Sequence record: NC_007807.1
Length of the DNA stretch: 43,365 nucleotides
Reading direction: 5' to 3' (one strand)
From: Pseudomonas phage 119X
Shown here: positions 1 to 43,365 of the stretch, in pieces
Position numbering within the stretch: position 1 is the first letter of the stretch
Layout of the letters: every line of letters starts with the position of its first letter
Position numbers and translations under genes: made by a program
The notes under the pieces: model-generated
The model's database searches: none
Seen by the model: only the letters and a program-made list of their open reading frames with translations
What the model was told of the DNA's origin: nothing

Positions 1-22
1 TAAGTGTATAGTGGTCATATTG

Positions 23-100
23 ATAGGGGGTTAAAAAATTCTTTATTATTAGGGGGTATATAGGGGAATAGAGAATAGGGATTTATAGGGGATAATAATT
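23..100. repeat. Five copies of ATAGGGG(G)/TATAGGGGAATA/TATAGGGGATAATA at irregular 10-27 bp spacing, followed by a G8 homopolymer at 126..133
   Basis: Read directly. Copies at 23..30, 50..57, 62..66, 77..81 and 87..92. The complementary-orientation CTATCCCCC motif occurs twice in the last 35 nt of the window. Confidence 0.7.
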
Positions 101-180
101 ACAGGGTAGTGGACTATTATAAGGAGGGGGGGGCCACCCCTAAACCTACCTCGGCCTACTTTGAGATTGTTTCAGAAAGT

Positions 181-229
181 TTGAAAAAACATTGAAAAAA
201 CCTTGGGCCAAAACCTTGGGCAACCTTGA
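181..229. repeat. Iteron-like direct repeats: TTGAAAAAAC x2 (181..190, 192..201) and ACCTTG(G/A) x3 (201.., 213.., 223..) at 10-13 bp spacing
   Basis: Read directly. ACCTTGG is the reverse complement of the CCAAGGT repeats at the right end, 43207..43277. Confidence 0.7.
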
Positions 230-331
230 CTCCCGATTGCACGTAACCACGGCCAATTTTACGAATAATTCACCAGGGACCATGATTATTAGTCAGGGAC
301 TAGGCCGAGGCTAGACTAAATAAAAGGCAAT

Positions 332-361
332 AAAAAACCCCCTGGCCTTTCGACTAGGGGG
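332..361 (-). terminator. Rho-independent terminator for the leftward left-arm transcript
   Basis: The minus strand reads CCCCCT-agtcgaaaggcc-AGGGGG followed by TTTTTT, ~20 nt past the stop of gene 381..1112. Confidence 0.5.
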
Positions 362-380
362 CTTAGTGCTAGGTCTAGAC

Positions 381-1112
381 TTACCAGTCCAGTTCTGCCG
401 GGTCTTGCTCGCAGTATTCTGCGATCTTCTGGAGGAAACCGGCTTGCCATTCGGACAATTGCTCGGCATTAACCAGCGCTTCGCCGAATTCGTTTACCCA
501 GCCCAATACGGCATTCCGCACATTCTCAGGCTGCGCCAGCAAACCTTCCGGCTGATTGAAGAAGGAGATAGCCAGCTTCTTGACGCCTTCGGATTTTGGC
601 AGATTGGAAACGAATTCGCTCCAGGCTGCGATAAGAGCGCGGCGCTCAGCAAACACGACACTGGCTTGACGCTCAGAAGGAGTAATAACCTCTACGAAAT
701 TCTCCGGCATCTTGCAGCCAGGGCGCAGAGTAGCAGTTTTAGTCTGGAGCTTATTACGAGCATCAGCCTTGCAGGTAGAAACTACAGAACGATACAGGAA
801 GGCTTCTGCCAGTCCCTCATACTGATACAGCCCATCCTCAGTCAGGTCAGGAGTACCGTCAGCCTTGAGCTTCGGAATAACAGCCAGGCCGAATTCTTCC
901 AGGGAAGGAATGTAGGACGACCATTCGCCTACCTTGACGCGGCCTTTGCCTTCTACCTGCTGGCTAACTTCGTTGGTAACGATCATACCAGGGAACTTAA
1001 TTACTTGAGCTTCGGACATTTTCTGAATCCTCGGAATTGATTGGATGGTCAATCCGTCCACCTTAGTGGCGGTCGGTTTGGGCACTATAACGAAGTAACC
1101 CAGCATAGGCAA
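381..1112 (-). CDS. Hypothetical protein, last gene of the leftward left-arm operon. The annotated start is TTG; the ATG two codons in (plus 1104..1106) is more likely.
   Basis: 243-aa ORF with protein-like composition. The opposite-strand ORF 366..1040 is L/R-rich, typical of an antisense shadow. An intrinsic terminator lies ~20 nt downstream of its stop on the minus strand. Confidence 0.55.
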   Translation of the reverse strand: MPMLGYFVIVPKPTATKVDGLTIQSIPRIQKMSEAQVIKFPGMIVTNEVSQQVEGKGRVKVGEWSSYIPSLEEFGLAVIPKLKADGTPDLTEDGLYQYEGLAEAFLYRSVVSTCKADARNKLQTKTATLRPGCKMPENFVEVITPSERQASVVFAERRALIAAWSEFVSNLPKSEGVKKLAISFFNQPEGLLAQPENVRNAVLGWVNEFGEALVNAEQLSEWQAGFLQKIAEYCEQDPAELDW

Positions 1113-1165
1113 CCAATTTTTAGATTATTCTAACTGATTGCCTATACTTGCCTACCTCAATTAGC

Positions 1166-1180
1166 CTGGCTGAGCCTGGA
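1166..1180. repeat. 15-mer CTGGCTGAGCCTGGA, repeated exactly at 1839..1853. GCCTGGA occurs four times across the two left-arm intergenic regions.
   Basis: Exact 15-bp match in two non-coding regions, each upstream of a minus-strand gene start. Further GCCTGGA copies at 1196..1202 and 1831..1837. Confidence 0.6.
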
Positions 1181-1203
1181 ATCAAACTCCTAATAAGCCT
1201 GGA

Positions 1204-1518
1204 CTAGAATCCGCCCTTGAGCATCCATTCATAGGTTCGAATGGCATTAGAATAGAAGGAGTGAGCTTTATTAGCCTCCTCCTTAGCGCCCATATCCCGC
1301 TGAGCAACATAGTGATTGTACATGGCTGCTATGTACTCCAGGCAATCCCTCCTCGACCGAAAATAATTCTTAGTCAATTCCAGGGGGCGCTCCAGGGAAT
1401 TAATAGGGAAATAGACTAGAGTGACTGGCCTAGCCTCTACCAAGGCAAGCTGAGTTTGATAGTCATTAAATGCCCGAACAGCCATCAGATTATTAGTAGC
1501 CATTAGATTAAACTCCAT
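1204..1518 (-). CDS. Hypothetical protein
   Basis: 104-aa ORF co-oriented with its neighbours. Its start overlaps the stop of the upstream gene, suggesting translational coupling. Confidence 0.5.
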   Translation of the reverse strand: MEFNLMATNNLMAVRAFNDYQTQLALVEARPVTLVYFPINSLERPLELTKNYFRSRRDCLEYIAAMYNHYVAQRDMGAKEEANKAHSFYSNAIRTYEWMLKGGF

Positions 1519-1717
1519 TGAAGCGGATAGACTTAGGGAAGCGACTAATTAGGGACGACAGCTTAGCCTTGAACTGACTAGCCCCACGATTGAATTCCTC
1601 TAGCAGGGACCGATTAATCCAATCGAAATAAGCCTTATGCCAGGCGCTAGCATCCGCGCGCTCGCACCGAACTTGAATAGCCAGTTTCCGAATATCCAAT
1701 ACATTCATGATTTCCAT
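1508..1717 (-). CDS. Hypothetical small protein, first gene of the left-arm operon
   Basis: 69-aa ORF immediately downstream of a sigma70-like promoter on the minus strand. Confidence 0.4.
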   Translation of the reverse strand: MEIMNVLDIRKLAIQVRCERADASAWHKAYFDWINRSLLEEFNRGASQFKAKLSSLISRFPKSIRFNGV

Positions 1718-1762
1718 CTACCTAACTCTTAACTAGATCAAAGTTAATTAACTACACCGGTC

Positions 1763-1790
1763 ATTCTAGTCCGACTTAGTTAGAAGTCAA
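1763..1790 (-). promoter_or_regulatory. Sigma70-like promoter for the leftward left-arm operon. -35 TTGACT is at plus 1785..1790 and -10 TAGAAT at plus 1763..1768, with a 16-nt spacer.
   Basis: The minus strand reads TTGACTtctaactaagtcggacTAGAAT about 45 nt upstream of the start codon at 1717. Confidence 0.35.
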
Positions 1791-2095
1791 GCCTAATTCT
1801 AATTAATTTCATCCTAATACTGGCCTAGTTGCCTGGAGACTGGCTGAGCCTGGACGAAGGGAATGATAATTAGTTGCATTCATAGGGGGCTACGGACCTT
1901 TTTGGGTCAGGGGGGAGGGGGGTGTATCATATACCACTCAACAAAAATTTCTAAACTTTTCCAAATTCAAGCTCCAGGTTCTAATTCCAAGTCCTAATTA
2001 TTAGCTCCAGCACCCCTGGCCCCGGCCTCCTTCTTTATATATACTATCCCTAACCCACCCTCGGCCCCTGCGGCCCCACCTGGAGCCAGACCCCC

Positions 2096-2680
2096 ATGGA
2101 CAAAAAAGAAAGAATCGCCCGTCTACTGGCGACAGGATTAAAGGCCGCCCAAGTAGCAGACCTAGTTGCCGTTTCTCCCTCTTATATTAGCCAGCTTCTA
2201 ACCTCAGATTCAGACTTCAGGGATTATGTTACCTACCTTAGAACAGAATCAGCAGAAGAAACTGGACAACCAACTGAGGCCGAAGCCCTAGAATTAAAGT
2301 ATGAGGCAGCAGAACACACTGCTATTAAAGCCCTACTGGAGCGTCTGCCGATAATGGAGGATAAGAATCTACTCACCGCAGTTCAGGTCCTATCCAACAG
2401 GCGCCAGCAAGAGGCTAAGGCTAAGCTCCTGGCAAAAGGAATAGGCTACGGAGGATCAGCAACTCAGGTAGTAGTCGATGGGAAGTCCGTAAAAGTTACC
2501 CATCTGCAAATTCCAGCGGTCTGTGCTCCAGACTTCACTTATTCTGATACGAAGGAAATTGTCGCAATTGGCGATAGATCAACTAATCCAATGCCCACGC
2601 CCCAGTTGAAAGGATTGTTAGAGTCCTACTTGGGTAAGGCAGATCCCTCAGGGGTACCTAATTATGACTCATTCGACTAA
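2096..2680 (+). CDS. Terminase small-subunit candidate with an N-terminal HTH
   Basis: 194-aa ORF directly upstream of the large terminase. The N-terminal segment ARLLATGLKAAQVADLVAVSPSYISQLL looks like a helix-turn-helix. The assignment rests on position and the HTH only. Confidence 0.4.
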   Translation: MDKKERIARLLATGLKAAQVADLVAVSPSYISQLLTSDSDFRDYVTYLRTESAEETGQPTEAEALELKYEAAEHTAIKALLERLPIMEDKNLLTAVQVLSNRRQQEAKAKLLAKGIGYGGSATQVVVDGKSVKVTHLQIPAVCAPDFTYSDTKEIVAIGDRSTNPMPTPQLKGLLESYLGKADPSGVPNYDSFD

Positions 2681-2796
2681 TCTGACTCAGGTCAATCAAT
2701 CCAAAACTGCGGCGATGGCTAAGGCTGCTAGTATGGCGAAGTTATTAGCTTCTAGTCAGCCTAAGCTTCCCTTTTTCCCCTTAAGGATGGCGGCAA

Positions 2797-4407
2797 ATGA
2801 GCGATCCTAATCAACCCTCTAGTCCAATTCCTGACCTAACTAAAGGACAGGCTAAGAATCTACAGACTCTTGAGGACTACTTTAAGGCTAAGTCTGCCTC
2901 CTCAAAAGCTCAAGAAGAATTGGTCAGTCTTGAGAATGTTAGCCACGAGTCAATCAGAGAAAGATGCCGGGTGGATCTCAACTTCTACGCAGGATTAATT
3001 ATCCCGCGTGTGATGCGAGTTCCTTTCCCGGCTTTTTATTGCCAGTTATTCACCCTCCTTACCCAGCTCAATCCTGATCCCTATGAGCTTATGCGCTTTG
3101 CTCTAGGACTCCCGCGAGGATTCGTTAAGACTGGCTTCCTCAAGATCCTAACTTGCTGGTTCATTCATTTTGGCTACGCAGAATTCATCCTGATCGTCTG
3201 TGCCTCTGAGCCTAAGGCAGTAGCCTTTATCACGGACGTGGATAATATGCTCAGTCAGCCTAACATTGAGGAGATTTTCGGCCTCTGGTCAGCTACTAAG
3301 TCAGTAGATAATGCTAAGAAGAAGGTAGGGACAATCAATGGCAAGGTTGTAATTCTACTCCCTGCCGGTGCAGGAACGGCGGTTCGGGGAACTAACGAGG
3401 ACCATAAGCGGCCAGACCTAATAGTCTGTGATGACGTTCAAACTCGTGAGTGTGCATTATCTGAGGTCCAGAATGCTGCCCTACTGGAATGGTTCACGGC
3501 TACTCTAGTTAAGTGCATTGATAACTATGGATCTAATCGAAGGATTATCTATCTGGGTAACATGTATCCTGGAGACTGTATCCTGCAAATGCTAAGGAAA
3601 AACCCTGAGTGGATTAGCCTAGTCACCGGTGCAATCTTGGAAGATGGAGAATCCTTGTGGCCGGAACTTAAGCCTGTTTCTGTCCTCATACGAGAATATG
3701 TGCACGATGAGGCTTTAGGCCTAGGTCACATTTGGTTCGCAGAGGTTCAGAATGATCCTCTAGACTCAATCTTCAAGCTACTGGATAAGTCTATCCCAGA
3801 TATTCCATTTGACTGGGAGAATATGGAGGCTGACGCAGCCTTTATTACGGTTGACCCTGCTGGCTTCAGGAAAAAGTCTGACCATAACGTGGCAACGTTG
3901 CATAAGCTTTATGATGGAAATCCTGTAGCAGTGCAGATGCAGGGTGGAATCTGGACTCCTAAAGAGACTGTATATAATGTCATTCGCATGGCACTAGATA
4001 ATGCAGTCTGCATAATTGGAATCGAGTCAACAGGCTATCAGCAGTCACTCTGTTACTGGATGAATGAATTCCTTCAGGCAGCCGGAATAACCTGGATCAA
4101 TGTAGTTGAGCTGAAAACTAAGAATAAGACCAAGTTAAATCGTATTCAGGACTATATTAAAGAGGTCTTAGGAGGCGATAGCTTCATGTCTCCTAAAGTT
4201 AGGTCAGTCTTCAGCTTCTACGCTGGACTGTATAAGATAGGTAAGACGGATAACCGGGATGACTATTTAGACTCTCCGGCTTATCAAAAGCAGATTCTAA
4301 CTGACTATGGGAATCTCTTAGTCGGGGTTAAGAATGTTCAGCAATCTCTAGACCAGTTGCCACCAATTGTGGACGTAGGAATAGGAGAAATGGAAAATGG
4401 CTATTAG
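2797..4407 (+). CDS. Terminase large subunit
   Basis: 536-aa ORF. LIVCDD looks like a Walker-B box. The C-terminal region AFITVDPAGFRKKSD matches the RNaseH-like terminase nuclease start motif (hhhhDPAxG). It is followed by a portal-sized gene with an overlapping start. Confidence 0.65.
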   Translation: MSDPNQPSSPIPDLTKGQAKNLQTLEDYFKAKSASSKAQEELVSLENVSHESIRERCRVDLNFYAGLIIPRVMRVPFPAFYCQLFTLLTQLNPDPYELMRFALGLPRGFVKTGFLKILTCWFIHFGYAEFILIVCASEPKAVAFITDVDNMLSQPNIEEIFGLWSATKSVDNAKKKVGTINGKVVILLPAGAGTAVRGTNEDHKRPDLIVCDDVQTRECALSEVQNAALLEWFTATLVKCIDNYGSNRRIIYLGNMYPGDCILQMLRKNPEWISLVTGAILEDGESLWPELKPVSVLIREYVHDEALGLGHIWFAEVQNDPLDSIFKLLDKSIPDIPFDWENMEADAAFITVDPAGFRKKSDHNVATLHKLYDGNPVAVQMQGGIWTPKETVYNVIRMALDNAVCIIGIESTGYQQSLCYWMNEFLQAAGITWINVVELKTKNKTKLNRIQDYIKEVLGGDSFMSPKVRSVFSFYAGLYKIGKTDNRDDYLDSPAYQKQILTDYGNLLVGVKNVQQSLDQLPPIVDVGIGEMENGY

Positions 4408-6397
4408 CCCCAGCGAACCCAATATTAATAGCTTTGTCTATACCCAGAGGGTAGATGAGCTATTGAAGGCCCATCTTAAAAAGATCCTGGACTTTTCCAA
4501 GACTAATAAGGCCAACTACATTCAGAAGATGGACCTGATTGATAAGGCCTATGCCCGGTATATCACTGCCCAGGAGAACAATGAGCTACTGGGCTATAAT
4601 CAGAATATTGCTGCCAAGGTTCGTTGCCAGGTAGTCAATAAGGCTACGGTTAACCCAATTGTAATTAGTCAGGTCCAGTCTATGACTGCCTACCTGACTG
4701 AGGTCTTTGCTTCAGGCTACCCTATTCTCCCTGTAGTCTCCACTCCGGATAAGAAAGAGCAGGCTGAAGCCCTGGAAGGAATTATCCAGGATCACATGAC
4801 TATGACCAGTTCTATCCCAGAATTGATCCTCTGTCTCCAGGATGCAGCTAAATATAATCTGGTTGGCTGGGAAACTGAGTGGTCCAATATCGAGACCTAT
4901 GATCCTCAGAAGGAGATAACTGATCTTGAGCCAGGGAAGACTACCCTACGGCGCAATTACAGGCATGTGAATAAGATCCGGCGTCTAAATCTGCGGAATG
5001 TCCACTGGGATCCTATTCCTGATATTCCCAATGTGGCCACTGAAGGATCATTCCTAGGGGAAACTACTCTCCTTAATCGAATTCAGCTTAAGAAGTACTT
5101 GAACTATCTGACTAATGAGAAGAAGCTGACGTATAAGAAAGTAGTCAATGAAGCCCTTAAGTCTTCTTTCCAAGGATCGGACTGGACTGACAACCCGCAA
5201 ATTAGCCCCGTCTACCAAGAAATGGAGATGGCCTCAGATATTAACTGGGATAGATTTGGCGGGTTTGAGACTGAGACTTCGTCAACCAATCGTCGGGTAC
5301 CAGTTAATGAGCAGGGAGTCTACTGCAAGCACACTATGTATCTGAGGATTATTCCCTCAGACTTCGAGATGAATGTCCCTAATCGCAACCAGGTTCAGAT
5401 CTGGAAAGCAGTGATGATTAACAGGGATGCAATTATCTCTTTCGAGCCTTATATCGGGGCCTATGGTTCCTTTGGAATGGGATTAGCCTTTGCCCTGGAA
5501 GATGGTATGGGGTTACAGACTCAAGGCTACGGAGAAATGGCTGCTCCTCTCCAGTCTGCTACTACTGAACTCTGGAATGCTTATATCCAGGGAGCCAGGC
5601 GAGCAGTAATGGATCGAGCTCTATATAATCCGAGCATGATCCGAGCTAACGATATTAATAGTCCGATTCCTCAGATTAAGATTCCAGTCGTCCCCCAATC
5701 TCTGGTCAATGGAACTATGGATCAAGCTTATAGGCAGATTCCCTTTGATTCTAGAGGGATGGAAACTGTAATGCAGAATGCCCTAATGCTAACGGACTGG
5801 CAGCGGGAACTTAGTGGCATGAACTCTGCTACACGCGGACAGTTCCAGAAAGGGAATAAGACTAGAGCTGAGTTCGACACTATCATGGGCAATGCTGAGA
5901 ATCGGATGCGTCTGCCTGCCCTGATCCTAGAACATAGGATGTTCACTAAGATTAAAGAGCAGCTTAAGCTTAATCTCCTTATGTACGGAGAAGACACTGA
6001 GGTAATTAGTCCTCGAACTGGCAAAGGAGTTCGGGTTGATATTAAAGAGCTTCAGGATCTCGGCCTTAAGTTTGAGCTGGGGGATGGCCTTACTCCTGCT
6101 AGCAAATTAGCCAGTAGTGATTTCCTGACTGCCCTGCTTCAGATGATTATGTCCTCGGAGACTACTCTACAGGCATTCGGAACTCAGGTACCTGGAATGA
6201 TTGCTCATCTGGCTCAGCTGGGTGGAGTACGAGGATTCGAGAAATATGCTAATGCTGCTCTGCCTCAGTGGCAGATTACTTATGGTATGCAGCAGCAACT
6301 TCAGCAAATGCTCCTGCAATTACAACAGCAGTCTGCAATGCAGCTACAGGCTCGACAAGGAGAATTGAGTAATGATCAGTCTCAACCATCTCAATAA
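4397..6397 (+). CDS. Portal protein (candidate)
   Basis: 666-aa ORF whose start overlaps the terminase stop. Size and position are typical for a portal. The Q-rich C-terminus is unusual. Confidence 0.5.
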   Translation: MAISPSEPNINSFVYTQRVDELLKAHLKKILDFSKTNKANYIQKMDLIDKAYARYITAQENNELLGYNQNIAAKVRCQVVNKATVNPIVISQVQSMTAYLTEVFASGYPILPVVSTPDKKEQAEALEGIIQDHMTMTSSIPELILCLQDAAKYNLVGWETEWSNIETYDPQKEITDLEPGKTTLRRNYRHVNKIRRLNLRNVHWDPIPDIPNVATEGSFLGETTLLNRIQLKKYLNYLTNEKKLTYKKVVNEALKSSFQGSDWTDNPQISPVYQEMEMASDINWDRFGGFETETSSTNRRVPVNEQGVYCKHTMYLRIIPSDFEMNVPNRNQVQIWKAVMINRDAIISFEPYIGAYGSFGMGLAFALEDGMGLQTQGYGEMAAPLQSATTELWNAYIQGARRAVMDRALYNPSMIRANDINSPIPQIKIPVVPQSLVNGTMDQAYRQIPFDSRGMETVMQNALMLTDWQRELSGMNSATRGQFQKGNKTRAEFDTIMGNAENRMRLPALILEHRMFTKIKEQLKLNLLMYGEDTEVISPRTGKGVRVDIKELQDLGLKFELGDGLTPASKLASSDFLTALLQMIMSSETTLQAFGTQVPGMIAHLAQLGGVRGFEKYANAALPQWQITYGMQQQLQQMLLQLQQQSAMQLQARQGELSNDQSQPSQ

Positions 6398-6941
6398 GAA
6401 GCGTCTAATTGGATTCCATGGTCCTTATGGATCAGGAAAGGACACTCTGAGCACCCGATTAGCTGGGATAATTAATGCCACGGTTGACAGAGTTGCAGCC
6501 CCTCTGTATCAGATGGCAGCGGCTATTGATCCTACCTTCCGGCCAGATATGTCTCACTCGGCTAAGAATGGCTATGTTCTTGGGAATTCAGCCTTGGGGA
6601 CTAGGCGAGCCTTTCTAGAGAAAGCAGGGACAGACTTTGCCCGAGATATGATTAATCCGGACTTCTGGATTATCCTCCAGGACATGCGCTGGAAAGCCTC
6701 GATGAGAAGTATGATCATTGCTGATATCCGGCCCAAGAATGAGCAAGACTGGCTATTACGCAATGGTGGAATTCTGTTCCATCTTAAGCCTGGGTGGGAC
6801 AATCAGACTAATGAAACCGGCCACCGGATTAGCTCTCCTTTGAGCATTCAGAATCCTGAACAGGAGTTTGAGATTCCTCTGGTCTGGAATGATATCCAGG
6901 GTGCAATGAAGATTATCCAGGATCGACTAGGATTGTCTTAG
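6372..6941 (+). CDS. Deoxynucleoside monophosphate kinase-like P-loop protein (T4 Dnk-like)
   Basis: N-terminal Walker A HGPYGSGKDT matches T4 gp1 SGVKRSGKDT. Further collinear matches: AGTDFARDMINPDFWI vs GTDLIVNNFDRMYWV, and ADIRPKNEQD...HLKPG vs PDTRQDHEMD...HVVRPG. Confidence 0.55.
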   Translation: MISLNHLNKKRLIGFHGPYGSGKDTLSTRLAGIINATVDRVAAPLYQMAAAIDPTFRPDMSHSAKNGYVLGNSALGTRRAFLEKAGTDFARDMINPDFWIILQDMRWKASMRSMIIADIRPKNEQDWLLRNGGILFHLKPGWDNQTNETGHRISSPLSIQNPEQEFEIPLVWNDIQGAMKIIQDRLGLS

Positions 6942-7116
6942 GGCCTGGCGGAGATTCGGAAGAATTAACGAAGTGTGCCTTTATACGGGGTAGCAGACTG
7001 ATTAGCGTTAAGCGGCAAGCCTCTTCCCTGCCTGCAGGGGGAGGCTGTGGCGTAGCCTAATCATTCTGCGCAGGGGTCCCCGTGTATAAGGCAATTCTGA
7101 TCTAATCGGAGTAAGT

Positions 7117-7485
7117 ATGGAAAATTTCAATGTGTTTAAGGGTGCTAGTATTCCTCTTACTATCTCAGAGCAGTTAGAGTTCGAGAGACTTAAGTATAAT
7201 GCTGCTATCGAGATGGAGAACTCTCCTAATATTCAACTGCTGATTAAGCATTACTATGAGCAAACTGCTGCTCAACTGCTTAATCCAGTCACCGAGGTAT
7301 CTGCGCAAGCTAATGATTATCTGCTTAGAGCGGCGCAGAAAACGGCTAGCCTGGATGTATACCGTTGTTTGTATAATCTGGCTATTAGTTCTAGGGATCT
7401 CCTAGAATCTGTTAAGCAACTCCAAGAAGCCAAGCAGGCTGAGGATGAGCTTACTCAACTTAATCTTCTCAATCAAGAAGGATAA
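7117..7485 (+). CDS. Hypothetical protein in the head module
   Basis: 122-aa ORF with an SD of GGAG 8 nt upstream, preceded by a 175-nt structured intergenic region. Confidence 0.5.
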   Translation: MENFNVFKGASIPLTISEQLEFERLKYNAAIEMENSPNIQLLIKHYYEQTAAQLLNPVTEVSAQANDYLLRAAQKTASLDVYRCLYNLAISSRDLLESVKQLQEAKQAEDELTQLNLLNQEG

Positions 7486-7490
7486 ACATC

Positions 7491-8237
7491 ATGAGCTTTA
7501 GTCTTGGCAGTTTCTTCGGTTATGGTCAATCCTCTGCTCCGGCTACCGCTAACAATCAGCAAGGTGCCCAAGGTCAGGGTGGCCAGCAGAGTCCTCAACA
7601 GCAACAGCAGCAACAACAGGCTCAGAATAATCCGGTTCCGGCTACTGGAAGTGAACAAGGAATGGGCGCTGGTCAGAAGTCTGACAAGCCATCGGGGCTT
7701 GACTTGCTTGGGCAACTGTTTCAGAATGACAACCAGCAGGCCGATGGCCAAGCTCCTGCCTTTTCAATTCCCCCTGAAAAACTGACCGAGGCTGCTTCTA
7801 AAATGGACTTCGGTCAGTCCATTCCTCAAGAAGCTTTGCAAAGATTGCAAAGTGGCGACATGAGTGCTCTTCCGGATATCTTGAATAGTTTTGGACGCCA
7901 AGTCTATCAAGTAGCCATGCAGCATAATATGGCCGTCACTGGACAATATTTGAATTCTCGTTTTGATCACGAGAATGGTAAGCTTCGTGGTAGTCTCCGC
8001 CAGGAAGTTATCGGAAGTCAACTTAACGTTTCTGATCTCCCTGGTCCGGCTCAGGCAATGTTCCGCAATATTGCTCAGCAGGCTGCCAGTAAATTCCCCG
8101 ATAAGACTGCTCAAGAGATCGAAAGCTATACCTGGGAAATTTTCCAAGGTATCTCTAATGCTTTCAACCGTGATGCTCAGCGAGCAGAGCAGTCGAAGCC
8201 TCGTCCAATCGATTATGATGAATACTTCTTTAAGTAA
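7491..8237 (+). CDS. Scaffolding-like protein (Q/G-rich, low complexity)
   Basis: 248-aa ORF immediately upstream of the capsid gene. It has a polyQ tract (QQQQQQQQ) and AAGGA RBS. Codon usage is CGT/CTG/GGT-biased like the capsid gene. Confidence 0.4.
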   Translation: MSFSLGSFFGYGQSSAPATANNQQGAQGQGGQQSPQQQQQQQQAQNNPVPATGSEQGMGAGQKSDKPSGLDLLGQLFQNDNQQADGQAPAFSIPPEKLTEAASKMDFGQSIPQEALQRLQSGDMSALPDILNSFGRQVYQVAMQHNMAVTGQYLNSRFDHENGKLRGSLRQEVIGSQLNVSDLPGPAQAMFRNIAQQAASKFPDKTAQEIESYTWEIFQGISNAFNRDAQRAEQSKPRPIDYDEYFFK

Positions 8238-8251
8238 TCAGGAGAATACTT

Positions 8252-9508
8252 ATGAGCGTTTATGCTGGTATTTTTAATACCACCCTGAATCCTCAAGAAC
8301 TCAACATGAAGTCCTTTGCTGGGACTATTCTTCGTCGAGTTCCTAATGGTTCGGCACCGCTGCTGGCTATGACTTCGGTAGTTGGCAGCACTACCGCTAA
8401 GGCTTCTACCCATGGATACTTTTCTAAGACCATGGTATTTGCCTCGGCAGTAGTAACTGCTGAAGCTTTGGCTGATGCTACTGTTCTCACTGTAGAAAAC
8501 TCGGACGGTCTTACCAAAGGTATGATCTTCTATAACGAGGCTACTGGCGAGAACATGCGCCTGGAATTGGTCAATGGTCTCAACCTTACCGTCAAGCGTC
8601 AGACTGGTCGTATCGCGGCTGCTATCATCGCTGCGAACACTAAGCTGATTGTTATTGGCACGGCGTTTGAAGAAGGTTCTCAGCGTCCTACTGCTCGCAG
8701 CATTCAGCCTGTTTACGTGCCTAACTTTACGCAGATCTTCCGTAATGCTTGGGCGCTGACTGATACTGCGCGAGCTAGTTATGCTGAAGCAGGCTATAGC
8801 AACATTACCGAGTCTCGCCGAGATTGCATGGACTTCCATGCTACTGAGCAGGAAACTGCTATCTTCTTCGGCCAGGCTTTCATGGGCACTTATAATGGCC
8901 AGCCGCTGCATACTACTCAAGGGATTGTTGACGCGATTCGTCAGTATGCTCCGGATAACGTTAACGCTATGCCGAATCCTACGGCAGTGACTTATGATGA
9001 TGTCGTCGATGCTACTATCGATGCCTTCAAATGGTCCGTTAACGTCGGTGATAATACTCAGCGCGTCATGTTCTGCGATACCGTAGGGATGCGGACTATG
9101 CAGGATATTGGCCGGTTCTTCGGAGAAGTTACCGTTACCCAGCGTGAAACTTCCTACGGGATGGTCTTCACTGAGTGGAAATTCTTCAAGGGTCGTCTGA
9201 TTATTAAAGAACACCCGCTGTTCTCGGCCATCGGTATTTCTCCTGGCTTCGCAGTAGTAGTCGATGTTCCGGCTGTTAAGCTCGCTTACATGGATGGCCG
9301 TAACGCGAAAGTAGAAAACTATGGCCAGGGTGGTGGTGAGAATAAGTCTGGTGCTACCGATTATTCTTACGGCCACGGCGTGGATGCTCAGGGTGGTTCT
9401 CTTACTTCTGAGTGGGCTTTGGAACTGCTTAACCCGCAAGGCTGCGCAGTTATTACTGGCCTCCAGAAAGCTAAAGAGCGCGTATATCTGACCGCCCCCG
9501 CGCCGTAA
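8252..9508 (+). CDS. Major capsid protein (candidate)
   Basis: 418-aa ORF with the strongest RBS in the block (AGGAGA). Codon usage is strongly biased in the way highly expressed genes are. It lies downstream of portal and scaffold, and a strong intrinsic terminator follows it. Confidence 0.6.
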   Translation: MSVYAGIFNTTLNPQELNMKSFAGTILRRVPNGSAPLLAMTSVVGSTTAKASTHGYFSKTMVFASAVVTAEALADATVLTVENSDGLTKGMIFYNEATGENMRLELVNGLNLTVKRQTGRIAAAIIAANTKLIVIGTAFEEGSQRPTARSIQPVYVPNFTQIFRNAWALTDTARASYAEAGYSNITESRRDCMDFHATEQETAIFFGQAFMGTYNGQPLHTTQGIVDAIRQYAPDNVNAMPNPTAVTYDDVVDATIDAFKWSVNVGDNTQRVMFCDTVGMRTMQDIGRFFGEVTVTQRETSYGMVFTEWKFFKGRLIIKEHPLFSAIGISPGFAVVVDVPAVKLAYMDGRNAKVENYGQGGGENKSGATDYSYGHGVDAQGGSLTSEWALELLNPQGCAVITGLQKAKERVYLTAPAP

Positions 9509-9537
9509 TTCTTTTATCCTCTAGTGAGGATGGTCAA

Positions 9538-9571
9538 CCTGGCTCATCCTAGTGGTGGGCCAGGATTTTTT
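9538..9571 (+). terminator. Rho-independent terminator after the capsid gene
   Basis: CCTGGCTCATCC-tagt-GGTGGGCCAGG is an ~11-bp stem with two G-U pairs, followed by TTTTTT. Confidence 0.6.
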
Positions 9572-9593
9572 ATATGTGACTAGGAGAAAAGAG

Positions 9594-10010
9594 ATGACTA
9601 CTCCCCCGAATGCCGGAAATTTTCTAGCCAATCTGAAGTCTAAGGCTGCCGAAGAAGGTGTCAGTACTGAGCCTAATACTAAGGTTGAAAACAATCAGCG
9701 AGGGCTGGAGGAGATTCAAGGAGCACTTAATGCCCTTAATCCCCAAGGATTGACTCCTGCAGCCTCTATCGGAATGATTGGAAGTAGTCTGGCCTCTCAG
9801 ATTATCGAAAAGCCTGTACATGATTCCATGTCCCTGCCAGGCTATTACTCTGTTAACGTCTCCAAGGTGCGAGTAAATGGAGCAGTAGTTAAAGGGAAGA
9901 TGAACAATGGCCGATTCTATTGGCCACTCGATTCTGCCGAGGATGTAGTAGCGGTTCTGGAATCCTATGTGAAATCTGGAATGGTTATCAAGGTTTCTTC
10001 GGAGGACTGA
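9594..10010 (+). CDS. Hypothetical virion protein. Start moved to the internal ATG, which follows the terminator and carries an AGGAG RBS.
   Basis: The ORF 9552..10010 overlaps the terminator. The ATG at 9594 is preceded by aggagaaaagag. Confidence 0.4.
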   Translation: MTTPPNAGNFLANLKSKAAEEGVSTEPNTKVENNQRGLEEIQGALNALNPQGLTPAASIGMIGSSLASQIIEKPVHDSMSLPGYYSVNVSKVRVNGAVVKGKMNNGRFYWPLDSAEDVVAVLESYVKSGMVIKVSSED

Positions 10011-10012
10011 TA

Positions 10013-10666
10013 ATGGCCGCGTACGCTGGTATGATTGCAGAGAGTGTGATCTCCTTAACCGGGCGTACGGACCTGAAGGTCACTCAGGCTATTTGGTCGA
10101 TGCTGAATATGGTTGTTCGGGAGATCCAGGCTAAAAGGGATTGGCCTCAGGATCTATTCGAGGCTGTTCTTCCACCATATCCAGACTTCCAAACTACTCG
10201 CGAAATCCAGTTACCTAGATTGGATATGTGGGATTGGTATAAGCCTGAGTGGCCAGATTTCCGTCCTCCTCTTATGGGTTCTACCATCAGGAAGATTGAG
10301 TATCTAATAGTAGGAGATCAACCTGCATTAGAGCAGATTCGGGCTTCTGACGCGCTAATAGGAACCTGCCAGCGCCAAGGAGTCTATTACAAGAAAGCCC
10401 AGAATTTTCTTGTAATTAATGCTTTCCAGCCCTGGGATACTTTACGTTTAGGAATATACGTAATGCCTGGGTTGTTTACTGCTCAGAACAATACTTATGA
10501 GGAGTATTGGCTCTTTGAAGAGGCGTATGAAGTTGTCTTCGCTGGCTGTGCTTATGCAGCATATAAGGCTAGTGGGGATGATTCTTCTACGCAAATCTGG
10601 TGGTCTGATTACCAGCAAAAGCTAGCCGCTTGGATTGCTAGCAGGGTGGATAGCGATATGGTGTAA
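10013..10666 (+). CDS. Hypothetical structural protein. The start is taken at the internal in-frame ATG, which has a GGAGG RBS and avoids overlap with the upstream gene.
   Basis: The ORF 9920..10666 is in frame. The ATG at 10013 directly follows the upstream gene's stop. Confidence 0.4.
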   Translation: MAAYAGMIAESVISLTGRTDLKVTQAIWSMLNMVVREIQAKRDWPQDLFEAVLPPYPDFQTTREIQLPRLDMWDWYKPEWPDFRPPLMGSTIRKIEYLIVGDQPALEQIRASDALIGTCQRQGVYYKKAQNFLVINAFQPWDTLRLGIYVMPGLFTAQNNTYEEYWLFEEAYEVVFAGCAYAAYKASGDDSSTQIWWSDYQQKLAAWIASRVDSDMV

Positions 10667-10677
10667 GGAGAGCCAAG

Positions 10678-11025
10678 ATGGGACTAGAGCCGATTCTAGG
10701 AGTCCCTCTCAGCGTAATAGTCCTGTTTCTTCTGGCAGCTGGGGCAAGAATATTTATTGCTTCGGAACCTCTGACTTATAAGGGAATTCTAGGCCAAATT
10801 TTCTACACGTTCTTTGTGGGATTTGTGGCCTACCCTTACTTAGCCAACGAAGTAGAAGCCAAGGGTCTTATAACTCTAATGCTTGCAATAGGCTGTTTCG
10901 CAGCAAAGGATATTCTAGAAATAGTTCTAGTATTATTCAAGCAAGTAAAAAATGACCCCCTAGGCATTGTGAGGGAATTCTTGAACTGGAGGCGAGCAAG
11001 CAAACGAGGCGATGACGACCGATGA
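10678..11025 (+). CDS. Holin (class I-like, three predicted TM segments, charged C-terminus)
   Basis: 115-aa protein with three hydrophobic stretches and a basic/acidic tail (RRASKRGDDDR). It sits directly upstream of the endolysin and has a strong AAGGAGA RBS. Confidence 0.55.
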   Translation: MGLEPILGVPLSVIVLFLLAAGARIFIASEPLTYKGILGQIFYTFFVGFVAYPYLANEVEAKGLITLMLAIGCFAAKDILEIVLVLFKQVKNDPLGIVREFLNWRRASKRGDDDR

Positions 11026-11423
11026 ACTATATAGTTTGGTTATACGCGGTCATAATTCTGCTAGGTATCTGTATCTTTCTATATACCCTTTGGGGCTACG
11101 CTGAGTGTGAGAGTACAAGGGGTCATAGAGCATACGTTCTTCCTATTTTTACCTCGATAGGCTGGGTAATGGTGGGATTTGACGGAGTTACTGCTCAAAT
11201 TAGAGAGACGCATGGTAGGCCGGATGGGATAGCTTTCTTACTCCTGACAGCTTCTACTCTGATATCCCTAGCATTGTTCATTCAGCATTACAGGAGATGT
11301 CATTGTGAAACTCAGCGAAAAACGAGCACTGTTCACCCAGCTGCTAGCTCAGTTAATTCTCTGGGCAGGCACTCAGGACAAAGTCCAAGTAGCATTGGAT
11401 CAGGTGAAAAGGACACAGGCTGA
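11022..11423 (+). CDS. Second small membrane protein (holin or antiholin candidate)
   Basis: The N-terminal ~90 aa have three TM-like segments. The ATGA start/stop overlap with the holin suggests translational coupling. The 3' ~119 nt overlap the endolysin ORF in another frame. Confidence 0.35.
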   Translation: MNYIVWLYAVIILLGICIFLYTLWGYAECESTRGHRAYVLPIFTSIGWVMVGFDGVTAQIRETHGRPDGIAFLLLTASTLISLALFIQHYRRCHCETQRKTSTVHPAASSVNSLGRHSGQSPSSIGSGEKDTG

Positions 11424-11655
11424 GGCTGATGCCAATGCTAAGTCTGGAGCAGGCATTAGGAACTCTCTCCATCTACTGGGATTAGCCGGTGATCTTATCC
11501 TCTACAAGGATGGTAAGTACATGGATAAGAGTGAGGATTATAAGTTCCTAGGAGATTACTGGAAGGGTCTCCATCCTCTTTGTCGGTGGGGCGGAGATTT
11601 TAAAAGCCGTCCTGATGGTAATCATTTCTCCTTGGAACACGAAGGAGTGCAATAA
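11305..11655 (+). CDS. Endolysin, peptidase M15 family (L-alanyl-D-glutamate / VanY-like zinc peptidase)
   Basis: Motifs SLHLLGLAGDL and DGNHFS (the H..D...H zinc triad). The N-terminus LSEKRALFTQLL parallels the T5-type M15 endolysin start. GTG start. Confidence 0.7.
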   Translation: MKLSEKRALFTQLLAQLILWAGTQDKVQVALDQVKRTQAEADANAKSGAGIRNSLHLLGLAGDLILYKDGKYMDKSEDYKFLGDYWKGLHPLCRWGGDFKSRPDGNHFSLEHEGVQ

Positions 11656-12042
11656 ATGAAAGCGCTAGTCTACAAGATTGCCATTGGACTGGCTCTTGGG
11701 CTAGCGCTTTTTTCGTTGTGGTCGTATTATTCCCTGCAATTGACTAAGCAGGAGTTGGCCACAACTAAAGAAGCGTTAGCGGATAAATCCAAGGAAGTCG
11801 AATTTTTAAATACTAGTCTACAGTTACGGGATAAAGTAGCTTTGCAGACTGCCGAACGAGAAGGAGCTATTAATGCTCAACTTCAGCGTATCTATGCGAC
11901 TGTGTCTAAGTATAAGTCGCAAACTAATTCTGCATCCGATCAGTGCCTTGGGCTTGTTCCTAGTCCTGAGTTCCTTGAGTGGGTGCGCAGAGCAGAAGCC
12001 GATTCCAAGGATAAGTCCGGCGCTGCTAGTTCCAATAAATAA
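11656..12042 (+). CDS. i-spanin (Rz-like)
   Basis: N-terminal TM (IAIGLALGLALFSLWSYY) followed by coiled-coil-like charged sequence. AAGGAG RBS. It follows the endolysin and contains the Rz1 start in the +1 frame. Confidence 0.6.
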   Translation: MKALVYKIAIGLALGLALFSLWSYYSLQLTKQELATTKEALADKSKEVEFLNTSLQLRDKVALQTAEREGAINAQLQRIYATVSKYKSQTNSASDQCLGLVPSPEFLEWVRRAEADSKDKSGAASSNK

Positions 12043-12169
12043 ACTTCCTGAGCCAGTAACCTTTCAGGATTATGTTATCTACCATAGGGCGGCTAGCAAG
12101 CTATTAGATATGTGTAATGGCCGCCTTGAGAGCATTGGAGTAGAAAATGGCAACTTCAGTTCCAAATAA
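11894..12169 (+). CDS. o-spanin (Rz1-like outer-membrane lipoprotein), overlapping the 3' end of Rz in another frame
   Basis: Signal peptide MRLCLSISRKLILHPISALGLFLVLSSLSG|C with lipobox LSGC. The mature ~61 aa is proline-rich (CAEQKPIPRISPALLVPINKLPEP). Confidence 0.6.
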   Translation: MRLCLSISRKLILHPISALGLFLVLSSLSGCAEQKPIPRISPALLVPINKLPEPVTFQDYVIYHRAASKLLDMCNGRLESIGVENGNFSSK

Positions 12170-12518
12170 CGCAATGATTCTAGCTTCTGAAGCAGGAAGA
12201 TATATTCCTGTAGATGTGGTCAGACCTAAGTATCAGAAGCTATTAAATCCAGGAGCAGAATTGACGGCCTTTGAACTACCAGAAGAAGTCAATTTCTGTC
12301 TAGTAATCCCAAGTGTAGACATGCTTTTGGTTGCGGATTCTCAGAATGTTATAAATCCTGGAGGTTGGACAAATTTTGGGTATGCTATGAAAGCAGACCG
12401 AGAATACAAATTTATACTTCCGAAAAAGATAATGTTGCAGGGATCAGGTTCTTGCCAATTTAATATTTGTGAGAAATGGTCAACTCTGCAACAAGAAGGT
12501 AAATATACTACTTCTTAA
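12147..12518 (+). CDS. Hypothetical protein
   Basis: 123-aa ORF with a GGAG RBS, between the lysis cassette and the large tail gene. Confidence 0.4.
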   Translation: MATSVPNNAMILASEAGRYIPVDVVRPKYQKLLNPGAELTAFELPEEVNFCLVIPSVDMLLVADSQNVINPGGWTNFGYAMKADREYKFILPKKIMLQGSGSCQFNICEKWSTLQQEGKYTTS

Positions 12519-12528
12519 GGAGACAGTC

Positions 12529-15500
12529 ATGGCAGATTCTAGAGGTATGTATTTAGATACCAGCCGGTCTATGCTGGTTATTGATCCTGCTAAGATGCCC
12601 AATAACTTGGGTAAGGCTACGGCTGAAGACACGACGGATTCTTCTTTCCCTGTCATTGCGTATCATGGCTGGAATATTCTTCCTACTCCGATGGGATATA
12701 AGTCTGCTTTTGGGCTTATGCCTTATCTCAGGGCTGATCCTCAGCCGGACGATGGGAATCCGCTAAAGCAACTCCGTAAGCAGGATCTATTTACTTATCA
12801 GACCATTAACTTCTATAACCTGGGAGTTATGCTGACTGAGGGTGGATTCTGGATGTACAGTTCTATTGGGAACTATAAATCTGGAATTGACCTGGATTTA
12901 GAAGAGTGGGTTCAAATTTTTCCTGTTCCTACTGCTCAGGATACCCTGTACTTGTGGACTCGGTGTGTTATTGATAATACCATCTACATTTATCACCAGG
13001 GAGATCCTGAGATTTATGTGCTGGCGGACTATGGAAAGATTCAACAATGGAAGGCCAAGCCTAATACAACACTAGTAGTAGAATCCGTTGACTGGCAGTT
13101 TGGCATTGTCAAATTCATTCCCACCTTCTTGAATATGGAAGGTCAAGTAGGAGTTTTCAAAGCAGATAACCGCCTTGGCATGTGGGATACTGATAATGCA
13201 ATCGCCTGGTCTTCGGCAGTGGATAAACAGGACTTTAAGCCTGATGCTACTACTTTTGCTGGGGTGACTAAATTCGCCTCGGTAGATGGTCAGATTTCAA
13301 TAATTCTTCAGCATGGGCCTGGGTTCATTATCTACGCCAGCAGAAGTATCTCGATCTGTACCCCCATCACTGGTACTCCAGAAAAGTTCTCAGGTAGGGC
13401 AATTCTGAACAAAACTGGTGTTCCCTATTACTTCCAGGCTACTATGGGACAGCCGGATACAGTCCATTTCTCCTGGACTAACTCTGGCCTACTGAGAATT
13501 ACTAATGGTAATCCTGAGTTCATAGAACCAGATGTTAGTAACTTCTTAATGAATAATTTCCAGGTTATTCGTCCTATGGTTATCAATGGTAGCCATCTGT
13601 TCATCAGCGTAGCTAATAATTCCCGAGACTCGGCTAATAGTCGTTACGCTGTACTGGTTTATGATGGTAAGGGAAAGCCAGGGTACTTTAACCCGCCAAG
13701 GTATGAGTATCCTGATCAAGCAATTGATTGGCTTCATGATTTTATCTGGGGACAGTTACCGGAATACCAGGAGCAATTACCTGAGTATGAAACTATTCCA
13801 CCGGATAATGATCCTCCACCTCTGGCTGAGCAGCGTCCCTTGATCCCATGCTATGAGGGGTATACTTTTATTCCTCCTAGTGGATTTGAGACTATTGACT
13901 GGAATACTGGAACTGGGACCACTATCAGTGTACCTAGTATTCCATCCTTCAGATTCCCTGGAGGAGTTTACAATATGATAGATCCTCAAATCCATGGACT
14001 TAATCAGGATACGGCTTTGTGGCGATATGAGGCTGGTCCAATTGTTAGTCCTCCAGGTGCTCACTTCATTGACAAGGCAGGAGAAGAGTTCGCAGAAATC
14101 TGGACTCAGATGGTAACAGACTTGAATGCTGTTAGGGATAAACTAGGAGATGTTCTTAGGGATACCAATAAGTCTCTTACCAACTCAGGAGAAATGGACT
14201 TTGTAGGGGATAGGGAAACCTGTCGGGCTAAGCCTGTCCCTGATATTCCTCCTGTTCTCCCCCTGGAAGAGGACCCTAATACTATCTGGATTCCAGAAGC
14301 CAAACGGACTATTAGTAATCTTCTAATCGATATCAAAATGGAGATTGAGTCCAATGGATGTGATGTTAAAGTAATAGCCACTATCGCAGATTACACTGTT
14401 GAGACTGGTTGGAGGGTAATAGACGAGGGATGGCAGGATTGCAATATTGATGATCCTGATAACTATAAGTGGGGATATGTATCCGCACCAGGTGTTCCGC
14501 CTGATACTGCGGCTATTGGTAAAAGGGAAAATTTAGTCAAAAAGGTTGAAGGGTCTGAAGTAGAGGTAACAGTATTCCAATGCAAATGTTCCGGATTTGG
14601 TTACTTCCCTGCTGGAGGATTTAGCTTTAGGAAAACCCATTCCCGTAGTATCTTTAAGCCTTGTTCCCCAACTCCTCAGGTAACAGTTATTACTATGCCT
14701 CCTAATACTGTTCCTGATTTCCCTCCTGAGAAGGATCTCATCTATCCTCCTTATGAGAGTTCTGGTGGAGGATTTGGATATCCTAATCAGTTCCCTGGAA
14801 ATGGGAAAGGTTGGATACGTGAGCCAGGGAGTTCTGATTTTGGATTCCCAGATACTTTCCCAACTTGGGCTAATATAGGTAAAGGTTTCCAGGTTCCGTA
14901 CTACCCTGTCTATGATAAGGCTTATGTGCTCGATCTTAGGCTTGGTAAGTATGGAGTATACTCTGATCCTCATGTTTTGATCTGGGAAGCTCTGCCTTCT
15001 AACCGTGCTCAGAAAATTGAACAAGGTAATACTCAAGCAGGAGATTATCAGTATAGGGTGCTGTCGGAGATTGGGGCTGGGGCAGTTTGCGGAATCCCCT
15101 TAGAATGGGATGGAGAACAGACAGGGTATAGAGATTTGGCCCGATTCAATAATCTACCCATTCTACTGGCTAGTTTCAACGCTCTGTCGCTAGTTAGACT
15201 AGGCAAAATTGGATATCGTAGAGCAGGATTCACTGAGCTACACGGAATTAGTATCGATGTAGGATCTACAGTATTCAATCAGAATGACACCTGCCATGTT
15301 AACATTTATGGGGCAACGGATAATATCAAGTTTAATCCTTACCAATCTCCGGATGATGGCCCATTCCCAATAGGTGATCAGCTATGGAAAGATTATAGCT
15401 ATTGGAATCCTGAGGATAGGGATATGGGAGCATATGTCCATACTAATATGTTTGGATTTAAGCTACAGGGATATCCTTCTGCTACGGCGGAAATTCCTTT

Positions 15501-15624
15501 CCTCAGAACAGCAAGATGGTTTATAGTAGAACTTCGCGGGCAGTTCGATATTTCCAGCATAGTTCTATACGGGAAGCCGGTCGGAAGACTTCGCTTCGTA
15601 TCTGATCCGTTTACTCCAACGTAA
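12529..15624 (+). CDS. Large tail protein (tail tubular-B-like or tail fibre candidate). Start taken at the internal ATG with a perfect AAGGAG RBS.
   Basis: ~1031-aa ORF. The upstream sequence reads cttAAGGAGacagtcATG. Its position precedes the three internal-protein-like genes. Confidence 0.5.
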   Translation: MADSRGMYLDTSRSMLVIDPAKMPNNLGKATAEDTTDSSFPVIAYHGWNILPTPMGYKSAFGLMPYLRADPQPDDGNPLKQLRKQDLFTYQTINFYNLGVMLTEGGFWMYSSIGNYKSGIDLDLEEWVQIFPVPTAQDTLYLWTRCVIDNTIYIYHQGDPEIYVLADYGKIQQWKAKPNTTLVVESVDWQFGIVKFIPTFLNMEGQVGVFKADNRLGMWDTDNAIAWSSAVDKQDFKPDATTFAGVTKFASVDGQISIILQHGPGFIIYASRSISICTPITGTPEKFSGRAILNKTGVPYYFQATMGQPDTVHFSWTNSGLLRITNGNPEFIEPDVSNFLMNNFQVIRPMVINGSHLFISVANNSRDSANSRYAVLVYDGKGKPGYFNPPRYEYPDQAIDWLHDFIWGQLPEYQEQLPEYETIPPDNDPPPLAEQRPLIPCYEGYTFIPPSGFETIDWNTGTGTTISVPSIPSFRFPGGVYNMIDPQIHGLNQDTALWRYEAGPIVSPPGAHFIDKAGEEFAEIWTQMVTDLNAVRDKLGDVLRDTNKSLTNSGEMDFVGDRETCRAKPVPDIPPVLPLEEDPNTIWIPEAKRTISNLLIDIKMEIESNGCDVKVIATIADYTVETGWRVIDEGWQDCNIDDPDNYKWGYVSAPGVPPDTAAIGKRENLVKKVEGSEVEVTVFQCKCSGFGYFPAGGFSFRKTHSRSIFKPCSPTPQVTVITMPPNTVPDFPPEKDLIYPPYESSGGGFGYPNQFPGNGKGWIREPGSSDFGFPDTFPTWANIGKGFQVPYYPVYDKAYVLDLRLGKYGVYSDPHVLIWEALPSNRAQKIEQGNTQAGDYQYRVLSEIGAGAVCGIPLEWDGEQTGYRDLARFNNLPILLASFNALSLVRLGKIGYRRAGFTELHGISIDVGSTVFNQNDTCHVNIYGATDNIKFNPYQSPDDGPFPIGDQLWKDYSYWNPEDRDMGAYVHTNMFGFKLQGYPSATAEIPFLRTARWFIVELRGQFDISSIVLYGKPVGRLRFVSDPFTPT

Positions 15625-15634
15625 GGAGATAATA

Positions 15635-16552
15635 ATGGCTATTAGTCGCAATACTCCTCCGGGAGGTCAAGGAGTTACTCAGACCACTAATAATAGTGGC
15701 GGGACAACTACTACGACTGTGGGACCCTCTTCGTCGTCTTCTGTAGGAGGGTCGTCTACTACTCAGTCTGGACGAACTAGCTCTGCTTCTAGTCAGACTA
15801 CTAGTGGATCTAGAACTCAGACGGGGACGCAGACTACAGTAACCAATAATATGGACCCTGCTAGTTTTGCTGCTTTGCAACAGCTTATCCAGCAACTAAC
15901 TAGTGGTGGGACTCCTGAGCAGCGTCAACAGCGTGAGCAAATTCAAGAGGAGCTAAAGGCTAACAGTCTGCGTCAGCAGCAGTATTCAAAAGAAGCCGCT
16001 CAAGAAGATTCTGCAGCAGCTGTTAATGCTCAGATGACCCAGGCCTTAGAACAGCTTATCCCTACTATTTCTGCAGGGATAGATGCTGCTGGTACCTCTG
16101 GATCAGCAATGGCTGCCCTACTGAGTCAGGATGCTGCTGAGCGGGCCTCTAGACAGGCTGCTCAACTAGGACTAGAAGCAGCTATCTCTTATGGGCAGAT
16201 AGCTAACCAGGCTTCTGGCAATAATGTTAGTCTCCTGCAGATTGAAGATCCTGTTATGAAGAATCTTCTAGAGGCTCTCAATATTGCCAAAGGGGCGCAG
16301 ACTTCATCCACTACTAAGACTAGCAATACTGAGCGGTGGAACGAAGTCATTAATCAGTCTGGGATCAGCAATACTAGCTCTACGTCTAATACCAGTAATT
16401 GGCAGAATAACTTCCAGTCTGGTAATACGACTACGCAGACAACTGGTCCTTCGTCGTCAACTACAACGACTAGTCCTAATTCCACTATTAATAATATGGG
16501 TAACCGAGGCGGATTAACTACTCCGTCTAGTTACTCTCAAGGTACTCGTTAA
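15635..16552 (+). CDS. S/T/Q-rich virion protein (internal core, gp14-like position)
   Basis: 305 aa with long Ser/Thr-rich low-complexity N- and C-termini. Strong AAGGAG RBS. Confidence 0.45.
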   Translation: MAISRNTPPGGQGVTQTTNNSGGTTTTTVGPSSSSSVGGSSTTQSGRTSSASSQTTSGSRTQTGTQTTVTNNMDPASFAALQQLIQQLTSGGTPEQRQQREQIQEELKANSLRQQQYSKEAAQEDSAAAVNAQMTQALEQLIPTISAGIDAAGTSGSAMAALLSQDAAERASRQAAQLGLEAAISYGQIANQASGNNVSLLQIEDPVMKNLLEALNIAKGAQTSSTTKTSNTERWNEVINQSGISNTSSTSNTSNWQNNFQSGNTTTQTTGPSSSTTTTSPNSTINNMGNRGGLTTPSSYSQGTR

Positions 16553-16565
16553 TAGGAGATTTATA

Positions 16566-18299
16566 ATGGCACGGTTTATCGATTCCCAAGGTAATTGGGT
16601 AGATACCGAGGCCCCTCAGGAACTGGAGAGCTTTTATAGTTCTCTGGTTCCTTCTATGGACCTCAAGAAGTTTCCTACCCTCGATCAGCCTCAAGTTCAA
16701 GCGGTAGTTCAGGAAAAAGCTAATCAGCAGAAGAGGATTGATACTTTTACTGAATCGATGGCTCCTTTGGCTCAGACTACTTTTGGTGAGGATGCACTAA
16801 AGGGGCTTCTGTCTGATTCTACTGCGGACATGGAACAACGGGCCGGGGCTGCGCAGGCTCTGTATCCTGGAACAAAAGTAACAGTCGGTAAACATGGGGA
16901 GCTATTCTTTACTGCCAAGAGCGTGGATATGGGTTTCAACTATCCTAACTCTGGGACAGCTTATCAGAATCCAACTCAACAAGTAGCAGATAAGTCTGTC
17001 CAACAGTCTGATGCCTTGAAGAACTTTGATGACCGTTTCAGAGCAATTCAAGGAATGGCTGATCCTACTGACATTATGAATGCCTATGCTGCTCTTCAGG
17101 CAGATGCTAATACTTATGTCACTGGGAAAACTGCTGCCATTGAGCAAAGGATTGGGAAGGCTCTAGGCTATGACCAGTTGCAGCAACAGTTAGCTACTGA
17201 TCGACAGCTAGACCAGAATTACTATAACCAGTATTATGGAGGCCAGTACCTGGGTCCGAGCCAGGAGAGTCTACAGAACATCTCAGCTTTTTCGACTATT
17301 AAGAGCCAACGAGATCAGCAGGTCAGCGAAGTAATGAGTCGAGACCCTGATATCATTGCTCTGAAGTCCAAGATGGCTATCTTGGATAACCTCATTAAAC
17401 AGCGAGTATCTGAGACTACTCCTACTACTGGAGCAGGCCTTGTACCAGAGGAAGATGTTGATAAGATTCTTATGGTCCAGGGAGTAGATCCCAATAAGGC
17501 CAAAGAGAATGAGCGATTCCTGATTAAGTCGCAGATTGCTAAGAATGATGCAGTGACTATGGCTAAGCTCACCATTGCTTCTTCTGGCCCTGTTCAGAAC
17601 TTGACTGCGGCAGCTATGTCTCAGGGGCCCCAGGCTCAATGGGCTTTGAATGCTGCTAAGGCTCAGTTTGATACTCCGGATTTGCCTAGTCAGCTTATTA
17701 ATGAATTCAGGCAGTTTGATTCTAAGTATCTACCGCAGATCCCTAAGGATCAACAAAGCTTGTATAAGCTGAGTCAAGTTGATCAGGCTGGATCCAAAGC
17801 TCAGGTAGAAGCCAGGAAGATGGAGATTGCTCAGAATAAGATGCAGTTTATCGTTAGTAATCAGGCTAATGCTAGGCAAGCAGCTTTTGGGCAGTCAGTT
17901 ATTAACTGGGCTGTTCCTCAAGATCAGACTATTGCTCCTGAGGTTAAGGCTACTTTAGAGATTGTCCAGAGGCAGCGCCAGCAGGAAAACTCTACTGCTC
18001 CTATTACTATTGATGATCTAATCAGTAGAATGGATTGGGATAACGATCCTAGTGGAGCTAAGAGGGATGCCATTATTGCGTATATTAATAGTCAGGCAGC
18101 TACGGTGTCTGATCAAAAGGTATTCGGTCCTGTTCCTGTCTTCAGCGATCCTCAGATGACTAGGGGATTTGTAGACGGAATTATAGTTAGCCAGCGCTTC
18201 CGTAATCTTGGAATTAGAGGTGGATCAGCCGGCTACTACGGTGGTCCTGCCCAGGATGCAATGTTAACTTCCCAGGGTTATCGTAGCCAGATTCAATAA
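16566..18299 (+). CDS. Virion internal protein (gp15-like position)
   Basis: 577 aa, AGGAG RBS, co-linear with the trio. Confidence 0.45.
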   Translation: MARFIDSQGNWVDTEAPQELESFYSSLVPSMDLKKFPTLDQPQVQAVVQEKANQQKRIDTFTESMAPLAQTTFGEDALKGLLSDSTADMEQRAGAAQALYPGTKVTVGKHGELFFTAKSVDMGFNYPNSGTAYQNPTQQVADKSVQQSDALKNFDDRFRAIQGMADPTDIMNAYAALQADANTYVTGKTAAIEQRIGKALGYDQLQQQLATDRQLDQNYYNQYYGGQYLGPSQESLQNISAFSTIKSQRDQQVSEVMSRDPDIIALKSKMAILDNLIKQRVSETTPTTGAGLVPEEDVDKILMVQGVDPNKAKENERFLIKSQIAKNDAVTMAKLTIASSGPVQNLTAAAMSQGPQAQWALNAAKAQFDTPDLPSQLINEFRQFDSKYLPQIPKDQQSLYKLSQVDQAGSKAQVEARKMEIAQNKMQFIVSNQANARQAAFGQSVINWAVPQDQTIAPEVKATLEIVQRQRQQENSTAPITIDDLISRMDWDNDPSGAKRDAIIAYINSQAATVSDQKVFGPVPVFSDPQMTRGFVDGIIVSQRFRNLGIRGGSAGYYGGPAQDAMLTSQGYRSQIQ

Positions 18300-18316
18300 G
18301 GATAAGGTGAACTAAA

Positions 18317-21300
18317 ATGATTCAATTGGGCGATCTGAATAACCTCTCGCTAGCATCTCAGTATGACTGGCAGACTCAGAACGCCGTAGATAAGGCCGCA
18401 GGGATTGCGGTCGCTACGGTTGTTGATATTGGAACCAGTATGTGGAATTCCCTTGTGCCGGAGTCTACTGGCTGGGAAGTATCCACCCAATCCCTCCTGC
18501 AAAGCATGGGCGCAAAAGGAGCATTGCAGGCTTATAATGAGAACACTGATACTGTTCAAGCTTTGAGCTTTATTGGTGGAATATTTATTCCTGGGGGTGC
18601 GGCCCTCAAGCTAGCCAAGGGAATTCGGGCTGGTCTTAAGGCTACTAACTTCCTTTCCTCTGCTCGCCACATGGAAGATTTGGCTAAGTATGAGAACTTG
18701 ATTGCCACTGCCAAGACTGGGACGGCTGAGTATAAGAAGCTTCGCAATGGAATGTACCTGCGTGGGCAAGCTAATAACCTGATGGACTCTGTAGCTATTG
18801 AGCTTAGCCTGATGGGAGCTTTCAATGCTCACCCATACATGGAAGACTACATGGAGAACCCCATTAAGAACTTTGGGATTGGTCTAGCTCTGGGAGGAGG
18901 CATTGGAGGTGGATTAGCAGCCATTGGTAGTAGGATTGAACTCAAGGGAATTCAAGGGTTAGTAGAGTCTAAGGCTCTGGAGCAAGTTAGGGAGACTGCT
19001 AATCTGTTCGATAGTGCCTTTAGTGACACTTCTACTACCCTGACTAACCTCAAGTATTCTGCTCAGAATCTGGAACAGATGACTCAGCTTCCCAATTATA
19101 CTCCGTTAGCTAAGGAGATGGCTGGGAATATGGCTTTGTCTATTCGTGGAAGAATGGGTGAGCTTGCTGAGAAGAAGGCTGCGGCTGATATCAAGAATCT
19201 GCCAGCTGGAGAAGAGAAGTCTGCTATCCTGGATAGACTTACTGATCTGCGGTTCAATGGGGTTGATAGCTTTGGATTCTTCAAGCCCCAGGATATAGGG
19301 CTTAAGCCAACTAATCCAATCACTACTCAGCCTGCTCCTAGCTTTGTTAAGACTTCCATCGTGGATGGGAATCCAGTTAAAGAGTTCAGAAGCGAGAGTT
19401 TCTATTCTCCAGACCTGGATTCTTTTATGACTCGGGCCCAGGCTCAACAGGTTGCCTCGGCTGCTGACCTTGGATATTCTCCGGCAGATATTACCAGGAA
19501 AGCAGGAAGGCTGACCTGGAAGCGTCTTCAGAATAATTTTGCTGAGCTTCAGCTTGGTGAGCGTACTGCGGATGTAGAAGTTAACTGGCTGGCAAACCTG
19601 AAGTATTTCGATAGTCTGGATACTAAGCGGCTCTTGGAAACTGAGCTGGTTAAAGGAGATTTCCCGGCTATTCAAGGCTGGCTCCGGGCAACTGAGAAGC
19701 GGCGGAATGAAGCTTATTCCAAGTTCCAGACTGCTATGGCAGAAGGGAATCCTGACGCCAATAAGTTCCTAGAAGAGTTCACTAGGATCGAACAGGCTAA
19801 GGTTAAGCTGTTCTCTGGTGATAGGGTTCAACTGGTAGAAGTCCAGGAGATAGGAACTAGCCTTCCTATCACAATGGATGGTCTGAACTATGTTAAGCCT
19901 ACTCACATCCAAGACATTAGTAAAGAGATTGATACTAGGACTATTCAGCCTCTGTTGAATGAGTCTACTGAATTTAGCGTGGCCAGGAAACTCTCAGCAG
20001 ACATGGATCGTTATATCCTTCATAAGGCTGGAGCTAAGAGCCTAGAAGATGTACCTGCCCGAGCCCAAGAGAAATTTATTAGGGAATGGGCTGGAATTAA
20101 CAGGGAAGCAATGCAATCCTTTGTATCTCCTAATGCTGGATTGAATCCTTCCACTGTAGCTATTCTCCTTAAATGGATTGGTGGTAAGTTCCAGGATAAA
20201 GAAGCCTTCCGCAATGCAATGGCATCAGCACGTACTCTTCGTAATGGCCAGGATTCTACTACTCCTTTCCATGATGAATTGGCTAATATGCTGAATAGCC
20301 CGCTTGTAAAGGCTCAACAGGAAGCACTTCGCCGCCATGCGGATCAGGCTGGTAACGTATACCTATATCGTGGCCTTAAGTCTGATCCTGTTGGAGATAC
20401 TCCGGTATCTAGTTATACTTTCCACGAGCAAGTAGCTAGATCCTTCCAGGAAGGGATGGCTGATCCTTCTATCTTCCGAGTGCACGTAGATGATGTTGTA
20501 GGCTACTTGTACGGATATGAGCGTGAATGGCTGGTAGGAGCTTCGACTAGGGATAGACTGGATGCTCTGCCTACTTCAACTGGAGCTTCTTCTAAGCCTC
20601 GGACTAATAGGGGTGCCCCTAAGTTTGAGACCTTGACTATGGCCCAGATGTATAAGCAGTATCTGGCTGATAAGTCTGAAGCAATCCACAACGTTGTTAA
20701 TGAGGGAGCATTAGCCCAAGAAGTTATTGCTCTCCAGTACAACGTTCCTTTGGATATGGTTCCAGTTCTAGGCAGTAATAAGTATGCCTTCACTGAACTG
20801 GCTCAGAGTAAAGGATATTCTGAGGCTATTTCCAAGCTGGATAGGTGGAAGGATGCTGAGGAGATTCCTCAGGCTTTGGCTCCGACTCGTAGGATCATGA
20901 GTCTTAAGGCTAGAGAAGATCAGCATATGGGCCGGACAGGTGAACTATTGGATCTTCAGCGACAAGCTTTGGTCTCTAAAGCTGCCCTGTCCACTGAGGT
21001 TAAGATGGCCCTGAATAATGGGGATACTGCTCATGCCAACCTGATGCAGGCTAGGCTGAATGTGGTTGATTCTACCTTTGCTGACATTAATAAGCTATGG
21101 GTAGAGAATTCCATTCGGGCTGAGAAATCTGAACTGGCTAATAGTCTCCTGGATAATATCATTGATTCGGCTGAGTATAAAGCCTTGAGGGAAGGGCTTA
21201 ACCAGTTCGTTAATGGTAAAGGAGGTAATCCGTTCTACCAATCGGCTGATTTTGTAACCAGTCAGATGGGAGATGTAGGTAGACTGGTAACTAGCATTGG

Positions 21301-23866
21301 GGAACGCGTGACTCATTATGCTAACGAGGCTGCAACTAAGTACCTCACTCCGGTAGCAACTGAGTTTAGGAAACTGCACACTGACTTAGCAGCACGGGCT
21401 GAATTTGCTAACCTGGATAATCTTCGTCAAGGGACTCCAGGCTATGTGAGGTATGATGTTGAAAGTCGAATGCTGGTTACTGGGACCCTAGATCCTAAGA
21501 CTGGACAGATGATTAATGTCACTCCTCTCATGGATAAGCCTGTAGTGAGTGACATAGTTCATAATCTGCTTGAAGCTTCTCAGAAAGCGGGTGATGAAAT
21601 CTATAATACTCAGTCTGTTATTAATAGGCTTTCTGGTAGGGATAAGCCAGCCAGTGTCGGACTATGGATTCCTCCAGCTAGTCTGAAGAATAAGGAGTAT
21701 GCCTATATTGATAATCTCGATACTCGGCAACGAAAGCTAATTATCGGTAACAACTCTAAGGAACTGGAAGAGGCTATTAGCTTGTATACTCCTGGTCCTA
21801 ATGAGCGGATTATCAGAAGATCGGAGGCTCAGCTTGAAAATGAGGCTATGATTGGAGATGACCTGGAACGAGTCTATGCTGCTGATATAACTAGGCAGAA
21901 ACGAGGGATGGGTCCTGCTACTCCTGATCTATCGGCTCAAAGGCTGGATGAGATTATTATGGGCTACCGGGACAGATTCCTTGCCCAAGCCTCAGGCATT
22001 ACTGAGCTATCTTCTTTTGACCTCATGAAGAAGTTAGACTACGTGTCTGAATTCAATCGCCGGTCTATTGGTAATAACAACAAAACTGGATGGAGGAAAA
22101 TTGCAGAGAACTTCGCTACTAAGGATACGGCTAGGGATATTAAGGATCTCCTCCTTGGTCAGAATCCCGTTTATCGTAGTGAAGTAATGCGGAATGTGAA
22201 CAACGTAACAGACTCTGTTATCCAGGGCGTAATGCGAACATTCCAGAATGCTTGGGAGATTGCTAAGCCTACCAAGTTCACATCTACTAACTATGATAAG
22301 TTTGAAGCTGCTCGTAAGGCTGCGGGGATTGAAGATCCGTTTGCTGCCTTTACAGAAGCTGCTAGACCTCTAATGTATGAACGAGCTAGGCAGCAGGGAA
22401 TCTCTAATCCGAATAGGATCATCCAGATTGGTAACGAGATTTCTACTACTCTGGCTTTGAAATTCATGGAGCTTGCGCAGCCAATTACCAATATGCTCAG
22501 TCTGCCTATCTTGATGACTTCTACTATCAGTAGGGCAATTAAGGCAGGAGGAATTCAGACTGGGGTTGATGCTCTTAATAGCAGTAGCCTCTCCATTATG
22601 CTTGGAGGGGTAAGGAGGATGAACAGTAGTAATCCGATAGACCAGCGAATCTTTAAGATGGCTGAGGCAGAAGGATTGTTCAGTCCTATTATCTCCGAAG
22701 TGGATGCAGTTATGAAGCTCAGTAGATTCTCAGCAGGAGGTACTGCTGCTACTATTGAAAAAGCTCTTGACTCTAAGTTTGTAGAGCTAATGGGTAAACC
22801 TTCTGAACTAGCTGAGACTCTGGTACGTAAGACTGCTTTTGCTACCGGGATTGAAACTGCCCGTAGATTGTATGGGAATAAGGCATCGGATAAGCAGGTT
22901 CTAATCTTTGCTAGGGATTTCCTTAAGCAGTCGGTAGGTAACTATACTACCAGTCAGCGGCCTATGCTTTTCCAAGGAAGTGCTGGGGCAGCTATAGGAT
23001 TATTCCAAACCTATATGCTGACCTATGCTCAAAACCTCTACAGGCATCTGGAATTAAAGGACTATAAAGGTCTTGGGAAAGTTATGCTAGCTCAAGGAGG
23101 TATTTTTGGAGCAGGTAGCCTTCCTGGATTCCAGCCTATTAGTAATGCGATTGGGGATCATTTCTCGGATGATAACTATGATCTGACTACGGGAACCTTT
23201 AGAGCTTTGGATGATGACCTAGCTAGTATTCTTATCTATGGTCTTCCCTCTAACCTTGGTCCAGCATTACATACTCGTGGTGATGTTAACCCTAGGATTC
23301 CATCTAGCTTTGATACTATGGTTGCTCCATCCATGATTGGGCAGCTTATGACCAGCTTTGTGGATGTAGGCAAGGCTGTTCTCAAGCAGGATGGTAACGT
23401 GGGGCAGGCATTCTTCGAGGCACTCAGTACTCAGTCTGTTAGCCGGCCAATAGCGAGGTTGTCTGAGTTGGCTAGTGGGTATAGTGTAACAGGAGCAGGG
23501 AATCAGATTGCAGCTCCTGAGGATGTCTGGACTTGGCAGGGAGTATTGGCTAGGGTTCTATCTACCCGACCACTGAAGGAGGCTAAGGTAAGAGAGGCTA
23601 TCCACCTCAATACTTATTATGGATCCTTGGATAGGGAGCAAAGGCAGGCAGTCCTGGAAACTATGAAGACTGCTATTAGGAATAATAACCTGACTCCTGA
23701 ACTCATGGATGACCTGGCTCTAGAATACCTGAGGACTGGAACTCCTCAAGGACTCCGTAGTAGCATCAACCAAGCCTTTATGGAGAATGAAGAGGGTAAG
23801 GTAGCTCAGCTTCGCCAGACCTTTAAAGATTCTCCTCTGGTATACTTGCTAGACGATCTGGATTAA
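18317..23866 (+). CDS. Giant virion protein of 1849 aa (internal ejection protein, gp16-like position, or tail fibre)
   Basis: Single uninterrupted 5.5-kb ORF. Contains a Gly-rich segment GLALGGGIGGGLAAIG. It is the last gene of the rightward block and is followed by the bidirectional terminator. Confidence 0.55.
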   Translation: MIQLGDLNNLSLASQYDWQTQNAVDKAAGIAVATVVDIGTSMWNSLVPESTGWEVSTQSLLQSMGAKGALQAYNENTDTVQALSFIGGIFIPGGAALKLAKGIRAGLKATNFLSSARHMEDLAKYENLIATAKTGTAEYKKLRNGMYLRGQANNLMDSVAIELSLMGAFNAHPYMEDYMENPIKNFGIGLALGGGIGGGLAAIGSRIELKGIQGLVESKALEQVRETANLFDSAFSDTSTTLTNLKYSAQNLEQMTQLPNYTPLAKEMAGNMALSIRGRMGELAEKKAAADIKNLPAGEEKSAILDRLTDLRFNGVDSFGFFKPQDIGLKPTNPITTQPAPSFVKTSIVDGNPVKEFRSESFYSPDLDSFMTRAQAQQVASAADLGYSPADITRKAGRLTWKRLQNNFAELQLGERTADVEVNWLANLKYFDSLDTKRLLETELVKGDFPAIQGWLRATEKRRNEAYSKFQTAMAEGNPDANKFLEEFTRIEQAKVKLFSGDRVQLVEVQEIGTSLPITMDGLNYVKPTHIQDISKEIDTRTIQPLLNESTEFSVARKLSADMDRYILHKAGAKSLEDVPARAQEKFIREWAGINREAMQSFVSPNAGLNPSTVAILLKWIGGKFQDKEAFRNAMASARTLRNGQDSTTPFHDELANMLNSPLVKAQQEALRRHADQAGNVYLYRGLKSDPVGDTPVSSYTFHEQVARSFQEGMADPSIFRVHVDDVVGYLYGYEREWLVGASTRDRLDALPTSTGASSKPRTNRGAPKFETLTMAQMYKQYLADKSEAIHNVVNEGALAQEVIALQYNVPLDMVPVLGSNKYAFTELAQSKGYSEAISKLDRWKDAEEIPQALAPTRRIMSLKAREDQHMGRTGELLDLQRQALVSKAALSTEVKMALNNGDTAHANLMQARLNVVDSTFADINKLWVENSIRAEKSELANSLLDNIIDSAEYKALREGLNQFVNGKGGNPFYQSADFVTSQMGDVGRLVTSIGERVTHYANEAATKYLTPVATEFRKLHTDLAARAEFANLDNLRQGTPGYVRYDVESRMLVTGTLDPKTGQMINVTPLMDKPVVSDIVHNLLEASQKAGDEIYNTQSVINRLSGRDKPASVGLWIPPASLKNKEYAYIDNLDTRQRKLIIGNNSKELEEAISLYTPGPNERIIRRSEAQLENEAMIGDDLERVYAADITRQKRGMGPATPDLSAQRLDEIIMGYRDRFLAQASGITELSSFDLMKKLDYVSEFNRRSIGNNNKTGWRKIAENFATKDTARDIKDLLLGQNPVYRSEVMRNVNNVTDSVIQGVMRTFQNAWEIAKPTKFTSTNYDKFEAARKAAGIEDPFAAFTEAARPLMYERARQQGISNPNRIIQIGNEISTTLALKFMELAQPITNMLSLPILMTSTISRAIKAGGIQTGVDALNSSSLSIMLGGVRRMNSSNPIDQRIFKMAEAEGLFSPIISEVDAVMKLSRFSAGGTAATIEKALDSKFVELMGKPSELAETLVRKTAFATGIETARRLYGNKASDKQVLIFARDFLKQSVGNYTTSQRPMLFQGSAGAAIGLFQTYMLTYAQNLYRHLELKDYKGLGKVMLAQGGIFGAGSLPGFQPISNAIGDHFSDDNYDLTTGTFRALDDDLASILIYGLPSNLGPALHTRGDVNPRIPSSFDTMVAPSMIGQLMTSFVDVGKAVLKQDGNVGQAFFEALSTQSVSRPIARLSELASGYSVTGAGNQIAAPEDVWTWQGVLARVLSTRPLKEAKVREAIHLNTYYGSLDREQRQAVLETMKTAIRNNNLTPELMDDLALEYLRTGTPQGLRSSINQAFMENEEGKVAQLRQTFKDSPLVYLLDDLD

Positions 23867-23882
23867 TTTTCAGGCATAATAA

Positions 23883-23913
23883 AGCCCCTCTAGTTATCTT
23901 GACTAGAGGGGCT
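23883..23913. terminator. Bidirectional rho-independent terminator between the convergent late (plus) and early/replication (minus) blocks
   Basis: Perfect 12-bp stem AGCCCCTCTAGT/ACTAGAGGGGCT with a 7-nt loop. T-runs lie on both sides: TCTTTTT on plus, TTTATTATG on minus. Confidence 0.7.
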
Positions 23914-23921
23914 TCTTTTTA

Positions 23922-24375
<454 letters not shown>

Positions 24376-24501
24376 CTTTCTATTTCCTCTCTATAAGCAC
24401 TCAAGACATTAAACTCTTTAGGACTAGATAAAAATCTCCAGTCCCCATTTAATGTCTTAGTCCAACCATTAGCTATAAGAAAAAATTCTATATCCTCTAG
24501 C

Positions 24502-25017
24502 CTACTGTTGACCTTCCGCAGAATCAATGGAGTCAAACTCTCTTGCTCTGGCTTCAAAGAATTCTTCCTCCTTTTTAACCTGTAGATTCCACCAATCCTC
24601 TCCCATTACTTCCCTGATGTTACTTGTCGTTATCCCTAGAATAGAAATCGCATCCGCAGCAAGTTCCTGCTTGAAAGTCTTATAATCATAGAAAACATCC
24701 CAATGATTCTTCTTAGCATTAAGAGCCTTTCCAAAAGTCTCAAGTCCCAGAGTGAAGCCTAATTGGGCAATAGACTCTTTTCGTTCCTGCCTTCTAAATT
24801 CAACATTATATTTCTGGGCAGCAGCCATAGCTAGAAAGCATAGGGCAGACTCTAAGTTATTATCATGAATTCGGCCGAGTGCTGCATTTACTAGGGTCAA
24901 GTAATCAATCTTATTCCACGGTTCAGGAATATTGTTTCCTCGTTTTAAACCTTTATCAAGCTGTGCCTGAATTACTAGTTTGACGAATGAAGGTAGCTTA
25001 CTGTCGTTATCAATCAT
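24502..25017 (-). CDS. Hypothetical protein
   Basis: 171-aa ORF with an AAGGAG RBS (ggaaggagacagg). Confidence 0.5.
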   Translation of the reverse strand: MIDNDSKLPSFVKLVIQAQLDKGLKRGNNIPEPWNKIDYLTLVNAALGRIHDNNLESALCFLAMAAAQKYNVEFRRQERKESIAQLGFTLGLETFGKALNAKKNHWDVFYDYKTFKQELAADAISILGITTSNIREVMGEDWWNLQVKKEEEFFEARAREFDSIDSAEGQQ

Positions 25018-25056
25018 TTCCTGTCTCCTTCCAGTGGTAACGTATGCTGGGCCACG

Positions 25057-25116
25057 CTAATACAAAGTCTGGTATTGGATTATAGCCGGCGGTTGCATCG
25101 GAATATCCGGAGTCAT
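25057..25116 (-). CDS. Micro-ORF of 19 aa (MTPDIPMQPPAIIQYQTLY) with a perfect Shine-Dalgarno
   Basis: The minus strand reads TAAAGGAGGTGAtgcctaATG. The 10-nt core AAGGAGGTGA is fully complementary to the 16S 3' end at 6-nt spacing. It lies in a 140-nt gap. Confidence 0.3.
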   Translation of the reverse strand: MTPDIPMQPPAIIQYQTLY

Positions 25117-25157
25117 TAGGCATCACCTCCTTTAATCCTTATCCAATGCTAGGCTGT

Positions 25158-25412
25158 TTAATTCAGAGTTCCTTTCTTGGGAAGGTTGACTAATTTCAGA
25201 CTACCTGGCAGCATTCCAAATACTTCTTCATAAGCTCTTACTATTGCTGCTTCTCCACCAATATCTAACTCAGCCTGCTCAAATTCCTTGACAAGCCTGC
25301 CACCGATCCAGAATTCTAGGTTATTGAGCATACGGTCTTTTCTAAGTCCAGTGAACTTCATCTTCCTACAGTCTGCTCTAGACTGCTCTTCTACTGCCAC
25401 CGGCACAAACAT
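25158..25412 (-). CDS. Hypothetical protein
   Basis: 84-aa ORF overlapping the MazG-like gene's end by 22 nt. Confidence 0.4.
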   Translation of the reverse strand: MFVPVAVEEQSRADCRKMKFTGLRKDRMLNNLEFWIGGRLVKEFEQAELDIGGEAAIVRAYEEVFGMLPGSLKLVNLPKKGTLN

Positions 25413-26272
25413 AGCATATCCTCCTCTTCAAACAAATCATTAATCAGTTCTTCAGTCAGGGTTTTGATTCCTGCTTCCATTGCCCAGACTCTAAGAGCCT
25501 GCCAGATTCCTAGGGTAGCCTGATTGAGCTCCTGAGTTCTGGTAGCCAGGAGTTTAATATACCCCATCTTGTAAGCTTCGGCTAGAGCATCAGCTTTATT
25601 TTTCCTGGCATGTTGAGACAGGGCATTGAATACTGATCCGCCCCATTTCAGACTTTCCATTCTCGGTTTAGCTTCTCCCAGCAATTTTACAAACTGAGGA
25701 TAACTAATAGCCTCTCCCTCATACTGTTTCTTCTTAGGAGCCTTAGCTATAGTTGTTCCGCTGATATGACTAAGTTCATTCTCTACGTTCCGATTAATTG
25801 CGTCAACCGGATCAAAGCGCAAGGATGGATAACGTTTTTCAAGCTTTCTAATATTGTCTACGAATACCTCATCCAGTGACCAGTTATTATTTCTAGCAGT
25901 AACTTCTATCCAGGCCAGTATTCCTTTTACTAGGTTATTAGCTTTCTCCCAATCAATGGCCTTACCATAAAAGATACGGCGCTTAACCAAATCTAGGATA
26001 TCTCCTGCTAAAGGGAGCACTGAACGACTATCAATCTCTAGAGCAGTTATATTCTTTGAAGCTAAAACATCTAGAAGAATTGCCGAATACCAAGCGATAT
26101 CTCCCAATTCCTCTCGACTATTAATAATGTCACACCCATACTGGAATTCGATCGCCTCAGTATTCAATCCCATAGCAGCATGGATGAATCGAACCTCATC
26201 CTCCCCAAATCCAATGATTGAAGGAATGGATTCAGTCCTTTTAACTAGCTGAATATACTCTTGGTAGTTCAT
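25391..26272 (-). CDS. MazG-like nucleoside triphosphate pyrophosphohydrolase domain protein with a C-terminal extension
   Basis: The N-terminal region has the MazG signature pieces GLNTEAIEF, EELGDIAWYSAILL and NIRKLEKRYP. Confidence 0.55.
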   Translation of the reverse strand: MNYQEYIQLVKRTESIPSIIGFGEDEVRFIHAAMGLNTEAIEFQYGCDIINSREELGDIAWYSAILLDVLASKNITALEIDSRSVLPLAGDILDLVKRRIFYGKAIDWEKANNLVKGILAWIEVTARNNNWSLDEVFVDNIRKLEKRYPSLRFDPVDAINRNVENELSHISGTTIAKAPKKKQYEGEAISYPQFVKLLGEAKPRMESLKWGGSVFNALSQHARKNKADALAEAYKMGYIKLLATRTQELNQATLGIWQALRVWAMEAGIKTLTEELINDLFEEEDMLCLCRWQ

Positions 26273-26274
26273 AA

Positions 26275-27528
26275 CTATATTCCTATTCTATCTCGTTCTT
26301 GCTTGGTTAGAACTTCTGGAACTAGAATGTCTTTTGCCCAGGCTGGTAATGAGCGCTGAACTACAGTCATTCCTTTCATTCCATTGGGAAGTTCTACATA
26401 TTTGATCTTACCAGAATTATATAGATCCATTAGGCAGCTATGGAATTCGGCCTCCCTATTAAAGTCAGAAATGAATACTCTATAAAGATCCCGTACTGTT
26501 ACTGGCAGTCCTTGCTGATCCAAGTATTCAACCATCGCATGTTGGCTAATGGATACTTTACTTCTTCCTAGATGCCCCAATGCTGTAGGCATCTCATGCT
26601 CAGCTACAACCAGAACTGTATTAGCGGCCAATACGTCTTCTACGGATATCTCTGTTTGAAGTCTTGCGGCTGCGTGTATCATAGCCAGCTTCCAGAGGTG
26701 AGTAATTCTGCGTCCGCTATAATGAGCAAACCGAGGGTCTTCCAATGGCCGCTGGTTCTGATATATGTAATCCATCACTTTGAAAGCATCAGATGTAATT
26801 CTTGCCTGACCTTTAACTGTCTCCTTAATTGCTTTAAGCTTAGCCCCGATATCCTTAACCTGTTCAGGTGTAGGAATGTATGGGATCAGTAGCTTCTTAT
26901 CAGTTGAATGAGCGTGGATAAATAATATCCTACTCATGGTTCCTGTACCAATGAGGTGAGGAGGAAGTGCCTTATTAAGAGTATCCGGTGTGCAGGCTCC
27001 TAATAAATTAATAGTTGGCTTTGGAACTTTAACTCTTTTACGGGTTACTTTAGGGTTATCATATACTGGTAGATTGTCGTACAAAGTTGTCAGAGTCATC
27101 AGATAATCTGTATCACCTTGCCCAATGAAATTGACGAACTCTTCTGCATGGATAGTCATCTCAAAAGGGTAGTCAATATTCATATCGAATAAGGCTTCTA
27201 GATCATCACCAATTAGATTCTCCGGTTGATTAATATAGTTAAGTTCATCAAGAAAGGATTCTCTACTCATTCGGTCAGGGGCCAGTTGCTTGTACTCTGC
27301 CATCCTGAGAACCTCAGTTCCAATATTAATCGCCGTAGTCTTACGAGTAGCAGGAACACCCATGAACATAATATAGAGGTTCGGATAGATGTTCTTTGGC
27401 CTAAAAGGGAACCAATACTGGCGCCCTAATATTGACCCAATAAGACTTATAGCCGTCCAGCGATTGAAGGTATCGGGGACTTCTGACTCTCCAACATAGG
27501 CAAAGTAGTCCTGGAAAAAGTCTCCCAT
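26275..27528 (-). CDS. Deviant P-loop NTPase, replication-associated (primase/helicase-like; assignment uncertain)
   Basis: 417 aa. GVPATRKTTAI resembles a deviant Walker A (GxxxxRKT). It is adjacent to and overlaps the DNA polymerase gene. Confidence 0.4.
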   Translation of the reverse strand: MGDFFQDYFAYVGESEVPDTFNRWTAISLIGSILGRQYWFPFRPKNIYPNLYIMFMGVPATRKTTAINIGTEVLRMAEYKQLAPDRMSRESFLDELNYINQPENLIGDDLEALFDMNIDYPFEMTIHAEEFVNFIGQGDTDYLMTLTTLYDNLPVYDNPKVTRKRVKVPKPTINLLGACTPDTLNKALPPHLIGTGTMSRILFIHAHSTDKKLLIPYIPTPEQVKDIGAKLKAIKETVKGQARITSDAFKVMDYIYQNQRPLEDPRFAHYSGRRITHLWKLAMIHAAARLQTEISVEDVLAANTVLVVAEHEMPTALGHLGRSKVSISQHAMVEYLDQQGLPVTVRDLYRVFISDFNREAEFHSCLMDLYNSGKIKYVELPNGMKGMTVVQRSLPAWAKDILVPEVLTKQERDRIGI

Positions 27529-29852
27529 TCTTCTTTATCCTTCCAGTTTGTATGGAAGCATTCCACTTCCACATTGATTACCATTTCCTGCCCATGCACG
27601 ATTACGCGAGGAGTCAATAGTTCTTTAAGAACTGGAATTACCTGACGAGCGTAACCTACTAGAACCTGCCCAACCAGAGAATCATGGATCTGAGTCTTCA
27701 GTCTTAAGATTCTAGGATCCTTCAAACTGAGCATGTACTGATATGCTTTTAGATAACCGGTATTTAGGTTATCTACTGAGAAGTTCTGAGACTGGTGAGC
27801 TACCGCCTGCCTCTGAATCTTCTTATTCCTTCTAGGATCACCGAAGAAATAGCGAACATGACCCGTGATAGGATTAATCAGCTTATTAGTAGTAAGGACT
27901 TCCATAAAGATGGATTCCCACCACTGCTGCACTTCAGGAAATGGAATATGGTATGCGTCTAAAAGTTGTTTAGCAAAATCTTTAGGTGTCTTCTCCTTAG
28001 GAGCTTTTGGATTAAGGGTAAGAACAACTCCCAGAATCTTAGCAGCCAGAAATAGTGTTTGAATATCATCTAGGTTATCGATAAAGGTTTCAGGTCCCAT
28101 CATATAATTGGTACCGTGAACAATTTTCTTCAATACCTTATTACGGAATTCCTTTGTAACTGTCTCATACTCCATATGGAAGAACAACTCTCCCAATACT
28201 TTGTAGAAGTCCTTTTTATTCCCTTCGTTGTCCAGATCAGGGAAGCACAAAGCTTTAATCAGCGCAGAGCATCTGCTCAGGTATGCAGTACAGATGGCCT
28301 CAGCCTTAGAAAAGTCCATCTCAAAAGCTATGTAACCATCATCTGGCTCATACATTTCCTTAGCATATACTGGCTGATTCTGAATCTGAGTTCCAATCCA
28401 GGCAGCCGATGCCCTACTTGCAAACCGACCAGTATCAGTTCCAAATGGATCAAGGCTATAAAGCAGCCTACTATTCCACTGTCTGAAACTAAAGTAGGTA
28501 GATAATGCCTTCTTCTCTAAGCTATAATTATTAACCCTGTCTGAGAACAGAGCGAAGATTGGGTGCTGCGATGCTACGAATGCTCTCGATTTCTTATCAG
28601 TCTTAGATTTAGACTTAGCTCTGGGTGGCCTCTTAGCTCCTAAGACTTCATAGAGGAATTCAGATACCTGATCTGGAGATCCAGGATTGAACTCAGGATC
28701 ATCAGTCATTATCCTCAAATCTTTAAGGGCTGACTCCAGTCTTTCCTCGGCCTTTTCTACTAGCTTAAGCCTAGTTTCATTGTTAACTTTGAATCCTTCG
28801 AAGGCTCCGTACAGGGATGGATAGACTAGAGGGAACTGTTTCTTATAGTTCCTTAGCATCCAGATATCCCCATTCTTCAGCAATTCTATCAAGGCCCTCA
28901 TCATCATGTGAGTATCGTAAGCAGCATACTTCCAGTAGGACTCAATCCCACCAATTGCCTTATGCTCTCTGTCGGCCATGTACTTCCATTCTTTATGATC
29001 GTAAAGTAGCCATGAGCAGAGGAATCCTACGTCCTTGGATAACTCAGAATACCAGCTATGACTAAGCCCCATGGTATCAAATATCCAGTTATTCGGGGCA
29101 GCATGATAGCGCATAAGATGGAAGCTATCATATAGTCCATTATGGAAACACTTAGGAATGTCGCTGCGCATTACCATCTGAAGGAATAATAATGCAGCCG
29201 CGTACTCCTCATCTGTCTTCCAGAAGTCATTCATTCCATTGACTAGAGGAAGTACAAAAGTCTTAATCTTTCCATCCGGCATTAATCCACTGAAGGATAC
29301 TACCGTTATCCAAGTTTCCCCTAGTCCATTAATCTGAAGAGTTGCAGGATCATAGCAAGGAACTTTCTTAGTCCCCCTTTTAACCTGCCATTGCTGAGTC
29401 TCAATGTCCCCACCGATTATTAAACTCTTACTAAGAATATCTAGAGCAGCACTAAACATTCTAGTGTCAGTTAAGACTGTATAATCGAATTTAACTCCAG
29501 GGACTCGACAATATCTTATCTTCTTCAGATCCTTTTGAAGTAGCCATTCCCCTTCATTGGTCTGGTAAACATTAGATATCTTGTCTATTACTATGGACGG
29601 AATTTCTGTATCAATGCGGGAGCCTCTCCAGCGATTGAGAGTAGGCTTGGGGTCATCAACAAAGTTGAATAGGGTCTGCTCATTGCAGATAAGAAAAGCA
29701 TGAGCATTTACTTTATTAGCAAACCCCATAGCTTCAGTGATGCTTAGGACCTTAGTTGTATAGACAACATTAATCCCAGCCTTGCCAAATAGATACTCGA
29801 TAGCTTTATTGTACCGAGATTCTTCCGCAGATATATTTAGAAGAACCTTCAT
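27447..29852 (-). CDS. DNA polymerase, family A (PolA/T7-like), with a 3'-5' exonuclease domain
   Basis: Exo I GGDIETQ, Exo II FHNGLYD, Exo III YAAYDTHMM. Polymerase motif A FEMDFSKAEA, motif B RQAVAHQSQNFSV, motif C QIHDSLVG. T7-like TDTGRFASR. Confidence 0.85.
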   Translation of the reverse strand: MKVLLNISAEESRYNKAIEYLFGKAGINVVYTTKVLSITEAMGFANKVNAHAFLICNEQTLFNFVDDPKPTLNRWRGSRIDTEIPSIVIDKISNVYQTNEGEWLLQKDLKKIRYCRVPGVKFDYTVLTDTRMFSAALDILSKSLIIGGDIETQQWQVKRGTKKVPCYDPATLQINGLGETWITVVSFSGLMPDGKIKTFVLPLVNGMNDFWKTDEEYAAALLFLQMVMRSDIPKCFHNGLYDSFHLMRYHAAPNNWIFDTMGLSHSWYSELSKDVGFLCSWLLYDHKEWKYMADREHKAIGGIESYWKYAAYDTHMMMRALIELLKNGDIWMLRNYKKQFPLVYPSLYGAFEGFKVNNETRLKLVEKAEERLESALKDLRIMTDDPEFNPGSPDQVSEFLYEVLGAKRPPRAKSKSKTDKKSRAFVASQHPIFALFSDRVNNYSLEKKALSTYFSFRQWNSRLLYSLDPFGTDTGRFASRASAAWIGTQIQNQPVYAKEMYEPDDGYIAFEMDFSKAEAICTAYLSRCSALIKALCFPDLDNEGNKKDFYKVLGELFFHMEYETVTKEFRNKVLKKIVHGTNYMMGPETFIDNLDDIQTLFLAAKILGVVLTLNPKAPKEKTPKDFAKQLLDAYHIPFPEVQQWWESIFMEVLTTNKLINPITGHVRYFFGDPRRNKKIQRQAVAHQSQNFSVDNLNTGYLKAYQYMLSLKDPRILRLKTQIHDSLVGQVLVGYARQVIPVLKELLTPRVIVHGQEMVINVEVECFHTNWKDKEEWETFSRTTLPMLESQKSPIPSIAGRL

Positions 29853-29892
29853 CGGCTATACTCCCTTTCCAGAGGTAGTGATCTATAACTAG

Positions 29893-29945
29893 TTAGTCCT
29901 CTCCCAAGCTGCCCAGCCACCCGAAGGTTTAAGGGAGAGGACTAA
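29893..29945 (-). promoter_or_regulatory. Long perfect hairpin: 13-bp stem TTAGTCCTCTCCC/GGGAGAGGACTAA with a 27-nt loop, in the leader of the polymerase gene. No U-tract follows. Candidate RNase III-type processing site or regulatory structure.
   Basis: Perfect 13-bp inverted repeat read directly. It lies between the acidic protein gene and the polymerase gene on the transcribed strand. Confidence 0.45.
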
Positions 29946-29966
29946 GTGCTTATAGCTCTAGGCTAC

Positions 29967-30296
29967 TTAGATTTCAAATAGCTCTTTCTGAGTAATTACA
30001 ATCTTGCCGAGATTATTATCCTCTTCATCCTTGGCATCCAGATGAATCTCAGAGACGGCATCGAAGTTGTGACTGGAGATAATTTCGCTGAGGGATGCTC
30101 CAGAAGATTCGACGTTGAAATTATCCTCTGCCAGGTCTACCAGATCTACGAAAGCTTCATCCGGAATGTTCTCAGTCAGAAGCGTGCGCAGTTCAAAGAA
30201 GTCAAATGCAGAATCCAGCAACAGCTCTGCTTGCATCGGACGGATAGAGGAATGACCGCTGGCCAGGGTCAGGGTTACACTGATAATAGTGCTCAT
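29967..30296 (-). CDS. Strongly acidic small protein (Ocr-like DNA-mimic or anti-restriction candidate)
   Basis: 109 aa, very D/E-rich (e.g. DEAFVDLVDLAEDNFNVE, DAKDEEDNN). It sits between a terminator and the long hairpin. Confidence 0.45.
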   Translation of the reverse strand: MSTIISVTLTLASGHSSIRPMQAELLLDSAFDFFELRTLLTENIPDEAFVDLVDLAEDNFNVESSGASLSEIISSHNFDAVSEIHLDAKDEEDNNLGKIVITQKELFEI

Positions 30297-30324
30297 GGAA
30301 TTCTCCTGCTTTTCAATTAGGGTA

Positions 30325-30358
30325 TAAAAAAGACCAGTCCTCCTAAGAAGACTGGCCT
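30325..30358 (-). terminator. Rho-independent terminator on the minus strand
   Basis: The minus strand reads GGCCAGUC-uucuuaggag-GACUGGUC followed by UUUUUUAU. It lies 12 nt downstream of the stop of gene 30370..30885. Confidence 0.5.
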
Positions 30359-30369
30359 AAGAGGGGGGA

Positions 30370-30885
30370 TTATTGCGGGATGGCTACAACGTTGGATACG
30401 CGGTGATTAGTGTATTCCTTATCATCACGCTTGTAGGTAGTACGAGTGATGTTCATGCGGCCTTTCAGACCGGTGCCCTCAGTTGCCAGCAACATTTCCT
30501 TATAGGACATGTTATCGATTTCTTCCTGAGTTGCGCCATTGACAGCCAGGATAGCCTGGATACGCGCCTTAAAATAAGGCTTGCCTTGCTCAGTAAAGGA
30601 GAAATCCTCGCTGAACAGACTGCCTGGCTTAATCGGAAGATTGCCTTCTGCGACTTCTACCGGGTTCAGAGCATAGGTCATAATGAAGATCGGCCACTTA
30701 AGAGGACGGCCCTCTTTCTCAGCTTCAGCCTTCTTATTAGCATCCTTGATTTCGCGTACATCAGCCTTAATCTTCAGAAGTTCGAAGTCATAGACACCAG
30801 TTTCCGGGTCGCAGAATTCGGGAGCTGCTTCTACGCTGCCCATAGTTTCTTCGAGGAGGTCATCCAGATTCATGATGGTGCTCAT
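30370..30885 (-). CDS. Hypothetical protein. Possibly a single-strand DNA-binding or annealing protein, given its position next to the Sak4-like ATPase.
   Basis: 171-aa ORF. No diagnostic motif. Context only. Confidence 0.4.
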   Translation of the reverse strand: MSTIMNLDDLLEETMGSVEAAPEFCDPETGVYDFELLKIKADVREIKDANKKAEAEKEGRPLKWPIFIMTYALNPVEVAEGNLPIKPGSLFSEDFSFTEQGKPYFKARIQAILAVNGATQEEIDNMSYKEMLLATEGTGLKGRMNITRTTYKRDDKEYTNHRVSNVVAIPQ

Positions 30886-30912
30886 AGTTTAATCTCTCTT
30901 TACTAGGTTGAG

Positions 30913-31869
30913 TTACTTCTTTTTAAGTCCCGCCAAGAATGACGGCTTTTCTGCTACAGGTTCAGTAGGCTGTTCAGCTACTTCTTCCGTAGACTCTTCA
31001 TCTTCCCCCGCATTAGGGGAAAAGAATTTCGATTCGATCAAGGCTTTGCCAAGATCAACCTGCCCATTCTGTTTCTCCAGGGCTATCCCAAGTCTGCTAC
31101 CTGCCGGTCCATTTGGAACTGCAATAGGAGTAGACGACGCCCGGTGAGACTTGAGCTTCAATTCCAGCTTGATAAGAGTTCCGAAATACTTACCAAGGTT
31201 CATACTAAAAGCCTTAGTCCCGCACATCGGATAAATCTTATCAGGCTTACCTTCTTCTTCTACTACGACGACGTGAGTAGTGCAAAAGAATTGACAATAC
31301 TTAGCTGCCTGGATAGTTGAGCACAAGTCTGACAACCATTTGCCCATCATCCCGTACTCATCGAAAGTAGGCTTGTATTCTGCTGGCTTGCCTAAGCAGG
31401 CAGCGGCCATTGCTGATGTTCCTACCTGGCTAAGGGAGTCGATTGCAATAGCATCAGAAGAAGTCAGAGTAGACATATCAAAGGTAATGAAAGGATTACC
31501 AGCCTTCAGACAGACAAGGCAGTCTACTTTTCCGTGAGCTTCGCAAATCTTCTTCGGACCTCTAGAGCACAGGCACTTAAGAAGAGTCTCAATAGCTATA
31601 GGCTCTTCCCGAGTATCTGGGATTCTGATTAGAGTTACCTTAGCTACTTCCTCATCGGTAAGCTGACCACTATTATACATCCAGATAATAGTTTCGTAGG
31701 AGTTCTCAACATCGAACAGGAAGAGTCTCTTCACTGCCTTACAACGCAGTATAGTTGCCAGTTGAGTAGTCTTACCAGTCTTAGTCTCACCGTAGATTAA
31801 GAAGCTATGATTTCGATTAGGAACTGAGCCAGCTTTATTTGCAGCCTTGATAACGTCTAAGAGATTCAT
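30913..31869 (-). CDS. Sak4-like / RecA-fold P-loop ATPase
   Basis: N-terminal LIYGETKTGKTT (Walker A) and LFLFDVENS (Walker B). Cys-rich middle segment. Confidence 0.5.
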   Translation of the reverse strand: MNLLDVIKAANKAGSVPNRNHSFLIYGETKTGKTTQLATILRCKAVKRLFLFDVENSYETIIWMYNSGQLTDEEVAKVTLIRIPDTREEPIAIETLLKCLCSRGPKKICEAHGKVDCLVCLKAGNPFITFDMSTLTSSDAIAIDSLSQVGTSAMAAACLGKPAEYKPTFDEYGMMGKWLSDLCSTIQAAKYCQFFCTTHVVVVEEEGKPDKIYPMCGTKAFSMNLGKYFGTLIKLELKLKSHRASSTPIAVPNGPAGSRLGIALEKQNGQVDLGKALIESKFFSPNAGEDEESTEEVAEQPTEPVAEKPSFLAGLKKK

Positions 31870-31911
31870 AATCTAATCCATCTAAAAGCGGGGTTGCTGC
31901 GAATGAGGCCC

Positions 31912-31940
31912 ATCATAAACACCCAATTGCAAAATTGCAA
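31912..31940 (-). promoter_or_regulatory. Sigma70-like promoter, copy A of a three-member family. -35 TTGCAA at plus 31935..31940, 17-nt spacer, -10 TATGAT at plus 31912..31917.
   Basis: The minus strand reads GAAAACCGGGGGTTGCAATTTTGCAATTGGGTGTTTATGAT. The extended motif is shared with the copies at 36616..36644 and 42418..42446. Confidence 0.6.
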
Positions 31941-31959
31941 CCCCCGGTTTTCAAGGATT

Positions 31960-32217
31960 CTATAGGGACTGTCTAAGCTTACCTATATATTCAGCATCCC
32001 CTTCCTCTAACTTCTTGAGGAAGAACTCTGCCTCTGCCCGAGTCTGGAAATAGTCACTATCTCTTGAACCTGGTTCAACCAACCCAGGAAACTCATCCTG
32101 CTCAGAGTTAGTATACAGCGTCCCAATGTAGTAGCCGGCGCCTGATTCTAGGACCTTCAGATCCGAATAGTTAACTTCTTCTTCAGGGCTAATTTGTTTA
32201 ACCAGTTCGCTTCTCAT
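31960..32217 (-). CDS. Hypothetical protein
   Basis: 85-aa ORF. Confidence 0.4.
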   Translation of the reverse strand: MRSELVKQISPEEEVNYSDLKVLESGAGYYIGTLYTNSEQDEFPGLVEPGSRDSDYFQTRAEAEFFLKKLEEGDAEYIGKLRQSL

Positions 32218-32681
32218 TCTTTCTCTCCACTTTTAATACCTACCAGTTTACCCTTAATTCTCTTACAGACTTCTGATCGAGTATCTATCCCCTCCTGATA
32301 AGCTAACTTATTATCTATCCATTTCTTCGCTTGGGTTGCTATATACCAGCTTGGATAGACTATAGCCTCCATGTAATCATCTGTAAGGGCATAAGTATCA
32401 TCCTCCCTAATTTCCTTAACATATCTTACTCTTTCGTCCTCGCCCCCATTAAAGAACATAATATGAAGATAGACTAGATATCCATCAGCCGGAACTTTGG
32501 GTTCAGTCTCTGCCTGCTTGATAATCTCCGGGAACTGATCCACCAGGACAGAGGTTATAGTCATATCGCCCGCGTCCTTATACCCATTGGCAGGAACTGC
32601 TCCCTTGGCAAGAGTATTCTCAACCATATCCCTTGGGCCAGTGTAGATCATTAGGCGCATTACGCGGATGATGTCAGTCAT
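32214..32681 (-). CDS. Hypothetical protein
   Basis: 155-aa ORF. Stop/start overlap with its neighbours. Confidence 0.45.
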   Translation of the reverse strand: MTDIIRVMRLMIYTGPRDMVENTLAKGAVPANGYKDAGDMTITSVLVDQFPEIIKQAETEPKVPADGYLVYLHIMFFNGGEDERVRYVKEIREDDTYALTDDYMEAIVYPSWYIATQAKKWIDNKLAYQEGIDTRSEVCKRIKGKLVGIKSGEKE

Positions 32682-32940
32682 TGTCAGTCCCCTTATTCCA
32701 GGCCTTAGTTCCGTGTCCCGTCTTACCAGCCTTTAGACAGTCAGAGGAAACACACTCTCCTTCGGGGTCTACCTGAATTACTCCACATCCTTCGCAGATT
32801 ACATTACAGGCCTTACCATTATCCCAGTCTTCCTGTTTAGTAATGCCAGCTAAGTCTCCGAAGTCCTCGCCCCACATTGCGAGGGAACAAGCTTTGCAGA
32901 AATCGGCCATGATTAAACTCCCAGATAATGACGAAGCCAA
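32674..32940 (-). CDS. Cys-rich zinc-finger/zinc-ribbon small protein
   Basis: 88 aa with CKAC, CNVICEGCG and CVSSDC clusters. Confidence 0.45.
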   Translation of the reverse strand: MASSLSGSLIMADFCKACSLAMWGEDFGDLAGITKQEDWDNGKACNVICEGCGVIQVDPEGECVSSDCLKAGKTGHGTKAWNKGTDND

Positions 32941-33587
32941 CGTTCAGATTCTTCTACTGCCTGAGCAGGAGTAGCTACATCCCCAAACAAGGAAGCTAGT
33001 TCGAGAATTGTATGCTGGCGCTTACAGTCTTCTACTGCCGAATGCGCTACACCTCCTACTACCTTTTTATAGGTTGTATAAATAGCTGATGCAACTGCAA
33101 TATTCCCCCGACAAAGTCCCAGAATGTAGCTATTGTTATCCAGGATGTTGCGATAGAAGAAGGGAAGACTAAGCCCAACCATATTGAACATGCGCTTCAG
33201 AATAATTATATCGTATTCAGGATGAGCGCACATTACATAGATATTTTTATCCCCTACTCCCAGAGTAGTAAGAACATTCTGATAGCAGGCCATCAGCCAG
33301 CTATGCAAAGCCTTAACATGCTCAGCTAGAATCCATTCCCCTCCTTCCGGGAACAGATGCTGACCATTCTTAACCTCAGGACTACTATTGCTAAGCATAG
33401 TCCAATTAAAAGTATCAGTATCCCATTTATTAATAGGTACTCCCTGAAGCCAACTATCCTCCCCCAGTATCTGGTCTAGCCTGTCATGATTGACATACAA
33501 CATTCCTACTTGCCAGGCAATAGCTTCGAAAGGGTTAAGGCAAGTAGCTTCGATATCCAGATGGATCAAAATATTCTGAGTCATCAT
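32913..33587 (-). CDS. DnaQ-like 3'-5' exonuclease (DEDDh family)
   Basis: Exo I HLDIEAT, Exo II AHPEYDIIILKR, Exo III HSAVEDCK. Confidence 0.6.
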   Translation of the reverse strand: MMTQNILIHLDIEATCLNPFEAIAWQVGMLYVNHDRLDQILGEDSWLQGVPINKWDTDTFNWTMLSNSSPEVKNGQHLFPEGGEWILAEHVKALHSWLMACYQNVLTTLGVGDKNIYVMCAHPEYDIIILKRMFNMVGLSLPFFYRNILDNNSYILGLCRGNIAVASAIYTTYKKVVGGVAHSAVEDCKRQHTILELASLFGDVATPAQAVEESERWLRHYLGV

Positions 33588-34609
33588 ACACCCGCTGTTG
33601 TCATGAGAATGTTTAACCTACGCTGATGATCCTGGAATAGGTCATCCAGTTCGTAGGTAAACTGATAATCAGTAGTGTCCTCAACATAGGCTGCCGGAAG
33701 ATCCGAAGAAGTAAACTGGCAGTCATTGAAGAATTGACACACCCTGTTAAAAGCTTTGCAACTAGCTCTTCGTGGATAGGCCTCCAGTGGTTCCAGGGTC
33801 TGAAGATAGTTCACATCTAGGTAAATCTTAGTGAACCATTCAAATCTATCCCTCAAGGTTTTAGGGAAGGTATAGCTATGGAATTTGGGTTCGTACAGAG
33901 AAGTCTTGCTACTTCCACTAATCTGATTAACCCAATAGTTAGTATCAAAGTCAGCTAACTGTTCCCCAGCTATAGCATCCAGGATGATAGAATAACCTAT
34001 CACCTGATCTGAGTATTTGTAGTTAGGAGTTAGATCCTCTCCCCTCATTGCAGTTGTTTTATAATCTGTTACTGCGTATCTCTTGGTCCTCCTGTTACGC
34101 AAGACTAAATCGAGATAGCCTACGTAATAATATTTCTCATTGATATTCAGGCAGAAGCTAAGTTCAGCCGCAAACTTTCCATTGAAAGTAGCAATCTCCC
34201 ACTCCATTAGTTTCTGTTCGTGGAATGGTACTGCTGCCTCAAGACAAAAGATCAGCCTTTCCAGGAACCTTTGTTCATCTTCTAAGAAGGGAGTGTACTT
34301 AATGAAGGCTTCCCAAATTGCAGACTCTAATGCTACTGCACTGGTTTCCCCCATGGTCCTGAGAATCATATAGAGTTGGGCTGCTGCTCCATAAGCCTTT
34401 CCAAATACAGTAGCTGGAGTATCCTCCTTAGCATAGGGATTGTGCAGTAGCTTAATCTTCTGAAGCTTACGCTCACAAGAATGCAGGAGTTCCAGAGTTG
34501 AATGAGACAACCGGAGTCTTGCCCCCGGATCATTCATCGTCATCCCAGTAGGCTCAGGTGCATCATAAGCAGCCTTGACATCCCCGAGTTTTGAGTCCAG
34601 GTCAATCAT
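33584..34609 (-). CDS. PD-(D/E)XK nuclease, Cas4/RecB-like, with a C-terminal Cys cluster
   Basis: YVGYLDLVL is read as motif II (D), YAVTDYKTT as motif III (D-x-K), and C-x5-C-x5-C (CKAFNRVCQFFNDC) as the Cys cluster. Confidence 0.5.
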   Translation of the reverse strand: MIDLDSKLGDVKAAYDAPEPTGMTMNDPGARLRLSHSTLELLHSCERKLQKIKLLHNPYAKEDTPATVFGKAYGAAAQLYMILRTMGETSAVALESAIWEAFIKYTPFLEDEQRFLERLIFCLEAAVPFHEQKLMEWEIATFNGKFAAELSFCLNINEKYYYVGYLDLVLRNRRTKRYAVTDYKTTAMRGEDLTPNYKYSDQVIGYSIILDAIAGEQLADFDTNYWVNQISGSSKTSLYEPKFHSYTFPKTLRDRFEWFTKIYLDVNYLQTLEPLEAYPRRASCKAFNRVCQFFNDCQFTSSDLPAAYVEDTTDYQFTYELDDLFQDHQRRLNILMTTAGV

Positions 34610-34610
34610 C

Positions 34611-34922
34611 TCAAGTCTCCGAATCCCAGTTCAGCCTTACTCCTTGCCGGATCAGAAAAGCTTTATGAGCTTCGTACTTAGTCTTGATAGCCTTGAGAAG
34701 TTCAGCATCCAAAATTTCTAATGCTTCTTCAATCTTCTCCAGATCAGAAGGCTCAAAGACTTCCCCAAAATCCCTGACTAACCTAGTCAGATTGGACAGG
34801 TACCCTTTAGCAAACCTATGATGCTTAGCGTAGTAATGAACCCAAAGACTACGCATGTTATAGGACTTTCCATCCTTACAGATTTCCAGCCTGATAGGAT
34901 TCTGGAAGTTATAATTAGTCAT
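34611..34922 (-). CDS. Hypothetical protein
   Basis: 103-aa ORF. Confidence 0.4.
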   Translation of the reverse strand: MTNYNFQNPIRLEICKDGKSYNMRSLWVHYYAKHHRFAKGYLSNLTRLVRDFGEVFEPSDLEKIEEALEILDAELLKAIKTKYEAHKAFLIRQGVRLNWDSET

Positions 34923-35128
34923 TTCGGTTCTCCTGCTTTCAGAATATGACCTTCCCTTGGATTCTCCAGGCCCCTAAGTTCAGCCCACCTATCTGCCCTA
35001 TCTCCAGGAGAATTGAATTTCTCAACTATTACAGTGAGGTCATCAGACCAGTGGTAGACCAGATCAAATCCACCTTCTTCTTCAAACTGCTTGCTTAAAT
35101 TCATGGCGAAGCTCCTATTAGAATTCAC
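34919..35128 (-). CDS. Hypothetical small protein
   Basis: 69-aa ORF. Stop/start overlap with its neighbours. Confidence 0.35.
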   Translation of the reverse strand: MNSNRSFAMNLSKQFEEEGGFDLVYHWSDDLTVIVEKFNSPGDRADRWAELRGLENPREGHILKAGEPK

Positions 35129-35822
35129 TTTGAATTGCTGCCATTTCTTCAGGGGTTAGAGCTACAGGCTTTTCAGTCTTAGCTGCCTGTTTCCTTGGAC
35201 GAGCCGCGGCCATATCTGCTGCGACCTTATTATTAGTCATCTTCCTCAAGGCCCGAGTCATCAGTTGCAAGTCTTCAGGTAGCATCAGGCTACAGGCATC
35301 AGCATTAGTCAGGAGAACTTCCCTGAGATCTTTCATTGCAGACTTTAGGTCCAGTCCCTCCATCATCTGGAGTTCGTGAATCTTCTGCCTGATGAATTCT
35401 AGGGTAGCCCCATTATCAGTCGATACTGATTTAACTTCCTTTTCCTTATCTTCAGCCATCACTCCCTGACTAACCAAATTAGCAGCCGTTATGACATTAT
35501 TCAAAGGCAGCTCTACAGTCTCAGTCTGCTTAGCCTTATCCATCCACGGCAGGGAAGACTTTGGCTTAGGATCAGTTCCCTCTATATCATCCAACATCGT
35601 TGAAGCCTGATCCTGAGTTGGCGCGGGCGCTGGGGCTGGGGCTGGAGTCTTAGACTTAAGACGGGCAAGAAAAGAGTTGACCGCTGGACTCCGCTTAGCC
35701 TCTTCCTCAGTTACCTGATTGGCTACGAATTCCTCAGCTGATTCTGGAGCTTTGGGAATTTCTACAGGACTCTTAGAGGCTGCCTGCTGCCTAGCCTTTT
35801 CCCGAAATGCTTTAAAGTCCAT
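35118..35822 (-). CDS. Hypothetical protein with a (PA)4-5 repeat
   Basis: 234 aa. The PAPAPAPAP tract is encoded by a GCTGGG hexamer repeat at ~35631..35658. Confidence 0.45.
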   Translation of the reverse strand: MDFKAFREKARQQAASKSPVEIPKAPESAEEFVANQVTEEEAKRSPAVNSFLARLKSKTPAPAPAPAPTQDQASTMLDDIEGTDPKPKSSLPWMDKAKQTETVELPLNNVITAANLVSQGVMAEDKEKEVKSVSTDNGATLEFIRQKIHELQMMEGLDLKSAMKDLREVLLTNADACSLMLPEDLQLMTRALRKMTNNKVAADMAAARPRKQAAKTEKPVALTPEEMAAIQSEF

Positions 35823-35834
35823 GATTACCTCCTA

Positions 35835-36137
35835 TTAGAATCCACTGTTAGGCTTGTGCAGAACTGCTACTTCCTTCGCCTTCTTCTTGGAAGGGAACAG
35901 GACTACGACAATCTTGTTAATCTTTACAGATGGATCATTAATTCCCCAATCTGCCTTCTGCTCAGTAGTCAATTCTGTTACTGAGAAATCCAGCTTACCC
36001 TCTACCCCTTTCCTGCACTTGCGCTGGCTCAGCCTACGCTTAAAGATCGTAGGATCTTCCAGGGTTACAATCTCGAAGGTGGAATTCGAGATAAGGTCAT
36101 TAATAAGGAAGTCATAGTCCAGCGTAATAGTGGACAT
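35835..36137 (-). CDS. Hypothetical protein
   Basis: 100-aa ORF. Confidence 0.4.
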   Translation of the reverse strand: MSTITLDYDFLINDLISNSTFEIVTLEDPTIFKRRLSQRKCRKGVEGKLDFSVTELTTEQKADWGINDPSVKINKIVVVLFPSKKKAKEVAVLHKPNSGF

Positions 36138-36140
36138 TGC

Positions 36141-36578
36141 TTATTCTCCTTCGGGCTTTAAATATCTACTGGATTCTCCAGTGTTCATGAAATGGGTTCG
36201 CTCAGCAATATAACTGGCTAGTATACCAGCCTTAGACCAAGCCCCGTTATAAAGTCTGCTCAGACTTCGCCAACCGTCTTGCTGCTCCCTGTCCATATCT
36301 ACTATTGGTCTACAGGATCGACAGCAATAGGTTACTAATCCTTCTTCTATTTCTCCCAGAATCTTTCCGCAATTTCCACAAACTACTGGCAACATTGCAT
36401 AGCCTATTTGATTAGACAGCTGCCTAGCTATATATGTGTCATCCGCCATCTTAGTTAACAGACTTTCATGTAGGGTCTTATCCTCTTTGTATCGGAGTTT
36501 AAGATCCCATATGTAAAATAGATTAACTATTACTAGGCTAGGAACTTGCAAAGTTGTTCCAGGGATTAAGAAGTTCAT
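36141..36578 (-). CDS. Zinc-binding hypothetical protein
   Basis: 145 aa with CGNCG...CCRSC. It is downstream of promoter copy B. Confidence 0.45.
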   Translation of the reverse strand: MNFLIPGTTLQVPSLVIVNLFYIWDLKLRYKEDKTLHESLLTKMADDTYIARQLSNQIGYAMLPVVCGNCGKILGEIEEGLVTYCCRSCRPIVDMDREQQDGWRSLSRLYNGAWSKAGILASYIAERTHFMNTGESSRYLKPEGE

Positions 36579-36615
36579 GGTCTATCCGACTAATTAGAAA
36601 GGGGTCACACATCGC

Positions 36616-36644
36616 ATTATGCGGCTCGATTGCAAAATGTGCAA
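36616..36644 (-). promoter_or_regulatory. Sigma70-like promoter, copy B. -35 TTGCAC at plus 36639..36644, 17-nt spacer, -10 CATAAT at plus 36616..36621.
   Basis: The minus strand reads GGAAAATCGGGGGTTGCACATTTTGCAATCGAGCCGCATAAT. Confidence 0.6.
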
Positions 36645-36675
36645 CCCCCGATTTTCCTTAATCCTACTAGAGAGA

Positions 36676-36969
36676 TTAAAGTGAGATGCCTATGATAAGA
36701 CAGATTACGAGTATTTGGACAACTCGACATACTACTATGCACTTCGTCAAGAAAGCCCGCATGTGAATATTAGCGATTATCCTATCCCATCGTCCCTCGG
36801 ATTCTTCTTCCTTCCACCAGGGTTCTGATAGATTGTGATAGATAGCTGTTAGCTCATCCCTTTTCATCCTTAGTAGGCTGACCATGATAGTTGCTAGAGT
36901 CAGAACTAGGATCAGACTGAGATGGATTGGATAAAACTGGATTAGGCCCAACAGATTATTGAGGTTCAT
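36676..36969 (-). CDS. Small membrane protein
   Basis: 97 aa with two hydrophobic segments (LILVLTLATIMVSLL and IVVCRVVQILVICLIIGISL). Confidence 0.4.
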   Translation of the reverse strand: MNLNNLLGLIQFYPIHLSLILVLTLATIMVSLLRMKRDELTAIYHNLSEPWWKEEESEGRWDRIIANIHMRAFLTKCIVVCRVVQILVICLIIGISL

Positions 36970-37226
36970 TATAATTCTCTCCCGGTTGAAAGGACGGCCA
37001 AAATAGTATCAGTTACCAGTAGACTTGCGGTAACTTGGTCTATTGTTATTACCAGTCGCTCTAGCATCTGTCCTTTTCTAGAATCTTTAGCTAGTTCCGC
37101 CGCTCGACTGACTTCCTCTTTTAACTGGAACAAATCTCCATAACTAGGGTAATCTTTTTTCAGAAAGGTTACTTGGTCAAGCTCGATTAATAATTTTCCA
37201 ATCTGCCATTTCTCAAGTCTGCTCAT
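36969..37226 (-). CDS. Hypothetical small protein
   Basis: 85-aa ORF. Confidence 0.35.
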   Translation of the reverse strand: MSRLEKWQIGKLLIELDQVTFLKKDYPSYGDLFQLKEEVSRAAELAKDSRKGQMLERLVITIDQVTASLLVTDTILAVLSTGREL

Positions 37227-37552
37227 TAATACTCTCCGTTAATAATTAATAGGGTTTTAATCTCTACGTTCGATAATCCTCCAAAGGTTCCCTGAATTGA
37301 ATCCTCTAACTTATCAATTTCCCAGATTGCATCTACGCCATGAGCTAAAACTTCTATCCCCAGATTCGCAAGGGTGGCATTACAGCAGTTATGGAATTCT
37401 TTCAGATGGTTTGCCAGGAATATCTTCAACTCAGTCATGAAGATTTTAGGATAAGTAGGATTAGCTGGTAGCTTTATATAGAATAGAGCTGTTCCTTCCA
37501 CTACTGGATAGTTAGCTAGGAAGGTTACTTTCAAGATGAAGGACGTAATCAT
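37226..37552 (-). CDS. Hypothetical protein
   Basis: 108-aa ORF. Confidence 0.4.
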   Translation of the reverse strand: MITSFILKVTFLANYPVVEGTALFYIKLPANPTYPKIFMTELKIFLANHLKEFHNCCNATLANLGIEVLAHGVDAIWEIDKLEDSIQGTFGGLSNVEIKTLLIINGEY

Positions 37553-37875
37553 TTCATGTTCTCCTTTCTCCAGTCGATTGCAATCTTAGAGGTTTCAGAA
37601 TATGCCTTGCATAGGATAGGAATGTTATCCTTAGCATCGTAGAAGTCTCTACCTATTGGGTTGGATATCTTAAAGCAGAAGGGCCCTGCTCTATTAGGCT
37701 TATTTGCTGATGCTTCAATGTATATATCCCCACATATCCAAGTTACAGTAGCGAGTAGGATAGATCCTTCCTCAAAGAAGCTTGGATAAGGGCATTCTGG
37801 AGTAATTTTAATTAGGACTTTATCCCCAGTTTTAATCTGGCCGTACCAGTTTTGCCAGTAGCCTTTAATAGTCAT
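37549..37875 (-). CDS. Hypothetical protein
   Basis: 108-aa ORF with overlapping stop/start codons. Confidence 0.4.
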   Translation of the reverse strand: MTIKGYWQNWYGQIKTGDKVLIKITPECPYPSFFEEGSILLATVTWICGDIYIEASANKPNRAGPFCFKISNPIGRDFYDAKDNIPILCKAYSETSKIAIDWRKENMK

Positions 37876-38276
37876 TGCAGTTCTCCAGTCAGGATGAGGT
37901 TAAGCTTTTCGATTACATGTTCAGGAGTTACTTCTTTAAATGGTACAGGATAGAATTTATCATAATCACCGGATTTGTATTCCCCATAAACTAAGGCGTA
38001 AGCCAAACCATGAGAAATTTGAAGGAAATGTTTTACAGCAGCCTCGTTACAATGTTCCTTATATTTAGGCTTTTGGAAGGCACTAATACTCCAGCCAGGG
38101 ATTCCAGAGATTGCCAGATACCCTGCAAAACAGGCAGTATTTCCACAAGTATGAAGTTCTTCTATAGAATGTGCATATTTTCTGCTATCATTGCAATTTT
38201 GCCAACTACGCATATCTAGGTTAGTTGCCCGTTCCATTACTTGAATTGCCAGTTTTACATTCTCGATATTAGCCAT
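37872..38276 (-). CDS. Hypothetical protein
   Basis: 134-aa ORF. Confidence 0.4.
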   Translation of the reverse strand: MANIENVKLAIQVMERATNLDMRSWQNCNDSRKYAHSIEELHTCGNTACFAGYLAISGIPGWSISAFQKPKYKEHCNEAAVKHFLQISHGLAYALVYGEYKSGDYDKFYPVPFKEVTPEHVIEKLNLILTGELQ

Positions 38277-38351
38277 TGCCAGGTGCCTATTGGGTTGAGT
38301 TAAATTAGACTAGCCCCAGACTAATCCAGGGCTAGATCGGCTAAGGAGGAA

Positions 38352-38681
38352 CTATCTGAAGCGCTGATTGGAAACCTGGCGCTTAGTTCTGATTCTATCT
38401 AGATCCTCCTTTTCCTCTTTGCGAAAACGGGCCCTGAGTCTAGGATAAATAACTCCTTCCCAGTCATACCCGTTTTCCAGCATATAGAAACTGGCAATCT
38501 CCTTGGCTGCTCTTACTATTCCATCCTCAGTTGGATCAGCCGACGTAAATGAAAGGGCATGCCGAGTATAGCCTACCTTGATGGATTCGAATTTAGATTG
38601 CAGTGCCTGATACCCACGATGGCCAATGATGCAACTAGCACGGAAAGCAATGACTTGGATGGTTTTATTGGACAGATTCAT
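38352..38681 (-). CDS. Hypothetical protein
   Basis: 109-aa ORF. A 7-bp hairpin (CTAGCCC/GGGCTAG) lies 17 nt downstream of its stop. Confidence 0.4.
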   Translation of the reverse strand: MNLSNKTIQVIAFRASCIIGHRGYQALQSKFESIKVGYTRHALSFTSADPTEDGIVRAAKEIASFYMLENGYDWEGVIYPRLRARFRKEEKEDLDRIRTKRQVSNQRFR

Positions 38682-38889
38682 TAGTTTGTTCCTCTGAGAC
38701 GAAGTAATTGATTAGGGATACTTTGGTAGCTAGCCAGTTCAGCTGATTCTCCTTAGTCATTGTTTCCCAAAATTGTGGAATATAGAAACTGGTTATCAGA
38801 TTTCCATCTTCTTTTCTTGCCTCTAGGATTCTATGTCTTAGATAGTTATCCATGGGGCGCAAGGTTCTGACACTGTAGATTATTCTCAT
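38665..38889 (-). CDS. Hypothetical small protein
   Basis: 74-aa ORF. Confidence 0.35.
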   Translation of the reverse strand: MRIIYSVRTLRPMDNYLRHRILEARKEDGNLITSFYIPQFWETMTKENQLNWLATKVSLINYFVSEEQTNESVQ

Positions 38890-38904
38890 CTGGAGACTCC
38901 AGGG

Positions 38905-40956
38905 TTATAGATTAGCAGTCCAGTCATAACTAGCCGATGGCTTAGTTGAATTAGACTCTAGGCTAGCTGCCCTGGTTAGCAGGTCTGGAGTCAAATATTT
39001 ATGTTCTTCATCTACTTCTACCGGCACGGAATCAAAGTCTGTTACCTTAGCAGTGAAGTAGGCTATCTTATCCTCCAGGGTATTCCCTTTAATTTCTGCC
39101 CTTGCACAAGCCTTTTCAATTAGATCCTCTTTGCCGAAACAGGAGAATTCTTCCCTTGCCCTAGTAAGAGCCGTGTACATTAACTCCCTACTTAACATGG
39201 AAGAATGATCGTAATGGGTAATCAGAAATACTTTCCTCCATTCTGATCCTTGAGACTTATGAACTGTTAAGCAGTAGGCAAACTGGAATTTCTCCTTAGC
39301 GAATTCTCCTGCTGACTTCATTTCATGCCATAGACTTTTTGGAATTCCGTCAGGATAGGCTTCTACTTGATCTTCCCATGCTACGAAGACAGAGTGACTA
39401 GCTGCCCGCTTAGTCATTGATTCATCATCTTCATCCTCATTAGCAGCCTTGATATCCCCTAGATCAAAGTTAGTATAATCCACATCCTCTATATTAACTT
39501 CCTCAGTCTTCCCGCCTACTAGGGGAGTTCCGCCACGAGTATAAGCGCCTGGAGCCTTAGTTACGGTCCCTACATACTTAGGATTTTCCTCGATAGCCAT
39601 TATTCGCCCTAGTCTTTTATCCACTAGGACTAAATCCCCAACAGCCAGATACCATTCGTGCATTGCAGCTCTAATATGATAGACAAGAGCATTCCTGGCC
39701 TGTCCTAAGAATGTGGCTATGCGCTCATTCATTGCCCAAACGCCGCAACCTTTCTTATTCCAGGCTGATAGGATGATATCCTGTTCGGGGTCATACTGTC
39801 CGGCTTCGAAGAGTTTTTGCATAACCCCGCCTAAAGCCATTCCCTGATGATCCATTCCTACTTTAACCTTTGCTCGCCCTGTTATTAGGTTAACCCGGCC
39901 ACAAGGACTTGTTTGGAAAGGTAATCCCTTTAGAACTCGGTGGGCATTTGCAATGATTGGATTATCCAAGGCCTGTCGATAGACTTCTGTTAGTTCTATA
40001 ACAGGGAGCTTACTAAGGGCATAGGCCAGGATTGGATTACCGAAAACAGGCTGTAGCTGGTTAATATCCCCTAGGTAGATAATCTGAACTCCGGGATTCA
40101 GGGCAGCATACAGGTTCATCCATAGATCAACCCCGACCATCGAGGCCTCTTCAATAATCAGGTGAGTAATTCCCATCCGATTACAGGCATTGCGCATAGG
40201 CCTGAAAATCCTTACCTCATAATCGATCCCCTCATCATTCTCCCTAGTCTCAATTACCGGCTCGTATTCCAGTAGACTATGAATAGTCATGCAATGCTCT
40301 ACATACTTCATAGTTGCCGGATTCTTCTTAAGCGCTTTCTGAATATTCCTTACTGCAACCTTAGTAAAAGCTACGATTGCAATAGAATCCTTTTCCCCAA
40401 TGTATTTGAAGTTATGGGTACTGAAAGCGCCCTGTTCTTCTAATGCCTGAACTACTGCGGCCTGAGCGGTAGTCTTACCAGTTCCGGCTGCTCCAGTCAG
40501 AGCAAAGCATTGTCCTTCCCTGGCATAAGTAACTGCCTTAGTCTGCTTATCATTCAAGACTATATCCCCGAATCTAATTAGCTCAGGATTAGAGCCAATC
40601 TCTAGCGTGGGCTTGGCTGACGAAGTCTTGATTGCAGAGCGATTAGCTTCTATTGAGGCTTGTCTGGCTGCCTTCATCCTATCTAAGAATGATAGAGTAG
40701 CCTTTGCCTCTGATAGGCTAGAATCTGGCGCCTGACAAGCTTCCCCATCCTCTAGTTTAGCCTTAAACACTTCATCCTTTTCTTTGGGGCTTAATCCGGC
40801 CAATTCTGAGACTGGAATGGCTACTGCCTGTTCTGCTAAGGCTGCTTTCTTTTCCAGCATCTTTTGCAGGAAACTTAGTTCAGGCTTAGGCTCAGGCTTA
40901 GGCTCTTCGGCCTTAACTGATTTAGCCTTGATTAAATCTTTGAAGTTAATTGCCAT
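38905..40956 (-). CDS. Superfamily 1B DNA helicase, Dda/RecD-like
   Basis: Walker A LTGAAGTGKTT, Walker B IIEEASMV, motif III YLGDINQLQPV, motifs V/VI TVHKSQGSEW and YTALTRAREE. Confidence 0.75.
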   Translation of the reverse strand: MAINFKDLIKAKSVKAEEPKPEPKPELSFLQKMLEKKAALAEQAVAIPVSELAGLSPKEKDEVFKAKLEDGEACQAPDSSLSEAKATLSFLDRMKAARQASIEANRSAIKTSSAKPTLEIGSNPELIRFGDIVLNDKQTKAVTYAREGQCFALTGAAGTGKTTAQAAVVQALEEQGAFSTHNFKYIGEKDSIAIVAFTKVAVRNIQKALKKNPATMKYVEHCMTIHSLLEYEPVIETRENDEGIDYEVRIFRPMRNACNRMGITHLIIEEASMVGVDLWMNLYAALNPGVQIIYLGDINQLQPVFGNPILAYALSKLPVIELTEVYRQALDNPIIANAHRVLKGLPFQTSPCGRVNLITGRAKVKVGMDHQGMALGGVMQKLFEAGQYDPEQDIILSAWNKKGCGVWAMNERIATFLGQARNALVYHIRAAMHEWYLAVGDLVLVDKRLGRIMAIEENPKYVGTVTKAPGAYTRGGTPLVGGKTEEVNIEDVDYTNFDLGDIKAANEDEDDESMTKRAASHSVFVAWEDQVEAYPDGIPKSLWHEMKSAGEFAKEKFQFAYCLTVHKSQGSEWRKVFLITHYDHSSMLSRELMYTALTRAREEFSCFGKEDLIEKACARAEIKGNTLEDKIAYFTAKVTDFDSVPVEVDEEHKYLTPDLLTRAASLESNSTKPSASYDWTANL

Positions 40957-41278
40957 TATGATTCCCTCTCTTAGGCGAGACTACAGCATAGCGCTCGCCA
41001 TTCTTTAATTCTTGCATGCTGATAACACAATCTATCTTGTCCAGGGTTTTAGCCTGATTCCTGAATTCTTTAGTTCCCACTACCAGCCAATCTTGCCCTT
41101 GCCAGTCTAGGGAAACTTGATCTTTCTCAATCGGGGCTGAGATTAGAAAACTACGCTTGAGTAGGAATTTATAGGGCCAGGGTTTAAAGGAGATTAGAAG
41201 TTTAATCTCAGGTTCTAACGAGTCAGCCATAATTCCATACTCCGGCACGGCATATATTCTAGATTGGGAATTAACCAT
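40946..41278 (-). CDS. Hypothetical protein
   Basis: 110-aa ORF. Confidence 0.4.
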   Translation of the reverse strand: MVNSQSRIYAVPEYGIMADSLEPEIKLLISFKPWPYKFLLKRSFLISAPIEKDQVSLDWQGQDWLVVGTKEFRNQAKTLDKIDCVISMQELKNGERYAVVSPKRGNHNGN

Positions 41279-42302
41279 TGTTCTTTTCCCTCTTAATCCT
41301 AGCCATCTTTTCCAGGAAAGTCTCTTTAGCCGGCTTGGGCTGGTCTAATTGAATTTGCTGGGGCGCTGGCGCAGAGTCCAAGGAGTCAAAGGCTGAATCA
41401 AAATAGAGTCCCAAGGCTTCTACCTTTTTCCTGGCCTCTAGAACTTCTTCCCGGAAAGAATTGAATTCTTCCAGTTGATTAGGGGTAGTCGCATATTTAC
41501 CTATGCCAGCCAGGAAGCTACCAATTAGGGAATGGGACTGATGAGTAGCCAGAGTTTTATTAAAGGATTTAGCCTTAGCTACCACGGCAGAGGGTAGCCA
41601 TTCTGCTAGACCGCTAAATGAATCTGCTAGGTTAGAATCTAAGCGCTTTGCCTGGCGCTCAGAACTAACAATGGTTATGGGCCGATAATCTTCCTCATCC
41701 TCTGCCTTAATCCATCCATTTTCTTCGGCGTTCTCAGTGAAATAGGTTAGCCGGAAGATTGACTGAACATAAGAATCCCAATCCTCGGTAGTTAGGCCAG
41801 CCTCTTTAACCTTGAGGATTCCGAAGTTAGTTAACTCCTTATAGATTCTGGTTTTGATGAACTTGAGCGCTTTAATTAGTTGATCCTGGGTCCAATCCTT
41901 TTCTATCTCCAATCTGGCCAGATAAGGAGATTTACCATCTAGGTCCAGCTTATTGATTCTGGCTAAGGAGATTAGAAGGGCACCGGATAGAAGTTCAGAG
42001 GAAAGGCTAGTCAGATACCGCCAGTTAATTCCAGTCAAAGGACCAGTCATTAGCTCAGGCAAAGTATCTACTAGGGGATGACGGACAGGCAGATAGCATC
42101 CGTTGGGAAGCGGGGGAAGATTAGAGGCGACCCGAAGGCCGGAGATAGGGCAGATTAATGCTGCGGACTCTGAATAAGATTTAACTTCGCGCTTAGCCAG
42201 AATCCGGCCTTTCTCTTTCAGAGCCATCAATTGAGTAGCCAGGGACTGGCCGGGCTGAGATTGAGGCTTAGAGTAGGAGGTAGTAATCAGCATTGCAGTC
42301 AC
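41271..42302 (-). CDS. Hypothetical early protein
   Basis: 343-aa ORF downstream of promoter copy C. Confidence 0.5.
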   Translation of the reverse strand: MTAMLITTSYSKPQSQPGQSLATQLMALKEKGRILAKREVKSYSESAALICPISGLRVASNLPPLPNGCYLPVRHPLVDTLPELMTGPLTGINWRYLTSLSSELLSGALLISLARINKLDLDGKSPYLARLEIEKDWTQDQLIKALKFIKTRIYKELTNFGILKVKEAGLTTEDWDSYVQSIFRLTYFTENAEENGWIKAEDEEDYRPITIVSSERQAKRLDSNLADSFSGLAEWLPSAVVAKAKSFNKTLATHQSHSLIGSFLAGIGKYATTPNQLEEFNSFREEVLEARKKVEALGLYFDSAFDSLDSAPAPQQIQLDQPKPAKETFLEKMARIKREKNNG

Positions 42303-42417
42303 TCCAGATATAGAGTTAATAATTAATCTCCCTGGAATAGTCCCTGATAGATTCCATCTATTGCCTTGGCTAGGCCTGATAGTCTGGGTCTATAGGGTAG
42401 CTATTCCAGGGAAGTTA

Positions 42418-42446
42418 ATTATGCCGCACGGATTGCCAAATTGCAA
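42418..42446 (-). promoter_or_regulatory. Sigma70-like promoter, copy C. -35 TTGCAA at plus 42441..42446, 17-nt spacer, -10 CATAAT at plus 42418..42423.
   Basis: The minus strand reads CCCCTCTAGTTGCAATTTGGCAATCCGTGCGGCATAAT. Confidence 0.6.
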
Positions 42447-42456
42447 CTAGAGGGGT

Positions 42457-43152
42457 TTACCAGTCCATTTCAGATATCTGAGATTGGGTTAAGGGACTAC
42501 CTATAGTTAGACCGGAGCCAGTCTTAGAGGCTAGCCATTTATTCGGGTCATCGAATCCTTCCCTAGTTAGGAAAATCTCTAGGTATTCTAGATAGGAGTC
42601 CAGGCTAGCCAGGGCATTGGCTCTAGATAGAGCTTTAGCCGGATCAATAGTCCCTCCTACTACTAGTAGGTTATTAATCAATTCAAGCTGAGCAGCTTTT
42701 CCCTTAGCTGAGTAGAGCTTAGCCTTAATTGATTTGAGTGTGGCCAGATGAGATTGCGTGAAAGTAGGATTTGAGGCCCGCCATTGCGGGGAACCGACAG
42801 TTCTAACTTTAGCGTGGGCCAGGAAATTGGCTAGAGTCCAATCAGGCTGAATAGGTAGAACTCCCTGGAGATAGACTAGGCTAATACTGGTAGTGAATAG
42901 GGGGAATTGTTTAGTTAGAAAGGTTCCTCCCTTCTTAGTCTTAGCCTTTGGAATAGGGTTAGATTGGGTTAGATCAGAGGATGGAACCTCGGCTTCTAAA
43001 TCAGCCAGGGTTAGGACTAATTCCTTTTCAGTCCCAGGATTAGGATTAGGATTAGGATTAGAATTAGGATCAGCCTTAAGGCTAGGGTTAGGATCAGTCG
43101 AAGGCTGGAGTAAAGATTTGAGGAAGGAAGAATTAGCCATTGGAAGCTCCAT
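42457..43152 (-). CDS. First gene of the leftward early block: protein with an N-terminal (NP)5 repeat
   Basis: 231 aa. NPNPNPNPNP is encoded by a hexanucleotide tandem repeat (TAGGAT x5, read on plus) at 43037..43070. Confidence 0.5.
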   Translation of the reverse strand: MELPMANSSFLKSLLQPSTDPNPSLKADPNSNPNPNPNPGTEKELVLTLADLEAEVPSSDLTQSNPIPKAKTKKGGTFLTKQFPLFTTSISLVYLQGVLPIQPDWTLANFLAHAKVRTVGSPQWRASNPTFTQSHLATLKSIKAKLYSAKGKAAQLELINNLLVVGGTIDPAKALSRANALASLDSYLEYLEIFLTREGFDDPNKWLASKTGSGLTIGSPLTQSQISEMDW

Positions 43153-43206
43153 AGGTTGGTTTTTGGGTCGGCCATAGTTTGCCGGGGTAGGGAGTCCATT
43201 GTAGGG

Positions 43207-43277
43207 CCAAGGTTAGGTCAAGGTAAATGTCGAGGTTCAGTGAATAAAGGCCAAGGTAGATCAAGGTAGGCCAAGGT
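43207..43277. repeat. Iteron-like array: (C/T)CAAGGT(A/T) x5-6 at 10-13 bp spacing. The three tightest copies, CAAGGTAG, are 10 bp apart at 43251..43280.
   Basis: Read directly. Copies at 43207, 43218, 43231 (CGAGGTT variant), 43251, 43261 and 43271. It is the reverse complement of the ACCTTGG repeats at 199..229. Confidence 0.7.
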
Positions 43278-43283
43278 AGGGAA

Positions 43284-43360
43284 GGGGGTAGGGGTAGGCT
43301 TAGAATAATTCCATCCCCAGGTTAAGACTGCTATCCCCCAGGAAAAGGAGTCTATCCCCC
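43284..43360. repeat. Terminal G-tract then C-tract motifs: GGGGGTAGGGGTAGG, then CATCCCCA, CTATCCCCCA, CTATCCCCCTTATA
   Basis: Read directly. The last 15 nt reverse-complement to TATAAGGGGGATAGA, which closely matches TATAGGGGAATAGAG at 59..73. Confidence 0.6.
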
Positions 43361-43365
43361 TTATA

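Follow-up and report, generated by a model that had tools for sequence, protein, structure and literature searches.

The sequence record of Pseudomonas phage 119X (NC_007807.1), whose full stretch of 43,365 nucleotides is referred to here as the window, begins and ends in gene-free DNA that is dense in short repeated words, some of which face in opposite directions at the two ends. The question raised by this locus is what these termini represent. The initial annotation compared them to imperfect inverted terminal repeats of a linear genome or, if the molecule were circular or terminally redundant, to a control region of ~580 bp flanked by inverted repeat arrays, and it judged both arrangements against the T7-like podoviruses.

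The T7-like setting proved to be wrong. The window belongs to a podophage of Pseudomonas aeruginosa of the genus Jamesmcgillvirus, the sole genus of the family Fredfastierviridae, and 14 P. aeruginosa podophage records, including those for PaP2, PaMx41, PaMx43, PaMx46, PaMx33, PaMx35, PaMx32, Ph_15, 20Aug470, Neko, TF17, and FBPa48, matched its first 3 kb and last 1 kb with 84–97% identity. We screened 28 open reading frames (ORFs) for domains in Pfam, 11 of them also in PHROGs, and no RNA polymerase was recognized among them. The DNA polymerase is of family A (Pfam DNA_pol_A, 1e-23), and a primase, a Dda-like helicase, an exonuclease, and a Sak4-like annealing protein are also encoded. With the exception of a weak NH2-terminal helix-turn-helix in the small terminase subunit, TerS, no regulator, Rep, or Par domain was detected in the 28 ORFs, nor did any of them match a Rep, ParR, or ParA-type gene, an initiator family, or a terminal-protein family. 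TerL matched no Pfam family and no sequence in PDB, and the type of packaging is thus not inferable in that way.

Positions 43153–43365 and 1–331 form one continuous intergenic block of ~580 bp, which is unbroken in every relative and is the largest gene-free stretch of the genome; the record was cut inside it. Eleven independent assemblies cross from 43365 to 1 with no extra bases, namely five differently permuted GenBank records (PaMx32, 20Aug470 [deposited as circular], FBPa48, Neko, and TF17), five Logan contigs from independent sequencing runs, and a single contig from NCBI. The two "ends" of the record are the two halves of a single non-coding control region. The alternative offered in the initial annotation, that of a ~580-bp control region, therefore fits the evidence, except that the repeat arrays do not flank the block as a whole. 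The absence of genes from positions 1–330 was also borne out, with the ORFs of 40–45 amino acids found there not being conserved in relatives. The features of the block and of the genes on either side of it, in the order in which they are met on passing through the junction, are as follows.

42457–43152, minus strand: gp55, the first gene of a long leftward operon, with its start codon at 43152.
43198–43227, minus strand: a sigma-70-type promoter-like site, TTTACC-18-TACAAT, pointing into gp55 (consensus match and conservation).
43205–43280, no strand assigned: the right array of YCAAGGTAR units at 10- to 11-bp spacing, overlapping the gp55 promoter-like site.
43281–43296, plus strand: a cluster of G-runs, GAAGGGGGTAGGGGTA, conserved in relatives.
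43305–43365, plus strand: three tandem units of ~21 nt containing (C)TATCC and C-runs, present as two haplotypes that share only CTATCC.
43358–43365 and 1–6: the cut point of the record, ~14 nt in which conservation is the lowest of the whole block.
20–49, plus strand: a rightward sigma-70 promoter-like site, TTGATA-18-TATTAT, with 10 of 12 consensus matches.
23–133, plus strand: a one-strand array of G-runs, with (A)TAGGGG(G) at 23, 49, 60, 74, and 85, a GGGAATA heptad repeat, and G8.
116–144, minus strand: a leftward promoter-like site, TTTAGG-17-TATAAT, with the G8/C8 tract in its spacer (consensus match).
145–164, plus strand: two degenerate array units, CTACCTCGGC and CTACTTTGAG, which together form the 20-nt inverted match to 43261–43280.
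181–205, plus strand: two phased A6 tracts, TTGAAAAAACA twice with a period of 11, a sequence of the intrinsic-bend type.
197–230, plus strand: the left array, AAAACCTTGGGC twice and AACCTTGAC once, opposite in orientation to the right array.
250–310, no strand assigned: an indel-rich variable spacer in which 55% of alignment columns vary.
332–364, minus strand: the intrinsic terminator of the early gp04–gp01 operon, a GC hairpin followed by U6 (dG, -20.6 kcal/mol).
381–1019, minus strand: gp01, an early gene with no assigned function, whose product ends in AELDW.

The position of the cut appears to reflect how the records were prepared. The PaMx records and that of Ph_15 begin within one base of the position homologous to the start of PaP2, and this shared start presumably results from co-linearization to the older PaP2 record. 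The records of the 14 relatives start at the PaP2-homologous position, at gene boundaries, or inside genes, and not one of the 14 carries an annotated terminal repeat or a PhageTerm-defined start. Among relatives, the sequence around the cut point exists as two main haplotypes together with intermediates. A 10-bp palindrome located there, CTTATATAAG, was found only in 119X, PaMx41, PaMx32, and the relatives L029 and L032, and the idea of a telomere-resolution site at the cut point was rejected on the grounds of this restriction to 119X/PaMx41-type relatives. Break points of contigs were also rejected as a proxy for physical ends, given that they were scattered (window positions 1934, 1810, and 183). 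We found no literature on the physical ends of 119X, PaP2, TF17, Neko, or FBPa48.

Phages with inverted terminal repeats of the phi29 and PRD1 type have a protein-primed polymerase of family B and unique, non-redundant ends, whereas 119X encodes a DNA_pol_A polymerase and its right end is joined to its left end in the assemblies. The initial annotation had suggested a comparison of positions 1–400 with the reverse complement of 42950–43365. Smith-Waterman alignment of these sequences revealed no extended inverted similarity, with the best inverted match being just 20 nt in length (145–164 against 43261–43280, 18 of 20 identical). The score of this match was 30, compared with 20.1 ± 2.5 for shuffled sequences, and was reached by 1 of 500 shuffles. 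The match sits 86–164 nt inside the ends of the record, the extreme termini share nothing, and the same end-against-end alignment yielded no direct similarity between the two ends. The inverted-terminal-repeat reading thus fails every defining test.

Most of the repeated words on which that reading was built are nevertheless present. The G8 homopolymer at 126–133 was confirmed, as were ACCTTG at 200, 213, and 223 and the two copies of TTGAAAAAAC, which at 181 and 192 are the only ones in the genome. Five exact copies of CAAGGT were located (43208, 43219, 43252, 43262, and 43272), together with a degenerate CGAGGT at 43231. The count of five ATAGGGG units was too high: only three are exact (23, 60, and 85), with the remaining two being the variants TTAGGGGG at 49 and ATAGGGA at 74. 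The word CTATCCCCC, which had been taken for inverted ATAGGGG, does occur at 43331 and 43352, but it is the plain complement of ATAGGGG rather than the reverse complement, and the pair is therefore not an inverted repeat; in a word count, CCCCTAT and GGGGGATAG were each found zero times. The C-runs of CTATCCCCC become CTATCCTCT and CTATCCTAA in PaP2-type relatives and are lost in most relatives.

The five CAAGGT words (43208–43277) and four TAGGGG words (24–91) constitute the densest non-coding hexamer clusters genome-wide, with the only rival being a coding hexamer repeat, AGGATT, in gp55 (43036–43070). The Poisson probability of five CAAGGT words in 70 nt was 2e-10 and rose to ~6e-4 when all hexamers and windows were corrected for, whereas that for the four TAGGGG words was marginal at ~0.04 after correction. 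The three ACCTTG words reached significance (1e-6) only when scored as reverse-complement copies of the word in the right array. TAGGGG/ATAGGG was rejected as a genome-wide promoter motif because its other copies sit in coding DNA. A search of the contiguous block against Rfam gave only sub-threshold chance matches, the plus-strand RNA of 56–365 was predicted to fold no better than shuffled sequences (z, +0.56), and no folding signal for a single-stranded DNA hairpin was apparent at 100–175 (z, +1.2). DNA-pattern scans for further relatives retrieved only PaP2 from viral contigs and nothing from metagenome and genome contigs, and single-protein searches for the locus retrieved only PaP2 and one gp01 homolog with 35% identity in a different gene context.

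On one side the block is bounded by the terminator of the gp04–gp01 operon; on the other it adjoins the leftward gp55 operon, whose later genes include a helicase gene and other replication genes and whose start must be inside the block. The promoter-like site at 43227→43198 combines sigma-70 hexamers, a spacing within the range of 16–18 nt, a position upstream of the operon, and conservation, and it is the candidate start. Both hexamers and the 18-nt spacing were invariant in all 18 related sequences, whereas the spacer bases varied. The promoter assignments in the block are consensus matches at 9 or 10 of 12 positions, with only a small local excess over shuffled sequences.

The right array qualifies as iteron-like, with at least three direct repeats at helical spacing. 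The units at 43208, 43219, and 43231 are followed by those at 43252, 43262, and 43272, and the repeat can be described as 3.3 copies with a period of 10 plus two more units at 11-nt spacing. The array extends upstream beyond the promoter-like site. In relatives, it contains four or five exact CAAGGT words together with the misspelt forms CGAGGT, CAAAGT, and CGAGAT, and it is subject to a 23-nt indel. The gp55 protein has an NH2-terminal Pro-Asn repeat and ends in SEMDW; it corresponds to PHROG 16737, to which no function is assigned, with homologs only within the genus, and its AlphaFold2 model was unusable (pLDDT, 41). It is thus a genus-restricted orphan with no recognizable fold, and no DNA-binding protein was assignable to the arrays from the 28 ORFs screened.

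In the left half, the rightward promoter-like site at 20–49 is one of only two intergenic sites in the genome with at least 10 of 12 consensus matches, and among 18 relatives its -10 hexamer is invariant and its -35 hexamer conforms to TTGRYA. Transcription would start near 56 on the plus strand from this site and near 109 on the minus strand from that at 116–144. The G-runs in this part of the block are on one strand only: positions 20–140 contain seven runs of at least three G residues compared with one C-run, with a GC skew of +0.63. The G8 tract is G7 in four relatives, and in these same four sequences the spacer between TTTAGG and TATAAT is 16 nt. Only 0–7% of alignment columns vary in 70–250, a value equal to that for the gp01 coding sequence, and this stretch is therefore under constraint. 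The left array itself is near-invariant in 16 relatives and is fully rewritten in Logan contig ERR2704876_377, in which the right array is exactly as in 119X and all three left ACCTTG units are gone. Given that this relative keeps the right array in the absence of the left units, an obligatory pair of left and right sites for one protein is argued against. A paired-iteron model is thereby weakened, with the left array being dispensable in at least one natural relative.

The leftward terminator noted previously at 332–361 is real, consisting of a hairpin and U-run at 332–364, and the PaMx records carry a terminator annotation for it. In the block, these GenBank records otherwise annotate only ribosome-binding sites, with no promoter, repeat, or end features. 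Gp1 was classed as the product of an early gene in a preprint that followed the northern blots of the PaMx41 paper, and a promoter-like site with 10 of 12 consensus matches is present at 1790→1763, ahead of the gp04–gp01 operon. Taken together, these two observations suggest that the operon starts at 1790→1763 and is early.

Beyond the genus, a TerL search identified Polaromonas phage Tiera (42% identity), EBPR podovirus 3, and Aeromonas phage P5. P5 was set aside as a comparison for the arrays, given that its non-coding block is the region upstream of terS and contains no such arrays. The equivalent block of Tiera is 780 bp of non-coding DNA upstream of its leftward genes, and it contains strong consensus promoters as well as a perfect tandem duplication of 72 nt in which G-runs are abundant. 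The gp01 homolog of Tiera (27% identity, E = 7e-20) is on the terS strand, just upstream of terS, and the gp01–gp04 block is therefore inverted in one lineage relative to the other. Such an inversion alone could explain why the left ACCTTG units face in the opposite direction. We consider the opposed orientation of the arrays more likely to be a by-product of the inversion than a functional palindrome.

On the basis of its position, conservation, and promoter-like sites, we consider it probable that the block is an intergenic control region of a terminally redundant Jamesmcgillvirus genome and that its role is the control of transcription. The right half would then serve the gp55 operon as its promoter and operator, with host RNA polymerase initiating near 43191 from TTTACC-18-TACAAT. 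The 10- to 11-bp phased YCAAGGTAR units would present several sites on the same face of the helix to a putative regulator, in operator-like control; alternatively, these units may serve as reiterated -35-like TTGRYC elements. The left half (~17–250) would constitute a second module, in which a rightward promoter reads into one-strand G-runs, followed by phased A-tracts and ACCTTG-like units, with candidate roles in replication initiation or in terminase recognition at the concatemer junction. The conservation of 70–250 is too strong to be explained by a promoter alone.

The second of these candidate roles leads to a tentative alternative, less probable than transcription control, in which the whole block is a concatemer-junction or packaging region. 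The physical ends would lie inside it and would be those of a short direct terminal repeat or of the initial pac cut of a headful series, and the phased arrays would be candidate TerS sites on either side of the cut, an arrangement that is compatible with a promoter role. If the physical ends do lie in the block, its principal role would be in packaging and not in transcription. Terminally redundant ends were reported for the relative Shea by PhageTerm from a tagmented library, although the paper gives no repeat length. Kuura, a distant TerL relative, has a 606-bp direct terminal repeat. The helix-turn-helix of TerS and the A-tract bends that adjoin the repeats also favor packaging, as does the fact that, as in T7, the largest gene-free block adjoins the beginning of a long operon. 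The genome of PaMx41, which shares with 119X its genus, the same block, and the same annotated terminator, is reportedly linear and terminally redundant. Direct terminal repeats are collapsed by assemblers. The circular assemblies and the reported terminal redundancy would also fit headful packaging of the P22/Sf6/SPP1 type. On the other hand, none of the 14 deposited relatives is annotated with a terminal repeat or a PhageTerm-defined start, and no direct terminal repeat was reported for Tiera, even though the pipeline applied found such repeats in two other phages. In addition, terS is situated 1.8 kb from the block and has its own 380-bp non-coding region upstream, and the left array has been lost in one relative.

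The concatemer junction of T7, a phage whose own terminal region sequence was examined for comparison, consists of SRR, the 160-bp terminal repeat, SRL, and the early promoters A0 and A1–A3. It resembles the 119X block in being a long gene-free stretch beside the start of a long operon, in its heptad-like arrays and host-type promoters, and in being equally dense in short repeated words (including ATAGGGGG, ACCTTGAG, and CCCTTGGG, as well as arrays of ACCTAAAG). Non-coding junctions packed with repeats are thus a normal feature of podophages. The flanking arrays of T7 are direct whereas those of 119X are opposed, the 7- and 8-mers shared by the two regions are within chance expectation, and the terminal repeat of T7 has been physically mapped whereas one in 119X would be hypothetical. 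In the pacL-pacC-pacR region of SPP1 and the R sites of lambda cosB, repeated boxes for the small terminase lie on both sides of the cut, at or in terS. The 119X block is similar in having two clusters of phased repeats and A-tract bent DNA around a central segment, together with a TerS helix-turn-helix, but it differs in its distance from terS and in the lack of the left cluster in one relative.

The other candidate role of the left module, replication initiation, gives rise to the proposal that the block is a replication origin, with iteron-like repeats and an AT-rich bent segment for a phage initiator or with an R-loop that primes the family A polymerase, as at ColE1, T4 oriF/oriG, or mitochondrial CSBII. 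We regard this proposal as unlikely. In its favor are the 10- to 11-bp phasing of the repeats, the promoter-like site followed by seven non-template G-runs, the presence of a phage-encoded family A polymerase, primase, Dda-like helicase, and exonuclease, and the G-run-rich tandem duplication in the equivalent block of Tiera. Positions 43361–55 are among the most AT-rich 60-mers of the genome (72%, compared with a genome mean of 55%), but this value is tied with those of eight other windows at 0.717. Genome-wide, GC skew tracks gene orientation and gives no origin signal, no initiator gene was recognized among the 28 ORFs screened, and the left ACCTTG units are missing from one relative.

A specific form of this proposal, that the left half (17–250) is an R-loop-primed origin at which a host-type promoter at 20–49 transcribes into six or seven non-template G-runs, the last of them being the variable G7/G8 tract, is improbable. 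A persistent RNA-DNA hybrid would be elongated by the family A polymerase, and an orphan phage protein bound to the neighboring phased repeats and A-tract bends would link initiation with regulation of the gp55 operon; the 72-nt duplication of Tiera would be the equivalent device. Iterons that regulate promoters and origins are known from pSC101- and P1-type systems, and repeat sets surround a promoter in parC of R1. The 119X block resembles these systems in that tandem 10- to 11-bp units lie over and upstream of the promoter-like site of the neighboring gene and a second set is close by. It differs in that no Rep, ParR, or ParA-type gene was detected and in that gp55 has no recognizable fold.

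The arrays might instead be neutral products of slippage and duplication in an unconstrained spacer, with no sequence-specific function. The number and spelling of the right-array units differ between close relatives, which also show the 23-nt indel, the left array is replaced in one relative, and the coding hexamer repeat at 43036–43070 adjoins the region. We judge this possibility to be quite unlikely, given that at least four CAAGGT units are present in all 18 relatives, where their register relative to the invariant promoter hexamers is constant, and that 70–250 is conserved like coding sequence. Finally, imperfect inverted terminal repeats of a linear, non-redundant genome, to which the 20-nt match and the oppositely oriented CAAGGT and ACCTTG words might point, are extremely improbable in the face of the internal position of that match, the 11 assemblies that cross the junction, a polymerase of family A, the lack of a terminal protein among the 28 ORFs, and the location of the junction in the least conserved part of the block.

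With transcription control as the preferred reading, the block is a largely ordinary control or junction region between phage genes, in a genus already known. The repeat arrays are real, and the functions proposed for them are putative. Three specific elements stand out in the block: the CAAGGT array over the gp55 promoter-like site, the module combining a promoter with G-runs, and the G7/G8 tract within a promoter spacer. The linear form of the record could mislead readers into postulating a phage with inverted terminal repeats or unusual ends, whereas the genome is a terminally redundant one that was assembled as a circle and cut at an intergenic position. Jamesmcgillviruses (PaMx41, PaP2, and 119X) serve as models for CBASS and Acb2 and are used in phage cocktails, and engineering of these phages must spare the putative promoter, operator, origin, or packaging signals of the block.

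Among all ORF products of the window, just two, those of gp55 and gp01, have an acidic-x-Asp-Trp sequence at the C-terminus:

C-terminal tails of the gp55 and gp01 products
gp55, 42457–43152, minus strand, C-terminus ...SEMDW
gp01, 381–1019, minus strand, C-terminus ...AELDW

The genes with these tails are exactly the pair located on either side of the non-coding block. The tails can be likened to those of T7 gp2.5 and gp4 and of SSB, which are acidic with a terminal aromatic residue, and by this analogy they could represent a shared C-terminal docking motif. The coding sequence of gp55 also contains a hexamer tandem repeat, AGGATT x5.8, at 43036–43070, which is translated into a linker of Pro-Asn repeats. 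No other coding segment close to the block varies as much: differences occur in 73% of its alignment columns.

Within the block, the homopolymer at 126–133 was found as G8 in 14 relatives and as G7 in four (PaP2, PaMx43, Ph_15, and FBPa48). The G7/G8 difference could be a sequencing error. The tract forms part of the spacer in a minus-strand promoter-like site, TTTAGG-N17-TATAAT, so that G8 would set the two hexamers 17 nt apart and G7 would set them 16 nt apart. In the natural relative represented by Logan contig ERR2704876_377, the right-hand CAAGGT x5 array is the same as that of the window. The equivalent of window positions 197–245 in this contig carries ACTTTGGGG, ACATTGGGC, and CAATGACA in place of the three left ACCTTG units, as well as a G6 run.

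A second non-coding region, at 1860–2095, is located upstream of the small terminase gene terS and contains ATAGGGGG, G6AG6 runs followed by C-runs, and the CCTTCTTTATATATA motif. Aeromonas phage P5 has a similar motif, CCTTCCTTTATATA, in a non-coding region of ~540 bp on the terS side. The CCTTCTTTATATATA-type motif, or the region upstream of terS, may serve as a late promoter or as an element of a leader.

The late gene block is closed by an ORF of 1849 amino acids (18317–23866, plus strand) that belongs to an orphan PHROG (16165) and for which neither a Pfam match nor a PDB sequence match was obtained; candidate roles for its product are ejection protein and virion enzyme. In the ORF at 23922–24266 (minus strand), a Pfam match to the Acb2/Tad1 hairpin domain was obtained (PF24729, E = 7e-18); this ORF encodes the anti-CBASS sponge already described for PaMx41.

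Polaromonas phage Tiera contains a perfect, G-run-rich 72-nt tandem duplication at 43928–44071 (1629–1772 of the L024 sequence of this phage), which lies in a non-coding block upstream of leftward genes and adjoins sigma-70 promoters of perfect consensus. The Tiera homologue of gp01 (L024 2215–2886; 27% identity) is situated directly upstream of terS and on the same strand (compare window 381–2000), whereas the gp01–gp04 block of Jamesmcgillvirus is on the strand opposite to terS. An inversion of this block therefore separates the two lineages.

Follow-up and report, generated by a model that had tools for sequence, protein, structure and literature searches.

The stretch of DNA analysed here (the window; 43,365 bases) contains three intergenic sites, termed A, B and C, which a preliminary description took for near-identical promoters with a shared operator. 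The question raised by the locus is whether such sites are functional, which polymerase would read them, and what accounts for the sequence that they have in common beyond the promoter hexamers.

The window resembles 14 records of P. aeruginosa podophages (PaP2, PaMx33/35/41/43/46, TF17, Neko and others), with 94–95% identity across its right-hand 13 kb. These relatives are classified in the Fredfastierviridae, genus Jamesmcgillvirus, and the resemblance places the window as a PaP2/PaMx41/119X-like Pseudomonas aeruginosa podophage of the same genus. The structural genes run rightward (~2.1–23.9 kb). The leftward block, which extends from 43.2 down to 23.9 kb, encodes a helicase, nucleases, an AAA_24 ATPase, a family-A DNA polymerase, a primase-like protein and an Acb2 homologue. 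Intergenic gaps are few in this block, and A, B and C occupy one each. The annotations inspected (12 records of 11 phages) mark ribosome-binding sites and terminators only, with zero promoters. The sole transcription study of the PaMx41 group, by Cruz-Plancarte in 2016, reportedly used northern blots, according to the papers that cite it.

The genome ends, 1..240 (+) and 43153..43365 (-), carry arrays of short repeats that both point inward, with motifs of the CTACCTTGG/ACCTTGAC type and of a G-rich (A)TAGGGG(G) type; the arrays probably represent terminal repeats, packaging sequences or early promoters. Small leftward genes at the left end (1717 to 381), whose homologue gp1 is called 'early' in PaMx41, have a promoter-like TTGACT-16-TAGAAT (10 of 12 positions; 1763..1790, -) 46 nt upstream, and a strong terminator hairpin (~335–365) follows them. 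The region 24900..25300 and 23922..24266 (-), which adjoins an anti-CBASS gene of the Acb2/Tad1 family (PF24729, E=7e-18), is highly divergent, with matches in only 3 of the 14 relatives at ~77% identity, and includes an unannotated 38-aa ORF (25010..25126) with a strong Shine-Dalgarno (SD) sequence. The gap 38277..38351 is hypervariable: 42 of its 75 columns differ among ten genomes, and extra small ORFs are inserted there in PaMx41, PaMx35, TF17 and Neko.

Architecture and statistical weight of the three sites

Sites A, B and C follow the consensus TTGCA(A/C)-17 nt-(T/C)AT(G/A)AT on the minus strand, on which all the parts of the sites given below lie as well. They are found in the gaps 31870..31959 (A), 36579..36675 (B) and 42303..42456 (C), upstream of and co-oriented with genes that start at 31869, 36578 and 42293/42302, respectively. 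On re-check, the coordinates given earlier for the three sites, their strand and their 17-nt spacers were all exact. Each site thus presents -35- and -10-like hexamers at the 17 ± 1 bp expected of sigma-70 promoters, with 9 of the 12 consensus bases. No extended -10 (TGn) is found at any of the three, and a sigma-54 reading (GG-N10-GC) was rejected because of a spacing mismatch.

The -35 of site A (TTGCAA, 31935..31940) is invariant in 12 genomes, and the -10 (TATGAT, 31912..31917) lies 17 nt after it and is followed by GGG; geometry alone predicts a start at ~31905/31904. The spacer contains a second box, TTGCAAT (31926..31932), which repeats the -35 directly with an 8-nt period and is kept partly by orthologues. 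Upstream, a GAAAACC A-tract that resembles an UP element and the sequence CGGGGGTTGC, the 5' arm of a hairpin, together span 31937..31952. The 3' arm, GCAACCCCG, and a CTTTT T-run (31884..31897) are located downstream of the predicted start.

Site B is built in the same order, with its -35 (TTGCAC) at 36639..36644, its -10 (CATAAT) at 36616..36621 after a 17-nt spacer, and a predicted start at ~36609/36608. Its second box, TTGCAAT (36629..36635), has a 9-nt period and ends 7 nt from the -10. The upstream part (36637..36656) consists of a GAAAATC A-tract and the 5' arm GGGGGTTGCACAT, and the downstream part (36596..36612) of the 3' arm ATGTGTGACCCCT, which pairs with three G:U wobbles, and a TTTCT tail. 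In site C, the -35 (TTGCAA, 42441..42446) and the -10 (CATAAT, 42418..42423) are again 17 nt apart, with a predicted start at ~42411. The second box is degenerate here (TGGCAAT, 42432..42438), and the base that precedes GCAAT is not constant (G to A in PaMx41).

A and B are near-identical from ~-47 to -21, with one base inserted in B (GAAAAYCGGGGGTTGCA(C)ATTTTGCAAT), and thus represent one cassette of ~45 bp that comprises the A-tract, G5, the -35, the TTGCAAT box and the -10. Site C has only the core in common with them. The claim of three near-identical sites consequently holds for the pair A and B, but not for C, which scores 8.2 bits in the matrix search described below. The distance from the GCAAT box to the -10 is 8 nt in A and C and 7 nt in B, so that the box floats by 1 nt while the spacing of the hexamers is constant at 17. 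An 11-mer just 5' of the -35 of site C (CCCCTCTAGTT, 42445..42455, -) is identical to the 5' arm (23885..23895, +) of the bidirectional terminator 23882..23914, which separates the convergent gene blocks; the match may be due to chance or may be the remnant of a terminator half.

The hexamers by themselves prove nothing, since a generic -35/-10 scan of the window returned 33 matches against 36.4 expected and thus no enrichment. By contrast, the extended motif is far above chance: the pattern TTGCA-N1-3-TTNGCAAT occurs 3 times against 0.025 expected, a number reached in 0 of 1000 dinucleotide shuffles, and with the -10 added it has zero matches in any shuffle. The sites thereby stand out against shuffled controls, the comparison that had been proposed. 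Because these extended patterns were drawn up post hoc, from the sites themselves, a position weight matrix built from the sites of relatives only was used as an independent test. Over the whole window and both strands, B (41.3 bits) and A (32.3 bits) are the top two matches, the best shuffle reaching 19.5 bits, and C ranks third without being significant alone.

The matrix search that had been suggested as a way to further copies therefore recovers A and B at the top and nothing beyond them and the looser C on either strand of the window. When applied to 910 kb of fetched loci, the matrix matches the orthologous sites and the B copy only, the latter restricted to Jamesmcgillvirus. A scan of IMG/VR with the bare motif gave ~120 single chance matches, and PaP2 was the only phage with two. 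A candidate fourth site, D (25097..25079, TGCAAC-N7-TATAAT), was rejected, as it has no -35 and falls inside the 38-aa ORF mentioned above, in a region matched by three relatives only at ~77% identity. A tandem TTGCAAAGA-TTGCAAAG at 7836..7852 (+) is found on the late strand inside the ORF 7491..8237, with no -10 at 17 nt, and is probably coding sequence only.

Conservation and the reader of the sites

In an alignment of ten genomes that covers 30.0–43.4 kb, 13.8% of the columns are variable. The gap of A has no variable column (0 of 90) and forms part of 31850..31982, the longest run without variation in the region; the gaps of B and C have 5 of 97 and 8 of 154, respectively. The -35, -10 and GCAAT boxes of all three sites show zero substitutions among the close relatives. 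The substitutions seen affect upstream sequence, spacer bases outside the consensus, or the T-tail of B, which reads TCTCT in three relatives.

Many metagenomic contigs of ~43 kb encode homologues of the AAA_24 ATPase whose gene follows A. All relatives with 44–54% identity in the ATPase and a gap before its gene keep the cassette at this junction (L133, L134, L138, L140, L141/142/145, L143, L144 and L193), as in L193, which reads GAAAAATTTTGGGG TTGCAA ATTTTGCAATCGGCGGG TATAGT GGG. Site C has orthologues in L133 (position 349, TTGCAG-17-TATAAT) and L272 (position 6817, TTGCAC-17-TATAAT), and the family set, with these two included, comprises 14 distinct sites. TTGCA, the 17-nt spacer, and A2 and T6 of the -10 are kept in 14 of 14, although this count is inflated somewhat, as part of the set was gathered with patterns that already demanded TTG..A...T. 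Positions 1, 3 and 4 of the -10 drift freely.

Within the -10, A-11 and T-7 are the bases that sigma-70 specifically reads. The 14 sites, which were partly ascertained on those very bases, retain A-11, T-7 and the TTG of the -35 while the rest drifts, and the hexamers stay 17 nt apart despite a displacement of the inner box by one or two bases. That sigma-70 reads precisely the bases that are kept, at a fixed spacing, is the strongest available argument for true promoters of the housekeeping sigma factor. On sequence grounds, A, B and C are real, selected functional elements. Their interpretation as a set of host sigma70-type promoters, put forward in the preliminary description, is borne out by the invariance among close relatives, by the sigma-70 bases of the distant orthologues and by the fixed 17-nt spacing.

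Farther relatives have no gap ahead of the ATPase gene and carry plain GGGG+TTGACA-16/17-TAnAAT promoters elsewhere. No relatives of the ATPase locus were found in bacterial genomes, so that neither prophage copies nor host assignments were obtained for the distant relatives. A noisy survey of promoter-like sites in 79 helicase loci counted GGG just 5' of the -35 in 30 of 264 'intergenic' matches versus 11 of 439 coding matches. Good TTGACA-17-TAnAAT sites in L275, L276, L278, L280 and L283–L285 often abut a C- or G-run on their 5' side (CCCC TTGACA, GGGGC TTGACA). The same noisy survey suggests that stem arms adjoining the -35 may be common across the wider phage group.

The identity of the polymerase was approached through the proteins of the phage. 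A DNA polymerase, a helicase and nucleases are recognised, and virion proteins of 1849, 1051 and 577 aa have no Pfam or PDB match. No phage RNA polymerase domain is found in any large ORF, and the DxDxD, NADFDGD and T7-type motifs are absent from the ORFs of at least 340 aa; the earlier statement that the phage has no RNA polymerase gene agrees with this search, in which no such enzyme of the phage's own came to light. With no recognisable phage polymerase, the host polymerase with RpoD is most likely what reads A, B and C.

A different specificity would be required if the sites served a cryptic virion RNA polymerase, or a sigma-like or appropriator protein, instead of unmodified host sigma-70. 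Some 70% of the genes lack an assigned function, neither Pfam nor PDB offers a match for the virion proteins of 1849 and 1051 aa, and the conserved G-run and spacer box are non-standard for sigma-70. The geometry of -35, 17 nt and -10 with invariant A-11 and T-7 is nevertheless a sigma-70 signature, the catalytic motifs listed above are lacking in the ORFs searched, and the farther relatives carry the plain sigma-70 promoters already mentioned. A phage-encoded specificity is therefore regarded as very improbable, the least probable of the readings considered here.

The second box bears on a further reading, in which the sigma-70 promoters share an operator, TTGCAA-N2-3-TTGCAAT, and a regulator of the phage or host, bound across the -35 and spacer, controls the three units jointly, as in an early-to-middle switch or a late shut-off. 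The upstream half-spacer is conserved beyond the known needs of the polymerase, the 14 sites reading A/T,T,T,T,x,A,A,x,T, and orthologous spacers are alike despite the ~50% identity of the flanking proteins. TTGCAA is self-palindromic, so that its repeat is a possible dyad, and the C-type site of L133 displays a matched change (TTGCAG...CTGCAA). The putative early promoter at the left end, moreover, is of a different, canonical type (TTGACT-16-TAGAAT, 1790..1763). Against an operator, the box floats 7–9 nt from the -10 and 3–5 nt from the -35, is kept only in part by orthologues (GCAAT, GAAAT, TCAAT, GCGAT, TAAAT), in which it degenerates to xAAT, and is missing in the C-type site of L272. Furthermore, DNA shape and polymerase contacts can explain AT-rich half-spacers and A-tracts, and searches of the early and leftward proteins against Pfam and PHROGs revealed no DNA-binding domain, helix-turn-helix (HTH) or otherwise. 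A weak HTH match is confined to a 194-aa protein adjoining the large terminase, probably the small terminase. A shared operator is accordingly kept as a possible addition to the promoters, at perhaps a third of the weight given to the preferred reading.

Hairpins, terminators and proposed transcription units

In A, CGGGGGTTGC (31946..31937) pairs with GCAACCCCG (31897..31889), and CTTTT follows. The corresponding arms of B are GGGGGTTGCACAT (36649..36637) and ATGTGTGACCCCT (36612..36600), the latter of which shares one base with the TTTCT tail (36600..36596). Both stems consist of a G-run and TTGC that pair with GCAA or GUGA and a C-run, followed by the T-run, and enclose the promoter; the upstream A-tract partly mirrors the T-run. 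This hairpin, the 5' arm of which is formed by G5 and the first bases of the -35, had been missed in the preliminary description. The G5 or C4 tracts noted upstream of the sites are there, but they do not represent one feature: G5 of A and B is a hairpin arm, and most orthologues have a G-run, while C4 of site C lacks a pairing partner like that of G5.

Complementarity of the flanks exceeds that of shuffles in A (p=0.005), B (p=0.014) and L134 (p=0.002), and is borderline in L193, L138 and L141 (~0.05–0.065). In the same pairwise flank-duplex test, significant pairing was absent in L133, L140, L143 and L144; the hairpin is thus accessory, not obligatory. The arms of orthologues differ and stay complementary, as in L134 (AAAAATTCGGGG/CCCCGAATTTTT) and L141 (GGTGA/TCAC). 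In arms that do not match perfectly, the transcribed sense strand has G:U pairs at the mismatches, and it folds much better than the antisense strand in B (-18.8 vs -9.6 kcal/mol), L141 (-13.3 vs -6.6) and L193 (-14.6 vs -9.8). The better folding of the sense strand where wobbles occur points to a role at the RNA level. The stem of B has a pairing probability of ~1.0 in a 168-nt read-through RNA, and that of A only ~0.1 at equilibrium in a 182-nt read-through context. RNAalifold found no consensus for six cassettes, because the 3' arms lie at unequal distances and are misaligned; the pairwise tests were used for this reason.

The independently annotated records of PaMx41, PaMx46 and PaMx35 place a 57-nt 'terminator' exactly over site B, and no promoter. 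Neither A nor B was reported by a scan for canonical terminators. Their loops of 39 nt (A) and 27 nt (B) are far above those of typical intrinsic terminators, which have a G+C-rich stem, a 3–8-nt loop and at least five T, and their tails read CTTTT and TTTCT. No Rfam family matches anywhere in the window. An outer stem of A (AAUCC/GGAUU) that would sequester the SD of the ATPase gene was seen in the window and dropped, the SD of L193 being outside the paired region.

Site C has a hairpin of another kind. It spans ~104 nt (42319..42422, -), begins inside the -10 and fills the leader of gene 42293/42302. Its folding energy is -46.7 kcal/mol (z = -4.8; 0 of 200 shuffles), and its lower stem is a near-perfect inverted repeat of 21–22 bp. 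Pairing in the lower stem is kept in 10 relatives with only two wobble-compatible changes; among close relatives no compensatory changes were found, only wobble-compatible or apical ones. The hairpin may serve in RNase III cleavage, mRNA stabilisation or attenuation. In the C-type sites of L133 and L272, stems likewise overlap or follow the -10.

Such hairpins raise the possibility that the elements are mainly terminators, RNase III or RNase E sites or stabilising hairpins, and that their likeness to promoters is incidental. Hairpins do overlap A, B and C, the public records give site B only as a terminator, and the hexamers alone are not statistically enriched. Opposed to this are L133, L140 and L144, which have no significant hairpin and still keep TTGCAA-17-xAxxxT exactly. 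The -10 is located in the hairpin loop, yet its A2 and T6 are invariant while the neighbouring bases vary, and the 17-nt spacing is unaffected by the movement of the inner box. None of these constraints would follow from an RNA structure, and an explanation mainly by RNA structure is hence improbable.

Plausibly, A, B and C start the transcription units of genes 31869, 36578 and 42293/42302. For the gene downstream of C, the mechanical ORF begins with GTG at 42302 (-); the true start is probably the ATG at 42293, as a GGAG lies 8 nt upstream of it, the PHROG match begins at residue 4 and the annotations of relatives are shorter. The unit begun at A, which contains the ATPase gene and the next one, would end at a strong canonical terminator (30331..30358, -). 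The unit begun at C would be bounded by a hairpin with a weak T-tail (38310..38335, -), which is a terminator in the PaMx46 record and lies inside the hypervariable gap. The division of the leftward block into sub-operons by the three sites is accordingly plausible as regards the unit starts, but incomplete, as the terminators 38335..38310 and 30358..30331 divide the block as well.

Directly upstream of the family-A DNA polymerase gene is another hairpin (29853..29966, -), TTAGTCCTCTCCC-N24-GGGAGAGGACTAA. Distant relatives also have a hairpin there, of other sequence (TTGCCC...GGGCAA; L135 4612–4706, L136 5826–5942, L137 11007–11094), and L133 and L134 have a canonical terminator at this position. 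The structure could be a conserved regulatory or terminator element.

Our preferred reading, to which we assign a probability of roughly three in four, is that A, B and C are host sigma-70/RpoD promoters of three leftward units, and that A and B are composite cassettes of a promoter and a terminator-like hairpin. The three sites would be read by the host enzyme under its housekeeping sigma factor (sigma-70/RpoD), C serving gene 42293/42302 and the helicase genes, B gene 36578 onward, and A the AAA_24 ATPase gene at 31869. The predicted lengths of the units are ~4.1 kb (from C to 38310), ~4.7 kb (from B to 31884) and ~1.6 kb (from A to 30331). A and B would be two copies of one composite cassette with the order UP-element-like A-tract, G-run, -35 TTGCA, AT-rich half-spacer with the second TTGCAAT, G-rich half-spacer, -10, C-run and T-run. 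In the RNA, the G-run and first -35 bases would pair with the C-run region. Because the 5' arm contains the -35, the hairpin would be available only to transcripts that arrive from upstream; these would fold it, followed by the T-run, and be attenuated, terminated or processed. A transcript begun at the internal promoter would lack the 5' arm and read on. Initiation, start sites, terminator activity and timing are all given here as we infer them.

A bolder extension makes the cassette the site of a putative phage transcription factor, clade-wide in uncultured podophages, in which attenuation of early read-through by the hairpin would be coupled to activated or repressed re-initiation and would time the units for DNA metabolism. 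We consider this speculative and unlikely; if true, the cassette would be a compact terminator-promoter switch.

Comparison with known systems

Phages of the PaMx41 type serve as models in work on anti-CBASS (Acb2) and are candidates for therapy. With promoters and putative insulating hairpins located, defined units become available for engineering and for RNA-seq time courses, and the cassettes offer promoter/terminator parts that are portable within Pseudomonas. That one orthologous promoter is conserved together with its spacer at ~50% protein identity is a clean example of non-coding selection, and a conserved promoter is a concrete place to look for a regulator.

The host-sigma-70 promoters of phages that have no polymerase of their own are alike in their hexamers, 17-nt spacer, intergenic sense position and lack of a phage RNA polymerase gene. 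They differ in that the -35 here is TTGCAA instead of TTGACA throughout the clade, and in three additions, namely a conserved G-run, the spacer box and a GG(G) that follows the -10.

Two other systems recall the doubled TTGCAA. Lambda CII-type sites consist of a TTGC-N6-TTGC direct repeat that straddles the -35. The likeness lies in the TTGC direct repeat at the -35 of a phage promoter; here, however, the repeats are separated by N4 (A, C) or N5 (B), with an 8–9-bp period, no CII-like protein was found and the phage is virulent. The sites have neither the N6 repeat nor the poor -35 and encoded activator of CII-type promoters, and since the -35 itself is good in A, B and C, no activator is required, unlike at the lambda promoters. 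In T4 middle promoters, the MotA box at -30 replaces the -35. An extra T-rich/TGC box upstream of the -10 at promoters of DNA-metabolism genes is common to both, whereas the present sites retain an intact -35 and have the box at ~-27 to -21; no MotA or AsiA homologue was detected in the window. The resemblance to both systems is superficial.

With intrinsic terminators, A and B share a G+C-rich stem followed by a T-run that mirrors an A-tract upstream. They differ by their loops of 27–39 nt, as against 3–8 nt, and by their short T-runs.

A closer counterpart is offered by the PeSLs (promoter-early stem-loops) of T4-like phages, which are composite promoter/terminator cassettes (Arbiol et al. 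2010, PMC2839356; Comeau et al. 2014, PMC4122927). Their layout consists of an AT-rich tract, a sigma-70-like promoter, an overlapping polyG/polyC stem with G-T pairs, an SD and an ATG, with a subtype A3-4G3-loop-C3T3-4; the stem-loops terminate, and the promoters are active and strong (PMC2839356, PMC4122927). A and B display the same succession, GAAAAYC and G5...C4 with a T-run, then GGAT and ATG. Common to both systems are a poly-G/poly-C stem-loop with G-T pairs that overlaps the promoter and the presence of near-identical copies within a genome. PeSLs, however, occur in dozens of copies, against two near-identical ones and a looser third here, and the stem in A and B encloses the whole promoter (-35 to ~+15) instead of the spacer or -10 alone. 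The present cassettes, moreover, belong to a small podophage of another phage family. PeSL copies are many and flank ORFan indels in hyperplastic regions, as substrates of recombination; the variable regions of this genome, 38277..38351 and ~24.9–25.3 kb, carry none, and as the copies do not flank these indel hot spots (38.3 kb, ~25 kb), nothing points to their taking part in module shuffling. The cassettes represent a familiar type of phage regulatory element with no new mechanism, unsurprising to the specialist, and the PeSL composite cassette appears to be the closest known kind to which A and B can be compared.

Follow-up and report, generated by a model that had tools for sequence, protein, structure and literature searches.

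The sequence record of Pseudomonas phage 119X (NC_007807.1; the whole stretch of 43,365 bp that was analysed is referred to here as the window) ends in non-coding DNA containing several copies of the hexamer CAAGGT at intervals close to one helical turn. Short repeats in helical phase are known from the control regions of other phages, and the question raised by this set is what it serves: replication, early transcription, the processing of DNA ends, partition, or nothing in particular. No mention of these repeats was found in the literature, the records examined carry no repeat annotation, and an origin, early promoter, or DNA ends are annotated in none of them. The layout described below, with two inverted arms of lineage-specific words around a conserved core, recurs across a large uncultured clade and appears to be undescribed. 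PaMx41-type phages are models in work on anti-phage defence (CBASS, for example), relatives have been reported to be episomal, and what is defined here is a discrete, testable control element that has kept its architecture throughout a large clade, most of it uncultured.

Genome and Continuity of the Non-coding Region

The window is the genome of a Pseudomonas aeruginosa podophage of the 119X/PaP2 group (Fredfastierviridae, Jamesmcgillvirus). It is matched by 14 database records, at ~90–93% identity over the last 2.4 kb and ~95% genome-wide. The late genes (terS at 2096 and terL at 2797, with portal, capsid, and others) are oriented rightward. The replication and early genes point leftward, starting at 43140 and reaching 23922; a short operon, that of ORF1, is also leftward, from ~1900 to 381. 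This operon is closed by an intrinsic terminator on the minus strand at 328–362, a CCCCCT..AGGGGG hairpin followed by a T-run, annotated likewise in PaMx41, PaMx43, and PaMx35. The main non-coding region is ~590 bp long, continuous, and made up of window positions 43141–43365 and 1–365; it ranks among the genome's two longest non-coding stretches.

The sequence-only reading had taken the repeats to mark a right terminus, which does not agree with other records: TF17, 20Aug470, Neko, PaMx32, and FBPa48 are contiguous from window position 43365 into position 1 (in PaMx32, …GTCTATCCCCCTTATA|TAAGTGTATAATGG… across the junction). Judging from these alignments, the end of the window is the point at which the record was linearised, and a physical DNA end there is only putative. 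The cut in PaP2, Ph_15, and the four complete PaMx records aligned coincides with that of the window to within one base. Contig ends in the Logan/ENA assemblies, which were never re-linearised, are arbitrary and often lie within genes; they were rejected as a proxy for physical ends, since the breakpoints fall anywhere. No direct repeat connects the window's two ends, and Rfam covariance models gave nothing near gathering score against the contiguous region of PaMx32 and 20Aug470.

The shared cut could mean that the region is a concatemer junction. The genome would then be terminally redundant, with a direct terminal repeat or cleavage site in the core described below, and the arrays would correspond to the T7 SRL/SRR repeats, with a part in end processing, packaging, and DNA entry. 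The abstract of the report on PaMx41 reportedly calls that phage linear, with terminal redundancy. In the PaP2, 119X, and PaMx records the cut lies 8–10 bp from the conserved GTGGTCATA core, in one of the two longest non-coding stretches, and T7 carries, directly behind its 160-bp repeat, ~12 units of CCTAAAG spaced by 13 bp. These too are regularly spaced short words upstream of early promoters, of poorly defined function, as is that of the 119X arrays. Phage Shea (98.6% ANI to PaP2) was found by PhageTerm to have terminally redundant ends (PMC13348215); the paper describing the relative Tiera says nothing on its ends. The common record ends may, however, just follow the PaP2 convention, and the cuts in the five contiguous records and in the Logan/ENA contigs lie elsewhere, often in genes. 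The T7 arrays, moreover, are direct and lie beside a terminal repeat at mapped ends, whereas those of 119X are inverted and any end beside them is putative. A comparison of terminase small subunits, given below, would also leave the core at most, and not the arrays, as a terminase site. A junction of this kind is regarded as rather doubtful; if it were one, the genome ends would be located, which would be useful for engineering and packaging studies.

The Proximal Array

The array nearest the first early gene occupies 43208–43280 on the plus strand, with CAAGGT(A/T) at 43208, 43219, 43252, 43262, and 43272 and a degenerate CGAGGT at 43231. Three copies (CAAGGTAG, at 43252, 43262, and 43272 on the plus strand) are exactly 10 bp apart, as had been noted, and TRF reports a period-10 array at 43248–43280. 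Further upstream copies had been placed at distances of 11–13 bp; they exist, at 43208 and 43219, but this pair is 33 bp from the trio, with the degenerate CGAGGT in the slot between them. Measured from the first copy, the six start at 0, 11, 23, 44, 54, and 64 bp, so that all copies should lie on approximately one face of the helix. An additional degenerate copy at 43183–43192 on the plus strand (CGGGGTAGGG in the window, CGAGGTAGGG in 11 relatives) is an inverted match to CCTACCTCGGC at 145–155.

Of the 29 copies of CAAGGT in the genome (both strands), 8 are located in this 590-bp region, where 0.40 would be expected, a strong enrichment (Poisson P = 1e-8). Within a span of 70 bp there are five copies on one strand; none of 500 Markov-1 simulated genomes had more than two. 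The clustering is non-random, and the 10–11 bp period bears out the helical phasing that had been proposed. The array resembles iterons in having several phased copies in non-coding DNA (five or six, 10–12 or 21 bp apart, plus three and two inverted ones), next to an AT-rich element conserved in relatives (31–51), for which a role in unwinding is putative. It differs in its unit, which has a core of 6–8 bp at a period of 10–11 bp, where iterons have ~17–22 bp at about two helical turns. A spacing of 20–21 bp is seen only in three poorly conserved ATCCCC units.

Core and Distal Arm

Along the plus strand, the degenerate copy at 43183 and the proximal array are followed by a G-rich block, GGGAAGGGGGTAGGGGTAGG, with GGTAGG-type degenerate units (43281–43300), then by the three 20–21-bp units starting ATCCCC(C) at 43313, 43333, and 43354 (43313–43365). 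Next is the core proper, GTGGTCATATTGATAGGGGG with the AT-rich stretch TTAAAAAATTCTTTATTATTA (9–51), and short TAGGGG and ATAGGG(A) repeats at 7–11 bp spacing (24–110). Beyond these are G8CCACCCC, degenerate inverted copies of the repeat (136–164), two copies of a direct repeat, TTGAAAAAAC(A) (181–205), the distal array (197–231), and finally the terminator. The CCCCC motifs with which the region had been said to end are in place as the ATCCCC(C) units. Not all members of the genus, however, have runs of five C: 43313–43365 is the most variable stretch of the region, and the conserved word at these units in the genus alignment is CTATCC.

The distal array lies on the minus strand. Its copies appear on the plus strand as ACCTTG, at 200, 213, and 223; read on its own strand the word is CAAGGTT, inverted relative to the proximal array. 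The degenerate copies at 136–164, TCAAAGTAGG, CCGAGGTAGG, and TTTAGGGGT on the minus strand, are in 10-bp phase and read CCTACCTCGG/CCTACTTTGA on the plus strand; in total the inverted arm has three exact and two degenerate copies between 136 and 231. The two arms face each other across ~290 bp, in which an AT-rich centre (31–51) is flanked by G-tracts (window 9–110), and the approximate dyad centre, at about window 30–35, falls in the AT-rich stretch. The sequence-only reading overlooked that the proximal array has an inverted counterpart and that a conserved core lies between the two. Given this pairing, a simple promoter operator would be insufficient to explain the layout.

Variation Within the Genus

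Twelve genomes of the genus, the window included, were aligned across the region. Proximal copies 1, 2, and 5 are invariant in all 12, while copies 3 and 4 vary (C[A/G]AG[G/A]T and CAA[G/A]GT). Variable columns make up 4 of 30 in the repeat cores versus 8 of 17 in the spacers (12 genomes; Fisher P = 0.016), which supports the view that the repeats are under more constraint than the spacers. A 23-bp block of about two repeat units (43229–43251, plus strand) is present in five genomes (window, Ph_15, PaMx33, Neko, and 20Aug470) and absent from the other seven, where the array is a clean 11-10-10-10 series. The distal array is near-invariant throughout. PaMx32 has one additional 7-bp unit among the TAGGGG/ATAGGG(A) repeats. 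Exceptional within-genus conservation of the region as a whole was considered and rejected: values for the array are 0.73–0.85, against a genome median of 0.97 (four full genomes).

Variation in whole units raises the suspicion that these are simply tandem repeats made by slippage, with no sequence-specific function. The two-unit 23-bp indel and the 7-bp gain in PaMx32 would be expected of ongoing expansion and contraction, and the conservation within the genus is unexceptional. Slippage cannot, however, create matched inverted arms, the cores are more constrained than the spacers, and lineages with other words have such an inverted pair of arms as well; slippage as an explanation is scarcely credible.

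Distant Relatives with Other Repeat Words

Homologues of the 119X helicase (window 38905–40956), with 43–58% identity, are found on many contigs of 42–46 kb; dozens of such uncultured contigs represent the clade. Six family-level relatives (L101–L106), with helicases 52–58% identical, were compared. L102–L106 are fully syntenic: leftward terL and terS are followed by small genes, a homologue of ORF1, a terminator, 470–790 bp of non-coding DNA, a homologue of ORF53, and the helicase. The L101 contig breaks within the non-coding region, and the part recovered is the ORF53-homologue side only. The architecture shared by the six relatives is that of terminator, distal array, conserved core, inverted proximal array, and first early gene. 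In the window as in L101–L106, forward copies are confined to the distal side and reverse copies to the proximal side, without exception.

The words themselves differ. The window has CAAGGT(T/A), L103 has GAAGGTT and CAGATGG, L104 GGAAGGA(A/T), L106 TGAAG(A/G)G, L102 GCTAGAA and GCCAGA(T/A), and L101 a TGGC-type word, those of the relatives having been picked by eye from k-mer counts. When the repeat spacings are pooled, the commonest are 9, 10, and 11 bp, multiples appear near 20, 30, and 42 bp, and a period of 10–10.5 bp fits best. The core, by contrast, is kept in the relatives; read on the strand of the early genes, its consensus is CCCCTATA…ATTTAAAATTTnATACCCC…CTATGACCA. A word that changes from lineage to lineage within a fixed layout and phase is the signature of a rapidly diverging DNA-binding protein encoded by the element itself rather than of a host factor, and the comparison suggests that the arrays are putative binding sites for a phage-encoded protein of this kind. 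Host factors are disfavoured because the words are lineage-specific; a search by eye for IHF sites, DnaA boxes, sigma54 sites, and OmpR/PhoB-type boxes gave no convincing match.

Promoters and the First Early Gene

The first early gene, a homologue of PaMx41 ORF53 and a member of an orphan family conserved in the wider clade, occupies 42457–43140 on the minus strand. It had been read as a leftward gene at 42457–43152; the direction was correct, and the likely start is the ATG at 43140, preceded by GGAG at 43150–43147, as annotated in PaMx41. The sigma70-like site previously pointed out on the minus strand, TTTACC-N18-TACAAT (43198–43227; −35 at 43227–43222, −10 at 43203–43198), is present and matches 9 of 12 consensus positions. 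Its score of 9.8 puts it at the 99.992th percentile of genome positions, with a weight matrix that is approximate, being derived from consensus frequencies. This is on a par with the three clearest promoter-like sites of the genome, TTGCA(A/C)-N17-(C/T)AT(A/G)AT at 42.4, 36.6, and 31.9 kb, and both hexamers are invariant in the 12 genomes. The repeats do overlap this candidate, repeat 2 lying over the −35 hexamer and repeat 1 in the spacer.

The stretch upstream of the gene is not, as had been thought, the only place where a promoter could sit, since the non-coding DNA extends a further 365 bp (window 1–365) with candidates of its own. A second leftward one, TTTAGG-N17-TATAAT, is at 116–144 on the minus strand (score 10.3), and a rightward one, TTGATA-N18-TATTAT, is at 20–49 on the plus strand; the three sites of the region, 43227–43198 (minus), 144–116 (minus), and 20–49 (plus), are all in the top 0.01% of genome positions. 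The −35 hexamer of the rightward site is kept as TTGATA in PaMx43 and PaMx33 and is TTGGTA (in PaMx41, TTGGCA) in nine of 11 relatives.

It is plausible, from these positions, that occupancy of the array would gate the first early promoter in this genus, which would leave the architecture as a whole unexplained. The corresponding explanation for the whole is a purely transcriptional operator, in which an early or middle phage repressor or activator would bind the proximal array over the −35 and spacer of the first early promoter and bridge from there to the distal array, the resulting repression loop enclosing the promoters of the region and timing the shut-off of early genes. Besides the overlap of repeats 1 and 2 with the −35 and spacer of TTTACC-N18-TACAAT, the proximal arm adjoins the first early gene in every lineage. 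In L104, the site TTGCAC-N17-CATAAT, 68 nt upstream of the gene, has a ATTCCTTCC repeat in its spacer, and L106 has a weaker equivalent promoter-like site. One-turn phasing also suits cooperative repressors of the RHH, helix-turn-helix, or wHTH types. No convincing gene-proximal sigma70-like site was found within the array in L102, L103, or L105, however, and domain searches of the scanned proteins identified no regulator gene. Such an operator would also leave unexplained the conserved AT-rich core and a distal arm that directly follows a terminator and has no gene to control. It is a possible explanation, on the doubtful side.

Candidate Binding Proteins

The N-terminal helix-turn-helix of TerS (…VSPSYISQL…) hardly differs between lineages whose array words do. 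On this account TerS was rejected as the protein that binds the arrays, with the repeats as its pac boxes. The pac sites of P1 and SPP1 (pacL/pacR) are like the 119X region in having short boxes on either side of a central cleavage region, and for 119X the same comparison argues against TerS boxes. The conserved core, unlike the arrays, could be a TerS site. For the arrays, a conserved TerS helix-turn-helix next to differing words would imply a binder that is itself variable, and the lineage-specific words offer a natural swap experiment for finding it.

The most plausible array binder found is ORF28 (26275–27528, minus strand), a DUF3987 AAA+ protein with a predicted MCM-like fold, which is offered as a lead. 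In its structural model (pLDDT 87), the best structural matches of the AAA+ core are MCM subunits (Foldseek, E ~1e-8), and residues ~325–389 form a predicted C-terminal winged helix of three helices and a beta-hairpin. Its C-terminal 90 residues are the least conserved in the family, at 0.23–0.27 versus 0.4–0.5 in the ATPase core. The C-termini of proteins are often variable, which weakens the link between ORF28 and the arrays.

The genes on either side of the region are less informative. ORF53 and ORF1 belong to families of conserved orphans with acidic-aromatic C-terminal tails, and neither has a Pfam or informative PHROG match. ORF53 was tried as a Rep-like winged-helix protein and rejected, the alignment being shallow and the AlphaFold model unusable at pLDDT 39.5. 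Domain searches of the neighbouring genes gave no recognisable Rep-type initiator.

The proteins scanned, a subset of the ORFs, also bear on whether the region is a centromere-like partition site, keeping the phage episomal in pseudolysogeny in the manner of plasmid R1 parC. At parC a small DNA-binding protein, ParR, cooperatively fills one face of the DNA and autoregulates, and two clusters of ~11-bp repeats lie around a promoter; the one-turn repeat clusters of 119X, around a candidate promoter, resemble this. Phage Shea, in addition, persists as an unintegrated episome (PMC13348215). The repeats of parC, however, are direct and contiguous, unlike the inverted arrays of 119X, and no ParA, ParM, or TubZ-type NTPase and no ParR/ParB-like gene was found among the proteins scanned. 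A partition site is accordingly considered very unlikely.

A Possible Origin of Replication

The reading favoured here, tentatively, is of an origin-type element at which a phage protein specific to the lineage would bind the repeats in the manner of iterons, with the proximal arm also gating early transcription. The protein would bind both arms cooperatively, occupying one face of the DNA. The element would act as an iteron-type origin in which inverted recognition repeats bracket an AT-rich unwinding region, and ORF28, with its MCM-like AAA+ core and variable winged helix, would be the candidate binder. Occupancy of the two innermost repeats may shut down or gate the first early promoter, since these cover its −35 hexamer and spacer. 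In iteron plasmids, inverted repeats over the rep promoter likewise lead to autoregulation.

Several lines of evidence support the origin reading. The copies are clustered and phased, with constrained cores, and have an inverted partner arm whose dyad centre falls in a conserved AT-rich core. The architecture is kept in six relatives, where forward and reverse copies are fully separated and the pooled spacing is 9–11 bp. A variable binder is implied by the TerS comparison, and ORF28 combines an MCM-like fold with a variable winged helix; there is also the promoter overlap in the window and the repeat within the L104 spacer. The reading is weakened by the size and phase of the unit (6–8 bp at one turn, against 17–22 bp at two turns in classical iterons), by the lack of a recognisable Rep-type initiator, by a level of conservation within the genus that is not above the genome average, and by the choice by eye of the relatives' words. 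It is weakened too by the GC skew, which flips at switches in gene orientation and not at the non-coding region; skew was set aside as origin evidence, there being no signal at the region and the skew tracking gene orientation.

Known origins offer partial parallels. Iteron-type origins with promoter-overlapping inverted repeats are found in pSC101, P1, and F, and the octamers of the satellite phage P4 ori and crr are bound by the winged helix of its alpha primase-helicase. The 119X region is like iteron origins in having several short replicon-specific repeats near an AT-rich segment and over the promoter of the adjacent gene. It is unlike them in its 6–8 bp words, one-turn spacing, two inverted arms ~290 bp apart, and want of a recognisable Rep protein. 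The likeness to P4 is in words of 8 bp, present in both orientations and recognised by a winged helix joined to a helicase. Inverted elements around an AT-rich centre are also a feature of the archaeal ORB/Orc1-Cdc6-MCM origins and of the GAGGC pentamers of SV40, and 119X, like the archaeal MCM systems, encodes an MCM-like AAA+ protein with a predicted C-terminal winged helix. It differs from the ORB and SV40 origins in having many more and shorter repeats per arm, in the context of a bacterial podophage and with a putative role for ORF28.

A more specific version, which is unlikely as a whole, would make this an origin like those of archaea and eukaryotic viruses. Two inverted arms of winged-helix sites, phased at one helical turn, would lie on either side of the conserved AT-rich core and load an MCM-like protein head-to-head, the words would co-evolve with the winged helix in each lineage, and the proximal arm would turn off the first early gene at the onset of replication. 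Were the origin reading in its general form true, an MCM-like phage helicase would be tied to a defined DNA site.

Phased CAAGGT in Other Sequences

A scan of IMG/VR for CAAGGT-N4-CAAGGT-N4-CAAGGT returned 73 loci, all unrelated except L062. This contig has a TerL 25% identical to that of 119X and carries three copies of TCAAGGTGTC directly upstream of a leftward gene, possibly by coincidence.

Related contigs and repeats in other phages

Helicases 43–58% identical to that of 119X (38905-40956) are encoded on dozens of 42–46 kb contigs from public assemblies (P0029-P0147). Loci L101-L108 were drawn from contigs with these homologues, and the gene order of 119X is kept in those examined for it (L101-L106). 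The contigs form a large clade related to Jamesmcgillvirus, known here from assembly contigs alone.

Short repeats are also present farther afield. The IMG/VR locus L014 (3300025811_000042), from a relative (TerL 42%, TerS 30%, and ORF1 35% identity), has three copies of GGTAGTAGGTGGATAGGTAGTA adjoining an (AT)n stretch at 2084-2154, where non-coding DNA precedes the ORF1-terS-terL block. In L062 (IMG/VR 3300043447_000734), three copies of TCAAGGTGTC with 10-bp spacing (1330-1365) precede a leftward gene by about 25 bp, within a 500-bp non-coding region. The TerL and portal of this phage are distantly related to those of 119X (25% and 20% identity), and the resemblance of its repeats to the 119X array may reflect convergence or chance. 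The T7 terminal repeat (L025, 81-146) includes ACCTTGAGGGT and ACCTTGAGTGT; the arrays flanking it use CCTAAAG/CCTAAGG, and their similarity to the ACCTTGG of 119X is probably coincidental.

Genes flanking the non-coding region, and ORF28

The products of both genes flanking the array-bearing non-coding region (42457-43140 and 381-1019, both minus strand) have acidic-aromatic C-terminal tails, as do their distant homologues in L101-L106, with endings such as …EMDW, …ELDW, …DF, and …DL. These resemble the C-terminal tails through which phage and bacterial SSBs interact with other proteins. Within the first of these genes, the first early gene, an AGGATT tandem repeat (5.8 copies, 43036-43070) encodes a low-complexity (NP)n run close to the N-terminus, which differs in length between relatives.

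ORF28 (26275-27528, minus strand), a DUF3987 protein, is annotated as a “putative primase”; no primase domain is evident. The predicted structure has an MCM-like AAA+ core and a C-terminal winged helix (pLDDT 87), and its best Foldseek matches are MCM2-7 subunits.

Other non-coding stretches and promoter-like sites

A second large non-coding stretch (1519-2095) is the divergent region between a short leftward operon and terS. It contains G/C-tract blocks and a 13-bp tandem repeat (1973-1999), and the genome's best match to sigma70 also lies here, on the minus strand at 1790..1763 (TTGACT-N16-TAGAAT). A small ORF3 is annotated in its counterpart in PaMx41, and the FBPa48 record and one Logan contig both start in this region.

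Three further minus-strand sigma70-like promoters, at about 42440-42405, 36655-36620, and 31945-31910, have in common the extended motif (GGGGG)TTGCA(A/C)-(A)TTTTGCAAT-N8-9-(C/T)AT(A/G)AT, inside which TTGCAAT is duplicated. This duplication suggests an operator shared by the three, or a promoter class serving the leftward gene blocks.
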